A stretch of DNA of 64,000 nucleotides, the filler included, from Hyphochytrium catenoides (lineage: Eukaryota; Protista; Hyphochytriomycota), in NCBI GenBank assembly GCA_900088475.1. It is 10 parts of 10 records of this genome, joined end to end, with 100 filler letters (N's around TTAATTAATTAA, not from the genome) between each part and the next. Parts side by side here need not be neighbours in the genome. Positions count along the whole stretch, not along the records: positions 10,423 to 13,214 come from FLMG01003031.1; 9 more parts are not named here. One strand, written 5' to 3'. The notes under the pieces are model-generated. The model was not told the DNA's origin. It saw only the letters and a list, made by a program, of their open reading frames with translations, and ran no database searches. Position numbers and translations under genes: made by a program. Positions 1 to 64,000 of the stretch are shown in pieces. Numbering within the stretch: position 1 is the first letter of the stretch; the number at the start of each line of letters is the position of its first letter.

Positions 1-46
1 AAGAGAAGGGAGTCAGTCTAGAATGGGTAGAGTTTTGAGGGCTAGA

Positions 47-3000
47 TCACCTGTTGCCAAGTGCTTCAGACGCACTATCGCCGGGGTTGGTGCCTTCTTT
101 CTGAGAGAGTCGGCTTTGGAGATGTCGGAGGAGTTTCTGCATGGCTGCTTGCTTCTTAAGAACTAATTTGAGCTTCATTGCCTGTTCTTCACGCTGATCC
201 GTATTTGAAAGCTTATTTTGGCTTACTATGTGAGCTTCAACGCATTCTTCACCCTGCCCACTCGGGGTGTTGATAGTAGAAGCGACACTGCGAAGAGCAG
301 CGGAGTCATTTCCATCTAGCACCAACTACCTAAGTTAATGAAGCGACATCACGGAAAACCTGCCAGTTCATCCTATAATTCTTTACCTAGATTGATATTT
401 TTCTCTGTCTTGATGGCGAGAGAAGCGCCTGCTGGCTCTCGTCCGGATTCAGCGAGCTTTCTCTCGGAGCCATTACATTGACCTTTTTTTGATGAAGCAT
501 GCTGGGTAATTACAAGTGTGGACGGGTACTTTCCCGAAGCGGCTCCCTGGCTCCCGAAGGGGGACTCTCGCGTTGGGCTGGTCTTGGAGGCAGTAGTGGT
601 AGTAATAGTGGCAGCCACAGCGCTAGACTTGTCTGCGCAGGGCTTGTTCCTCCGATTACACTGAGCAATGTCTTCTTCATCTGCGCTAGACTCATCTCGG
701 AACACGGACTTCAGCAGTTCTTCGGGTGACGGGGTCCGTTGGTAGCGGCGGCAAGGATAAAAGGCAAATGTCAAAGACTAGGCTTCAACCTTACGGGTAG
801 CTAGGTGGCAGTCATATGTTGCCGTGTGTGGAACCTGTCGGTTTACCGTGCACCGATTGGTTTACTCTGCAACATGACAGGTGCACAAAGGAGTGAGGAG
901 AATACGCAGGAGAGGTAAGTGGTTAGCCTAAGTCCACTTGGCCGGTACCTGAGATGGGACGTCTAAAGAGATCGAAGGTGGCGGTGGAAGCAGTGTTGAA
1001 AGTAGTGGGTTGTTGCCTTTATAGCAAGAAATGAACCAAATGGGTTGGTCTTCAAAATAATAAGTACTTGATGAAAAGACAAGAGCAACCGTCCTGTCGA
1101 GATATGTCTCCTCCACTTACCACCTGACCTTGTGCTTTTGAACGCCGTCCAATGCGTCTGCCATATCTGGCTCTTCTCCCCAATATCTAGCAGCCCACAC
1201 AACAAGCCAAATATGATTAAAAAAAAAGATAATGTGAGCTCTTAGGGGAGGCCCAGGCTATAAGACTAAGTAGTAAAATTGGCAAGCGACTTTGTCGTAC
1301 GAATGGGAGTTTTCAGCGGTGCAGCCATAGCCGGCTGCAACTCTTAACCGCAGCAGTAGAGACAGTGTTCTGACATCTTACATTGCAGGGCTTTGGCATA
1401 CAGTTTATCGCCGAACCGCGCCCGTAGAAGGTCCATTTCTGCGTTGTAGCAGTGCTCCTTCAGCATCGTTTTTTTCTCTTCCAGAGATAGGGCCATGGCT
1501 GGGTTGCTCCCCTTATCTTGCGATCGTCGTTCGTCTTCTTCTTGCTGACCCTGCTTTCTCCTCTGAATGAGGAAGGTGAGCTCTCACCGACAGCGTCGTC
1601 CCACCCAACCGGTATAATACCTAAGCGCCGTGAATGGAGAGACGTGGTAGGGCTTGAGTAAGAGCAGCGCCAACAACTACCTTTGCACCTTCTATTCCTA
1701 GATCACATCACAGAAGGGAGAGAAGTGTCTAAAGCTGCTAGAGCGAGGATAAGCTGAGGAGCTAAGAGAACATTCGAAGACATGCTGCATTTACCTTCTT
1801 ACCTCCACTGCTTCAGGCAGGGGATGCAAGAGCCTTCTTCTTTTCTTGGGTGGAGGAGCGGATGGGCTTTTTCCGTCGTTATCACCTTCACAATTCTTTG
1901 ACTGGGTGCGGCCAGAAAATGTGCTTAGATGTCAGGAGAGACCAGGCACAGCAACGACTATATCTCTTCTTTGCTTTGTCAAAGCTAGTAGTAGACTACT
2001 AGTAACTGTGTCCTTACCCCCGCTACCACTTTCTGGGTAGTAGTGTCAGCTTTGATACCATCTTCTGCCCTAAACATTCCCGTGAGTACAGCTTTGGCAG
2101 TTCTGAATCCTGGGAGGTGGTGTATGTCACTACATGATGCAGCTCTGCCTACCAAGACAGTGCGTGAACAAGTAAGTGTACCGCAACCAACGTAAACTCC
2201 GGCCACCCAGCAATATGTAGATTGCTGTCGTTGCCAACAACCACCACACAAAAATAAAAGCAAAGACTGACTTGCAGTCGCAGAACAGAGAAGACTTGTT
2301 TGATGATTGGATTGACATTGCATGAATTACTTCGTGGCTCTTCACCTCGATTGCTGCAAGGCACCGGTGATTCGCCAATATCTTTCTCACTGCCAAAGTT
2401 GCCCGTTATACGAGGAGAGTCAGAATCTGGCTGTGATCATCAACAAAAACGTTCAGTCAGGAATCCCATCGATCCGGCAGATCCCTTTCCTGTCAATAAC
2501 CTACCACATCTTTGTCGTAGTCCGATGCTCCAATCTCTTCTTTGACAGGAGTGCCTGTCCGTTTTACTTGGAAGCAGCAAAAGAAGTTCCAAGGTTACCT
2601 CCAGTGTTAGGTTTGACATAGCACCTGACAACACAGAGCTAACACAGCTTCCCTCAACATCTAACTCACCTTTAAACTTCATTCTACCATATGCCACTTC
2701 TTTTAAACTCTCTGTGGTGGCATGCTTGGCATAGACAGGAACGAATATCTCGGTAGACTGATTATCCTCATCGACACTACTTTCTTGGTAACAGGGGACT
2801 TGTGGTCAGTATGACAATTAAAGGGCTCATTTAGATGCTTGCAAAACTTGATAATAATGACACGAAGGATATCTTTATAAAGGATCTCAAATGGCATGCT
2901 AGTCATCCATGCTTTTTTTCAGAGCAAGTTTCAGAAAAGATCAATGTGCAGGTCATCAGTCAAAGGATCTGAACAGCCCTCAGCGCTGCTTGACAAGTAA

Positions 3001-4130
3001 CGAACTCCATCATGTCGTCGGTAGCTCTTACCTGCTGCCATTGTTAATCCCTCCAAAGGGTCGAACTTCGTTTTTTGGCTGGTTCGCGTTGGACCCTTCT
3101 GAGGAGGGCTGACAGGATCTAAAGGAACCTCCACACTCCACGGCCTTCGCTGCTGCTCTTCTTCTAATACTATACGATTATATCCTTCCAGGAGTGCTTT
3201 ACCATCCAGGCCAGGTTCACTAGGCCTCATCAATCTGGCGGCGGCTGCTTCTTTGCCAACAACGAGCTTTGCCAGCATACTTCCAGTCTGATGAGCATAA
3301 CAATTACATCGAAACAATAGTTAGCAGTAGTTCTCAACAGGTTATAGCTAAGGATAATAGGAGTGCAGGAAGCTGTTTGCAGTGGACAATACCGATACTA
3401 CAGAGAATACTAGTTAGTACCTGCGGCTGTCCTCCTGTACATAGATCATTGGAACTGGTGGCGACTTCCTCAATTTGCCTACTGCTTGGTAGCTTCTTGG
3501 TGAGCACGCTCGGCGACGGACCGTCCTCGCAGCCTTCACCTTCCCGTGAGGAATCCTTATGCGGAGCCTCCTCCTTTCTCTCCGTCTGCTGCTTCATTGA
3601 GTCTAATACGCTTACGGGCTGGTGCTCTCTTTGTTGTTGACCGTGCGGTTGTGACACTAATCCTGTTGTTGCGGCCCTCAGTAACGTAGAAAGAGACGTT
3701 AACCGACGAAGAGGGTACTCCGACTCAGCTATAGGAGCCATCATCAGATGATAGTAAGGGCTACACTTTACCTCTCTGATCGGGGAGAGCTGCTGCAATT
3801 AATTGGGGGTGAAGTGTGGCTTTTGACCGAGGCAGGGACTGACGACGTTGAAACAACATCCTAGTTTGTGCTTCTACGCCTTCTAACAACAGTGATGAGT
3901 TGATGCTGCCACTGTCTTCAGTGATGGTCTGAGCGGTCCTCTTTGCGTCTCATCTCTAATCGAGTCAACCTCTGAGCGGTTTGTCCCATTTGTCCCATAT
4001 GCTACTGCAGTCAAAGAACCGGTCGGCAACGTTATTGTCCTGCTGGACTAACAGGGACTTCCTGGGATTATTAATTGTGAGCGCATCAATTGCAGCCGCT
4101 GGAGTAGCAATTGCTCAGCCGCCACCTCTG
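47..4130 (-). CDS. Hypothetical multi-exon gene(s), low-complexity/coiled-coil protein; exon structure only partly resolved
   Basis: Chain of minus-strand ORF segments (47-325, 373-774, ~1100-1190, ~1380-1565, 2931-3317, 3334-3798) with GT-AG junctions, e.g. ...KLYAKALQ|YIGEKSQIWQTHWTAFKSTRSG. No recognisable domain. Confidence 0.35.
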
Positions 4131-5029
4131 ATCCTGCAAAGGGTACACAGCCAAACCACCACACCTACTGCAAAGAGCACGGATGGAGACGACGACGATT
4201 ATTCCACGATAGGAGAAACTATGAAATGATAAGAGGAAGCTCATCGCTTCCCTTCTTCGTTCCGCAGCCGAACGGCGCGCTGCGGCGCCACTAGTACTAT
4301 TAGACAGAGATTTCTATTTCGCAGCACCGGCAGCTTCCCTCCTCTTCTTTCTCTCCCACCAAATAAAGCGCATCGTAATTTCTAACTCCGTTCGAATACG
4401 TTCGAATATCATTTCGAGTAATTTCTAAATAGAAATACAAATAAACGGGATCGTGAATGGATTCCAGTCAAATTATACCACGGTTATTAGTATAGGCCTT
4501 ACCAGTAGTGTTCTTTGTGCCACTCACAAGCCTCCCCCTACTTACCCCCCTTCTTTCCCTTTGTTCCCTTCTTTCCCAGTACTGTTTTCACAACAGTAAC
4601 ACCAACAAATCATCAGTAACAATTTTCCCTTGCCTTACTTGTAGCACCCCACCGTCATCCTAACCGTTATCTCTACCGTCCAAGCTCTCAGTAGTTATGG
4701 CCTAGATAGTAGTGGAACACAGGGCTCATCTATTATCTCTACCTTGCAGGCGTCCGGTCCGGCTAGTAGTAGAACACAGGGCATCCGTCCATCGTGATGC
4801 CAAGAGAAGTAAACCATTCTTTCTCATAACTTTGCCATTGCAACGATCTCCTTATCAAGAGGACACAGACAGAAGAAAGCACTTACAAGAGTAGGACAAA
4901 TGCTCTTCTCATCATCTTTTGGTGGCGCCTGGCGGGGTAAGGGAGACATCACACAGGTCTCCGTAGTGGTGTGCGCTGTCCGGCCGCGGATGATGATGCG
5001 CCATCATCCGAATGATCTTCCTTTTCACC

Positions 5030-7083
5030 TCACATTACGTCCAATACTATCGGCGACCTATTCCTAGCCATTGATAGCATCTGTCCACCACTCCCGTTCG
5101 AAAGTGGCGCAGTAAGATGGATAAGGTCAGACTTTCCCTTTGACAGCAGAATGAGGCGGTCTTCAGGAGCGAAGCTATAAAACCAGGACTGGGACTCTAC
5201 AACCGCGGATGTCTGCCTGGTATCGGTTGCCGTATTACCACTACCCAGAATGGAGGATGTCTGAGACTCACTCAGGCGCACGCGCTTTGAGACATTGTTG
5301 GACTCTCCGTGGAGCACTGCTGGCTCCCTCGAGCTTTTTTCTAGGACCACGGAACGTGTGGTGTCATCGGAAGCGGCAAGCTGTGCCGTACGAAGGCCCT
5401 CAAACGTCCATTGCACCCGAAAGTGTTCACCGTCTTCATCTACCGGCTGAATCTGCACGTCATACCACCGCATGTTGATATATCCGCGACGTGATTGCCT
5501 CCTGAATGAGAAACAGGCAAAGGGAATGTCAATTGAGGTCGAGCCCCTCAACAGCAAGACCACCCGACGAACGAGAAGAGTAATATGTGAGGACCATAAG
5601 ATTGTAGGTATCATCCACGCACCAAAATGAGAGAATACTTGCAGCCCCCAGCACCTCTACGGCTGGCTCAAGCAACAGGCAGTGCTCGTGAAGAATTGTC
5701 TTTGGGCTGAACCTTCGCTCATTCGCTTTAAGAAATATATCTGCGATAAGCTGCTGCCGTCGGCCTCTTGTTATTGCTTTTTCCCCACCACAGCAGTGGC
5801 CGCTATTGTTGTTATTCTTGGGAGAGAATGCAAACTGTACTAGCACTTTCAGGTGCGAATGCTGAGCTTCGAGCTCTCTAAGCCGCTGCTCTAGACTCCT
5901 CATCTTTTGGCGTTCCTTGTCACGGTATTTGCGACAGGCGATGACATTCTTTCGCCTATCGTTAGGCGGAAGAAGCGAAGGAGTAGATGAGGGACTGCTT
6001 AGGAACCCTTCCCAAAATTATCAGTTGCCTTTGTGATATCAGTGCCTACCTTGCTAAGTCTAGTAGGGTAGGAGAAGCGTATACTTCTTCCACAGGAGCG
6101 GCGCCCTTGTTCGATTTTTTGGCAGCTTGCCTTTGCGTGGCTCCGTCATTCAGGGATGAGAAGGGTGAAAAGCATGATGGGAGTAAGGATGACCGGCAAG
6201 AAGTCTTGTCACTATCTACCCGTGCCATCACGGGGTTCTCTTGTAGACCTACTGTCCGTAATGTTGGACCTGGTCTCTTCCTTTTTCTCTGCCTCGTCGA
6301 CATGGGACGCGCTTTACTAAGATGACAGTAAGAATCACTGTCTGAAGATGTTTCTCCTCTTAGAGCGGCCTCAGGCGCTATGGATTGGAACACTTGGTAA
6401 GGTAGACTGTCGACTCTTATGTTCTGTGAAGAAGAGGGGATGTGGGGAAAGTAGTAGCAGCAGTTGGGGCGGAATGAATGAGCTACAGACTCTTTTCATT
6501 GCTTAGCGCAGTCTTTATCTGGGTTCCTTACCGCACATGAAGATGTGAGAAGAGACGTTGTAGGCTTCACTAACCGTCGTACCTCCTCGCTTGCCACTGC
6601 TGCTTGGGCTCTACTCTCATAATCTTGTCCCTGGTCATAGTGCGAAAAGACTTGGATGGGTTCTGACCATACTGGTGAGGATGAGAGAAATGGAAGGCTT
6701 AAATCAGGGACTGTTGATGATGACGATGGTATAATTGATGATGAGGACAATGACCCATGCGACAGGGGATCATCGACCATCATCACAAAACTGCTGCCGG
6801 CAATATGACTGTAATCGTCATCCATCGATGGTGGATGGCGTACACTTGATGTCTGTTGAGCGGCAGAGATGCTTGGCGGAGACGATGGAGAAGATAGCAG
6901 CCATGACGCCAGGAGAGGCGAATGGAAGTATTCATCGGGAGGCGGGCAATAAGCGAAAGCCTCATGCTGATGGTTTTGCATTCTTGCAGAATGCCTGTTG
7001 GTCCGCTGTAACCCAAAATGACATTCTTTGTTATTTGCTCTACCTGAAAGGCATTCTTTTTGGATAAGGTAAGGCTCTTCCAT
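5030..7083 (-). CDS. bZIP transcription factor with C-terminal SnoaL/NTF2-like domain (about 4 exons; 5' end approximate)
   Basis: Splicing AG|GTAG (~6050) to tag|G (~5955) gives LDLARRKNVIACRKYRDKERQKMRSLEQRLRELEAQHSHLKVLV, a basic N-x7-R motif plus leucine heptads. A further intron joins SILSFW to RQSRRGYINMRWYDVQIQPVDEDGEHFRVQWTFEG. The N-terminus is Ser/Pro-rich. Confidence 0.75.
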
Positions 7084-7690
7084 TGGCAAGGAGATGGGAT
7101 AATGAATGGTACTTACTGCCTTGTCGATATAGCGTCAACTCACCAGATCTTCTATCTTTGATAATGCTGCGCTGATCATCGTCCTTCTCGGTAGGAAGTA
7201 CTAAGATGCGTGCTCCTCACGCCACTCACTCGCTTACGCAGAGACAACAACAGCAGCAGGCCGACCAAGATTTCTTTTAGACAGCAGTGAGTGTATCATA
7301 GCCAAAGACTCCCAGGAACTCAACGAAGCTTCGAACTATCTGGTCGGCGCGCCGTTCGATCGTTAGAGCGGCTGCTCTTGTCAACTCCCGCACTCAAAGA
7401 ATCGCCTATTGAGATCTTGCAGGAGGGAGGAGGATAAGGGCAGTCACAGGAAACCGTACCATCAGATTTATTAGATTGTTCGTTCTTTTGAAAGGTCACG
7501 CCAACATACGAATCACTCCTTAATTTTTTCTAGTAATAAAGGCCACATTATTAACAAGAAAGATAAGGGAGTGAAGTAAAAAAGTAAAGTAAATAAATCA
7601 ATAAGGGAGAGAAACGGCCAAAGGATTGATGGCTCGTTACTCCTGAAGTATGGCGTTTTTCTGTCTGTTTTGTCTCTGCTCCTTTTTCTT

Positions 7691-7790
7691 NNNNNNNNNN
7701 NNNNNNNNNNNNNNNNNNNNNNNNNNNNNNNNNNTTAATTAATTAANNNNNNNNNNNNNNNNNNNNNNNNNNNNNNNNNNNNNNNNNNNN
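7691..7790. other. Assembly spacer N44-TTAATTAATTAA-N44 (also at 10323-10422, 13215-13314, 14858-14957, 24315-24414, 26991-27090, 50448-50547, 60261-60360, 61742-61841)
   Basis: Identical 100-nt linker with stops in all six frames. Plain N gaps at 23601, 41819, 42095, 42840 and 48964 are ordinary scaffold gaps. Confidence 0.97.
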
Positions 7791-7878
7791 ATCATATATA
7801 TATGAATACTTCAAAGAAGACGACGGGAGGACTGGGGGATAGAAGAGAACAGCATAGAAGGCAGCCACATTTGCATCA

Positions 7879-10130
7879 TCAAACCTTTTTTATATGCTTT
7901 GCGCGGTTCTTAAGCTCCTCGTTGGCCCCTCCAGGAAGGAGGTCCTGGCAAGCCTCTAGAAATTTTGTATGAAGCTCCAGTTCCTTAGAAGTGACTTCAC
8001 CCAGAACTCCATCGCTAAGGAGACACTTCTGAATGATGTCGCTCCCCGGGAGTCTTGAGAATCTTTTTCTGAACAAAGCCCGACACGAAGCCTCTTGTTG
8101 TGATGAGTTACCTTCATTTCCTAGTGTGGCTGGTACTGACCCTCTCTCTCCTCCTCACCGTCGTCACTTACCTTCTTCTTAAGGGTCTTCTTTCCAATTC
8201 TTGTCTGCCTTTTTCAACATTATTTCCTTCGCCTCCCCGAGAGTACTTTGGTCCTGCATCATGGCCCTTTGAGCCATCAATTCCTCTTGTCCTTCGCTAT
8301 CACCATCATCCTGATAGGTTATCTCCTCCTCCCTGGCAGCTTTCAGGTCGTCGTCTTCCTCGCCGATTCCTCTTTCACCTTCAGCTCTCTGTCTACTATC
8401 CTCAAAACTTAAGCGCTTTCTGGGCAGCGCCGTCGTCGGGGGGCTTTCGGCAAGGAGACCATGTCCTAGGGGCGGCCATTTTTCGCGAGTTGCTCTACCC
8501 TTGCCAAAACCGGTATCGGCAGGACGATGGGGAGGAGTGCTTGCACTGAACCAGCCATTACTGGATTTCTTCTTCGACTGGTAATGGTGGTGTTGCTTTC
8601 TTCTCAGCTTTTGTTCCTCGTAAACTCTATCTCTGGTCAGACCCCGGGATGGAGGAGTCAACTGTCCACCAATATCGGTATTGCTTTTCTTATCACTGGT
8701 AATAGTAGTGAAGCCTTTCCGTAACGAGTAACGAACCCTTACTACCCTCATTTTTCTGATTGTCCTCTTCCCCTTCGCGGTTTTCGGTGTCGCTGTTCTT
8801 CCCCATGGACTCGAAGTTTGGCTACTATCACCAGCGGCGGCAGCGATAGGGCCAACGACGACGACTAGCCACCAAGTATTCTCTATTATTAGCAGGGAAG
8901 AAGAACAAGAAGAGAAAGAAGAAGAGGAAGAAGAAGAAGAAGAAAAGATCGATGCTAGAGTTAGAAATATGGCAGGACAAGGAGGAGACTCTCAGAAGTG
9001 ATACGTTTAGATACATGTACCCGCAGACGGCGCCGCAACAACACCATTGAGTGGCCAGCACCGAGTTTGTGGCAAGGCCGGCTGCGCAGTTAGGTAGAAT
9101 GAGACAGTCGTTGTTTTCGCTAACTGTACAGATCTATCTCCAGTGTCTCTCGGGTTCACAAAGATGGAGTAGTATTGTGGCATGGCAGAGACAAAGCCAA
9201 CCTTGAAGGTTTCAGAGGATGCGAAAGCTAAGTGGAAATAAACCTGACACTTCAATAGTGTTGTTGAAAGTGCCACAGTCAAAGATCCAAACGGATTATT
9301 TCAGTCCACGATGAAGCTTTCATCGTTGAAAGGTGAACGGGGTCTTCCATAGTAATAACAACAAAGGGGATCGGCTACGGCGGAAGCGAATGGAAAGGAG
9401 GATGGGCTGCAGTAGAAAGGAAACAAGAATCTCACCCGCTAAGATGGTGGCGCCCTCCTTGGCCACTGCTATCTCAATAAAAATGACCTCAAAAGGGCGA
9501 TTGGCCCCAACCAGACGATCAAGTTCTGTCGCTGCAGCGTAAGTACAGGTAGCACCATGGCCATTCTTTGACCTTACGAAGAAGGTACTGCATAAATTAT
9601 TAGTACTCCGAATTGATACTTCATTGCCAGGCCTGTTACGAAGCATGGAGAAGTCACAGCACCCCTAAGATGAAGGCAGACGCCCTTCCTTGTGAACAAG
9701 GAATGTGGGTCAACAGCTACTACTATCGAAAGCATCTTTGTCAAAATGGGAGGTGGAGATGATAAGTAAAAGGACGGTAGACAATCAAGAAGAAGGTATA
9801 GAAGAAAAACGACTCTTGTTACCCTTTTGCCGAGCTTTAAGCTGGTAATAGGTTGGTTAGCTATTGATGCGACGTCTTTGCCATGGATAATGCAGGCGGA
9901 AGAGGAGACAGTTATTATTAACAGGAGGTCAAGTAGTAGTTAGTAGTGATGATGTAGAGGCCGGCAAGAAGGCTTGGTCGTAGAGGCGACGCAGATGAAG
10001 AAAGCAGGGCGAGTGACAATGACTGGAATTGCTCCCTTTCCGAAACGTCGATGAGCAGCTCTTCCGCTAGAGAAAGGAGCTCTATCGCTTCGGGTGAGCG
10101 TCCATCATCAGCGACATTGAGGTCCACGAA
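7879..10130 (-). pseudogene. Degenerate or unresolved hypothetical multi-exon gene
   Basis: Protein-like minus-strand segments (7879-8076, 8179-8751, 9007-9282, 9320-9646) with splice-like ends, but an in-frame TGA (...ESFIVD*NNPFGS...) and apparent frame switches near 8700-8800 and 8180. Confidence 0.3.
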
Positions 10131-11710
10131 GAGCCCGACTCCATAGTGACAGCTCGTGGGGTCGTAACTTTAGCGCTTCTCTGTCGTCCCTACGCCCCTC
10201 CTCCGCTTCATCTCATTATTACTAGTCTATAGGGTTATTTATCCGATGTTTATCCAATATAAGCTGCTTTTCACGATCATTTCCTCTTCTGACGTCGCTC
10301 TCCTCGCTGTTCTCTTCTTATANNNNNNNNNNNNNNNNNNNNNNNNNNNNNNNNNNNNNNNNNNNNTTAATTAATTAANNNNNNNNNNNNNNNNNNNNNN
10401 NNNNNNNNNNNNNNNNNNNNNNGAAAGTTTCTCAGTCTGGGACTAGACTGTTGCTCCTCTTCTCCGACCCTATCGTCTTTGTATCTAGAAGTCCCGTAGC
10501 GGAGTGTCCATTGGAGACGACGGAAAAGGTCGCCTTCTTCTGTAGGCGCCAACATTGCCGCTGGGCCCTTGTTAGTAGCTTTATTTCTCTCTCGTTCTGG
10601 CCTTATCTCTCTCGATTCTCCCGTGGGCTTGCACTTCTTGGTTATGCTGAAGTAACGCTCTGGCCGCAGGAGCCATATAGAGCTGCTAATTACTACCCGG
10701 ACGGCAGCTGGAGAGCTTTGCAACCGATAAATGTCTATGTATAAGGTCCCTCGCCTAATGGTGTAAGGATATGCCATGAGGATGGTCATCAGTCACCGTA
10801 AGCAGCAATAAAGGTGTACTTGGCTTCTATCCCTCACTGGTTCTCATTGCTTCGCCTAAGCACAGTGATGCTTGGTCTCCTCTGTCGTCCGTTTGGCCTT
10901 TCCCAATCACTAGACCCTAACTCGCTCCTCGCATCTACCTTTGTGTCTTCCTCAGAACCGCTCTTCCGTGACTCTTACCCGTCGTCCTACTTTCTCGTTT
11001 TCCCTACAATCTTTCCATTCTCCTACAAGTAAGATGGTCCTGAGTCGTAGAGCTGGCGTGCCTTAGTCTGATCTAATGGCTGTGGGCTTAAAAGTATCGA
11101 CTGCTTACGTTAGACCTTTATAAGCATTCCCTCAGCTCATAACTTTCCAGTTGGTGAGACGCAGTTCTGGAGAAGTTAACGGAGACAAGAACAGTGCAGA
11201 ATATGAAGGAGCCACCGCTAGACTGTCATTCCTATAAGGAACTGTAGAGACATTATCAAGTTGTTCAATAAGGAAAGATATGAATAGAGCGGGATGGAGC
11301 TTCTCGAAGAGATGCTGACTTTAGCTCATCTAACAGAAGAGACTCCACCACTTGTGCCGGATGATCCTGAGTTTGTTTCAACTCTGTGGACTAATCGCTT
11401 CTCGTTTATTTATAAGAAATATCCTTCTACCTTTACAGTGAGCCATTCTTCTCTTCTCACATCGTCTTGGCCTTCTAGAGGCCACCTTCCTCCTTATGAT
11501 ACAGATGAACCGCGACGTTTGAAAGCGTTACACAGAGTTGTGATATGGTCTTCTTAGTATGTCTGTTAGTTTACTACGAGGTAGAGAACTAGCGCCTTCG
11601 AGAAGCAAAGGGCGGAATCAACAAAGAGAGCTCTTTTCTGTTTCTGTCTCTGTATCCTTCTGCCTTGGTCATCATCGCGCTGAGAACTGTGTTGGGTGGA
11701 CCTGTTGATC

Positions 11711-12172
11711 TCACTTCTTGGCATCTTTCTTGGCGCCCTTTTTAGCATCTGCCTTCTTAGCTGCAGGAGCTGCGGGAGCCTCCTTTGCGGCAGGAGCAGC
11801 CTCCTTCTTCTCCTCTGGAGCGGTCGTAGGCTCTGCAGGCTTCACCTCTGCCTCAGCCTTCTTTTCTGTATCCTTCTCGGGCTTCTCAGCCTTCTTTTTT
11901 GCCACCATCTTGGTCACTTTCTTTACGATAGGCTTTGCGGGTGCAACTGGGAACGAGGGAGAGACAAAGCAAGCGTCAGAGAGTAAGCGATTAGTGGCAG
12001 TGGCAGAGAGACCTTTATCCGATAGAGTAACAAAGAGGGAAAGAGCAAATGCAACAGACGCACAGTGAGGCGAGATCTTTTGTATAGGTAAACGTTGGCT
12101 ACCTGGCTTGCCAGAGAGCCGTGCCGACCGTCTAGAAGGCTCTGTTGTTCCCTTAGCTGCTTTCTTTGCCAT
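11711..12172 (-). CDS. Small Lys/Ala/Glu/Pro-rich chromatin protein with HMGN-type nucleosome-binding motif (exons 12172-12103 and 11946-11711; 101 aa)
   Basis: Spliced product MAKKAAKGTTEPSRRSARLSGKP-VAPAKPIVKKVTKMVAKKKAEKPEKDTEKKAEAEVKPAEP...KKDAKK. Canonical GT...cccag intron at 11947-12102. Confidence 0.8.
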   Translation of the reverse strand: MAKKAAKGTTEPSRRSARLSGKPGSQRLPIQKISPHCASVAFALSLFVTLSDKGLSATATNRLLSDACFVSPSFPVAPAKPIVKKVTKMVAKKKAEKPEKDTEKKAEAEVKPAEPTTAPEEKKEAAPAAKEAPAAPAAKKADAKKGAKKDAKK

Positions 12173-13314
12173 TGTGCCACACGAGAGTTTCCTGCGACGC
12201 TAGATGCAGATGACACTTGAGGTCAGCTTCCGAGACCCTTAGAGTGACCGTGATATCTTTTTGCTCTTCTCTTCTCACCTTCTTTCACTCCTGTTTCTTC
12301 CTGAAGAATGACTGCTCGTTGAAGCTTCAAAATAGTAGCCGATGCCTTGGTATCTGCTGACTTTTGAATGGCACAAGGCACCACATTGACCCCGAGACAG
12401 CGCGGCGAGAGTAGAGACTAGAGACATACAACGGAGAAAGAGAAGCGTTCAACCGCGAGCAAAGAAACGCAGGGGAAAAGGCTGTCAAACTCACAGTAGT
12501 GTTCGGAGCTGAAGGCGAATGTAGAGCAGCAGGAGCAGAACTCAATGCAAACAAACCGCAGCAGAGAAAAGAAGGGGAAAGGAAGGGAAACCTCTCCTCA
12601 CGAGATGCAAGAAAATAGTGAGAGATATGCTTGGCTATTCTATAATCAGAGGGCAAAACGAGTGAGAGAGACAGAGTGGGAAACAGAAAGGGAAAAGAGA
12701 TGACCAATCAAACGAGAAAGAGACAGGTAAAAAGCTATGAAGAAGCAAGGAAGAGAGAACGAGAAAGAGCACTTCTGAGGCAGAACTGAGAGCCAAAAGC
12801 AGTAGTAATAACACTAATTTGAACTTAACCCGTATAATACCCTCAATATCAATAGTAGTAGGACTATGATTTGAAGATATAGACTTTTCAAAATCTGTAC
12901 GCCGGTAACGACCGTCCTGAAGGCTGATGGACCCTTCTGGGGGTTATTTCTTAGGGCATAGCCCACTCTTCGTGTCAGGGTGGCATCCAAGGATGCATTC
13001 ATTCCGAATATCATGCAAATGGCTTCGGAATAGGCGTAGGCAATGTCCTTTCGTTTGTGGCTGCTTTGACGGAGCTTCGACCTCTAGAACTCTGGACTCT
13101 GGATAGACGAAGACAGAGAAGACGAGAGGTAAACCTTTAGGAGGAAGCAGGTGAAGGCTATGGCTTTAGTGCACCAAAGGACTTGGCACGAGACAGAGGC
13201 CAAGGCATCAAGCGNNNNNNNNNNNNNNNNNNNNNNNNNNNNNNNNNNNNNNNNNNNNTTAATTAATTAANNNNNNNNNNNNNNNNNNNNNNNNNNNNNN
13301 NNNNNNNNNNNNNN

Positions 13315-14023
13315 CTGAAGTGGAGAGAAGGAAGGGATTAGCCAGGGATCGGCTGGGCCGGCCTGGGCTGCTTGCATGACCAAGAGAACGAAAGCCAGAA
13401 GGCTTACCATTGCCTCATAATCCAAGCCAACTTCTGCTAGCACTTGCTCTACGATCTGCTGCTCCTCTTCTTCCTCACCGTCAAACTAGGAGAAAAGTTA
13501 TAAAAGAGAGGATTAGACCAAGAAGCAAAGCCGACACCTCCAATAGAGAGAGACACCAGGAAGCGCGACAAATGGAGAGATTCTCCAAAGAGCAAAGATG
13601 CAGCGACGACAGCTGAGCAAGAAGATAGTCAAAGAAATAGAAAGACTGTGGAAGTACCTCGTCGATGAGCGCATCATCCATCATGTCAAACTTCATCTGC
13701 ATCATCTCTGACTGCTTCTGATACTCTGCCAGAGTCTTTGCCATCCCCGCCTGATCGAGCTGAGCGCCCATCGAGTTCATTACCTGGACGTAAGTCGATG
13801 ATGAACACAAGGGAGAGAGAGAGTCTTAGACGCAGAGAGGGAGAGGAGAATTTCATAAAGAAGGAGAGAGGAGGGAGGGTGCAGAGTATGTTGACAGGAG
13901 GAGACAGAGTGAAACCTGTTTCCTGGATCAAGAGTGTGGTTGAAGGAGAGCAAGAGAGAAGAGAAGACACCACGAGGAAGAGCAGAGATAGGGAGACAAA
14001 GAAAGTGAGACGGGGAGGGAGAA

Positions 14024-14057
<34 letters not shown>

Positions 14058-14069
14058 AGAGAGAGAAGG

Positions 14070-14109
<40 letters not shown>

Positions 14110-14567
14110 CGCCGCACAAGAGTATTTGTAGTGCAGTCTGAGCATCATTGGGTCCGTGGTAAGAAGCAGGGTGTCGAGAAAGTCAAATAGTTACAAGGGC
14201 AAGAATAGCCAGAGAGGGTCTCGTCGTAGAAGAGAGATCGCTCATACCTTCGTCGTCTTCTCAAGGGTCGAGGCCATGGCAACTTGACTGGCCACCGTCT
14301 AGATGTGGAGCGCGGGGGGGTGAGAGGAAGGAAGGAACGAGATAAGCAAGATACAGGGAAAGAACAGCAAGAGGAGAGAGTGAGAGAAAAGACAAAGCCG
14401 AACGCTGAGATGACAGAGACAAAAGGACACGCACCAGTGACAGAGATAGTAGTAGGGCCACGTTAGAAAGAGAGACATTATGAAAGAAGAGAGAGAGAGA
14501 GAGAGAGGGACGAGAGCGAGAGAGAGAGTAAGAGAGAGAGAGAGAGAGGACGAGAGCGAGAGAGAGA

Positions 14568-14607
<40 letters not shown>

Positions 14608-14857
14608 AAGAGAGAGAGAGAACGAGAGAAAGAGAAAGCGATAGAAAGAAGAAGATAAAAAAAAAGAGAGACGAGGTAGCAAGAGAGGGAGCAAGAGAGA
14701 GAGGGAGAAAAGGAGAGAGAGAAAGAGAGAGAGAGCAAGAAAGAGAGAGAGAGAGTAGAGAGAGAGAGAGAGAGTAGAAGGAAGCTCGATACAGGACAGA
14801 ATAGCTGCTCCTAGCTCGGCTTACCGTTGCTTGCATGCCAACAGCTCCAATCTGTGC
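13315..14857 (-). CDS. CHMP2: ESCRT-III Snf7-family protein CHMP2/Vps2, internal fragment (both ends cut by spacers)
   Basis: Exons give AQIGAVGMQAT|TVASQVAMASTLEKTTK|VMNSMGAQLDQAGMAKTLAEYQKQSEMMQMKFDMMDDALIDE, the typical Vps2/CHMP2 helices. Introns are CT-rich. Confidence 0.85.
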
Positions 14858-15088
14858 NNNNNNNNNNNNNNNNNNNNNNNNNNNNNNNNNNNNNNNNNNN
14901 NTTAATTAATTAANNNNNNNNNNNNNNNNNNNNNNNNNNNNNNNNNNNNNNNNNNNNCCCATACAAATTCAACACAAAATTCAATACATTATACAACAAA
15001 ATGAGAACTAGGGAAATAGGGTCCCGTAAGATCTCCATACTCATTCTGACCATATTAGTAGACCACGTAACCTTACCTTAATGACAGT

Positions 15089-15560
15089 GTCCTCCCTACA
15101 GTAGCAAACGAATGGCAAAACTTACTGGACGATTTGAGGTGTCGCGTGACCTGTCGCCGCCGTCTGTCGTCGGCTCCTATATTAAAATACAGAACGCTAG
15201 CTTGATTAGTCTCAGCCAATATGAACTTACAACGAAACGACTCTTGTTCTGATACCTGAGTTCAAATCTGCAGAACACACACTGTGTGTCTGGCTGTTTG
15301 TGTGTCTGCGATATAAAATATAGATAAATATCGCTAATCACTCTTTGGGCGGTTATCTTTTAGGTCTGGGTTTTATGGTTTCAGTACTATAGTCCCATAT
15401 TAGGGGGTCAGAGCCGAGCAAAATTGAAAGGGCCGGTATGGGCGCAAATTGAACTTGTAACTCGAGACATATCACTATAAACCGAGACACACCTTTGCGT
15501 GCTTTCTGCGTGTTTTAATCCAGGTGTCAGAACAAGACTATTTTTGTTGTAAGTTCATAT
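15089..15560. mobile_element. Non-autonomous TIR/foldback element A (right end truncated at element B)
   Basis: 15219-15290 (atatgaacttacaac...ctgtgtgtct) is an inverted repeat of 15485-15560. The left end gtcctccctacagtagcaaacgaatggc... matches the ends of element C, and the interior 15340-15490 is homologous in reverse to 15968-16110. Confidence 0.7.
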
Positions 15561-16511
15561 CAATAGCTTTAGGCTTCGCCTAGGGCTCGCCCGAAGTTTA
15601 TAGTCCGTAACCCAGCCTTCGGCTGCATTATTAGTGGAAGATGCTTGGATCCCTGATTTAGTTGTACAAGTAATATCAGGAGTCCTTCACTTCTTCCTAT
15701 ATTATGTAGTTCTATCAGTATTTCCTAGCTTAGGTATGCACACTCTCTAAAGGATCGCTCTACTCCTTCACCCACGCTTCCTACAGCAGCGTACTGAGTG
15801 AGTGAGTGAGTGGGTGAATGGTGTAACTTTCTCAACTCTCGACTGCTGCAGGAGTCGCGTGACATGTCACCTCCACCCTCAGCTCCTACAGCTAAAAATA
15901 CACGATAGTAGGTGATGCGCCTCAGATAAAATGAATTTACAACACAAATTCGCGTGGACGCACGCGATGTGTCTCGGTCTACGGTGATACGTCTCGCGTT
16001 ACATATTCGATTTCCGTTCATAAAGCCTTTTCGCTTCCGCTCTGACCCCTTTTATGTCTTCAAATTACACAAAGAAAGACCCAAAACCAAGAAAAAGCCC
16101 AAATAGTGATTATTGAAATTCCAACTACGAAGTGAATTTATGATCACAAACACACACACACAGACAGATAACACGAAAAAGTCCATTTTAGTACTAAGCC
16201 CCTGTGGGTTGAAATTGAGGCTCGCCCTTCGGGCACGCAAATAGCTAAGACGCATCAACCTCGCATATCTCATTTTACTATGATGTATGGGAGGAGCTAA
16301 CGATGGCGGTGACAAGTCACGCAACAACCGTCGAGCAAGTTTCGCCATTCATTTGCATACTGTAGGGGGGACGTACGAGTAGAGGAAAAGATTCTGTCAA
16401 AGAACAGACGCCAGTAGTGTTTCAAAGCATCTTCCAATAGTAATGCAGTCAACGGCTGGATGACGCACTATTTGCTTCGGGAAAGCCCTAGGCGAAGCCT
16501 AAAGCTATTGA
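15560..16511. mobile_element. Non-autonomous TIR element B (MITE-like, ~950 bp) flanked by TA
   Basis: TIRs of about 90 bp at 15560-15650 and 16421-16511. The first 28 nt are identical (tcaatagctttaggcttcgcctagggct), with about 15 mismatches in 91 nt and no gaps by eye. TA at 15558-15559 and 16512-16513. Confidence 0.85.
15775..16372. mobile_element. Non-autonomous TIR element C nested in B, same family as A in the opposite orientation
   Basis: Ends cttcctacag...gtcgcgtgacatgtcacctcc...agctcc and ggagct...ggcggtgacaagtcacgcaac...ctgtagggggga are diverged inverted repeats. The interior is homologous to A. Confidence 0.7.
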
Positions 16512-17952
16512 TACTTGATTAGGTGTCTCGTAGGTCTGAGTTGGAAAGGACCATAATCAAAAAGCCATCGCCCACCCACGCTCCTTATGGGCATCATTCA
16601 GTAGTCAGTTCCTAAGAAAATACTTCGACAGCTCTTAGCAGATGAGAGACTTCCCAACTGTCGAACAGAGAACCCTAATTAGTTTATGGTGTCCCATCAG
16701 TATGACTGAGATCCCGCCTGGACTATTACAACCTAGGCAAGGATACCAGCTAGAAAGCGAGCAGTGAAAAGCAAAGGTAGTTGTCACTGAATGAATATTA
16801 AGCAGAATGTAACAGGACACCTTGTACTACTATTGGTAAAGAGCTAATGTCACTTCAACTGGGAAAAGGCAACAACAGGCTAGAGAGAACAACTTTGTGC
16901 CTGTCCACGCTTGACAGAAGCTCAGTACAACTTGATGTTGGCTCTAGACTGCGGTACCCCAGTTTGGCCTTACACCTGAACCACTCTCACCCATGGTAGC
17001 TCCTCCCCTCCAAGTAAATATGCGTCATGATTCTATAGGGGTAGTTGGCATAGTCGACGTATCTCCAGATCGTGGTTCCTAGTAGTTTGGCGTTATAGGT
17101 GGAGCTACATTAACTATTAAGCATTGTCCAATACTACTGGTGATGTCAAGGGACTATAGTAACAAATTAATGAAGATCATGGGCTCGAGGTGCGTTCCAT
17201 AACAATGTAACCTTAAATGCCATTAGAAAGCCTAAGTAGGCAAAGCTATGAGTTGATATCACGAGAGAAAGAAGAGTGATGAATGGCCTAAGTAAGAGAG
17301 CGAATAGTGATTGATACAGCTCATTGTTCACCCTTCTCTTGATCCTCTTCTCTCTAAAATGGCGTCTGAGGAGGCGGTCGAACCAAGTTTTTCCTCACCG
17401 TCCTGCCAGTTCCTCGTCCGCGACGGACGACGAGGAATGAAGGACATCGAGGCATTTGGCAGAAGTGTTAGTGTTATATGTTAGTCTTCTTACGATAGGT
17501 AATCTCCTTCGTCTAACGCCTGCTTCTCTTACTCGGACCGGACGCTGATATTAGGGTTGCGTGGGTCCAGTGTGAAAGATGCGGAAATTCGGTCTGGATC
17601 CCTTTCCTACTTAAGAGTCAACCGCCGCAGCTCCTGCACTGGTGGGACGGACACTAACGACGAGCCCAAATAATGGAAGACAGGTCTGTAGACGGTCTGG
17701 CCACAAAAGGCAAAGTGAGCGTCAGTTACCGCTTAAAACCAAGCAGAGATCAAGAGGAAACTTCTTCTTCAAGGAGAGATACTAGGCGATGGCTTGGCTG
17801 GGCTGCCGTTCCTTGGCTAATAACCGACGTCACTATTAATTTAAAGGATATCAAACCGTCCACTCAGGAGGAAACATCGGTCCTCGCTCCTTGATACTAA
17901 GTCCTCTTGTGTATACCCTTCTCGGTCACTCTCCCTCTCCCTCTGCCCGCTA

Positions 17953-20900
17953 CTATTCCTGATCTATCTGCGCCATGAGGATGGTGGTGCGGCGCGGATC
18001 ATTAAGCATCGCCTCCATCTCCGACATCTCCTCCTGGTCGCCTCCCTCATCTCGCTCACCGAAGACGGCCCCGCCGTCCATGTTCTCTTCTAGCGATACG
18101 CCTCCACCCTTCCTGCTACTCTCCTGACCCAACCCTGGAGCGCGCTGCTGAAGCTGCCACATCCTGCTTGTCTCGCGCCTGAGAAGCGGCGGGGGCGGGC
18201 CCTTAATAGATGTACGTGGAGGGGCTTGTTGCTGTCGAGCCTCTCTCTCTCCCATGCTCTCTTTCCGTTCCTTCACGTCGCTCCCTGGAACAGGAGGAGG
18301 CGGAATACTTAGAGAAGTGCCCGCAGCTTGATGACCAGCAACCAACTCCAGCGACAAAGGGCCATTTGCCTTGCTCTTTCTCCCTTTGTCGTCCACTCTC
18401 TGCTGCACAAGAGATTCTATTTCTGCCTTCGCTAAAGTGTCAACATCAGGAGCTAGCGCCAGAGAAGGTGAAGCGTCCTTCAGTGTTGAAGAGGAAGAAG
18501 AGAGCACTGCTGCACTCTCCGCTTTCTCTTCTTGACCCTCTTCTTTCTTCTTCTTCGTCTCCTCACTCAACTCTCCTGCTGAGCGCTCTCCTGTCGTGAC
18601 CGCTACACCTGGCGCTACCGCAAGAGGAGCCTTGAAGGAAGCGTTTTCCTGTGGACCCGCCGCTGACTGAGAAGAAGTTTGAGAGTCGCTCCTGCCCCCT
18701 TCCAGCGACGGGTTCGGGCCGGGAGAAGGGCAGGTGATGGCTGTGAGGGAAGAGGTGGAGACGGAGGTGCATGGGGATGCGTCCTGCCCGAGGGAGGCCA
18801 GGGAGGAGACCATTGGCCCTGAAGGTTGAGGTGAGTGGTCAGCTTTGATAGCTGGTAAGATTGAGACAAGAGAGGGAGAAGGAGGAGAGCCTTCCCTACT
18901 GTCCTGGACATCTGTAGAAACAAAAGTATCTGTGCTCCCGCCTTTCCCTCCTCCTCCATTCTCCTTCTTCTCTAGTGTCTCTTCTATTTTTCCCTTTCTA
19001 TTTCTTGGCTCTTCTGACTGTCCTCTTTCACTCTGTCCAGAGCTGTGAGAAAGAGGAAGAGCATGCAAAGGGGACGAGTCTCCCTCACTTTCTCCCTCGC
19101 CCAGAAGCTTCTGAAGTGTCTCTCGAATCTGATTTTCCTTTTCAAGGCAGCGCTCCATCCACCGCTGCAGCACCTCATCCTGCCTCTCCTGCGCCCCCTG
19201 GAGCCCCCGCAGCTGCTTTGAAAAGTTCTCCACCTGACAGTGCAGGCGACCAAGCATCTCTCCTTCTTCCTCTGTGTCCACGGAGATGATCCCTGCGCGA
19301 TACTCCTTCGCGTTCCCCCTAAAGTTGAAACCCGCACGCACCTTCTGCGACGAGAGAATGATGTCTTCCTTTTTCTCTCTCTTCTTTTCTGAATCTGTGC
19401 CAGCTACCGCTGTTGCCGCGCCAGGAGAAGGAGGCTGTTGAGGTACGGGCAACGGAGTGACGAGAGAGGAGGAGACGGAAGACCTTAAAGACACGAAGAA
19501 GCTGCGAAGAGAGGAAGTAGCAGAGGCCGGTGCCGCTTCCGAGGGAGGGGAGGCGGAGGCCCTGGTATAGCCATAATGAGGGTTGTGCACGAGCTTCTCT
19601 CTCTTGAGGATAAACTGCGCCTTCCTCAGCATCCACTCCTGAGCCGACTTCTGGCGGATGTGGCTGTACGTGGAGTTCATCATAGCGATGAGGAGATTGA
19701 GAGAGAGAAGCGGCACCAGCAGGGTGAACATCAAGAAGACAGCGCCAGAAACCACGCCATGGACCCGCCGCGCCAGGTCGTGGTCGAGGCCGGCCATACT
19801 AATCATCAGATGGAAGGCGTGCTTGGTCACTGACCAGGACTCCTCCTCCGGGTTGGAGAGGTCAAAGAGTGCCATCGCCATGGCAAAGCCTGGGATATTG
19901 ACGGCAACGACGGAGAGGAAAAGAAGCATGTCGTTTTTGAAGATCGCCTCCATAGTGATGAAGAGAGGACCAAGAGTGGGCAGCAGCTGCAGGTACCCGA
20001 TCAGCTTCAGCCACATGAGCACCACGAGCACCGCCACCAGCTCGAGCTGCTCCCCCTCAGAGCCTTGAGAGTAACGGAGAAAGACGAGGGCGAAGCAAAG
20101 GGCGAGAGCAAGGAGATGCTGGGCCACCCCCAGCACCCGCAATAGAACGGAAAAGAGTTGCTCTATTCTCCTTGTAGGGGAAGAGTGATGGTGAAGATGG
20201 AAAGCGGTAGAGAGGAGGTGCCTGCGGCGGGGTAAGAGAGCGGAGAGGGAGGAGATGAGGCGAGGAAAGAGAGAGCGAGGCGTTAGTTCATATTCCAGGA
20301 TCAGCTGGTGAAAGGTCAGGAGGGTCGTGGAGACGACCGTGAGAATCTCCAGAGCTTGCCTCGCCTTCCCCATCTCTCCTTGATAAATATTAAGCCCTCC
20401 CTCTCCCTCTCCCTCCTCGTAGAGAGTGATGCCGGCTGCAAGGTTGCAGGAGAGAAGAGAGATGAAGAAGAGGCCGAGCTCGCTGATCTGCAGCTTCCAA
20501 CCAAATTCTTGGTACTTCCAGGCCATCAGCGCCTTCACTGCGGGGTGTCCGAGCACATCCTTCCGCTTCTGACAGCGCTCCACGATGATGTGCATCGGCG
20601 TCTGGCCCGGCCGGGTCCTCGATCCGTCCGGCCACATAACCGATATTCTGGGATCGTCCAGCAGCTCTAAGCCGTAGACGCAATATTCGCAATTGTCCTG
20701 CGAGTCTTTGGAGAGCACCTGCAGCTTGATCTTGTTTAGAACCAGCACGGTCAGCTGCGGCCTCAGAGAGGTATAGAAGGCCGCCATCAAGAATACCTCG
20801 CCCTCCGGCCGGTCCACCTTCTGCAGCATGAGGTCCACGACCTTCAGCTGCTCCACCTCGCTGCTCACGTGAGAAGAGAAGAACGCATAGTACCAGGCGT

Positions 20901-21821
20901 TCCGGCTCGCTCTGTCTCGCACCATCGGGTCCGCTTTCCTGTCTAATAACACGGAGATCACGTCCAAGTGCGCGTTCTCCACGGCCTTACACAGAGCCGT
21001 GTAGTCATTGTCCAGCCGGTAGTTCACGTTCGCGCCCTCCTCCAGCGCTTTCAGGACGGCCGCGCGGTCGCCTCTCTCGGCCGCGATGACCAGATGGACG
21101 TCCGCGGTCCGCCCGAGCTGCAGATCTTTCTTTCCTTTGATCTTCCGTCCTGCGCCTCCGCGGTCCGCCAGCATATCGAGCTTGCCACTCGCGGTGATGG
21201 AGCGGCGCTGGACCTTCTTGTTGGGGACGAGGAGGTGCTGGTCCCCCGTGGGCCCAGGAGGAGAGAGAGCGGACGCCTCGGCGCTCGCGGGTCCAGAGAG
21301 AGAACGAGAGGAGAGGGGAGCAGGAGAGACTGCAGACGCCGTTTTGTCTCCTTGACGGTCTTTCTGACTCCTCTCTTCCTCGGCTGCGGGGCCTCTGGGG
21401 CCTCCTTGTGAAGCTGGGAGAGAGCAGGAGATGGAGAAGAAAGGAACGGAGAGATCAGAGAAAGTGAGGGAAGTAGTTGAGGATTATTGGCCTTTAGATC
21501 AGAAGCTTTTTCCCTGACTCTCTCTCTCTCTCTCTTCCCGTAGGTCTAGCTACTTGTCTATGCCAGCCATTAGCTGCCTGTGCTCCCCTCTATCTGTGTG
21601 TCCACTGCATGCCGTCTATACTGAAGGCATCAATCTATGCTTTCTCACTCTCTCTCTCTCTCTCTGTTTCCCCTTAAAGATAATAACAGAGTCTCTCCCC
21701 TCGTTGATGTCTTACCTGCATCGCCGCGGTCGGGAAGAGTCTCAGAGGAAACAAGGGCAGGCCGCACCTTCAGCTGCGGAGGGAGAAGAAGTGAAGTCTC
21801 CATTGGGAGAGAGTTGGCCAT
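17953..21821 (-). CDS. Ankyrin-repeat TRP-family cation channel (TRPV/TRPA-like); exons 21821-21716 and 21413-17953, about 1188 aa
   Basis: Ankyrin repeats (AAERGD...GANVNYRLDNDYTALCKAVENAHLDVISVLLDRKADP), six hydrophobic segments, S4-S5 LGPLFITMEAIFKNDMLLFL, and S6/TRP box LSLNLLIAMMNSTYSHIRQKSAQEW, then a coiled coil and a disordered tail. The upstream exon joins in frame via G|GTAAG...cccag|CT. Confidence 0.9.
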
Positions 21822-22149
21822 CTGACGAGGAAGAGAACCCCTTCCTGTCCCCTATAACCCAACCCTGGGAAGCTGTCTCTCTCTCGCTCTGTGCTTGTGT
21901 CTTTCCAAAAAGAGAGAGGACAGCTGGACTTCCTGCTCCAACCTTTTCTCCGTCTTGCCTGGTGTCCTTCTTTCACTTCACCTGCTTCCCTCCTCTCGAT
22001 CTCCTGAGATTAGACGTTCAATGCACCCGGCGCCGAGAAAACCGCATAACCTCTCTCTCTCTCTTTCGGTCTTTCTCTTCTTTTGCTTGACTCTGTCTCC
22101 TACGGCTTCCTCCAAGGACGGCAGTGTTTCCGATGCCTCATAATGCCGA

Positions 22150-22666
22150 ATAGAACATTCTCTCTCTTTCTCTCTCTCTCTTTCAGACAAGCAACATCGT
22201 CCGTCTAGAAGAGTGACGTTATGTCTTCTTTCACATTCTCTCCTCTCCGTCTAGAGCTCACGCAAGTCCAGGACTGAAGAGGAACCACGCGGCTGGTGGT
22301 GGATGATCCCGGGCGGCAGCCTCCTGCTCTCGCGCGTTTCTTTTCTCTTCTTGCGTTTCCCCACACACTCTCTCTCTCCTTCTCTCTCTCTCTCTCTCTC
22401 CCTCTCTCTCTCTCTCCCCCCTCTCTCTTTCTCTCTCTTTCCCTCTCTTCTCTTGACAATCTCTTCACGGTCTCTATTGTTAGGCATGCAGAACCAACGC
22501 AGAATAACGTCCCAGTGCAGTGTTTCTCCCTCCGGGATTGAGACAGAAGGAGGAATGTTATGGCTGAGCTGCCTGCCTCTCTCCTCCTCCTGTCATATCT
22601 CTCCTCTCCCCGCACTTTGCCCGTGTCGTTAGTCTTATTCCTCTTTCTTCCATCACCTTCCTCCTC

Positions 22667-22705
<39 letters not shown>

Positions 22706-23165
22706 CCCGCTCAGTCTCTCCCCTTCTCTTGTCGTACTCCCTCTGTCCTTCTGCTTCCTTCTGAAGGAGGGAGGTCTCAACTCTGCCCGAGGAGTTTCTC
22801 TGCTCACTGTTTCTGTCCCTCTCCCTTGTCTCTCACTGCCGCTTCTGTACTCTCTTCTCTCTCTTTCTCTCTCTGTCTCTGTCTCTCTCTCTCTCTCTCC
22901 CTTCGTCGCTTCCTCTCTCCCTCTATCTTTCTGTCCACTTCTCTTTCCTGCTTTACTGCCAACTTTGCGCTGGAGAAAAAATTGTAACCACCCCCATGCT
23001 CAGATACAAAAACATTCCGAATGTAGATAGCTATTCCGGACATAGTTTAGAATTCAGGGAGTGACGGGGCTGTTATTATCCTGAATCTTGTATCTAGTGA
23101 CAAGTGTGACAGCCCTGCAACCTTATTTTCTGTTCATGGTGGAAGAGAGAGAGAGAGAGCGAGCG

Positions 23166-23208
<43 letters not shown>

Positions 23209-24023
23209 AATGAAGAGAGAGTGAGATACAGAGAAAGAGAGAGAGTTGAGCCTGTAGCAGAAGGGGCCATCAGCAGTGAGGAGCATGTCTTGCAAAACTT
23301 TTATAAAAAAAAATAAGAGGAAGAAGAGAGAGGAGAGAGAGAGAGATCGCGGCCTGATCAGAGAGGGGAAGAGGAAGACAGAGGGAAATGGAGGGAGAGA
23401 GAGCTTGAAGATCTAAACAGTTGGCCGCCTGGATGGTTAGAATCTATCTTCCTTTCTCTTCCTTTCTCCTCCATCCTCCTTCAGCGCCTGTTCCTCCGTC
23501 TTGAGATCTCCTTTGCTTCGATGAGTGCGAACAGTTCCATCCTCTTTCCCTCTCTCCTTCTCTCTCTCTTTCTCTCCCTCTCTCTTTCCCTCTCTCCCTC
23601 NNNNNNNNNNNNNNNNNNNNNNNNNNTGAGTCACTCTCACGAGGCTTCTCGTCTCTCACTTTCCCTTTTTACTCCCTAAGAAAGGGCAGAGAGAGAAGAG
23701 ACGGAGCGAAAGAGAGACAGGATGAGAGAGAACAAGATAGAAGAGATAGTAGAGAAAAATTGGAGAGAGAGAAAGAGAGAGAAGAGAGAGGGAGAGACCC
23801 GCGCGAGTGATAAGAAAGGAGAAGGGAAAGAAACAGAGAAGGGTCAAGGAGAGTGGGCGCCGCAGAAGAAGAGATCACTCTCTCAGTAGCACCGTTTCCC
23901 GATGTAGTCTTTCTTTCTCTTTCTTTCTCTCTCTTTTCTCTCTTTCTCTCTTTTAGTCAATTCAATCAGCGCGCTCTAATCGCTGTTCAGGGACGGGCCG
24001 CTCAATAGAGAACATAGTGGCAG

Positions 24024-24063
<40 letters not shown>

Positions 24064-24201
24064 GCCTGGCTGTCCCCACCTCTCTCTCCCCGCTCCCGCT
24101 CGCATGTCTGCCTCAGCTCTTCCTATTCTTGCTTGCTCTCCTTGATAACTCCCCTCTCTTCCACTTCTCTCTCTCTCTCCCTTCTCTCTCTCTTTCTTCT
24201 T

Positions 24202-24240
<39 letters not shown>

Positions 24241-24310
24241 GCCCTCTCTCTCTTTCGCCCTCTCTCTCCCTTCTCTCTCAGTGTTGGCCGGACATCTGTT
24301 AACTCTATCT
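22150..24310. repeat. (CT)n/(GA)n microsatellite-rich upstream region of the TRP gene
   Basis: Many pure and compound CT/GA tracts on both strands, e.g. 22670-22700, 23145-23205, 24030-24058. Confidence 0.85.
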
Positions 24311-26413
24311 CTTCNNNNNNNNNNNNNNNNNNNNNNNNNNNNNNNNNNNNNNNNNNNNTTAATTAATTAANNNNNNNNNNNNNNNNNNNNNNNNNNNNNN
24401 NNNNNNNNNNNNNNCCTCTGTGCCGGTTTGCAAATAACTGTCAGTGTTCCGCAATAAATCAAGAATAAAGGCATTCCCAAGGCTATTGTATGGTGCCCTG
24501 TCAAGTCAAAGGCCACTAGATGTGCCCACAGTCTGTCTTTTATAACCAACACACTGACAAGAACACCCAAACCGCCAATGACAGTGGGAAACACTGGGAA
24601 ATTTCAAAACTTTTGATTTCGAAAAGGCATAATTCACCAGCTTCATAGACACAATAGACGCCTCGAAATCGTACAATGTTTCAAGCCCTCCACCTCCTAT
24701 TTGGTAGCGGTTAGCGGCAATTTACGCGCTGTGTGTCGTTGATGATAAAGATTTGCGATGTTCGGGTTGGGATCTTCGTTTCTGTCGTCTTCTGGAACCG
24801 TCGTCGCGCTGCACAGTGATCTGATCTTCTTCATCGACGATGGCAGATGTTTCTAGGCGTCATCATAGATCTTCGGAGCGCAATGTTAGTTGCCTTCTTT
24901 GCTTTCGATAAGAGGCGGGCAACTCTTCAGCTGGAAACTGTATTTCTGAATTACTGTATTGCTCAGTGGATGGTGGATGGTGGTGGGGTCAATCATCAGC
25001 GCTATTATTTTCCAATTAGCAATATGATGTGCTGCGAAGGAAGTCGTTTTAATGCTTTATAAGGAAGGTTGCTTTTCTATGCAGCATTTTCCTGCTGGAA
25101 ACAACAAGGAGAGAGATAGAAGCATTCAGCTGCATTGTGGTACTAGCGAGCATCATCGAACGGCCACCCAGGTAGCGGCATAAATAGGGGACCTTAGCGT
25201 AAGAAGAGGGAGCGTGCTGCGATGTACCTAAGGTGCTTGTTATGGGGCACACTACTGCTGGGAAGGCCATGCATCTGACGAGTGATAGGCTCTCTGGTTC
25301 TTTGCTGAAACTGACAAAAAAAGCGCGTAAAGTGGTAAATCTTCGAACCAAAGGAGTTCGATGATGATAGTCGTCATCTTTATTTCTGGACGCAAAGAAT
25401 TAGCAAACCTTTATGAACAACTCTCACTCTACGATAGTTTTATAGTCGTCTCAGTCACCTATCAACGGCGTTTTAACTTCTTCCATGGTGCTCCTACCTT
25501 TTGTGCTTGTTGGTGGGTGGTGTCCTTGGAAACATCAGGTGCCGCATTCTTCGCAATGAGCATTAATTCTTTACAGTTACTACATATTATTATTACTCTA
25601 CGAGCTAAAATGGTAGCAAGAAGGCTTCATGGTGCAAAGAGCAAGCCATTGTTCTTCTTCGTGCTTTTGTCCTTGCATGTTGACTTCCTAGACAAACTTC
25701 AGCCCATAAAACAAGAGACCAGCTGCCAGAGATAAATGAGCGGTGCCACACGCACATATGGAGGAAGGCATGCTAGGTGGGCTTAATGCTTACGCAAGAT
25801 TTGACATGATGGATCTCACCAAGGGTGAGTCAAGATGTGAAGATAATCTATATGCTTTATATACCACAGCCTAGGAGCTTCGCGTGGTAGTAAAGACCTG
25901 TGATATATAGGGGTGTAAGAGAGCGTGCCAATAATGAAGACTTAGCTGCGTTTTGCAAGGCATCATCCGGGAATGAGCAGTGTTTTGACGACGTTATACC
26001 TTAGCTTCGTAATAATAGAAAACGCCTATTTTGCTCTGATCACTACTAGCAGACAACCAGAAAAGAAATAACGACAGGGAACCGTCTGCGTGGGGCCCTG
26101 CAGCACGGCCAACTTAAGCGCCTTAACGATCCTACAAGTACAGCCAAAGCAAGGGTACCTTCAACCTAGCGCTTGGGCCTAGAGTGTTTGAAGGGAGGTG
26201 AACAAAGCGTCATACGAGCGAGGGGCAGAGAGCTTAGGTGAATCTTGGCCTTTCTATCACATGACAAGCGCATCAGATTGTGTTTGATGATCCGCTGATC
26301 GGTACAAACATCTTGACGACGGCAGCTCAGTAGTGGACGGTCTCCACTTTGAACCACTTCAATACGAGAAAGTGGAATGAGATTATTGAAGGAGAAAGAG
26401 CAGTCTTTGTAAG

Positions 26414-26477
26414 CTGGTGATAGTCACTCCAGACCCCATGACATGTAATCTGGTGATAGCCACTCCAGACCCCATGA
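26414..26477 (+). repeat. Tandem direct repeat, 2 copies, period 36 bp
   Basis: ctggtgatagtcactccagaccccatga at 26414 and ctggtgatagccactccagaccccatga at 26450. Confidence 0.9.
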
Positions 26478-27419
26478 GAAGTACAAGTATGGTGTAACCA
26501 AACTAACCAAACACAACGCATACACACGTGTATATAAGACGCCTGTCTCGCTTTCTTTAGTTGTGATGCCGTCGCTAGATTCAATGTAGCTTGAGAACCC
26601 TATTCTTCCTTTTCCTATTCTTCCTTTCCCTCTTGTCTGTTATCTTCTTTCTCTCGCTTCTTTGTGTTGTCCCGACAACTAATAATTCTAAACTCTGTGT
26701 TCTTCTCCTTCCATTCTTGAGGCCCCTTTTCACCCTGTAGTTCTAGGCGAACTTGGATTTGTTCTACATCTCTTCTTTCGGTCCCTCCACCTGCTTGTCG
26801 GCCTAGTCTATTTGCTGTGCTCCTTTCTCATTCTTCGTCACCGCTTGTTGATCGTAGTAGACGATGTCGAACTGTCCCTCATCTATTGAGTAGCCCGTTG
26901 TTCTGTTGCACTACTAGAGTTCTAAGTAGCAGACTCAAATCTGCCAGCTTTTCGGACCTACGGCTATCATTTATTACCCAGGAAGTAGAANNNNNNNNNN
27001 NNNNNNNNNNNNNNNNNNNNNNNNNNNNNNNNNNTTAATTAATTAANNNNNNNNNNNNNNNNNNNNNNNNNNNNNNNNNNNNNNNNNNNNAGAGAGAGAG
27101 AGAGAGAGAGAGAGACAAGATGGGCAAGGAGAAGGCGAGCAGATAAGGGAAAGAGGTAAAGTTGGTCACTAGACAAGAGTGTGCAGGCGTTGTGCACAGT
27201 ATTGATCCACTCCATGAATAGAGAACGGCAGAGAAGTCTAGACACACACAGAGAGGAAGACAGAAAGAAACAGAGAGAGAGAGACAGACAGAGAGAGAGA
27301 GACAGACACAGAGAGAGAGGAGCGCGATAGAAGTTGAAGCTTCACACTTTGAATGAACAGCCGGCCCTTTGGCTTTGGCTTGCACAAGAAAGTGATCCGT
27401 AGCGTGGCTTTCCTTCTAT

Positions 27420-28560
27420 TTAAACACTTCTCTCCAGCTCCTCTATTTCTCTCTTCAGCTCTATCTCCCTTGCCAACTTCTTCTTCTGATCATCGTCAGG
27501 CACCACCTCGCCTTTCTCTACTTTGTCTCGCAGTTCTTTGATTTGCTTTAACTTCTTCTTCAAGGACTTGAGCTTCTTCTCTGGATCCTCTGCTTTTGTT
27601 CCTGCTGCTATCTTATCTTCCTTGGCGTGTTGTCCTTCTTTCTCTTCTGCCACTTTGAGCTTGGATAAGCCCTCCGTGACCGCTCCAGCCTTCCAAGGAG
27701 GGAGGGAGACCAAAGAATAAGGCGAGTCGAACCGGGAGAGAGAGAGAGAGAGAGAGACAACAGAGCAGGCCCATAAAAGAGTAGGATGCAGAGGTGGCGC
27801 TGGTGCCCAAGGAACAAAGAAAGGATAAGAGGAGCACTGTCACCACCAAGAACACGAAGAAACAGCAAGCTGCCATATGTGAAAGGAGGAGAAGCAGATC
27901 ATAAAGGCACAACGCTAGGAGAGAAGGGACAGGCGCAGGTGAGCTTTGAGAGAGCTTTGAGTAGCAGCTGAGCAGGCAGAAGGAAACGTGCAAAAGGATG
28001 CTACCTTTCCGTCCTCTCTCTCGACTTTATCCTTCTCTTCTTTCCTCTTTTGCTTTCTACTCTCATTCCTCCGTGCTGCCTTCGTCAATGGAGCCTTCGG
28101 AGCCGCAGCGGCGGACATTCCAGGTATTAGGCCAGGAATCGACGTCTGTGCCCGCCGAGCCTGCTCCTGTGGATGATCGATCAGACGGCGGCCACGAGCC
28201 AAACTCACGTCAGATACGTCAGATGAAGGCTGAAAGTTCATACCGACGCTGGTGCAGAAAGGGCGATGGAATTCTAAGAAGAGAAAGAGAAGTATAACTT
28301 TCGCCAAATAGCTTGGAGGGAGGACAAGGGCGAAGGGATGGGAGAAGGAGGCGGTCGGGAGGGGAGGAGAGAAGGGGCAGGTTTGTCAATCCTACCCTGG
28401 AGGCACGGGTCTCAAATTTAGCTACTTCATCTTGCGGTACATAGCCAGCTCGGACTCTAATCGCTTTCCGCATGGTGCCATCGGGCCGTCTCGATCCTGG
28501 GATTATCTTATGGCCATCGTCGGCCTCGCTTGAACCTGAGGGAGGTCTCCTGTCCCCCAT
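27420..28560 (-). CDS. PYM1: PYM / partner of Y14 and mago (WIBG), EJC disassembly factor; exons 28560-28396, 28166-28005, ~27689-27420
   Basis: N-terminal Mago-binding motif [31 protein letters not shown] and C-terminal [17 protein letters not shown]...[19 protein letters not shown]. Confidence 0.93.
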
Positions 28561-29281
28561 ATTTCTACCTTGTTAGTGGGCTCTTCGTTGGCCCCTATTT
28601 AGCCTTAATCCACAGCTCTGCTCCTATATCTATAGCCTTCTCCTCCTCTTACAGGGTGAACCTTCAAGCTGAGCCCCAGCCCGGACTTGAGAATCTGGAG
28701 CTCGCTGTCGAGCAGTGGATTTCTTATTTTGAAGCTCCCAGATCCAAGAGAAAAGCCTCTGGAGAGACAGAGCCAGTTAAGACATAGAGCTAATAACTAA
28801 AGTTGGAAAGGAGATACACGGTCAAGAACAAGAGAGAGAAGTGATCAGTATTAGAGAATTACTGACGGGCACTCCCGATTTTATGAGAAGAAACAATTGC
28901 TCCGTGAATCATTGGTAAAATTGAAACTTCCGCCCGATGCTTTTTTACCTAAAGCAGTACCTTGATTTTCGAAGTGAAAGGAACCGTGAAAGCTTCACAT
29001 TTGACGGTATTATCCTTAACTTTGAGATTTATTTTCGTGTTCAGCGATTTGCGCTCTGATGGCGCAGTTTTCTCAAGATTTGTTATGCCTGGTGAAGCTT
29101 TCTGAAGCGATTATCAAGAGCTTTGAGCCCTTAGCAGTCCATCATTGAGACTATTAGCGCCCAAATCGCTAAAGAAGGAGATAGAGAAGCTGATAGAGAT
29201 ACGCTGAGGCTGAGAAAGGTTACCGGGAAGTGTTAGTGCATTAGCCTTAGAGAGGGTCTTTGTATCAGAGGTACACTAGGA

Positions 29282-32200
29282 ATGGGGCCTTATTTTGGCG
29301 AGGAGAGGAGCATCTCCAGTCCGTTCATCACATCTCCCTTTGCTGCCCAGACGGATGGACAATTGCGCTCAGGTCGTCGGTGGCGAAGTCCTGTCTCTTC
29401 TCCCCCTGCAGCGCCATCAAATATTGGTTCTCGGGAACTCAGGAGAAAGGAAGTGTCGTCATATTACGCGGGTCACAAGGTTAGTAGACAGAAGTCTTGC
29501 TGTCATCCTCTTCCTTCTTTCTTCTATTGGCCACATTTTCATCCTTTCGTTGCTCTTCTGTATGTCTTTGACCCTGCATGACCGACTATCTTCCACCTCC
29601 TGCCACCATTTATGACTCACGGGGTGTTCCTTTCCCTTGTCGCAGGTGAAATGCTTGGCGCTGTGCAGCCGCTTCTGGACAGGGAGAAGCAATGGTGATT
29701 TGGATTGTCCCCCAATCGCTACCGGTGGCTGGGATGCTGAGGTGCTAGATATCTCTCTCGCTCCCTCTGCGAGGAGAAGGCGTACCTCGCTTCTCTCTCC
29801 TTCTTTGTTTTCTCCTTTGGGATATCCTCTCTTTGCTGCTTCTTTGTTGTCTCTAGATTTCTCCAAATCACCGCCTCTTTCTCTAAATGTAGCTCGTCCT
29901 TTAACCCTCTTTTAAACTGTGCGTCTCTGCCCTTCGTTCCTCCTCTATCGTCCTCCCGTCGAGCAGAACCAGCCCGGCCTTGTCTTCCACGTCTACCAGC
30001 CCAAGCTCCGAGCAGATCAGCAATGTCTCGAAGGGTAGGAAGGGCCCCTAAAGTCTGACCATAACTTCTACGTTTTTTATGAGATGTCCTTGGAGCTCTC
30101 CTCCTTCCTCTCTTGGACTGTGCATCCTGGGCTTGTAAGAAAAGCTGGGACAAAAATAGTCTTTCCTTAGAGATTCTTCGCACTTGTGTCATCCTATCCA
30201 CCGCAGCCACACCGTGTCCCTAGCTGCTTGTCTCTCTCCCTTGTTTCGGCGATCCTCACGATTCGCCTCTTAGGGAGTACATACCTATAGCGGAGATGGA
30301 TGTGGATGGAGACGTGACGGACTTGAAGGTCAGATAACCTGCTCCGCGGCCCCACTGCTCAGCTCCACTCAAGTATCCAGCCCTCTTGTCCAATCCACTT
30401 CTCCAGTGTTTGCTTCAATAATTTAGTCCTGGACAAGCTTGATTGTCAAAGCTCCCTTTTTCTTTCTCTTTTCTTCTGCGGCACACAGCCTTATGGCTGA
30501 TGGGTTGCGCCTAAGTTCTCTTCATCGAGCCTACGACCCTCCCCGTTGCTCTTCGGATCCCTGTCTATCCTCGGCGCTGACTTGTCATATTAAGTTTGTT
30601 ACGAGGAATGGGAACAACTTTCTACTCTACTCTTCTGGGCAAGGAGCAGTCGGCATCCTTAGGGTAGACGACGGAGGGGACGCGGGCAATTTCCCCCGAT
30701 TCTCCGAGCAGGTAACCAATAGAGGGGATCCTTGGTCACATGCCCTTGCTTTCTCTCTCCCGACTGCGTCTCTTTGCACCTTGTCAAGTTTGCCGTTCTT
30801 ATATCTCTTTCCTTCGCTTCGCCTTTCTCACCAAATATGATCCTTAGACGCCGATGCCTTGGCACGACCTTCCCAAAAGCTATGTCACGGCAGTGGACGT
30901 CCTAGTGGAAGAGAATCGAGCGGTGGCTGTTACCGAAGAGGGAGCCATGGCCATGCTGGACCTCACAGGACCCATCCTGGGAAGAAAAGGTATGGCTCGA
31001 CCTTGCTTCTCGGAAACGATTAAGCTATGAACCTGTTTCTATCTTCAACACCGCATCACCGCACTGCAATTAGCAATGGCATTGATCGTTTGTCTATGTG
31101 CCGCCTATACCTCTTCCCTCGTCGCACCTTAGAAGTGGACGGTTGCGCGCTGAACGCGGTGCGGTTCCAGAAGTCCTCAGATGTAGTGGTGACGGCCGGG
31201 TAAGTGTATGGCTTGGGAGCCTTGCTGCGCGCTCTGCCCTATCGCTTGTCGCTGGCTCCCTGCAGCTGGTGACACCCCTCCAAGACTATTCCCTTTGGGC
31301 TGCGGCGGCGTTCTGTCTTTGTGTCGTTCCGTGACGTGCTCTACTCCCTGCACCCTTGCCAGCTTTGTTCTAAAATGCATCTCGGCGGCCCTCTGTCGAC
31401 TCTCCCCCTGCTTGGGAACGGAACAGGAGTAACCCTAGCAAACAGCTGCAGATATGGGACACATCGACTGGCCTGGGACAGTCACAACTGCAGTTCTGCG
31501 AGTAAGCTTCTAGCTTGACACTGCCTTCCCTCCTTTTTCCATCAGTGGCTTATGGTCCTAGCTCGCTACTAGAACCTCTTACATTCATATTGCGCTATCC
31601 TCTCTCGTCTTGGTCGACCTCTCCACATCGAAGCTACAGGACCTCACTTCTTTGCTCCATCATTTGCTCATTTCGTGGCCCCCAAACATCAGCCCCAGTG
31701 ATGGCGATTTTGTGTCGCTGTCTCTCCATCCCACGCGGCCCGAGATAATCGCTACAGGCTCTAGAGAAGGAAGAGTCACACTATGGGATCTGAGGGGCGG
31801 TGGTCCTCTTCTCACCCAGCCTCTTCACCTTGGAGCTGTCAACGACCTTCTGTTCCATCCCCTCTCTCCTGAAAAGCTCTACACAGCAGGCGCTGATGGC
31901 TCCCTGCTATGCTCATCGCTATCTCCCATAGTCTCGGAGTATACAGCGGTAAACAAACACATTTTTCTGTCTCCTCGGTCAGCCTCTCTTTAGCTGAGTC
32001 AGACTAATCGTCGGTCAATACCTTACAGGTCCCATCCTCTTCCACTTCCTTGGCCTGTTCTCCTCTTCCTCTTAACTGCCTGGCATACGAGGAGAGCACA
32101 GGACAGGTGAGAGACGCAGGAAAGAAAGAGAACGGGAAGACCGCAGCTGAGCGGTCGTCTAGAGAGAAGACACGGCTGCAATCCAACCACTGCTTGCCTA

Positions 32201-32500
32201 ATCTAACGTTGTTGTTCCTCTTGCCCTTCCCCTTCCTATCTGCTGCCCCAACTGCCCGACACAACTTCCCTCTTCTTTCCTGCACACTCGCTTCTGTCAT
32301 CTAACTTATCCTCCCACGTCCCGCGCGCATCGATCGTCCTGTTCTGTCGCTTGGCACTGCTGTTTGGCCGTAACTGCTGTCATCTTCTTTTCTGGTCAAC
32401 TCGACTCCCGCCTTCTACATGAAAGGTGGTCGTTGGTTCTGATGATGAGCACCTTCGGCTTTGCCCAGACCCAACCTCATCGACTCTTTTTTGAGAAATA
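29282..32500 (+). CDS. NUP43: WD40-repeat nucleoporin, Nup43-like (multi-exon; 3' end approximate)
   Basis: Spliced segments IATGGWDAE, VDGDVTDLK|F, LNAVRFQKSSDVVVTAG and VSLSLHPTRPEIIATGSREGRVTLWDLR...HLGAVNDLLFHPLSPEKLYTAGADGSL follow the Nup43 WD40 pattern. Confidence 0.7.
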
Positions 32501-33298
32501 GACTCTATTATAGGTCGCCTCTCCCTTTCACCACGAAACAACAAGCAAGCTATGGCCAGCCGAGAAAGGAAATCGATGTGCGTCCACTAACAGGACAGAT
32601 GCGATCAGGAGCTGGCTAGTACAAAGGTTCCCTTGCGACGGAGAGCAATGGAGGCAGGTCTGTCTTATTGAAAGCAAGAGACATGGCTCATGCCTCAAGA
32701 GGTTGCTGTGCCCTGCACTGATGAAGGAGAACTAGGTTTCCTCGCTGTCGACAAGCTTCTGTCTCTTCCCGCACTCTCGTTCTTCCTTTTTGGCACTATG
32801 TAAAACTGCATTGAGGAAGATGTTGAGACGCTAGTGCCAAAAATGTAGCGTCACCTCAGCAGCTGCTAATGTAAGCTTAACTTCTAGATTGCGTTCTATA
32901 TATACCTTTGCCTAGGCCGTGTCTATGCTCATTCCTAGGGCCACACATGCGAAGACAGAACAGAAATAGAGCAAGAAGAGAGATGCGAAAGCCGACTACT
33001 CTCCCCGACTCGATGTTTGGAGTTAGTTGTGCGCCTAGAGCTAAGGGGCTACGACAGCAAGCAAGACGGAGAAAGGAAGAGGCGAAGCAAGCAAATCACC
33101 GTCATTCTCTGTCAATTTATTCCAGGGTCGTCCTTGCTTGTCCTTGTACTCCTCTATTAGGAAGCAGACCCACAAGGCTGGGGATTGGATTAGGCGTAGG
33201 AGACAGAGAGAAAGAAAACGAGAAAGAAATGAATGAGAAGCAAGCCTTCGTTAATCTGAGAAAAGGCCCTAACCCAGCCAGTGCATTGCCCTTTTCTT

Positions 33299-35456
33299 CT
33301 AACAAATGAACGGCTTCTGCGCGTTGGTGGAGCTGCACTCCAGGCATGGATTCTGACTAAAGCCTTCCTTCGCCAGCTTGGCTCTGACATTGGTCACGAC
33401 TTCGTAGTAGGAGAGGTTCGGATTCTCTTTCAGGGTCGTTATAATGCCGTTTGTCAGTGCGCCAAAGGCTTGAGACTTATCTCCGCTGGGGCAGGCATCT
33501 GCGGAGGTCTCGTGGGACTGGCAGCCAGTGATCAAGACACCTTTATCGGGGTGAAGAGGGTCTTCTTGCTTCTTCGTGGCAGGTACCGGTTGGCTTAAAA
33601 TGGAGTGCAAGAGAAGAGAAAGGTGTAAGGGTGATAGCAATATTGCAAAGAGGTCGGCAACAGTGAAAGAGACAGAGAGAGAGAGAGAGAGAGAGATCCC
33701 CAGGCAGGCAGAGACGGAAAAGAGGATGGAGAGGAGCAAGCTGCGTGTAGGTATAGAAAGATACTAAAACTTGGAGACACTAGCAGAGAGCACATCGAAA
33801 GAAGAGAGTTGCAACTGACAAGGAAAATGTTAAGAAGGGGAAAGGAGAGACAGAAAAAAATAACGTAAGGCTCCGGCAAGTCTAAGGCGCCGCAGGGTCA
33901 GGGAGGAACGCAAATCTGGGACCCAGACGATACGCTCAAGAAATAGAGGAGGAAAAGACGCTAGAGCGCTATAGACGGACAAAGGACTCTGGCATCTCAG
34001 TACCTCTTTCCCTTGGCAAACACCTCAAAAATCGTCTTGAAGTTGATGGGCTTGCCCTGCAGTGCAGAGAGCACAACGCCGCCAATGGCAAGGCCTAGCG
34101 CCGCGTTTCCTCCTCCTCCTCCTCCTCCTCCTCCGCTCCCGCCTCCTGCAGCTTGCATCAGGCCTCCCAAGGCGCCGCCAAGGCCTCCAGAAGAGTGTCC
34201 TCCGCCTCCGCCTCCTCCTCCTCCTGTTGCTGCACTCATCAGCCCACCTAGAGCTCCTCCGAGTCCTCCAGAAGAGTGATGCCCGCCACCTCCTGCTCCT
34301 CCCCCGCCTCCTCCCTGAAGAAGGCTGCCGATAGCTCCTCCAATCCCGCTCTTCTTCCCTTCTCCTCCTCCTCCTCCGCCGCCGCCGCCGCCTTGTAAGA
34401 CAGAAGCGAGAGAGGTCATGTCAAAGCTTCTCTCTCCTCCTCCGTCTCCGCCTGACTGTCCAGCTTTGGCGAGGAGGTTGGCAACTTCTGAGTACTTGGG
34501 GCCAAACAGCTTCTCCAGGGATTTTCCGACCATCTTGCTGCTGTTCTCACCAAAGACGCCCTGCACCGAGACAAAGAGTGAGAGGAATGTGACGGTAGAC
34601 AGAGAGAGAGAGAGAGAGAAAGAGAATGATGGGACCAAGAGATAGCAGGGAAGAAGCGAGAGAAGGATAAGAGAACGAGAGGCCCAAGATGATGTCTTCT
34701 CTTCAAGTCTCTCTTCTCATTGTTATTGCTCCTGAGTGTAACCCTTTCTTCCTCACTTCGAGTCGTGCTCTCAGCGAGTTCTTGCTGTCCTTCTCTTTCG
34801 TCCTTCCTTTTTCTCTCAGATTGTCTCTCTCTATTTCTCTCCTTTTCTTTTGACTCTCTTCCTCTCTCTCTCTCTCGCTCTCGCTATCTTCTCAGCATAC
34901 CTGCAAGGCTGTTCTGACGCCATTGACTGGAACGTCGACTCCGAGCTTCTCACTGAGGATCCGAGTCAGCTCATTCGTTGGAAGAGAACGGTTGCGGATG
35001 TTATGCGCTCCCACTTCTTGAACGGTGCAGCTCCTCCCGCCGCTGCCGCCAGCTATCCCGGACATTAGCTGCGAGAAGGAAGGACCGCCTCCTCCACCAC
35101 CGCTATGGCCTGCGTCCGAACAGAGAGAGAGAGAGAGAGAGACAAGCCGACGAGAAAAAAGAGAGAGGTGAAAAGGCAACAAAAGTGAGTGAGAGACAGG
35201 GAGAGAGACAGGCAGGAGAGGCCCAGATGGGGAGACAGATCAAACGGGAAGATTACGTAAAGACTCTCACCCTCAGGGAGAAAGACAAAAGAGAGAGGAG
35301 AGAGGGGGAGAACCCATAGAAGACGATAGCAGAATTGAAGGGGAGAAGCCCATTGGCTGACAGAAGTAACGAAGAAGGAGAGAAAACACTCTGCTTAGAA
35401 TCTGTTCTCTCTTGCTTCGAGGTCAAAGTGCTATCTTCTCAGCTTATTCTCTCGCA

Positions 35457-35494
<38 letters not shown>

Positions 35495-36312
35495 CGTCTC
35501 CTCTACCTCACCTCCAGCCTTCGGGCCCGTGATCTCAATCTGGCTGTGCTCCAGCATTCCTCCTGAGTGGCAGCAGTCGGCGATGAAGGTGAATTGCACT
35601 CCAGGAGAAAGAGGCTTCACAAGGTCGTGGAGATCATCATCCACAATAATGTTCATGTCCGTTGGACAGATCGCCTCGTCTTTCCCGTCTTCTTCTCTTC
35701 CATTCTCGGCCGGGACCTATTCGAGAAAAGAAGGGATCAGAAAAGGAGAGAGCGTGAGTGGATGAGGGAAGAGTGAGAGAGCAAGAGAGAGGAGAGAGAG
35801 AGAGAGAGAGAGAGCGAGAAGGACCGATGGGGTATTAGATGTAGTGAGAGAGAAAAATGAGAGAGAGACCAAAGGACAGAAGAGGAAGCACACATAGTCA
35901 TTGCAACTCTATCAAGAAAAGCGTTTGATTGCTCTTTATCTCTTTCATTCTCTGTCGCGCTCTGTGTCTCAATCTCTATTTCGCGCAGTTTAACTTTCCC
36001 TCTCCCGATCTGTTTCCTCCCCACCTTTCTCCCCCCTTCTCTCTCTCTCTCCAGCTCGTTTTCTTTCCTTCGGTTGTCTCTCATCCCCTCTCTCTCTCTC
36101 TCTCTTGTTCTCTCTCCTAATTACCTGCGTCCCATGACCTGAGAAGTGGAAGACGATGACGTCTCCATCCGTTGCGTCTCTGATCAGCTCTGCCAGTCTC
36201 TGCTTGATCGCCGCGCCTGTCGGCTTCTCATAGTTTGGATCTGTGTCAATCAGGACGCGGATGTCTTCCTCTCTGAAGCCCTTTAGCTCCACCAGAAGAC
36301 GCTAGGAGAGAC

Positions 36313-36368
<56 letters not shown>

Positions 36369-36627
36369 TTGAGTATAAAAAGAGAGAGAAAGTAACAGAG
36401 AAGCGAGAGTGCGATCAACAGAGAGAGAAAGAGTGAGAGAGAGAAAGAGAGAGAGATGGATGAAGGAAGGAGCAAGAGAAGAAGTCACTACTACTGTTAG
36501 GGGCGAAGAGTGGAGAGACAGTTGGCCGAACGATGATGACAGACAGAGAGAGGTAGAGAAGGGGACTAGAGTGAGAGAGAGGGAGAGAACAGGAAAGACG
36601 GAGACAGCGAGGGCTGAGGAGAGAGAG

Positions 36628-36663
<36 letters not shown>

Positions 36664-36962
36664 TAAGGTACCTTGATGGACATAACATCATTGACACAGC
36701 CGTTGAGAGGGCATTTGGAGCCTGGATAGTTGCATCCGACCAGCAAAGCTTTCTTTCTCCCTCCGGACCCGCCGCCCCCTGCGCCTCTAAGAGGAGGAGC
36801 CGCGGGAGGGAGAGAGGAAGAGTAGAAGTTCTCTCCCTCTTCTCTCCTGAAGTGCGGCGCCGCAGCCTCTCCCCCGGAGCGAGACGCGTGCTGTCCGCCG
36901 CTGGGCTGGCCATAAAAGCCGCCAGAGTAAGCGAAGTTTCGTCTGTTCTCTTCCTCGCTCAT
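33299..36962 (-). CDS. Type II metacaspase (peptidase C14B), 6 exons: 36962-36672, 36301-36125, 35716-35512, 35109-34901, 34560-34004, 33593-33299; 577 aa
   Basis: p20 KKALLVGCNYPG...LNGCVND, catalytic HFSGHG and IADCCHSG, type II linker NRSLPTNELTRILSEKLG...LQGVFGENSS, and p10 GVLITGCQSHETSADACPSGDKSQAFGALTN...NPCLECSSTNAQKPFIC. All introns are GT-AG and the phases are consistent. Confidence 0.95.
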
Positions 36963-38267
36963 TGTCTCACTGTCTGGCCTGTCCGTCTCTCTCTCTCTCT
37001 CCCTGTCTCAGTATCGTTCTCTCTCTCTCTCTCTCTCTCTCCGTCTCAGTATCGTTCTCTCTCTCTCTCTATGTCGTCTTCTGAATTTTGTTTCTTTCTC
37101 CAAGCTCCTGAGAGACCGCTGGACGTCTGAGTTGGAGATTGAGATCTTCAACTGGGACTTAACTCAGAATCTTGCACTTCTTTTTCCTTTGGCGCTCTCT
37201 CAGCTGCTCTCTCCTCTCTTCCGCTCTCTCCTTTCTGATAGTTCCGGGTAATTCCATGTAGTTGTTGCTTGCCCTCACTCTCTCTCTCTCTCTCTCCGTC
37301 TCTCTCTCTCTCTCTCTCTCCCTCCTGAAAGATCTCAACCAAAAGTACGAAAAGATCTGGATGCGACCAACTAGAATAGCCATTTTACCATTTTGAGATT
37401 CAACCTCAATAGTTCCTCCATGTCCTAGAATCGTAATATTGCAGTCCGGGCGCCCAAGTGCAAAGCGATAAGAAAGATTGCACTTTTTGCGTTTCTGAAG
37501 CTTCCTGAAGACGTCTGAAGATCTGAAATGCAGACGGAGATCAGGCAAGCAGAGGCGTGCCAGTCGCGATAAATGGAGCTCTATCGGAGATCCTCGGCTG
37601 TATATCTTCAGGGCTTTCCATAATTGAAGAGAAGGCGAGCTCCATTTTGCCGAAGGGCGACAGGGAGAAGATGAGATCCGTTGTGAGCTGCTGCGAGGGC
37701 AGATAACTCTAAAGACCAAATGCATTCTTCAGACTGTGCAAATAGCCAAGAGCAAGTGAGATTAGCCGTGTAAGCTCTAACTACCAAGGAGAGTGAGCTA
37801 TCTAATTGACATGTATCACCCTGGCTTCCATACGATGGCACGCTGTCATCTGCAGTCAAACAGGATAGGGCACAATGGCCTCTTTCTTCTCTAAGCAGCA
37901 GGCAATAGGCCTCGTTCTTTCTCTTCTTATCGCGCTACCTCTACCTCTCAACGCTGCTTCCTCTTGCCTGGCGTCTAGCTGCTTATGGCAGACTGTCATG
38001 AGCCACATACTCTATGATTCACTCAATTCCTCTCTTTGTTATTGAGAAGAAAATAAAGAGAAGAGAGAGGAGAGAAGTCATAGCAGGTAGATGACGGCTC
38101 GCGCGCGATAGATGAGAAAAAGAAGGGAAAGACGAAGAGAGAGAGGAGAGAAGAGGAGCGCGAAGACGTCATGTGGCATCAATTATATTAGAGAGAATCG
38201 ATGACAGATGAAGAGATGAGAGTAGAGAGAGAGAGAGAGATGTGTAGCGGCTAAAGTTATAGTTCCT

Positions 38268-39621
38268 CTATCTCTTTCCATTCATGGTCAGTCCTCTTTC
38301 TTTAGCAAGGGCTCGGCGAGGTTGGACTCTAGGGCTGCAGGTGTCTTTCTCTCTCTTTTCTTTCCCTTCACCTTTGCTTTTCCTTTCTTATTCTTCTTTC
38401 CTGCAGTGAAGAAGAAGTAGGCCCAAAGGCCCACAGCAGCGCCTATGAAGACGAGGACACCTACGACAATCCCAGCGATAGCGCCTGCTGATAGACCTGC
38501 TCCTCAGGAAGACAAAGCAAGAGAGAGAGAGAAATGAGAGAGAGGAAGAGAGACAAAGAGAAAGAGAGAGAGATATCCAAAGAGAAGAAGATGGGATAAG
38601 GTAGGAGGCTCATGAAAGAATACAGCGCGACAAAGACAGGAAAGATTTAAGATGGGCGAGAAGAAGCACAGAAGAGAAGAGAGCAATGGGAAGTGGAAGG
38701 CTCGGAGCCTTCAAGGCGCACAGCAATAAACAATAGGAATGGAAGGGCGTGAAAGGTGGAGAGAGAGAAAGAGAGAGAGAGAGAGCTCTGACCACAGGTC
38801 TGCTCCTGCACGACGGCTGTACAGTTAGGATAGGGACGGTCCTTTGGCCAAGGATAAATGTTTAGCCAGACGGGTGCCAGCTCTCTCTCTCGACTTTGTT
38901 TTCCATTGGAACATGTGGACCAGGAGCTCCACGCAGTGTATCTAACGCGGAGAGAGAGAGAGAGAGAGGAATGAGGTAGGAAAGATAGAGAGTGAGAGAG
39001 AGAGAGAATGCTCACAGAGAGACATAGAAAGAGGGCAGCTTGGAACGCTAAAGAAGTGGAGCTCTCTCTTTTCTGGGGAAAAAGACCTCTAAGAATGAAG
39101 AATAAAAGGAAGCCCAAACGCAGTACAGCGAGAGGAAGAGAGAGAGAGAGAGAGAGAGAGGAAGGGAGAGAGCAGAGCAGAGCACAGAGAGCAGAGAGAC
39201 AAAGAAAGAGAGAGAGAGGAAGAGAGAGGGCAAAGCCACCTGCATTGTGACGTGTCATACACTTTCTGGCAGTCTGCGCCTCCGAAGCAGCAGTAGGTCC
39301 CGTCCTTACTCTTGCTGAATCCCTCGTAACAAGCCTGACAGAGAGAGGGAGAATCACCTAGCAGACACGCAGAGAACAAAAGACAGTTAGAGAGAGAGAG
39401 AGAGAAAAAGAGGAAAAGAGAGAGTGAGAGAGATTGATTCGGAGTTGAAGGATGCAGCAGTAAGCTAAGGCAGACTGGGAAGAAAGGAGAAGAATGGAAG
39501 ATATCCATGTCGATGAGTGGTGAAGAGTAAGAGTGCGTCCATAGGAAAGAAGCGGCGAAAAGAGGAGTTGTCATGCTTGAGAAGATGACAGCGAAAGAGG
39601 GAGAGATGGGGAGAGAGAGAG

Positions 39622-39671
<50 letters not shown>

Positions 39672-40355
39672 AGGGGCTTGACAGGTGACAAATATCAGTA
39701 CCCCGCCTTCGCAGGTAGAAAGAGGAAAGACATCATCAAAGCAATCGATAAACCACAAAGACAAAGAAAGGAGAAAGTAAGAGAGAGAGAGAGAGAGAGA
39801 GACAAAGCCAGAGGAGCGTCTCTTCTCTCTTCTCCTTTCTTACCGACTAAGTCTTTATAGAAGCCAGCGGGGCAGGGCTTGCAGCTTCCTGGCACCACCA
39901 TCGCAATCTTAGGCGTGTTCATCATGCACTGCGGCCAGCAGACGGGAGAGAGAGAGGGAGAGAGAGGAGAGGCCGGACACCAGGGATTCTTCTCGCAAAC
40001 GGTGGAGTTGAAGGGATAAACAGGAGGCACCGGCTCACAAGTGTTTGACGGGCAGTTCTGAGGGAAGGCGCACTTCATTCCACCTCCTATGTTTTTCAAG
40101 AGACGGTTGTGAAGAGAAAAGAGAGAAGACAAAGAGAGAAAAGAGAGAGAGAGAGAGAAGAGACAGACACAAAGACAAAAGTCAGAGAGAGAGGTTTAGG
40201 GCGTAAGACAGGAAAAGCGAAGAATGGAGAGAGGAAAGAGATCGGAACGCGGAGAGGAGATAGAGAATGGGAGAAAGAGAAGTGAGTCAGTCGTAAGGGT
40301 AAAGAATCAACGCGGTTAGGACCGAACTGAAGTGAGAAAGAAGAGAGCACACCTC

Positions 40356-40404
<49 letters not shown>

Positions 40405-40962
40405 TGAAAAGAACGACAGGAACAAGAAGCGAGACCGAGACAAGGAGGAAAAAAGGGAGGGAGAAGAAAAGAGAGACTGGGCAAAAAAGAGGGAGAAGGG
40501 GGGAGAGACCGGGAGAGAGAGAACAGAGAGAGAGAGAGAGAGAGAGAAAACATTCTCTCGTACCCTCGAAGACGGCCCTGCAGCCTTTGACGCTGGCACA
40601 GAGCTTGGGATTGGTGACGCTTCCAACGGAGAGAAGGCCGCACTGCTGGTAATAAGCATCGAATGCTCTTCCCCAGACTCCCGTCTCTCTCGCCACCTCA
40701 GAGAGAAAGGTTGAGGAGAAGGGAGATGGTTGCGGAGAGGATGCACAGAGAACAGGACTGCAAGCGAGAAGGAGAGAGAGAGGAGAGAGAGCGACAGCAG
40801 ACGAGACCCACCCACGCAGGAAAAGCGGGAGAGAGGGGAGGACGTGGGAGAGAGAGAGAAGAAGAGGACGTGGGAGGCAGGGAGAAAGAAAGAGAGAGGA
40901 CGTGGGAGGGAGAGAGAGAGAGAGAGAGAAAAAGAAAGAGAGAGAGAGAGAGAAAAAGAAAG

Positions 40963-40993
<31 letters not shown>

Positions 40994-41845
40994 AAGAAAG
41001 CAGGAGAAAAGGACAGCAGGAGAGAAGGACAGCAGGAGAGAAAGAGAGTGTTAGAAGTTAGAAAGGACGGCATTTAGAAGGCGGAAAGAAGACTCGGATC
41101 TGGGAGTTCAAGGTTGGGGGGAGGGTGCCGAGAGAGAAAGCGAGAGAGAGGAAAGGAAGTGTAAGGCTGACAATACGGAGGCGAGAGATACACACAAAGA
41201 GAAAGGGAAGACAAACGGTTAGTGCGCGAAGACGAAAAGAGAGAGAGAGAGACAGAGGCAGAGAGAGAAGAGAAAGTCTCAGGGTGATATACCGTGGAAT
41301 TGCGATGTAACTCGAATAGTTGACAACCTTCCCCAGCGCCGGAGAGACGGGCGCCTGGTATTCGTAGGGCGGATAGGCGGGATAGATCAAGAGAGAGTCC
41401 TCAGGGTCAGGAGAGGAAGGAGCGCAAGAGAAGTCTGCGTACTGGCCAGCGGGGCAGCCTATATATATATAGAGAGAGAGCAAAGAGAGAAAGAGAGAGA
41501 GAGAGCAAGAAGGAGAGAAGGAGAGAGCGAGAGAGAGAAAGGAGAGAGAGAAAAGGGAAAGAGTTAGGCATGAGACAGTACCGCAACGAGAAGAGAGAAC
41601 AGAGAGAGAGGGAGAGAGACAGAACGAGAAGAGAGAAGGATAGAAGAAGAGGAAAGAGGGGGAAGAGGGGGACACGTAGACAGACAGACAGAAAGACAGA
41701 AACAACAAGGAAGAGTTCCGGGTGAAAGGAAAAGACTTTCACTAAACCGAGAATGCCGGAACTTCAGGAGATAGGGAAGAGAGGACATAGAGATGATCCT
41801 GACTAGCCATAACCAGGANNNNNNNNNNNNNNNNNNNNNNNNNNN

Positions 41846-41876
<31 letters not shown>

Positions 41877-42052
41877 GGGCATAGAGAGATGACAATAATC
41901 GGAATGCAGGAGTAGAGTACAAAGAAGAGAGAAGTAGGGTGACATCTAAGAGAGAGAAAGAGAGACGCAAGAGAGAACGGGACTGGAGGACGGGGAGAGA
42001 CAGAGATAGAGAGAAGCAAGCAAGAAGAGAATGGCAAGAAGAAGAAGAAGAC

Positions 42053-42094
<42 letters not shown>

Positions 42095-42362
42095 NNNNNN
42101 NNNNNNNNNNNNNNNNNNNNNNNNNNNNNNNNNNNNNNNNNAGAGAGAGAGAGGGAGAGAGAGAGAGAGATGTGACGTTACCAGGTTCGCATTGATAGAG
42201 CTGATTATTTCTGTCTTCATATTTTGCCTTCAGGAGTTGGCAGGTGGAGCCCGCGGGACAGTTCCCGAACATGTGAGAGCTGTCATCGCAGAGAGGAGTG
42301 CGCGTGCATTGCTTCGCTCCAGGCTTCCCAGCGCATCCTGAATGTGGGGAGAGAGAGACAGA

Positions 42363-42394
<32 letters not shown>

Positions 42395-42919
42395 CAGAGA
42401 GTGGGATGCTTCATGTGTGGTTCGGGTTATCGTCTCAATTGAGAGAGAGAGGAAGTCGAGAGACAAAGGTGAACAAGAAAAGAGAGAGGGGGAAGACCAA
42501 GAGAAAGAATTAAAAGGAAAAATAGAGGGAGTAAGAGAGAGATATTGAAGACAGAGACAAGCGAGAGAGAGAGAAACAACGAGCGAGACAGAGAGGGAAA
42601 GAGAGACAGAGAGACAGAGGAAGAGAGAGAGAGAGAGAGACGCACCGACGCACAAGCTTCGATACCACTTCCCGGGGGTGTTGGGGTCCTGGAGGCAGGG
42701 GCAGGAGGTCTGGTCGCAGTCAAAGTTATTGACGCAGCTCCCGTTCTTCTGGATGTTCGCGGGGTTGATCTGGGGATTCTGAGGACATTCCTTTGGAGGC
42801 TGCGCCACTAGGAGAGGAAGGCCTGAAAGAAAGGGGGGGNNNNNNNNNNNNNNNNNNNNNNNNNNNNNNNNNNNNNNNNNNNNNNNNNNNNNNNNNNNNN
42901 NNNNNNNNNNNNNNNNNNN

Positions 42920-42965
<46 letters not shown>

Positions 42966-43314
42966 CAGAAGGAATGCGAGGGAAAGGAATGCCTCAATAG
43001 AGAAAGGAATGACACACCAACAAGGAGGAGAGACGGTAAGAGAGAGAGGAGGGAGGATGCCCGAGGGAGAAGAGGAGGAGAGAGGAGAGAAGCCAGATAG
43101 CGAAAGAGCAGTCACATGGTGTTGGCAGGAAGAAGAAGGATAGGAAAATCTGGCTGAAGAGATGACAAAGAGAGAGAGAGAGAGAGAGAGAAACTGACAG
43201 AAGAGACCAATCATGGAGAGGGAACACGACTGTATGAGGAGAAAGAAACCACCGACTGAAGGGGAAGAAAGGCCTACCGGCGCCCAGGCAGAGAAAGAGT
43301 AGCACTGAACGCAT
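38268..43314 (-). CDS. Cys-rich single-pass surface protein with GCC2/GCC3-like (CPAG) motifs and a thrombospondin type 1-like repeat (about 9 exons)
   Basis: Signal peptide MRSVLLFLCLGA|GLPLLVAQP, Cys-rich exons, CKPCPAGFYKDLV|GDSPSLCQACYEG, TSP1-like YTAWSSWSTCSNGKQSRERE, TM GLSAGAIAGIVVGVLVFIGAAVGLWAYFFF and a basic stop-transfer KKNKKRK. Confidence 0.8.
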
Positions 43315-44154
43315 GGCTTTCTTTGAAAAGCGAGAGAGGAAAAAGAATAGAAAGAGGAGACGCCGCTAATCTGTCCTCGTCTTGGCTCCCAGTAGGCAAC
43401 TCCTCGTAGGCAGCGAGACAAAAAAAAAGCGGAGAAGAGAGAGAAAGAGGGAGAAGAGAGAGAAGAGAAGAGAGAGAAGGGAGGGAGAAGAGAGAAAAGT
43501 GCGGGAAGAAGAGAGAGAAGCGGGGGAAGAAGACGGAGGGGTGATGGAGCCCTAAGAGCAAGAGAGGCACCTTAACGCCATAATATTGCACACACCATCA
43601 GGCGAGAGTGAAGCTTTAGAATGATAGAAAATAAGGAGAGAGAGAGAGTGAGAGAGAGGCAGCCTGGGTTGGGAGAGAGGAAGACAGACTCAGACAACTG
43701 AGAGAACCAGAGAAAGAGGAGCAAAGATGAAGAGAGGGAGAGACTGGGAGAGAGGGAAAGACGCACACAGACAGAGGGAAAAGAAGGGAGAGAGACGAAA
43801 AGCAGCGAGAGAAAGAGAGTAGGGGCGGGCGAAGTAGAGAGCAAGGTGCCGCAAGCACGAGGACTAAACGGAGGCGAAGGCTTTCTCAGCCAAACGAAGG
43901 AGAAAAAGTTACGAGATGAGACGATGACAGGCTCGAGGGCGATGAGGATAAGGAAGAGAGATAGAAGACAGAATGGGCTTGCGCCAGTGAGAGCTGTGTG
44001 AAAGGTGATAAGAAGCTCTGTCAGACGTCAGAGTTGGGGGAGACCGCAGCTGTCATGAGAGAGAGAGAATGAATGACCTTTGGAGGACAAGCCTCATTCA
44101 GACCACCATCGTGAGATGGAGAGAGCGAAGACGAGAGAAAAAGAGGAGAATAAG

Positions 44155-44201
<47 letters not shown>

Positions 44202-44730
44202 AGAGAGAGAGCACGCTTGCGCGTGAGAGAGAGAGAGGAAGAGAGAGAGAAGAAAGGAGGAAAACAACCTTTCACTCAATGAACTTGCTGTGAATCTCGA
44301 ACCCTTTCAAGGGAGCTCTCTTTCGGCTGCACCATAACTCCGCAATCACGTCGGAACTCTGCTATCTATTATTTATGTCTACCAACTACCGTCGGCGGAG
44401 AATCAATGCCGACATGATTCCATTTTCGGTAACCGGGGAAAAGCTGATTCTGAAATCAAGACATTGATTCTTTACGGGTTACGTCGAGAGACAGAGTGGA
44501 CGAACTGACGGGATACGTTGGGGGGAAGAGAATTCGAGGAAGAGAGTGCACGAGGTACCAAGCGCTTGTACCGTACAAAAGGGCTAAACAGGTGTGGCTC
44601 GACTGCCGAACGCGAGACAGAAAAGAGAGAGAGAAATGAAACAGTGAATGACTAACCAGGAACTGCTGAAGAATTGGACCCGTGATTGAGAGACAGAGGG
44701 GCGAACGGGAGAGACAGAGACAAAGCTAGC

Positions 44731-44797
<67 letters not shown>

Positions 44798-45152
44798 AGA
44801 GAGAGAGGAGAGTGCGACAAGGAAGAAGACCCTTGCACCTCTGCCTCACTTGCCATTTATCAGTGCCCTCGCTGCAATAGCCAGAGAAAGAGATAGCGAA
44901 CGCTGTATCAGGTCTACATAGCCGCCGTCTCCTTCGATAGGAGAAAGAGAGAGGCTCGTCATGGCTGTGTGACAGCCAGAGCAAAGCCAAAAGGATCCAT
45001 CAGCGTATCAGATTTATCAGGAGAGAGAGAGAGAGAGCCGAACAAGTGCCTCTCCTTTCTATCATCAGCCTCTCTTGTCTAAAGGTGTAGGAAGGTAGAA
45101 CCGGGAGAGACACCTCGGGAGAGAAAGAGAAAAAGCAGCCGACATCTGCGAC

Positions 45153-45650
45153 ATGAGGCGGTTCCTACGGCCCGCCGTGAAGGTTGGGGCTGTGGGACTC
45201 GGAGTATGCGGGGTGGGCGCCGGCTACACTGCCTGGAAGTATGCTCCGGTGGCGTATGAAGAAGAAGGGGGGAGGCCTCTCTCCAGCAAGGCGCCGCCCA
45301 AGGCTGAGGTACCACTCTCTTCTCTCGTCACTTGGGTTCCCTGCTTTCGAAGGCACTTTTTCCTTCTTTCTCTCTTCTCTCTCCATCTCTTTCTCTCTCA
45401 GTTTGCCTGATTGACACTGCTTCTTTGCTTCTATTCGGTGCGTCTCTCTCTCCCCGTCCCCTTTCAATCACTTTCACTCTTACTCTTTCTTTGCGTCTCC
45501 CATCTCTCTTCTCGGTTTCTCTCTCATCTATCTTTCTACGTCCTTTCTCTATTTTTTTCTATCTCCTTTCTATCGGTGGAGCTGCGAGCGTTCTTCCTTT
45601 CTCATATCCTTCCCTTCCGCTGCTGCCTGACAGCTCCATCTGACGCGTGG

Positions 45651-45681
<31 letters not shown>

Positions 45682-46198
45682 TCACTCACTCTCTCTCTCT
45701 CCCTATCTATCTATCTATCTCTGTCTCCTTTTCTCTGTCTCTCCCCACGGCCCCCACCTTTAGGATGCGCCATTGTTATTGAACATCGCCAAAGCGGGAA
45801 CTCTTACGACAGTAGGTAAGAAGAGAAGGCGCCATAGAGAGAGATCTCTTTCTTGAGACTAATCTATTGATACTTCTCTCTATGCCCTTCCCCTGTCTCT
45901 TTCTCCTCTATGTCTCTCTCTCCGTATCTCTTTCTCCCTCTCTGTCTCCCTCTCTTTCTCTCTCTCTCTCCGCATTCTTTGTTCCTCTCTCTTCCTCCAG
46001 GCACTATAAGCCGCCTCGTCATGAAGCTCAACTCCGTAGAGATTTCCGGCGCGGAAAAGCTCATCCGCGCGGTAGAAGAGAGAGAGAAAGGGAGAGGACT
46101 GGTGACCGTCAGCAACCATACTTCCACCGTTGATGATCCCGTCATCTTCACAAGGTGAGAAAATGAGGAACTGAAGAGGAAACAAGCGAAGGATCTGG

Positions 46199-46244
<46 letters not shown>

Positions 46245-46508
46245 AAGGATATAAGGAGAAAGTTCAGCGACATCTAGGAAAGCAACAGGCTCACGTCTGG
46301 CTTACCATTAAACGAAAAGAGGAGAGAAAGAGAGAGAACGAAAGGAAGGAAGTAGTGACATAAGAGAGAGAAATGAGCCAGGAAAGAGTGATTTAACAGA
46401 AAAGCTTAGGAATAAGGGTCGGTAAAGGTGACCTGCTTAAGGGCACATTGTAGACCAGCAGTAGGCCGCCTCGGCTGTTCGCTCTCTCTTTCTCTCTCTC
46501 TCTTTCTT

Positions 46509-46542
<34 letters not shown>

Positions 46543-47525
46543 TTCTTTCTCTCTCTCTCTTTCTCTCTCTTGTACATAAAATCTGGTTTACTGTTTCTAT
46601 TTCGCACTTTGCTGACCCCAGTTCCCTTTTTCTCTCCTTTCAGCATCCTGCCTTATCGGATCCTTGCCAATCCGAAAGTGATGCGGTGGGGAGTCTGCAG
46701 GTGAGAGTGAAATAAATTGGGAGAGAGAGAAGAAGAAAGATGGAGAATGGAGAGAGAAGAGGATGAGCAAAGAAAAGGGTGAGGGGTGGCGACAGTATCT
46801 CTTTCTCTGACTTCTCTCCTTTCTGTTTCTTACGTTCCGAGCAGTCGAGAAATATGCTTCAAACGCAGCGCCTTCTCTGCCTTCTTCGGCGCTGGAAACA
46901 TCCTTCCCATCCATCGAGGAGGAGGATTGCATCAGCCAGTGAGTATCTCTCTCTTCTTCCCCTCTTTATGGCCTTAATCTCCCTCGATTTCTCTGCCTCC
47001 GTCGCTCTCTCTCTCTCTCAACTCTGTCTACGCGTCTCGCTCTCTCTTTTTTCCTCTCTCTATGTCTGTGTCTCTTTATTTCGGACCTTCGCTCTCTTTT
47101 TTTTCTCTCGCTCTCTTTTCTTAGTTCGCATATCTTCTCTCTCGAGCAGAGGCGCTCGTCATTCTCATCTTGTCCACCTGAGCCCTTGACCAAGTCAAGC
47201 AATGGCTCCTGTTTTCTTGGGGAGAAAGAGCTGACATCCTTTTTTTCTACTTGGGTTACAGCTCTTTCGGCCTTTGCTGGAGCTGGTGGAGAGAGGCGAG
47301 TGGGTGCATCTCTTTCCTGAGGGAGGGACCTGCCAGACAGGACGTGAGTCCCACATAGAATCTCTTTCTCTCTTTCATCTCTCTATATTGCTCGTTCCTT
47401 CTTCTCACTGTCTTCTCTTTGGTTTTGTTCTGTCGTAGTTTCTCGGGTGCTGTTATCTCCTTCGCTCTCTTTATCCCTCCCGTATTGTCTTCCTGCTGAC
47501 GCCTGGACTCTTCATCCTCTCTCCT

Positions 47526-47558
<33 letters not shown>

Positions 47559-48963
47559 TTCTCTCTCTCTCTGTCTCTCTCTCTCTCTGTCTCTCTCTCT
47601 CCTACTTACGTCCTTTGTATCGTGTGCAGGCTTAGGAGGCCGCATCAGTGATCAGGCCGCTGAGATTGGGCGTCTGAAGTGGGGAGTAGGGAAGCTGATC
47701 GCTGATGCGTCGGTGACGCCTATCGTTGTCCCGATATATCACATCGGCATGCAAAGGGTAAGGTCTCGGCTTCCGCTCAGTCCACCACTTTCTTTCCTTT
47801 AAGCAGCTGTCGGTTCCTCTCTCTTTGTGTGTGTGTGTCTCTCTCTCTCGCTGTCTCTCTCCCGCTATGACCTAGTATATGTCACCCCTCTGCCCTCGTC
47901 ACCTGCGCTGTTTGCGGGCTTGTTCCATTCTTCTTTGTCTCTCTTCTTTTTAGTGTAGGCTGCTCTAATAACTCTCTCAAACGTCTCTTCTTCTGCTTCT
48001 CTCTCTCTCTCTCTCTCTCTGTTTCTCTCTTCTCTCTATCCAGATCCTCCCTCAGGACCCCGTGACCAACAAGCTGCTCCAGGTGTTGCCTTCAACTGGC
48101 AAGCGGATCACCTTCGTCGTTGGGGACGAGATAGATTTCACTGATTTGTTAGAAGAGTACAAGGAGAAGAGACAGAAAGCAAGACGAGAGGTAAATGCCC
48201 TTTGTCTCCTCTCTCTCTCTCTCGCCCGTCATCTTCCCTTCACCACTGTCCGAGTGGATGGCTGGACCTGTACACATTCCTGATTCTCTACCTGCTCTCA
48301 TCATCCGTACTTTCTGTCTCTCTCTCTCTCTCTTCGCTTTATCTTCATCCTCTTTCTCTTTCTGTGCGCCACTCACTCCGTCTCTTTCTCTCTCTCTGTA
48401 TTACTCTTCCTCGCTGCCTGGCCGTTCAGCTGCAGATTGCTGACAGTTGGCAGTCTACGGACGTGGATCGGGAGTTATACTCTGCCATCTGTCGAAGAAT
48501 AGAAGGTGCGCTGATAGATTTGGAAGAGAAGGCATACGCGACCCTTGACAACTATCAGCCCACTGCGCTAGAGATCTCCACGGAAAGGTAAGAACTCTCT
48601 CTCTCTCTTGCTCTCCCTTCTTGTTCAACCTCGTATACATTGGAAGTGTCTCTCTCTCTCGTCTCTCTCTCTTTTCTTCACCATTCAAGCGCTCGTCCTA
48701 TAGCGTCCTATACTTTGTGCTCGTCGTGCTGTTTTCGATTCTAACAACTTTCTGTTCCCAAGTACATCTCTGTCTCTCTCTGCTGCTGTTGATATGCTAA
48801 ACGCCCAGCCCTAACGCTTCTTCCTCCAATGTCCTTGCTACCCTCTGTGGCAGGTTCCGTCAGCGACTTTTGAATGACAAGGAGAGGGCCAAGGAGCTGG
48901 CTGAGGGTGCTAAGAGAAAGCTAAAGGAGAAAAAGCAATTGCTGAATGACACGAAAGACGCAA
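45153..48963 (+). CDS. TAZ: Tafazzin (phospholipid transacylase), 10 exons, 3' end runs into a gap
   Basis: Exons 45153-45308, 45764-45815, 46001-46154, 46644-46700, 46845-46938, 47262-47343, 47630-47757, 48044-48190, 48430-48587, 48854-gap. Motifs GLVTVSNHTSTVDDP (HX4D), MRWGVCSREICF, PIHRGGGLHQ, GEWVHLFPEG, GRLKWGVGKLI. The N-terminus resembles a mitochondrial targeting/anchor sequence. Confidence 0.93.
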
Positions 48964-49202
48964 NNNNNNNNNNNNNNNNNNNNNNNNNNNNNNNNNNNNN
49001 NNNNNNNNNNNNNNNNNNNNNNNNNNNNNNNNNNNNNNNNNNNNNNNNNNNNNNNNNNNNNNNNNNNNNNNNNNNNNNNNNNNNNNNNNNNCTTCTAGGA
49101 CCAGCACTGCCACTAACATTTCATTATAATCACTTAATCATCCTTCACTTCCGTCCCTCGCTTTCACTGCGGTTCCATCATCCTTGTTGCTGCGCCCATT
49201 GA

Positions 49203-50340
49203 TCACTGGTCAGGGTCAGTAGAGTCAGCGCTGATGTTCATGTCCAGCTCTGAGTCGAAGATGCGTCGGTAGAGGTCTAGGACATCGTTCGCAGCAGTCT
49301 CAAAGTGACTGAGAAAGAGAGAGAACGGAAGAGGTGGCAGTGGATTGAGGCAATGCGTTAGCGTTTGGGACGAGCTGGAGATATCGTGAAAGCGCGCTCA
49401 GGGGGATAAGAGAGAACTAAAAGCAATGATGAAGGCGACGAAGAGAGAGATAGACAGAGAGGTGGGACGATATGTTACCTCGTAGCGTCATAGGACTTGC
49501 TGATGTAGCAGTTGTCGACCTTTCCGCTGTCCACCGGCTCATACGTATCCTCCACCGAATCAAACCTGAAAGCGCCGCAAAGCCACGTCGGCCAGAGCCC
49601 ATCGGTCAATGAGGGAGAGTGAGGATAGGAAATGAAGACAGCTTGACGATAGGAAGGTGATATGAACGAGGTGTAAGGGAGAGGAAGCGGGACCCAAAGG
49701 ACCAGAATCGCAATGAGAGTAGAACAGTGCTCTCCGGTCTGCCTGTATGCGAAGAAGAGAAAGGAGCACGAGAACACTAACAGAATCACAGAGTACTCCT
49801 TATGGCATCGAAAGAACCCATGCGGAGAAGCAAAGCATGCAGGATAACCCACCTCTCTAGCACTGGCCCCAGGAGGTTGATGCCACTCTGGACTTCAGCG
49901 ATAGGGTCACCCGTCTCCACCTGCAAGAGAGATCAAGGAAAGAGAAAATGGAGTTACGAGGTGACAATGGTCGATTAGACATATCCTAGGCGGGTGATCC
50001 AAAGAGAAAGTGGACTATGTGTAACCCGCAAAACTTAGCGGCCGAGAGAGAGAGAGAAGGGAGAGTCCGTTTGGTATGCATCTGGGCGACGGAGAAGAGG
50101 CAACGTCAAGAGCTCACGACCATAGAAACTCATTAGACAGATGCACATATATAATCCACATAAGAAGGGATGACAGAGAAAGGGAAAGGGGGAAAGAGAG
50201 AGGGAAACACAGCGAGCAAGAGAGAGAGAGTTAGAAAGAGAGACAAGACAGCCCGTGACCTACCGTGGTGCTGACAATTGCGATCCACACGTTCTTCGGT
50301 GCGACTTGATGTGCATAGGAGACAGAGGCTACGTAGACAT
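49203..50340 (-). CDS. GDI1: Rab GDP-dissociation inhibitor, C-terminal 4 exons (5' part beyond the spacer)
   Basis: VYVASVSYAHQVAPKNVWIAIVSTT|VETGDPIAEVQSGINLLGPVLER|FDSVEDTYEPVDSGKVDNCYISKSYDATS|HFETAANDVLDLYRRIFDSELDMNISADSTDPDQ* contains the hallmark SYDATxHFET motif. Confidence 0.93.
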
Positions 50341-51018
50341 CTACAACGTAACAAGGCAGCGGGACAAGAGAGAGGCAACGGCGTCAACAGAGACCCTTGA
50401 TTTGATATGTAAAGACAAAGAGCTCCACAACCGACTACTCTTGGAGGNNNNNNNNNNNNNNNNNNNNNNNNNNNNNNNNNNNNNNNNNNNNTTAATTAAT
50501 TAANNNNNNNNNNNNNNNNNNNNNNNNNNNNNNNNNNNNNNNNNNNNGGCGAAGGTCGATAATAATCGGTGGGGCAGCTATTCTGCATATATCTGCTAGC
50601 AGAGAGAGAGGGAGGGCTTGCCAACTAACACTGCTATCATCTGCTGCGCATGGCCCTGCTTGGTTCATCTTGCTCAACTTGCAGCACAACCTCCTCCCAC
50701 CTGATCATCGGTGACCTCCGTTCTGTTGGCGGCTGGCACCATCTTAGGGCAGAAAGCAGCGAACAAGGTGACAGGTGAACTCAATGAGTCAGCGGGTAGA
50801 CATGTCTCTTCTCATGCAGCTCACAGAACCCCCAGGACTAAATTGACAATTCTGATTATTATAAAAGTAGACAGATTTGGAGATATTTATACTGTGCATG
50901 TACTTGTACTTACAAAATGAAGATGCCTCTTACTACTCGAGTTCCCATCCGCGACTGGAAATTGTAACGCTTTCTCAATAAAACAGTAGTTCTAGGAGTG
51001 GCCTTTAGTGCTTGCTTC

Positions 51019-52541
51019 CTACTGTTCTTCTGCGGCCTTTTCCAACCTTCCCCAAGCTTCATCGTTGAGTACTAGATCTGAAGCTCCACCACCCCTAGCA
51101 GCTTACATCTTTGACGATTTTAGATGATGATAGGACCGGAGGAGAGAGGCAGCCGCACCAGCAGAACGACCACGAAGAAGGCCACAGGAAGCAGCGATCC
51201 AGGCCAGCAGGGGAAGGTGCTGGTGATGATGACGAAGAGAAGAACTGATAATATGACCCACAACTACCACAGTGTACCAGGTTTTTTCTTGGCCTGTATG
51301 GTTGGCGCAACCTTTGTTGTGGAAAAAATGGACCGCCTGCTGCTGTTCTCGCGGTTCTCTCGGGCGCCCATAACCCTGAGCTTGACCACGAAGCGATTGT
51401 AAGGGTCCACACAGAGTTTAATGGCTTCTTCCTCTACGGCTTGGAAGATATCGTGCGGAACAGCGACATTAGATGTGTGCCCGCCTGCTCCGATCGTCCT
51501 ACTCAATTCGGCGACCTTCGTTATAGTCGTTTTGCGTAACAATTCTTGAATATTCAGCTCGTAAGGTGACCCTAGTGATATGTGGTTTATCAAGAAGCGG
51601 CAGATTGCTGGTGAGCAGATAGCCCTTTGTTGAGCAGCACCACTGAATAAACGATCATCTAAGGCGAGGGATGATTGATGATGTAGTACCAGGCATACTA
51701 GCTGACAAGTTAGTGATGAACAGACAGAGGGCGGCCGTGGGCCAATAAATAAGTCGTCTCATACCAACTCGGATGTAGTCCGCCACAATGGACTCTGCCT
51801 TAGCCACGCGGTCCTCTAATTTGTCTTGAGACCGAAAGTTCTGCATAGCGTAGAGAAATAAGACGGGCTCAACCTAATAAGCCACCCCATCCATCCAGGC
51901 AGCCGGATAGATCAATTGGGCAATGAAACAATCAGTGCAACGCTATTGACAAGGGGAGGGAAGCGTCAAATTGGTACTTACAGAGAATTCAGAAACGAGA
52001 TACTGCTTGAATTGAGCTAGAACGTGTTGAGCTTTAAGGATTTCGCGCAGCTCAGAGGTTGCCTTGACAAAAGGCAGCTCGTTGTTCTGTGGAGGAACAA
52101 CAGGACCATAAGTACGAGTACTGCAGGAAGGAAGAGGGAGAGTCCATAGGACAGAACCAAACGGAGATGTAGAAGGCAACGTACATCATTCCCTTCATCT
52201 TTGGAGGCAGAGGAGCTTCCGTCGTTTGCAAGAAGCAAAACTTCTTCTTTTTCTTTCTTGTAGCTAAGTCTGATGGGGACGATACAGGCATACCACAGGT
52301 ACGAGAGAGCTGCACAGACATAGGCAACCTGTCCCATTGCGTAGGCGTTCTGCCGTACGCTTCCGTCAAGTCCTTTTGCAATGGTGGCCATGGCGTTCAG
52401 GGGCGATCCTAGCCCAAACCAGCAGAGAACTTTCATCCCGTTTTCCTTTAACTTGAAGGCGTCATCGATAGCCCGCATCAGGTACGAGAACATCAGGTTC
52501 AAGAGGATGATTATCCACCATAATGCTAAGACCAAAGAGTC
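51019..52541 (-). CDS. Transmembrane RGS protein (7TM-RGS-like), last TM helices plus RGS domain; N-terminal exons not found
   Basis: Hydrophobic helices around AIDDAFKLKE, then the RGS box LREILKAQHVLAQFKQYLVSEFS|VEPVLFL...AESIVADYIRV|GSPYELNI...DIFQAVEEEAIKLCVDPYNRF. The last two exons are tentative. Confidence 0.85.
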
Positions 52542-52677
52542 CTGAACACGAATGAGAAGTAAGGAACACTCAGCAGTAACGAAGATGACGAAAGGAAATT
52601 GGTCGTTCAAAAAGCTGTCCTAAATGGACTGAGGTAAGACGCCTGACAGCTGCACCGAGAGGATGCCAACCCTTCAA

Positions 52678-52955
52678 TCCTGTTGTTACCATGTTGCAGC
52701 CTTGTTATGAGGTTGTTATTCTAAGGTATCACCCTGTTACTTACCTTGTTATAACCTGGATTCAGGAACTTGGGCTTGGACACCCTGTTGCAAGCCTGTT
52801 ACATCCCTGTTATAACCTTGTCTGGCCTTGTTGCAAATAGGTGGAGTTCTGTTATTACCAGGTATTCTCTGCACCAATACCAAGCTATACCCGCCAAAAT
52901 CTTGTTGACCCATCCATCCCCTGTTACGCCCTTGTTCTAACTATGTTATTGACCG
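52678..52955 (+). repeat. Dispersed short repeats CC(C/T)TGTT(A/G), probable subterminal repeat region of the CMC transposon
   Basis: About a dozen same-orientation variants (cctgttg, ccttgtta, ccctgttac, ccctgttg, ccctgttat) in ~280 bp, 1.3 kb downstream of the transposase stop. Confidence 0.65.
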
Positions 52956-54295
52956 GTCTCGTCCCACGCGCCCAGGTTCGCCCATCCATCCTCCACATTC
53001 CGAACGCCCCGACCGTCTTCTGTCATACCTTGGGTCCATCCATCCCCCTAGGCTAGCCGGTAACCGTTGAAGCACTTGCCAATTCAGAGTCTGCATGTCT
53101 TCATCTGTGTTGTCTGTGCAGCGGCTGATTCTGCTCGCTCTTCGCTCGCAAGTCCAATCCGAAGGTGCTAGCAGCAGCAGCTATCACTCTTGACAAAAGA
53201 ACCTTCTTTAGAGAGTCCCTGCCACCCTGCCAACTATTGCCGAGGAGAAAGCCTACTTATTTTGCCATGCCAATCGCTTTTCCGTGCCAATGACGTAGCT
53301 GAGGATTATTCTTGCTAGTAGCAACAGAAGAGGCGATGTCAGCAGCAGCAGCAGCTTAGCCACCAGCCTTCTAACAACAGGTATCATTGAAACAGCTTTT
53401 ACCCTTTACATTCTCTCCTGCTATGTAGTCCGGAAGAAAACGGGTGTTTCATCTACTCTATTCTCTAAAGTCTGATTGCTGAGGAGATTTTCGTGCTAAC
53501 CTCGGTTTGCTTTTCTGCTTAATTACATTCTACTGGCAGTTAGCTTCCCAACAACAAATGCATCATCGTCAGATAGAAGCTGTCTGACAAGAACGTAGGT
53601 GCCATGTTAAACAATGGCTGGAAACAAGGAGCGGGCTTACCAGCGACCACTCTCCTTTAAAACGCCATCTTTCTTTAGCACTCCCCTCAACTTCATTATT
53701 GTCGACGAGGATGTTACTAGTCTTGCCTTCGCCAATGTCTACGACTGATATGTCTTTGTGTGCCATACTAGTTACACCAATCCCATTCCCTCTTGCCCCC
53801 TTTCTCATGAATACTCAGTACTGCTGGCTGCAATCCTTCGCCCCATGCCGATGCCTGGTGCCTTTGGACCTGTTTCTCTTTGTTCTGCTCTGGCTGATGT
53901 CCTGCTCCACACTAACCTCGTCGCTTCAGAGTATCAGTAAGACAGGTTGTCTCGGTCCTAGACCAATTCCCTTTGTGAGGTTTGGAGCTCCGCAGGACTT
54001 TACTGCCCCGTGTTTGACGTTGAATATAGTTGACGTTTAGTTGTACACCCTAATCAACTGTCAATGTCACGACTAACAGGTCTACGCAGGCTGCCTACCG
54101 TCTTAGCTGTCGCGATGTGCTGGTCACGAGGTTTGGCCATGTCCACTGCTGCCTCCAAATTTCCTTCATTTTATATAGGTTATGCCTTCTTCAGAAGTGC
54201 CCCACTGATCTATTATGAGAGTTATTCAGCTAACTATAATCTTAAGGAGCTAGCAGAAGCTTTTTTAAGCAATCGAACTTCTTGGGTACAGATTG

Positions 54296-57200
54296 CTAAA
54301 TCCTAGGCTTCTCTACTACTAAGTACCGCATTGAGTCTCCCACCTTATTCACCATGACGACGTTGTCTACTTGGCTGACAGCCAAGAAGGGTTGCTGCTT
54401 GTACGTCTCCTTTTTCAGAAAGTAACGGGTCTTCCTCGGTCCGTCCTTTAGGTCATACCAAGAGCAGTAAAGAAGGATCATACCAGCTATGACGGTTGTA
54501 CAGTCCAGGATCATCCTAACCTCACCAACCCAATGGCCCTCACCATTCCCCTTATTTACCATGACATGGCTGCACTGGCTTTTCTTTTGCTCATCCGCTT
54601 GGCTGGTGCGCAACTGCAAAACGCCGCACTGATACGAGTCGCAGAGCTTGACCCCGTAGTTCTCGAGGAGATACTTCAACCCTTTGGCCCAATCCAGTGT
54701 GACTGGGCCAGAGGCTTCGCCTTCCCTTAGTGTTGCTAAGACGTATGCCTGGAAGTGTCGTTGCTGATTCGCGGTGTAAGACATAGGGTTATGTTGCCTC
54801 TCGTTACCCCTTCGAGCTGCACTCTGAGCGTCATCCCAAACCTTCTTGTAGCCTTCAAAGCAGACGTAGAGGTGCCTGTGGAGTCCACTTTCCAGTTTCG
54901 GATATTCCTCGAAGACCTCAGCTGTTACAATGCGCTTACTGCCGCTCAGTTTGACCTCACCGCCTAGATATGAGCTGTAAAGCCGCCGCCAGTGCGCATC
55001 ACTTAATCTACCATCATAATTGTCAGCAGATCCCGCGTCTCCCAAGTCCTCTTGCTGTTGTTCGAAGAAGCGAAAGCCCTTATGAATGCGCCGGCAGCTT
55101 ACGCAATCGTCTATGTGAGGCTGGAGGATAGCTCTAGCGTTTTGTAGGACTTGCCAGCCCTGCGCCACATCGCTCGCTGGATTCACGTTGCTGTTCATGA
55201 GCTTTCTGAAGACATAAAGTGTCCTCTCAAATGGAAAACACCAAAGAGAGAAGATGGGTCCCCAGAACTCGATCTAAAGGGAATAGGAAATAAACAAGCA
55301 GAAGAACATTGAGAGACGGACAGAGCGTTAGACTTGATGCCTGGGTTATCCGGCACTGCACCATCATATGCGCGGTGAGGGCAAGCGATAAATCGGGGAA
55401 CCTACTTCCTCAAATATGTGTCCGGTTTTATGAAGCATCACTGTCAGGATCTTCGTCGGTAGAGTGCCTTCTAGGTCCTTCAAAAGCTCCCACATCGCTT
55501 GCTTCCCCTCTCTTGCTTGTCTAGGCGTTATATTATAGCTAAGCATGCTCCTAAGAAGCTCACATAGACGAGTCCAAACGTCATGTACCGCCTCAGGCAA
55601 TCCCCCTTGCCTTTCTTCAAAGCGAAAGCATACGATGCCAAATACCTGGCAACGATGAATGAGAAGTAGGAGGTTTAAGCGATGTAGATAAAAGAGGGGA
55701 GAAGTAGCTCAGCAGAATAAAGACAAGTTCATTCTCCAACAAATCTGGCGGCCTTTCCGAGTAGGAGTGAGCACTTACTTGCATAAAATAGAGCCAATCT
55801 GCGCTTCGGATGCTCCCCCTTCTCTTCGCCAGAACTCGTCGTAGATTGGAACCTTGGAGTTCAGGTAAGACCTTCCAGCTTTGTAGCTCCTTGTCCATAA
55901 TTGTAAGCAACTTCTTGCTGACATGACATCTAGTCCTTGGAGCTTCGTGCTCTTCAGAAACGGATGTGTTCATAGGGACTACTGCGGGATCTTGTGGTCC
56001 CTCTGTGGGAGCCTGACTGCTTTGCTTCTTTTTTTGTTTTTTCTTGCTTAGGGTCTCCCTATTGATCAGAAGATCTAGGATCATCCTAACCACGTTGTAG
56101 AGAGTATGCATTCCGTCCACCCCTGCACCAAGAAAAACTAGTTATTCTAAGTGAAGAAGACGAGAAGAGAGAGGAAAAAGGGCAATAGAATGGCGAGAAG
56201 CCAAGACGCCAAAGTAGAGGCTGCTTAGAAGAGCGAAGCAAGAGCGAACCAGTCAAAGATAGAGTCAACCTCCGCTAAGCATGATGCTAATGCTTCACTA
56301 ACCATGCTGTCGTTCATACTCAAATCCTGGTAGCTTGGAAAGCACTCCGGACCCTTGGCCGAAGCCCTGTTCTGTGCCCTCACCTGCATTTATTTCGAAA
56401 TAAGCAGCAAGCGTAACTGGTAGTGTGTACGGAAGAGATTATAGCAAGAGCAGTCGACAATGGCAGGAAAAGGATGAATGTGATCTAGTAAAGGAGCCAA
56501 GAACTTGTTGCTAATAGTGAATAGGATTGATCATCAATCAAAGCAGCACCAGTGTCATCCTCGGCTAAATGCGTGTACTCTGCCTGATTGATTCTCTGAT
56601 AGCCATCTTGTAAGAACTCCTTGAGGTTGGGATAGATGGTCTTCTGGTATGTAGAATCCTTCTCTCCTCGGCAATCCAGACATATACCGCAGGCTGGTGC
56701 GTATGAGTTGGGGAAAGCAAAGTTCCATAGCTTTGCCAGAGATAGATAGTCACAGTAGTGAGCTAGTAGTCAGGAGAGCAAGTTGTAAGAGGTTTTAATC
56801 TTACCTTGCACGACGCCGGATGGTCCGAGGTCACATACAGCAGGAAGACTTTTAGCCGTGCTTCCTCCTCCCGCCTTTCCACGAGGTTGTCCCTTGGGGC
56901 CATGTCGCAAGTGAACCCGCTCTCCCTAAGATAGCAGAGCTCTTCCAATATAGGCTCCAAATAAGAGTTCAGGCTCATCTTAGGGCAGGTGCGAGGCACT
57001 ATGCCAAGAAGTAGCATATTAAGGGGGTCGAACCTCTCAGAATGCCTCAAGTTACAGATAGCAGCTGTGATGGGCCACAGAGAACGGCTAGAGGAGTGTT
57101 TGTATGGGCTTAGCCCATCAGTATGGAGCAGAAGGCCAATAGAATCAGGAGAATATTCATCGCCCTGGGGATTGATGTAATACGTTGTCCACCCAGGGGA

Positions 57201-57664
57201 ATCCCAAATGTCTTTCATTGGGATATCGTCTATATTCGCATCAGGGGGTTGTGCGGCCCTTGAGCCTTCTCGGGCATAGTGGTGGTCCCGTAGCATACCT
57301 CGGAAGCGTGGATTCGCTATCATGTTCCTTAATTGTGCGGCAATCGAGAAATAGAAAGCCTGAGCCCTGGGAACTAGACGCGCCTTTCTGCCTTTCCCAA
57401 CCTTCTTGAAGAGCTTCTGTCCGCAGTCGCATTCTGCTGCTTCACTTGGCGGGGTCTTATAATACAGCTTGCATCCTGAACCACGAAGACTATGTAAGCT
57501 TCTTATTGTTGGAGGGCAACTGTACTGATGATGCTGCCACCACGAGGATGACTTTCTACACTTACCTCTAGGGCAGCAGGCTACCCTCATGAACATGCCA
57601 CATCAACGGGATTTGGTGTTGCGACGGAGACAGAAAGAGAAGAAGAGAGAGAGGAAGAGGGAGA

Positions 57665-57698
<34 letters not shown>

Positions 57699-57724
57699 AA
57701 GAGAGATGGAGAGGAGATAGGGTT

Positions 57725-57755
<31 letters not shown>

Positions 57756-59370
57756 GAGAAAGGAGGGAGAAAGAGACAGAGAGAGAGAGAGGGGAAAGAG
57801 AGCGGAGAAGGGGTAGGCGGTGGGGGAGAGAATTTGTTGCAGGAGCATGCTTACGGAGCTTGACGACCATCAGGCCCTCTCTCTCCAAGAAGGGCATGAG
57901 GCTATCGAAGGAAGGAAGCCCCCCTACTCCTTCTCCCATTCTGGCCATTTCCTCAACCTCTCGACTCGCTGCTTTTTCATAGCTACGGCGAACAGATGCC
58001 TTGGTTGGACGAAAGTCCCTTAGTCTCTCCAAAAACTGGCTACACAGCTCTTCCAGACAGTTATTATGATTTCTTCCAAAGGGCACTTGTGCTCCTGCTC
58101 CAGCAGCCTTCGTACCTCTATTAATCCATCCTCGACACCACCATAGGTCTTCTCCGTCTTCTTCTGTTACATCCCTTTGTTCGCCGATCGCTGGAGCTGG
58201 AGCCGCATCTTCCCTATTGTCTTCTACGTCCTGTTCTTCTAATAGGGCTTCCCAAAGATTGACCACTGGGAAGTAGGCTGCTTCCTCAAAGGCCACCCTG
58301 TTGTACGTTGGATTATCAGGGTTGTCTCCTTCTTCATCTGTCTCACTGCTCTGCCCTTCGTCCTCCTGAGCATGCGCCCTGTGAACCCCAGCCTCTGGAT
58401 CCATATTCGTAGGAGCAGCATGACCTAATTCAGGGCAGGGATCGTCAACAACCGAGTCGTCTTGTCCCACGCCCATAGCGTAGTGAGGGTCAAGTATGTT
58501 TCTCTCAGCAGTGAGCCTTTCTTCTTCTTCTTCTTCGTCTTCAATACCACTTTCATAATCCATCGGCGCATCAAAGCCATTGTCGTCTCCTCCACCACCA
58601 GCTGAGATGCCTTGTTGTGCAATAGATACCTCTTCCTGTCAGTGAAGAGAGCACAAGATCACTCACAAAGGCGCTTTCGAAGCAAGCGAAGGCAAGGAAT
58701 GGTTGCTCGGTTCTCACACCTCTCCAGTGAGCTCGGCTTCCTCAGTGATGCCCCGCTGTTGAAGTAGCCTGTGCTTGATTCGCTTACTGTTTGGAATCCA
58801 TAAACCTTCCAGCTGTGGGATAATCATATGCCGAACTCCATCTCTTGCCGCAATAAGGCAGCACATGTCCCTGCACCACTAGATACATTGCAGTTCTTAG
58901 AATAGAAGAATAGAGAAATGGTGATGATGATGATCATTCTTTTGCTTGTTGTGGCCTCTTTCTCCTCCTCCATAGATGAACGCACTCACCTTACACGTGC
59001 AGAATACAGGTGGGTCTCTCACTGTTGCCCACTTCTTGAGGGCTATGGGCCTTCGAGGTTTACCTTTCAAGTTCAGACGATTACCCATGTACTTGTAACG
59101 TACACCTGCTGAATATTTGTCTGCAGACGCTGGACGCTTCCTCTTCTTCCTAGCTGGAGTGAGGAAGTCATCGTCGATTTGAGGACTACCACTTCGTCCG
59201 TCAGGTCGCCCTCGCTTGGCATTAGACGATGATGTGTCCATATCAACTTCTCGTCCGCGATGGAGGATGATTGATGATGATAGCGGCTTCTGCGAGCGAA
59301 CGGCGGAAGGCGATTATTAGATAGAGAAACAGACTCTCTCCTGTTGCTGGGCAGAAACTTCTTCCATCAT
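54296..59370 (-). CDS. CACTA/Mirage/Chapaev (CMC)-superfamily DDE transposase (Tnp2/Transposase_21 plus DUF4218-like), about 11 exons
   Basis: N-terminal CTCK|WC...H knuckle, acidic tract, RVACCPRG|CKLYY...CDCG, KDIWDSPGW, LLLHTDGLSPY...SLWPITAAICNL...YLEPILEEL, VTSDHPA, CGIC, VDGMH, IRSADW, LHKTGH, FWGPIFSLWCFPFER. A frame-consistent spliced model without stops could be built; the first small exon is tentative (alternative start 59241). Confidence 0.9.
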
Positions 59371-60445
59371 CGTGGCAACGGTGGTGCTGCTCCGCCATTT
59401 AGTTATTGTGTCCGATAAGTAATTCAATTATTGTTATACTTATAAAAGTATGCTTTCTACTGTACCACTCATAGTGTTGCGCATTATAGTTAAGTGGGTT
59501 ATAGTAAGCAGGCATTAATTTACTTCCTTACTTATCACTACTTAGTGCATCGGAACTACTGTTTTACCACATCCTTCCTATGGACAACAACTCGTTCTGG
59601 AGTGTCTGGCACAAAGAGTGAGAAAAATTCATCGACAGGATTCACCGAAACGAAATAATGAAATAAATGCCAGGTGGATTAGTAGAAGAAAGACTTGTTA
59701 GAAATTTGGAAAGCTTCAATAAGGAGTCTCTCCTCCTGTCATGGACAAACGGTTAGCTCGTCCATTTGAAAAAAAATGAGTTGCGCCGACAGACACTTTG
59801 GAGAACGCGGCGCGGCGCGGCGGCGCCTTATTGCCCCTGACAACAACTGACAAGAAATCGTGACTCTGCCGCCATCTCTGCGAATCGGGCTCTCTCTGCG
59901 CTTACAACTCGTCAGTCTTCCTTTTGCTGTTGGACTTAGTTCATCTACAGTACCATCTAGATTCGGTGCCGTAAGGTCAGAAAGGTTTCAATAGAAGAGA
60001 ACATATTCTCGGATTATCAACATGGCAAGTGAGAGACTCGTAGGAGCAGCAGAAGGTAGCAGAGGAGACAGCTTTCTTACGCCTCCTAGAACCGCTCCTC
60101 CACCTGGCAGCAGAAACAACGTATCGCAACAGGCTGCTGTTGCTTCCGCTGCAGCAAGACAGCAGCATCAAGATATAGGACCTCAACAAAGCCGTCAAAG
60201 TCGTTCGCTGGATGGTATCGAAGACCCAGGGCCTCCCGTATCACACCCACCACAAACTCANNNNNNNNNNNNNNNNNNNNNNNNNNNNNNNNNNNNNNNN
60301 NNNNTTAATTAATTAANNNNNNNNNNNNNNNNNNNNNNNNNNNNNNNNNNNNNNNNNNNNGATAAACTCAAAACATCGTAAATGCACATCGTTCAGACTT
60401 ACTCCCGTGCCGGTTCGGAGGTTCTGACAAACAAAAGATCAACAA

Positions 60446-60950
60446 ATGAACTGCTTGACTGATTATCACAGTTGCCTTAACCCTTTACACACTTTAGATG
60501 ATTCGAGGATGATGAGATATGCACTTGACCTAGGTCTTGTATTGTATAATACCAAGAGAACGATTGGGCAAGAGATGAGCAAAGCCTATTTTAGCAAAGT
60601 GTATTTTGGTTGGGCTGTTCCCTCTGTAGTGGAAGAGGAAGAAGCTTGAAGTCTGTCAAGGGAGTAACGACCGCCAAGAGTGGTACAGGAAGCGAGCTAG
60701 TGTTCATAGGAAGAAGCGATGAGAATGATGAGAGCTTTATGGCCCTAGTTTACGGAGCTGGAGCGGATCACAGGCCGGACTGCCTTCAGTGCATCAACTC
60801 GGCCGGTAATGTATGCCGCTTCGGCTAGCGCTGTTTCTGCGCAGCGCGTTGGCATGCTTTAGGTCCGAGTTATCCATTGCCTCTGCCTTTTCCCGCGGTC
60901 AGAAGGGTTGTCGTTCTGACGCTCAAGACGGACCTGGGGCAAGCTGAAAC
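60446..60950 (+). mobile_element. Highly degenerate Ty1/copia RT-RNase H relic
   Basis: Across frames RMMRY..DLGL, NDWARD, VFWLG.S, TTAKSGTGSELV and LQCINSA resemble copia R..RYL..T.DLGL / DsDWA.D / vf.lg / vA.Ss.eaEyv / l.cDN.sA. Stops and frameshifts are present. Confidence 0.5.
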
Positions 60951-61503
60951 AGTGGAATGTAAGCTCGATAGGACAGCTTCTACATACCTGGGCACGATAG
61001 GACAGCACTATACCTGAAAGATGAGGTGACTAGTAAATGCACTCAGGCCCTCAAGAAGGTGAAAGAAAAGCGGACGACGCATTAGTATGATGACCCGCAA
61101 GCCCTACATTCTGGAGGCCACAAGAAGGTCATCTTCTTTCTTTCTTAGAATCTTGTCGCTAGCCAGGGGTGTACTTTCTATAAGCAGAGGTTCCTATCCT
61201 AGCAGACGGGGAGCTTATTCAAAAACTCATGGGAAAGTTACTCAGAAGTCTGCCTTGACTTCTGTGCGCTATTCGATGTTTGGGAACCTCGTCGGGTAAC
61301 TGTGGGTCGAGATTCTCGGTGAATGAGAGGAGAGGTGACGACTGTTCTCAAGAGGGAGAAGCAGTACTATCATATGCGATCATGAGTGCTGCTTCCGACT
61401 GTACCGCGTGTGCTATTAGACTTATTTATTGAGGGACACTCTGAAGGCCCTGCCTACGGTGAGAGACTCTGCGTCTCCTATTACATAGGGTACATTTAGA
61501 CAT

Positions 61504-61741
61504 CTATAGGTCAGCAATCTTAATCACCTGCTTGCCGAAGTTCTTTCCCTGAAGCATCCCCACGAAGGCCTCTGGTGCCTTTTCAATGCCCTCAACCACG
61601 TCCTCCTTGTAAACAATTTTCCCTTCCTTCAGAAGCTCGGTCATCTCCTTATAGAAGCGAGGACCCCACTCCGCTGCAGAGTCGCTGACAATGAAACCTT
61701 CAATGCGGATCCTATTCTTGATGATCCGGGTGAGGTTGCGG
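61504..61741 (-). CDS. NADP-dependent alkenal/prostaglandin reductase-like oxidoreductase (MDR family), C-terminal fragment
   Basis: RNLTRIIKNRIRIEGFIVSD...FYKEMTELLKEGKIVYKEDVVEGIEKAPEAFVGMLQGKNFGKQVIKIADL*. Not in the ORF track because it has no start codon. Confidence 0.92.
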
Positions 61742-62127
61742 NNNNNNNNNNNNNNNNNNNNNNNNNNNNNNNNNNNNNNNNNNNNTTAATTAATTAANNN
61801 NNNNNNNNNNNNNNNNNNNNNNNNNNNNNNNNNNNNNNNNNTACCAGCACTTTTCAAAGGGAAAGTATCAAGCACGATTTCGGCCCAGAATCAACTCTTT
61901 TCGGAGCTTTCAAAGAGTGACAGGGGGTAAATCGGCATCACTGAGTTCATTGGTGCCATTATTTTCTTCTGAAACCGCTTCGTTTTGGAGATATCGTCCA
62001 ATTTATCAAGGCAAGAAGAGCACCAAATCCTACGGACACAAAGTCTAAAATTGTCCATTTCTCTATTCAATCTCATTATCAAGACCTATATCAAGCCGCC
62101 AGAATCATCAACATTACGAGCTCTTTC

Positions 62128-63445
62128 GTGGTAACGATATCAAAGCTACAAGGGATGGAGGACTACCCTGTTTGGCGATTGAAGATGGAGGCTTATCTCG
62201 ATGAACTGAACCTCCTTCATCATGTTGACGGGAGCCAAGGATCCCCTGATATCTCCCCAAAGGACAAGTCCATGTCTACGTCTAGGGCTACGATGCAGTC
62301 TTCTTGGCTAAAGAATGACAAAAGGGCATTCAACAAGATTGCTTTGGCAGTGGCTGACAACATTATTCCACTTCTATCTCGTAGAGGAACTGCGAGAGAA
62401 GCTTGGCTCAAACTGGAAGAATCTTTTGAGAGCAGAAGCGCAAACAGCATTGTGACTACTCTTACCTCCTTCTTATCAGCAAAGGCAGATGAAGAACAAG
62501 ACATTAGCCTATTCCTGTGCGAGCAGAGAAGAAAGCTGGATTTACTTCCGAGAAATGATGGAGAAGAAAGATTTCTACGACAACCTCTACAAAGCCGCAG
62601 TACTTATGGCCCTTCCACCCTCATATGAAGGTATTGCTCAAGCCATCCAAGTGCGTGGAACGGGGGAACTACGTGCAAGTGCCATAGATGAAATTCTTAT
62701 TGGAGAACAACACCGAAGACGTGCTAGGCGCACTACCAACAAGAATTATGATGAAGAAGAAGGCTTTGCAGCATACACTCTACATCAACAAACGATAAAG
62801 GAACCTCATCATCACCGTCATCACGAGACCAAGAACGAGGCTCATCCAGGGTCATCAGCATCATCATCAAACATTAAAGTTCGCGACCAATGGGCGGAGT
62901 GCCCATTTTGCGGAAGTCGCAGCCATCCTTCGGAGAAATGCTGGGAACTTGAGCAGAACGCTCATCACAGACCGTCTTTCTGGAAATCACGCTCTAAAAG
63001 GAATCTGTCAAAAGCTTTGAAGAAGATTATTGATTTATCTTCATCAAAGAAGAAGACTTCTTATCGTGAAGCAGTAAAGGCGCTACTGAGAAGAACTGAA
63101 GAACACAACCAGCTCATCACAAAGGAAACTTCTCAACAACCAACTAAACTATCTCTTTCCGAAGAGGAAGCACGGACAGGAGTCAATCAACATCAAGGTC
63201 CCAAGGATCCAAAGGAAGGACAATTAATCATTACGCAGGCTTCAAATCAAGAAATTGACGCCGATAAGAAAATTCTTCACTCTTTCTACCTAGCGCTGAA
63301 GCAATCAGACAATGTGGAATTTTCTGGAGATCTCAGCGCGTTTATCAAAGAGACCAAGGAAACAACATCTCGCCAACCTCGCTGTTCATCGTACATCGAG
63401 AAATGTTTACAATGGAAACCCAAGAACCAAGTAATCTCTTTCTAG
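62128..63445 (+). mobile_element. Ty1/copia gag (UBN2-type plus CCHC knuckle) with one frameshift near 62548; no pol follows
   Basis: ISKLQGMEDYPVWRLKMEAYL, WLKNDKRA...I.LAV...TAREAWLKLEESF, then in the second frame VLMALPPSYEGI and CPFCGSRSHPSEKC (CX2CX4HX4C). Confidence 0.88.
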
Positions 63446-63458
63446 CGGGTCTACAGCA

Positions 63459-63530
63459 TGCGGGGAGGTGTTGAATGTTCAACTTCGACCCTTCATAATA
63501 GGGAGTTCGAGCTGCGGGGAGGTGTTGGAG
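63459..63530 (+). other. Two polypurine-tract/LTR-start-like junctions (GCGGGGAGG|TGTTG)
   Basis: tgcggggaggtgttg occurs at 63459 and 63513; TG starts at 63469 and 63523. Confidence 0.6.
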
Positions 63531-63848
63531 TCTGAGGGCATAGCTTGGCCTACAAGCTGGCAAGCTTAACTACCCAAGTTTCAGCTCTAAACTCCCAGTA
63601 GAAGCCGAGATATGAAGTAAAGGAAATGTCCCTGTTTTTATCTATGGCTTATGGTCAGTACCCCTGGATACCTCCGGGACTGACTATTCTAGACAGGGAT
63701 ATCTCTATAACTCCATATCTTAGGGTTTATTAGGAATAGTTGGCATAGTCAGAATAGCTCTAGTTTATGGGACCCCAGTTGGGCTTCAACGTAGAGCACT
63801 CTCATCTAATGACATTGTCCAATCATCCCATATAATCCAACATTAGGG

Positions 63849-63896
63849 TGTCGGCATCAAAGACAGAGGTCCTGGGTTCAAATCCCGGAGCGTACA
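63849..63896 (+). pseudogene. tRNA-like 3' half (T-arm/B-box), pseudo-tRNA or SINE-head fragment
   Basis: AGAGGTC variable loop, CTGGG-TTCAAAT-CCCGG T-arm, then AGCGTACA. No complementary 5' acceptor strand (GTACGCT) or D-arm seen upstream. Confidence 0.45.
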
Positions 63897-64000
63897 AAAC
63901 TTTTCTCCGGTGTATCCAGACACCCTCCAATATTAACAATACAGCAGGCAAGCCTGAGGGCTCGCCATTTTAGATAGGGGTAATCCAGCCTTGACCGGCA

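What the first reader, a model, noticed from the sequence alone, without database searches (positions are those of the whole stretch)
11711..12172. HMGN-like nucleosome-binding protein in a protist/algal genome
Seen: a 101-aa K/A/E/P-rich protein with no aromatic residues, starting MAKKAAKGTTEPSRRSARLSGKPVAPAKP. Established: the HMGN (HMG-14/17) core is EP-x-RRSARLSA-KP-AP-x-KP, HMGNs are about 90-100 aa, bind the H2A/H2B acidic patch, and are generally described as vertebrate-restricted. Size, composition, motif position, the flanking EP and KP..AP.KP residues and a more acidic middle/C-terminal part all match. The intron falls just after the motif. Inference: either a deep homologue or a convergent acidic-patch-binding chromatin architectural protein; both would be new for this lineage.
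Basis: partly seen in the sequence, partly recalled or inferred. Interest (0 to 1): 0.8.

Follow-up and report, generated by a model that had tools for sequence, protein, structure and literature searches.

The report
Small HMGN-like chromatin protein gene
A real, spliced and transcribed gene in an unidentified non-vertebrate eukaryote encodes a 101-residue lysine-rich protein whose N-terminus carries the nucleosome-binding motif of vertebrate HMGN proteins, a candidate for the "HMGN-like proteins beyond vertebrates" that chromatin researchers are now looking for.

Summary
On the minus strand, ATG 12172 opens a CDS in two exons (12172..12103 and 11946..11711) split by a 156-nt GT..AG intron. 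Contigs of two RNA-type runs from different studies carry exactly this joint; a DNA run does not. The product is 101 aa, K/A/E/P-rich, with no aromatic residues. All three Arg, the only Leu and all three Ser lie within SRRSARLS.

Exon 1 alone hits Pfam HMG14_17 at E 0.001 and 20.4 bits, below the 23.5 cut-off. It aligns colinearly with fish and mouse HMGNs. The full motif EPxRRSARLSxKP occurs once, off-frame, in 596 Gb of prokaryotic DNA, so chance is excluded. Synonymous sites are scrambled relative to vertebrate cDNAs, which argues against contamination.

It is not a canonical HMGN. The C-terminal third is basic (+5), whereas HMGNs have -8 to -12. Exon 2 has no HMGN similarity. No search found an orthologue.

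Best reading: a disordered chromatin protein combining an HMGN-type acidic-patch arginine anchor with an H1-tail-like DNA-binding tail. Homology versus convergence is unresolved. The organism is unidentified.

The parts
12279..12419 (-). 5' UTR exon (at least this much is transcribed). It contains a 19-codon uORF, ATG 12386..12384, stop ending at 12327.
   Evidence: X6 contig record 14 covers 12279-12419, and its loose end continues with letters matching 12190-12199. The uORF is read.
12200..12278 (-). 5' UTR intron, 79 nt, GT..AG. An alternative acceptor 8 nt further on gives intron 12278..12192.
   Evidence: Loose ends of X6 (at 12279) and X4 (at 12193), table 7, read against the sequence. 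The intron sequence was printed. The X5 contig 12129-12279 is unspliced.
12103..12199 (-). Exon holding the last 27 nt of the 5' UTR, the start codon (12172..12170, context CACAATGGC) and codons 1-23 plus the first base of codon 24.
   Evidence: X4 and X6 contigs cover 12103-12193 and 12103-12183.
12104..12142 (-). HMGN-type nucleosome-binding core EPSRRSARLSGKP (residues 11-23). R15 and R18 correspond to HMGN2 R23 and R26; S16 corresponds to HMGN2 S24.
   Evidence: Pfam PF01101 hit, profile positions 8-27, 20.4 bits; pattern match; alignment A1; contact residues from PMC12487698.
11947..12102 (-). Coding-region intron, 156 nt, GT..AG, phase 1. It happens to be in frame and stop-free, so the genomic ORF reads through as 153 aa.
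   Evidence: Joint 11946|12103 in X4 and X6, absent from DNA run X2. A 1-nt deletion at 12078 in X2 breaks the read-through frame (table 4).
11711..11946 (-). Last coding exon: rest of codon 24 (V) plus 77 codons of K/A/E/P-rich tail, with the stop at 11713..11711. The 3' UTR continues below 11711; its end is unknown.
   Evidence: Contigs of X4 (11803-11946), X6 (11878-11946) and X5 (11710-11860).

Best explanation
This is an expressed nuclear gene (three exons, two of them coding) of a non-vertebrate eukaryote. It encodes a 101-residue, intrinsically disordered, strongly basic (net about +16) chromatin protein. Inferred mechanism: the N-terminal EPSRRSARLSGKP segment docks on the H2A-H2B acidic patch of the nucleosome the way the HMGN/Dsup motif does. 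R18 would act as the canonical arginine anchor (H2A E61/D90/E92) and R15 as the second contact (H2A E56/H2B E113). S16 and S20 would be possible phospho-switches. The K/A/P-rich stretch that follows, and the basic C-terminal tail, would bind nucleosomal or linker DNA like the lysine-rich half of the HMGN binding domain or a histone H1 C-terminal tail. Shown here: gene structure, transcription, splicing, sequence similarity to the HMGN binding domain, non-random motif. Inferred: translation, nuclear location, nucleosome binding. It is HMGN-like in mechanism but not a demonstrable HMGN family member. Independent origin (or divergence beyond recognition) is more likely than simple vertical descent.
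For: Splice joint and transcript contigs in RNA-type runs from three studies. Good start context, and an in-frame TGA 9 nt upstream of the 5' UTR exon junction. Pfam HMG14_17 is the only family hit for exon 1, E 0.001. BLASTP against a fish HMGN gives E 9e-5. The colinear alignment M.K..A.G..EP.RRSARLS.KP/AP.K has 26 invariant columns. All R, L and S residues of the protein sit in the 8-residue SRRSARLS stretch, a compositional island in a K/A/E/P background. The exact motif is seen once per about 6e11 bases of non-HMGN DNA. No strain difference falls in the CDS, while 11 fall in the flanks and introns. Literature: RRSARLSA arginines bind the acidic patch, and the related motifs RRSSRLTS (Dsup) and RRSARIAT (Dot5) are functional outside vertebrates (PMC12487698, PMC13347269).
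Against: The Pfam score is below the gathering cut-off (20.4 vs 23.5; 15.8 for the read-through ORF). There is no acidic C-terminal domain. Exon 2 has no detectable similarity to HMGNs. No orthologue or paralogue was found in any protein or contig collection, so motif conservation is untested. There is no evidence of translation or localisation. The strain comparison is weak: the chance of 0 of 11 differences falling in the CDS is about 0.16.
Confidence: 0.55

Rival explanations
1. It is a true homologue of vertebrate HMGN. Either the two share an ancient ancestor, pushing the family far beyond vertebrates, or an old transfer of an HMGN cDNA later gained introns and lost the acidic tail.
For: Similarity extends beyond the 8-residue core to the N-terminal M-x-K-K/R, the A-x-G, the EP and KP flanks and AP-x-K. 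Size and composition also match. The HMGN binding domain is split between exons in vertebrates too (PMC3879345).
Against: The score is below the Pfam threshold. There is no similarity after about residue 35 except composition, and the acidic regulatory domain is absent. No intermediate relatives appear in 1.8 billion representative proteins or in metagenome contigs. Synonymous sites are fully randomised, so any transfer would be ancient. Short motifs in low-complexity basic proteins evolve convergently with ease, as in Dsup and Dot5.
Confidence: 0.15
2. It is a globular-domain-less H1-like linker, nucleolar or DNA-binding protein of the kind known in kinetoplastids, dinoflagellates and Toxoplasma. 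It works through its lysine-rich tail, and the RRSARLS stretch has another role, such as a kinase site or part of a nuclear localisation signal.
For: About 100 aa, K27 A25 P11, basic C-terminus, no fold-forming composition. TgH1-like is 91 aa and lacks a globular domain (PMC9769792). RRS is also a basophilic-kinase consensus (own knowledge).
Against: The 11 specified residues of the motif, flanks included, match HMGN and are essentially never seen by chance. H1-like tails do not need Arg, Leu or Ser. The Pfam search gave no linker-histone hit. This rival is compatible with the best explanation for the tail.
Confidence: 0.2
3. The transcript is not translated into a functional protein, or the ORF is a by-product of purine-rich low-complexity sequence.
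For: No proteomic or ribosome data exist. There is a uORF in the 5' UTR. No homologues were found. The opposite strand is also open across exon 2.
Against: Splicing precisely preserves the frame. The start context is good and there is an upstream in-frame stop. The motif is non-random. Exon 2 is not a simple repeat. The CDS is invariant between strains.
Confidence: 0.08
4. It is vertebrate (host or laboratory) HMGN contamination of the assembly.
For: Vertebrate HMGN cDNAs do turn up as contaminants in metagenomes (L013-L015, and L009, which I took for human-like).
Against: Only 3-6 of 11 third positions are shared with vertebrate cDNAs, and the Arg codon families differ. The tail is unlike any HMGN. 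Two short introns lie in a contig of uniform depth, about 30x like its neighbours, in an independent DNA run, with strain-level SNPs.
Confidence: 0.02

Closest known systems
Vertebrate HMGN1-5 (Pfam PF01101, HMG14_17)
   Same: About 100 aa, disordered, no aromatic residues, K/A/E/P-rich. The N-terminal basic start is followed by EP-x-RRSARLS-x-KP-AP-x-K at the same distance from the N-terminus. Both serines of the core are kept. The binding domain is interrupted by an intron.
   Different: G replaces the final A of the octapeptide. There is no PKRK. No acidic C-terminal regulatory domain is present (last third +5 versus -8 to -12). The score is below the Pfam cut-off. The organism is not a vertebrate by codon evidence and gene structure. 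No family of relatives was found.
Tardigrade Dsup and yeast Dot5 HMGN-like motifs (PMC6773438, PMC12487698, PMC13347269)
   Same: Non-vertebrate proteins in which an RRSxR(L/I) motif binds the acidic patch by arginine anchors, combined with a separate DNA-binding region. In Dot5 the motif is also N-terminal (aa 6-13).
   Different: Dsup (motif at 363-370) and Dot5 (a thiol peroxidase) share only the core motif with HMGN. This protein also shares the flanks, size, composition and layout, and its core (7/8) is closer to RRSARLSA than either.
Globular-domain-less H1-like proteins of protists (kinetoplastids, dinoflagellates, TgH1-like of Toxoplasma, PMC9769792)
   Same: About 90-100 aa, lysine/alanine/proline-rich basic proteins without a folded domain. 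The tail here is of that kind.
   Different: No acidic-patch motif is described for those proteins. Sequence similarity to them was not tested here, because no reference sequence was in hand.

Membership tests
HMGN (PF01101 HMG14_17) | Invariant core octapeptide RRSARLSA in a ~30-aa basic nucleosome-binding domain | tested here: met
   RRSARLSG, 7 of 8, with EP before it and KP-(V)-AP-x-KP after it. Aligned column by column with three vertebrate HMGNs.
HMGN (PF01101 HMG14_17) | Scores above the Pfam gathering threshold (23.5 bits) | tested here: not met
   Exon 1 alone 20.4 bits, E 0.001. Read-through ORF 15.8 bits. Exon 2 no hit. The joined product was not scored.
HMGN (PF01101 HMG14_17) | Acidic C-terminal regulatory (chromatin-unfolding) domain | tested here: not met
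   Net charge by thirds is +9/+2/+5. In the three HMGNs the last third is -8, -11 and -12.
HMGN (PF01101 HMG14_17) | Bipartite nuclear localisation signal (N-terminal PKRK plus a basic stretch after the binding domain) | tested here: inconclusive
   MAKKAAK aligns with MPKRK, and lysine clusters follow the motif. No predictor or experiment was available.
HMGN (PF01101 HMG14_17) | Small (~100 aa) disordered protein without aromatic residues | tested here: met
   101 aa; K27 A25 E11 P11; no F/W/Y/C/H. Disorder is inferred from composition, not modelled.
HMGN (PF01101 HMG14_17) | Specific binding to nucleosome core particles, two per nucleosome | not testable with these tools
   Needs EMSA or cryo-EM.
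HMGN (PF01101 HMG14_17) | Phyletic continuity with other members (orthologues or intermediates) | tested here: inconclusive
   No relative found. The queries were low-complexity or very short, and the organism's clade may be unsampled.
HMGN-like acidic-patch motif proteins (functional class: HMGN, Dsup, Dot5) | Three arginines in the register R-R-S-x-R-(L/I) that are needed for acidic-patch binding | tested here: met
   R14, R15 and R18 with S16 and L19. Register as in PMC12487698 and PMC13347269. Function untested.
Linker histone H1 (winged-helix globular domain) | Globular H15 / linker_histone domain | tested here: not met
   No Pfam linker-histone hit at E up to 10. The composition excludes a folded domain.

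The most novel reading that the evidence does not exclude
The gene is a genuine, vertically inherited HMGN homologue in a non-vertebrate (possibly non-animal) eukaryote. The HMGN nucleosome-binding domain would then predate vertebrates by a very long time. The vertebrate acidic tail would be a later addition to an ancestral protein made of an acidic-patch anchor plus a lysine tail.
Probability: 0.15. Interest if true: 0.85.

Novelty: new variant of a known kind. Interest (0 to 1): 0.62.

Why it matters
Canonical HMGNs are held to be vertebrate-only. The two known outside cases, Dsup and Dot5, share only the 8-residue core inside otherwise unrelated proteins. [quoted passage not shown] They also say that finding them across lineages is the key to the motif's evolutionary history (PMC12487698).

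This gene is a concrete, expressed candidate that matches HMGN in core, flanks, size, composition and layout. It replaces the acidic regulatory tail with an H1-like basic tail.

It offers a simple natural test of two questions:
- Is the anchor plus a lysine tail sufficient for nucleosome binding?
- Does such a protein compact chromatin (H1-like) or open it (HMGN-like)?

Tried and rejected
**Protein searches, all blank**
- Word-index search with the 153-aa read-through ORF, its residues 1-40 and exon 2 residues 1-40.
- Exhaustive phmmer of the read-through ORF against 1.84 billion representatives: 0 hits at E <= 0.001.
- Exact-product look-ups for three ORFs of the piece: not on record.
- PDB phmmer with exon 1.
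- ESM Atlas with exon 1 and with exon 2: no usable hit.

**DNA pattern scans**
- The metagenome pattern scan gave only vertebrate HMGN cDNAs and chance hits.
- The viral scan gave nothing.

**Rest of the piece**
- Pfam on seven other ORFs gave nothing that identifies a neighbouring gene or the organism.
- Rfam gave nothing useful either.
- Repeat finders found nothing relevant.

**Literature**
- A search for the exact peptide found 0 papers.
- The paper on HMGN evolution (PMC4271525) is not held.
- I could not verify the exact intron position in vertebrate HMGN genes, so I make no claim of a shared intron.

**Other limits**
- Rejected: vertebrate contamination, chance motif, and the 153-aa read-through as the real product (splice joint, plus the frame-breaking deletion in strain X2).

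Full report
**1. What is in the sequence**

The piece 10423-13214 carries one recognisable gene, on the minus strand.
- The ATG is at 12172..12170, in the context CACAATGGC.
- Codons 1-23 read MAKKAAKGTTEPSRRSARLSGKP.
- A GT..AG intron of 156 nt (12102..11947) begins after the first base of codon 24.
- Exon 2 (11946..11711) completes that codon (G|TT = V). It adds 77 codons, APAKPIVKK...KDAKK, and a stop.

The intron is a multiple of three and has no in-frame stop. This is why the genomic ORF reads through as 153 aa. About 21% of shuffled introns are also stop-free. A second strain has a 1-nt deletion inside the intron at 12078. The read-through is therefore a coincidence, not a product.

**2. 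Is it expressed and spliced as proposed?**

Yes. Read laying found the joint 11946|12103 (skips 156, CT..AC on the + strand) in one contig each of X4 and X6.
- The sides of the joint are 91 and 69 letters long.
- The two runs come from different studies and carry different organism labels.
- The DNA run X2 crosses the region unspliced in one 1967-nt contig.
- X5, an oligo-dT RNA-seq library of a soil sample, holds two contigs at 95-100% identity: one over exon 2 and one over exon 1 and the 5' UTR.

The loose ends of X6 and X4 define a second intron in the 5' UTR: 12278..12200, 79 nt, GT..AG. X4 uses an AG acceptor 8 nt further on (12192). Transcription starts at or above 12419.

The 5' UTR exon holds a 19-codon uORF (ATG 12386). 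It also has an in-frame TGA 9 nt before the exon junction, so the ORF cannot start further upstream.

These are assembled contigs. They show presence and structure, not expression level.

**3. Composition**

Residues were counted on the two exon pieces, 100 of the 101.
- K27, A25, E11, P11, T6, V4, with no aromatic residue, Cys or His.
- All three Arg, the only Leu and all three Ser lie inside SRRSARLS. The motif is a compositional island in a K/A/E/P background.
- Net charge is about +16. By thirds it is +9, +2 and +5.

**4. Similarity to HMGN**
- Pfam: exon 1 alone (23 aa) hits only HMG14_17, E 0.001, 20.4 bits, profile positions 8-27. The curated cut-off is 23.5 bits. The read-through ORF gives 15.8 bits, and exon 2 gives nothing.
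- The metagenome scan returned three vertebrate HMGN cDNAs: L013 (mouse-like) and L014 and L015 (fish-like). BLASTP of exon 1 against the L015 product gives 12/20 identities, E 9e-5. Exon 2 gives no alignment.
- MAFFT of the read-through ORF with the three HMGNs places the 52 intron-coded residues as a single insert between KP and AP. There are 26 invariant columns: M1, K3, A6, G8, E11, P12, R14-S20, K22, P23, then A, P, K and scattered lysines.
- Past about residue 35 the similarity is composition only.

**5. Is this chance?**

I scanned for a degenerate DNA pattern encoding EP-x-RRSARLS-x-KP.
- Window shuffles: 0 of 200 matched.
- Viral contigs: 0 matches.
- 596 Gb of bacterial and archaeal genomes: 7 matches. 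Only one (L018) spells the exact amino-acid motif, and it is off-frame among stop codons.
- 241 million metagenome records: 16 matches. Five are exact: four vertebrate HMGN cDNAs or pseudogene-like pieces, and one off-frame hit in a bacterial ABC-ATPase gene (L011).

The exact motif thus occurs about once per 6e11 bases of unrelated DNA. A scan of roughly 3e9 bases would meet it by chance about 0.005 times. That figure does not even require the motif to sit ten codons into an expressed, 100-aa, K/A/E/P-rich ORF. Chance is excluded. What remains is common descent or convergence on the same function.

**6. Is it contamination?**

No.
- At the 11 identical residues of the motif, only 3-6 third positions agree with the vertebrate cDNAs, and the Arg codon families differ.
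- The tail is unlike any HMGN.
- In the independent DNA run the gene lies in a contig of even depth (about 30x), like its neighbours, with strain-level SNPs.

Whether organism A is a protist, an alga, a fungus or a small invertebrate could not be determined.
- No neighbouring gene or RNA was identifiable.
- Run labels are coded.
- Near-identical transcripts turn up in a soil oligo-dT library and, as spliced contigs, in two RNA-type runs filed under other organism names.
- In the X2 DNA run, two stretches (10865-11032 and 12941-13068) assemble as paired contigs with summed depth 36-43x against about 30x beside them. I read these as two haplotypes of a heterozygous diploid or dikaryotic genome.

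**7. What it is not**

Three defining features of canonical HMGNs were tested and not met:
- the Pfam threshold;
- the acidic C-terminal regulatory domain, where HMGN last thirds are -8 to -12 and this protein is +5;
- detectable relatives.

On the last point, three word-index searches, one exhaustive phmmer over 1.84 billion representatives, exact-product look-ups, PDB and the ESM Atlas all came back empty. These blanks are weak evidence of absence. The queries were either low-complexity or about 23 residues long, and the joined product was not searched.

**8. Most likely mechanism (inferred)**

In HMGN2, R23 contacts H2A E56 and H2B E113. R26 is the arginine anchor in the H2A E61/D90/E92 pocket. 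Phosphorylation of S24 is predicted to repel the acidic patch. Dsup uses the analogous residues (PMC12487698). Yeast Dot5 binds nucleosomes through RRSARIAT at residues 6-13 together with a second, DNA-binding region (PMC13347269).

By alignment, R15, R18 and S16 of this protein hold those positions. The lysine-rich segment after the motif and the basic C-terminus would contact DNA.

The protein therefore looks like an HMGN-type anchor fused to an H1-tail-like DNA binder. The tail resembles in kind the globular-domain-less H1-like proteins of protists, such as the 91-aa TgH1-like (PMC9769792). Without an acidic tail it may stabilise or compact chromatin rather than unfold it.

**9. Homology or convergence?**

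This is unresolved.
- For homology: the similarity includes flanks, order, position and size, not just the core.
- Against homology: there are no intermediates, nothing alignable after the binding domain, and short motifs arise readily in disordered basic proteins.

I put descent or ancient transfer at about 0.15.

- The spliced product was never assembled or searched. All searches used exon references or the contiguous read-through ORF.
It was not aligned, saved or searched further.

**Verdict**

Noticed in passing
window 11947-12102 (-): The coding intron is 156 nt (a multiple of 3) with no in-frame stop, so the genomic ORF reads through as 153 aa. About 21% of shuffled introns do the same. 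Strain X2 has a 1-nt deletion at 12078 that breaks the read-through frame, so it is probably a coincidence rather than a retained-intron isoform.
   Followed up: yes
window 12192-12278 (-): The 5' UTR intron has two acceptors 8 nt apart: AG ending at 12200 in X6 and AG ending at 12192 in X4. The soil RNA contig (X5, 12129-12279) is unspliced here.
   Followed up: partly
window 12327-12386 (-): A 19-codon upstream ORF (MWCLVPF...) lies in the transcribed 5' UTR exon and may affect translation of the main ORF.
   Followed up: no
window 10865-11032 and 12941-13068: DNA run X2 assembles two alternative contigs at each place. At the first, one contig differs by 17 letters plus 4 gaps in 168 nt; at the second, by 7 letters in 128 nt. 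Their summed depth is 36-43x against about 30x beside them, and I read them as divergent haplotypes of a heterozygous diploid or dikaryotic genome. A (CT)n tract near 10579-10613 varies in length.
   Followed up: no
window 11787-11823 (run X4, record 9): A 337-nt contig of X4 holds two separate stretches under 90% alike to this part of exon 2 and runs on into unrelated sequence. It may be a paralogue or another K/A/E/P-rich transcript in the same sample.
   Followed up: no
window 12420-12800 (-): The region upstream of the transcribed part is strongly pyrimidine-rich on the gene's strand (AT skew +0.5 and GC skew +0.2-0.3 on the + strand). It holds a CCAAT box at 12704-12708 (+).
   Followed up: no
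L013, L014, L015, L009 (metagenome contigs): Complete vertebrate HMGN cDNA-like sequences (mouse-like, fish-like, and one I took for human-like) sit in environmental metagenome or metatranscriptome assemblies. They are host or laboratory contaminants, or environmental DNA/RNA of fish. L009 was not used further.
   Followed up: partly
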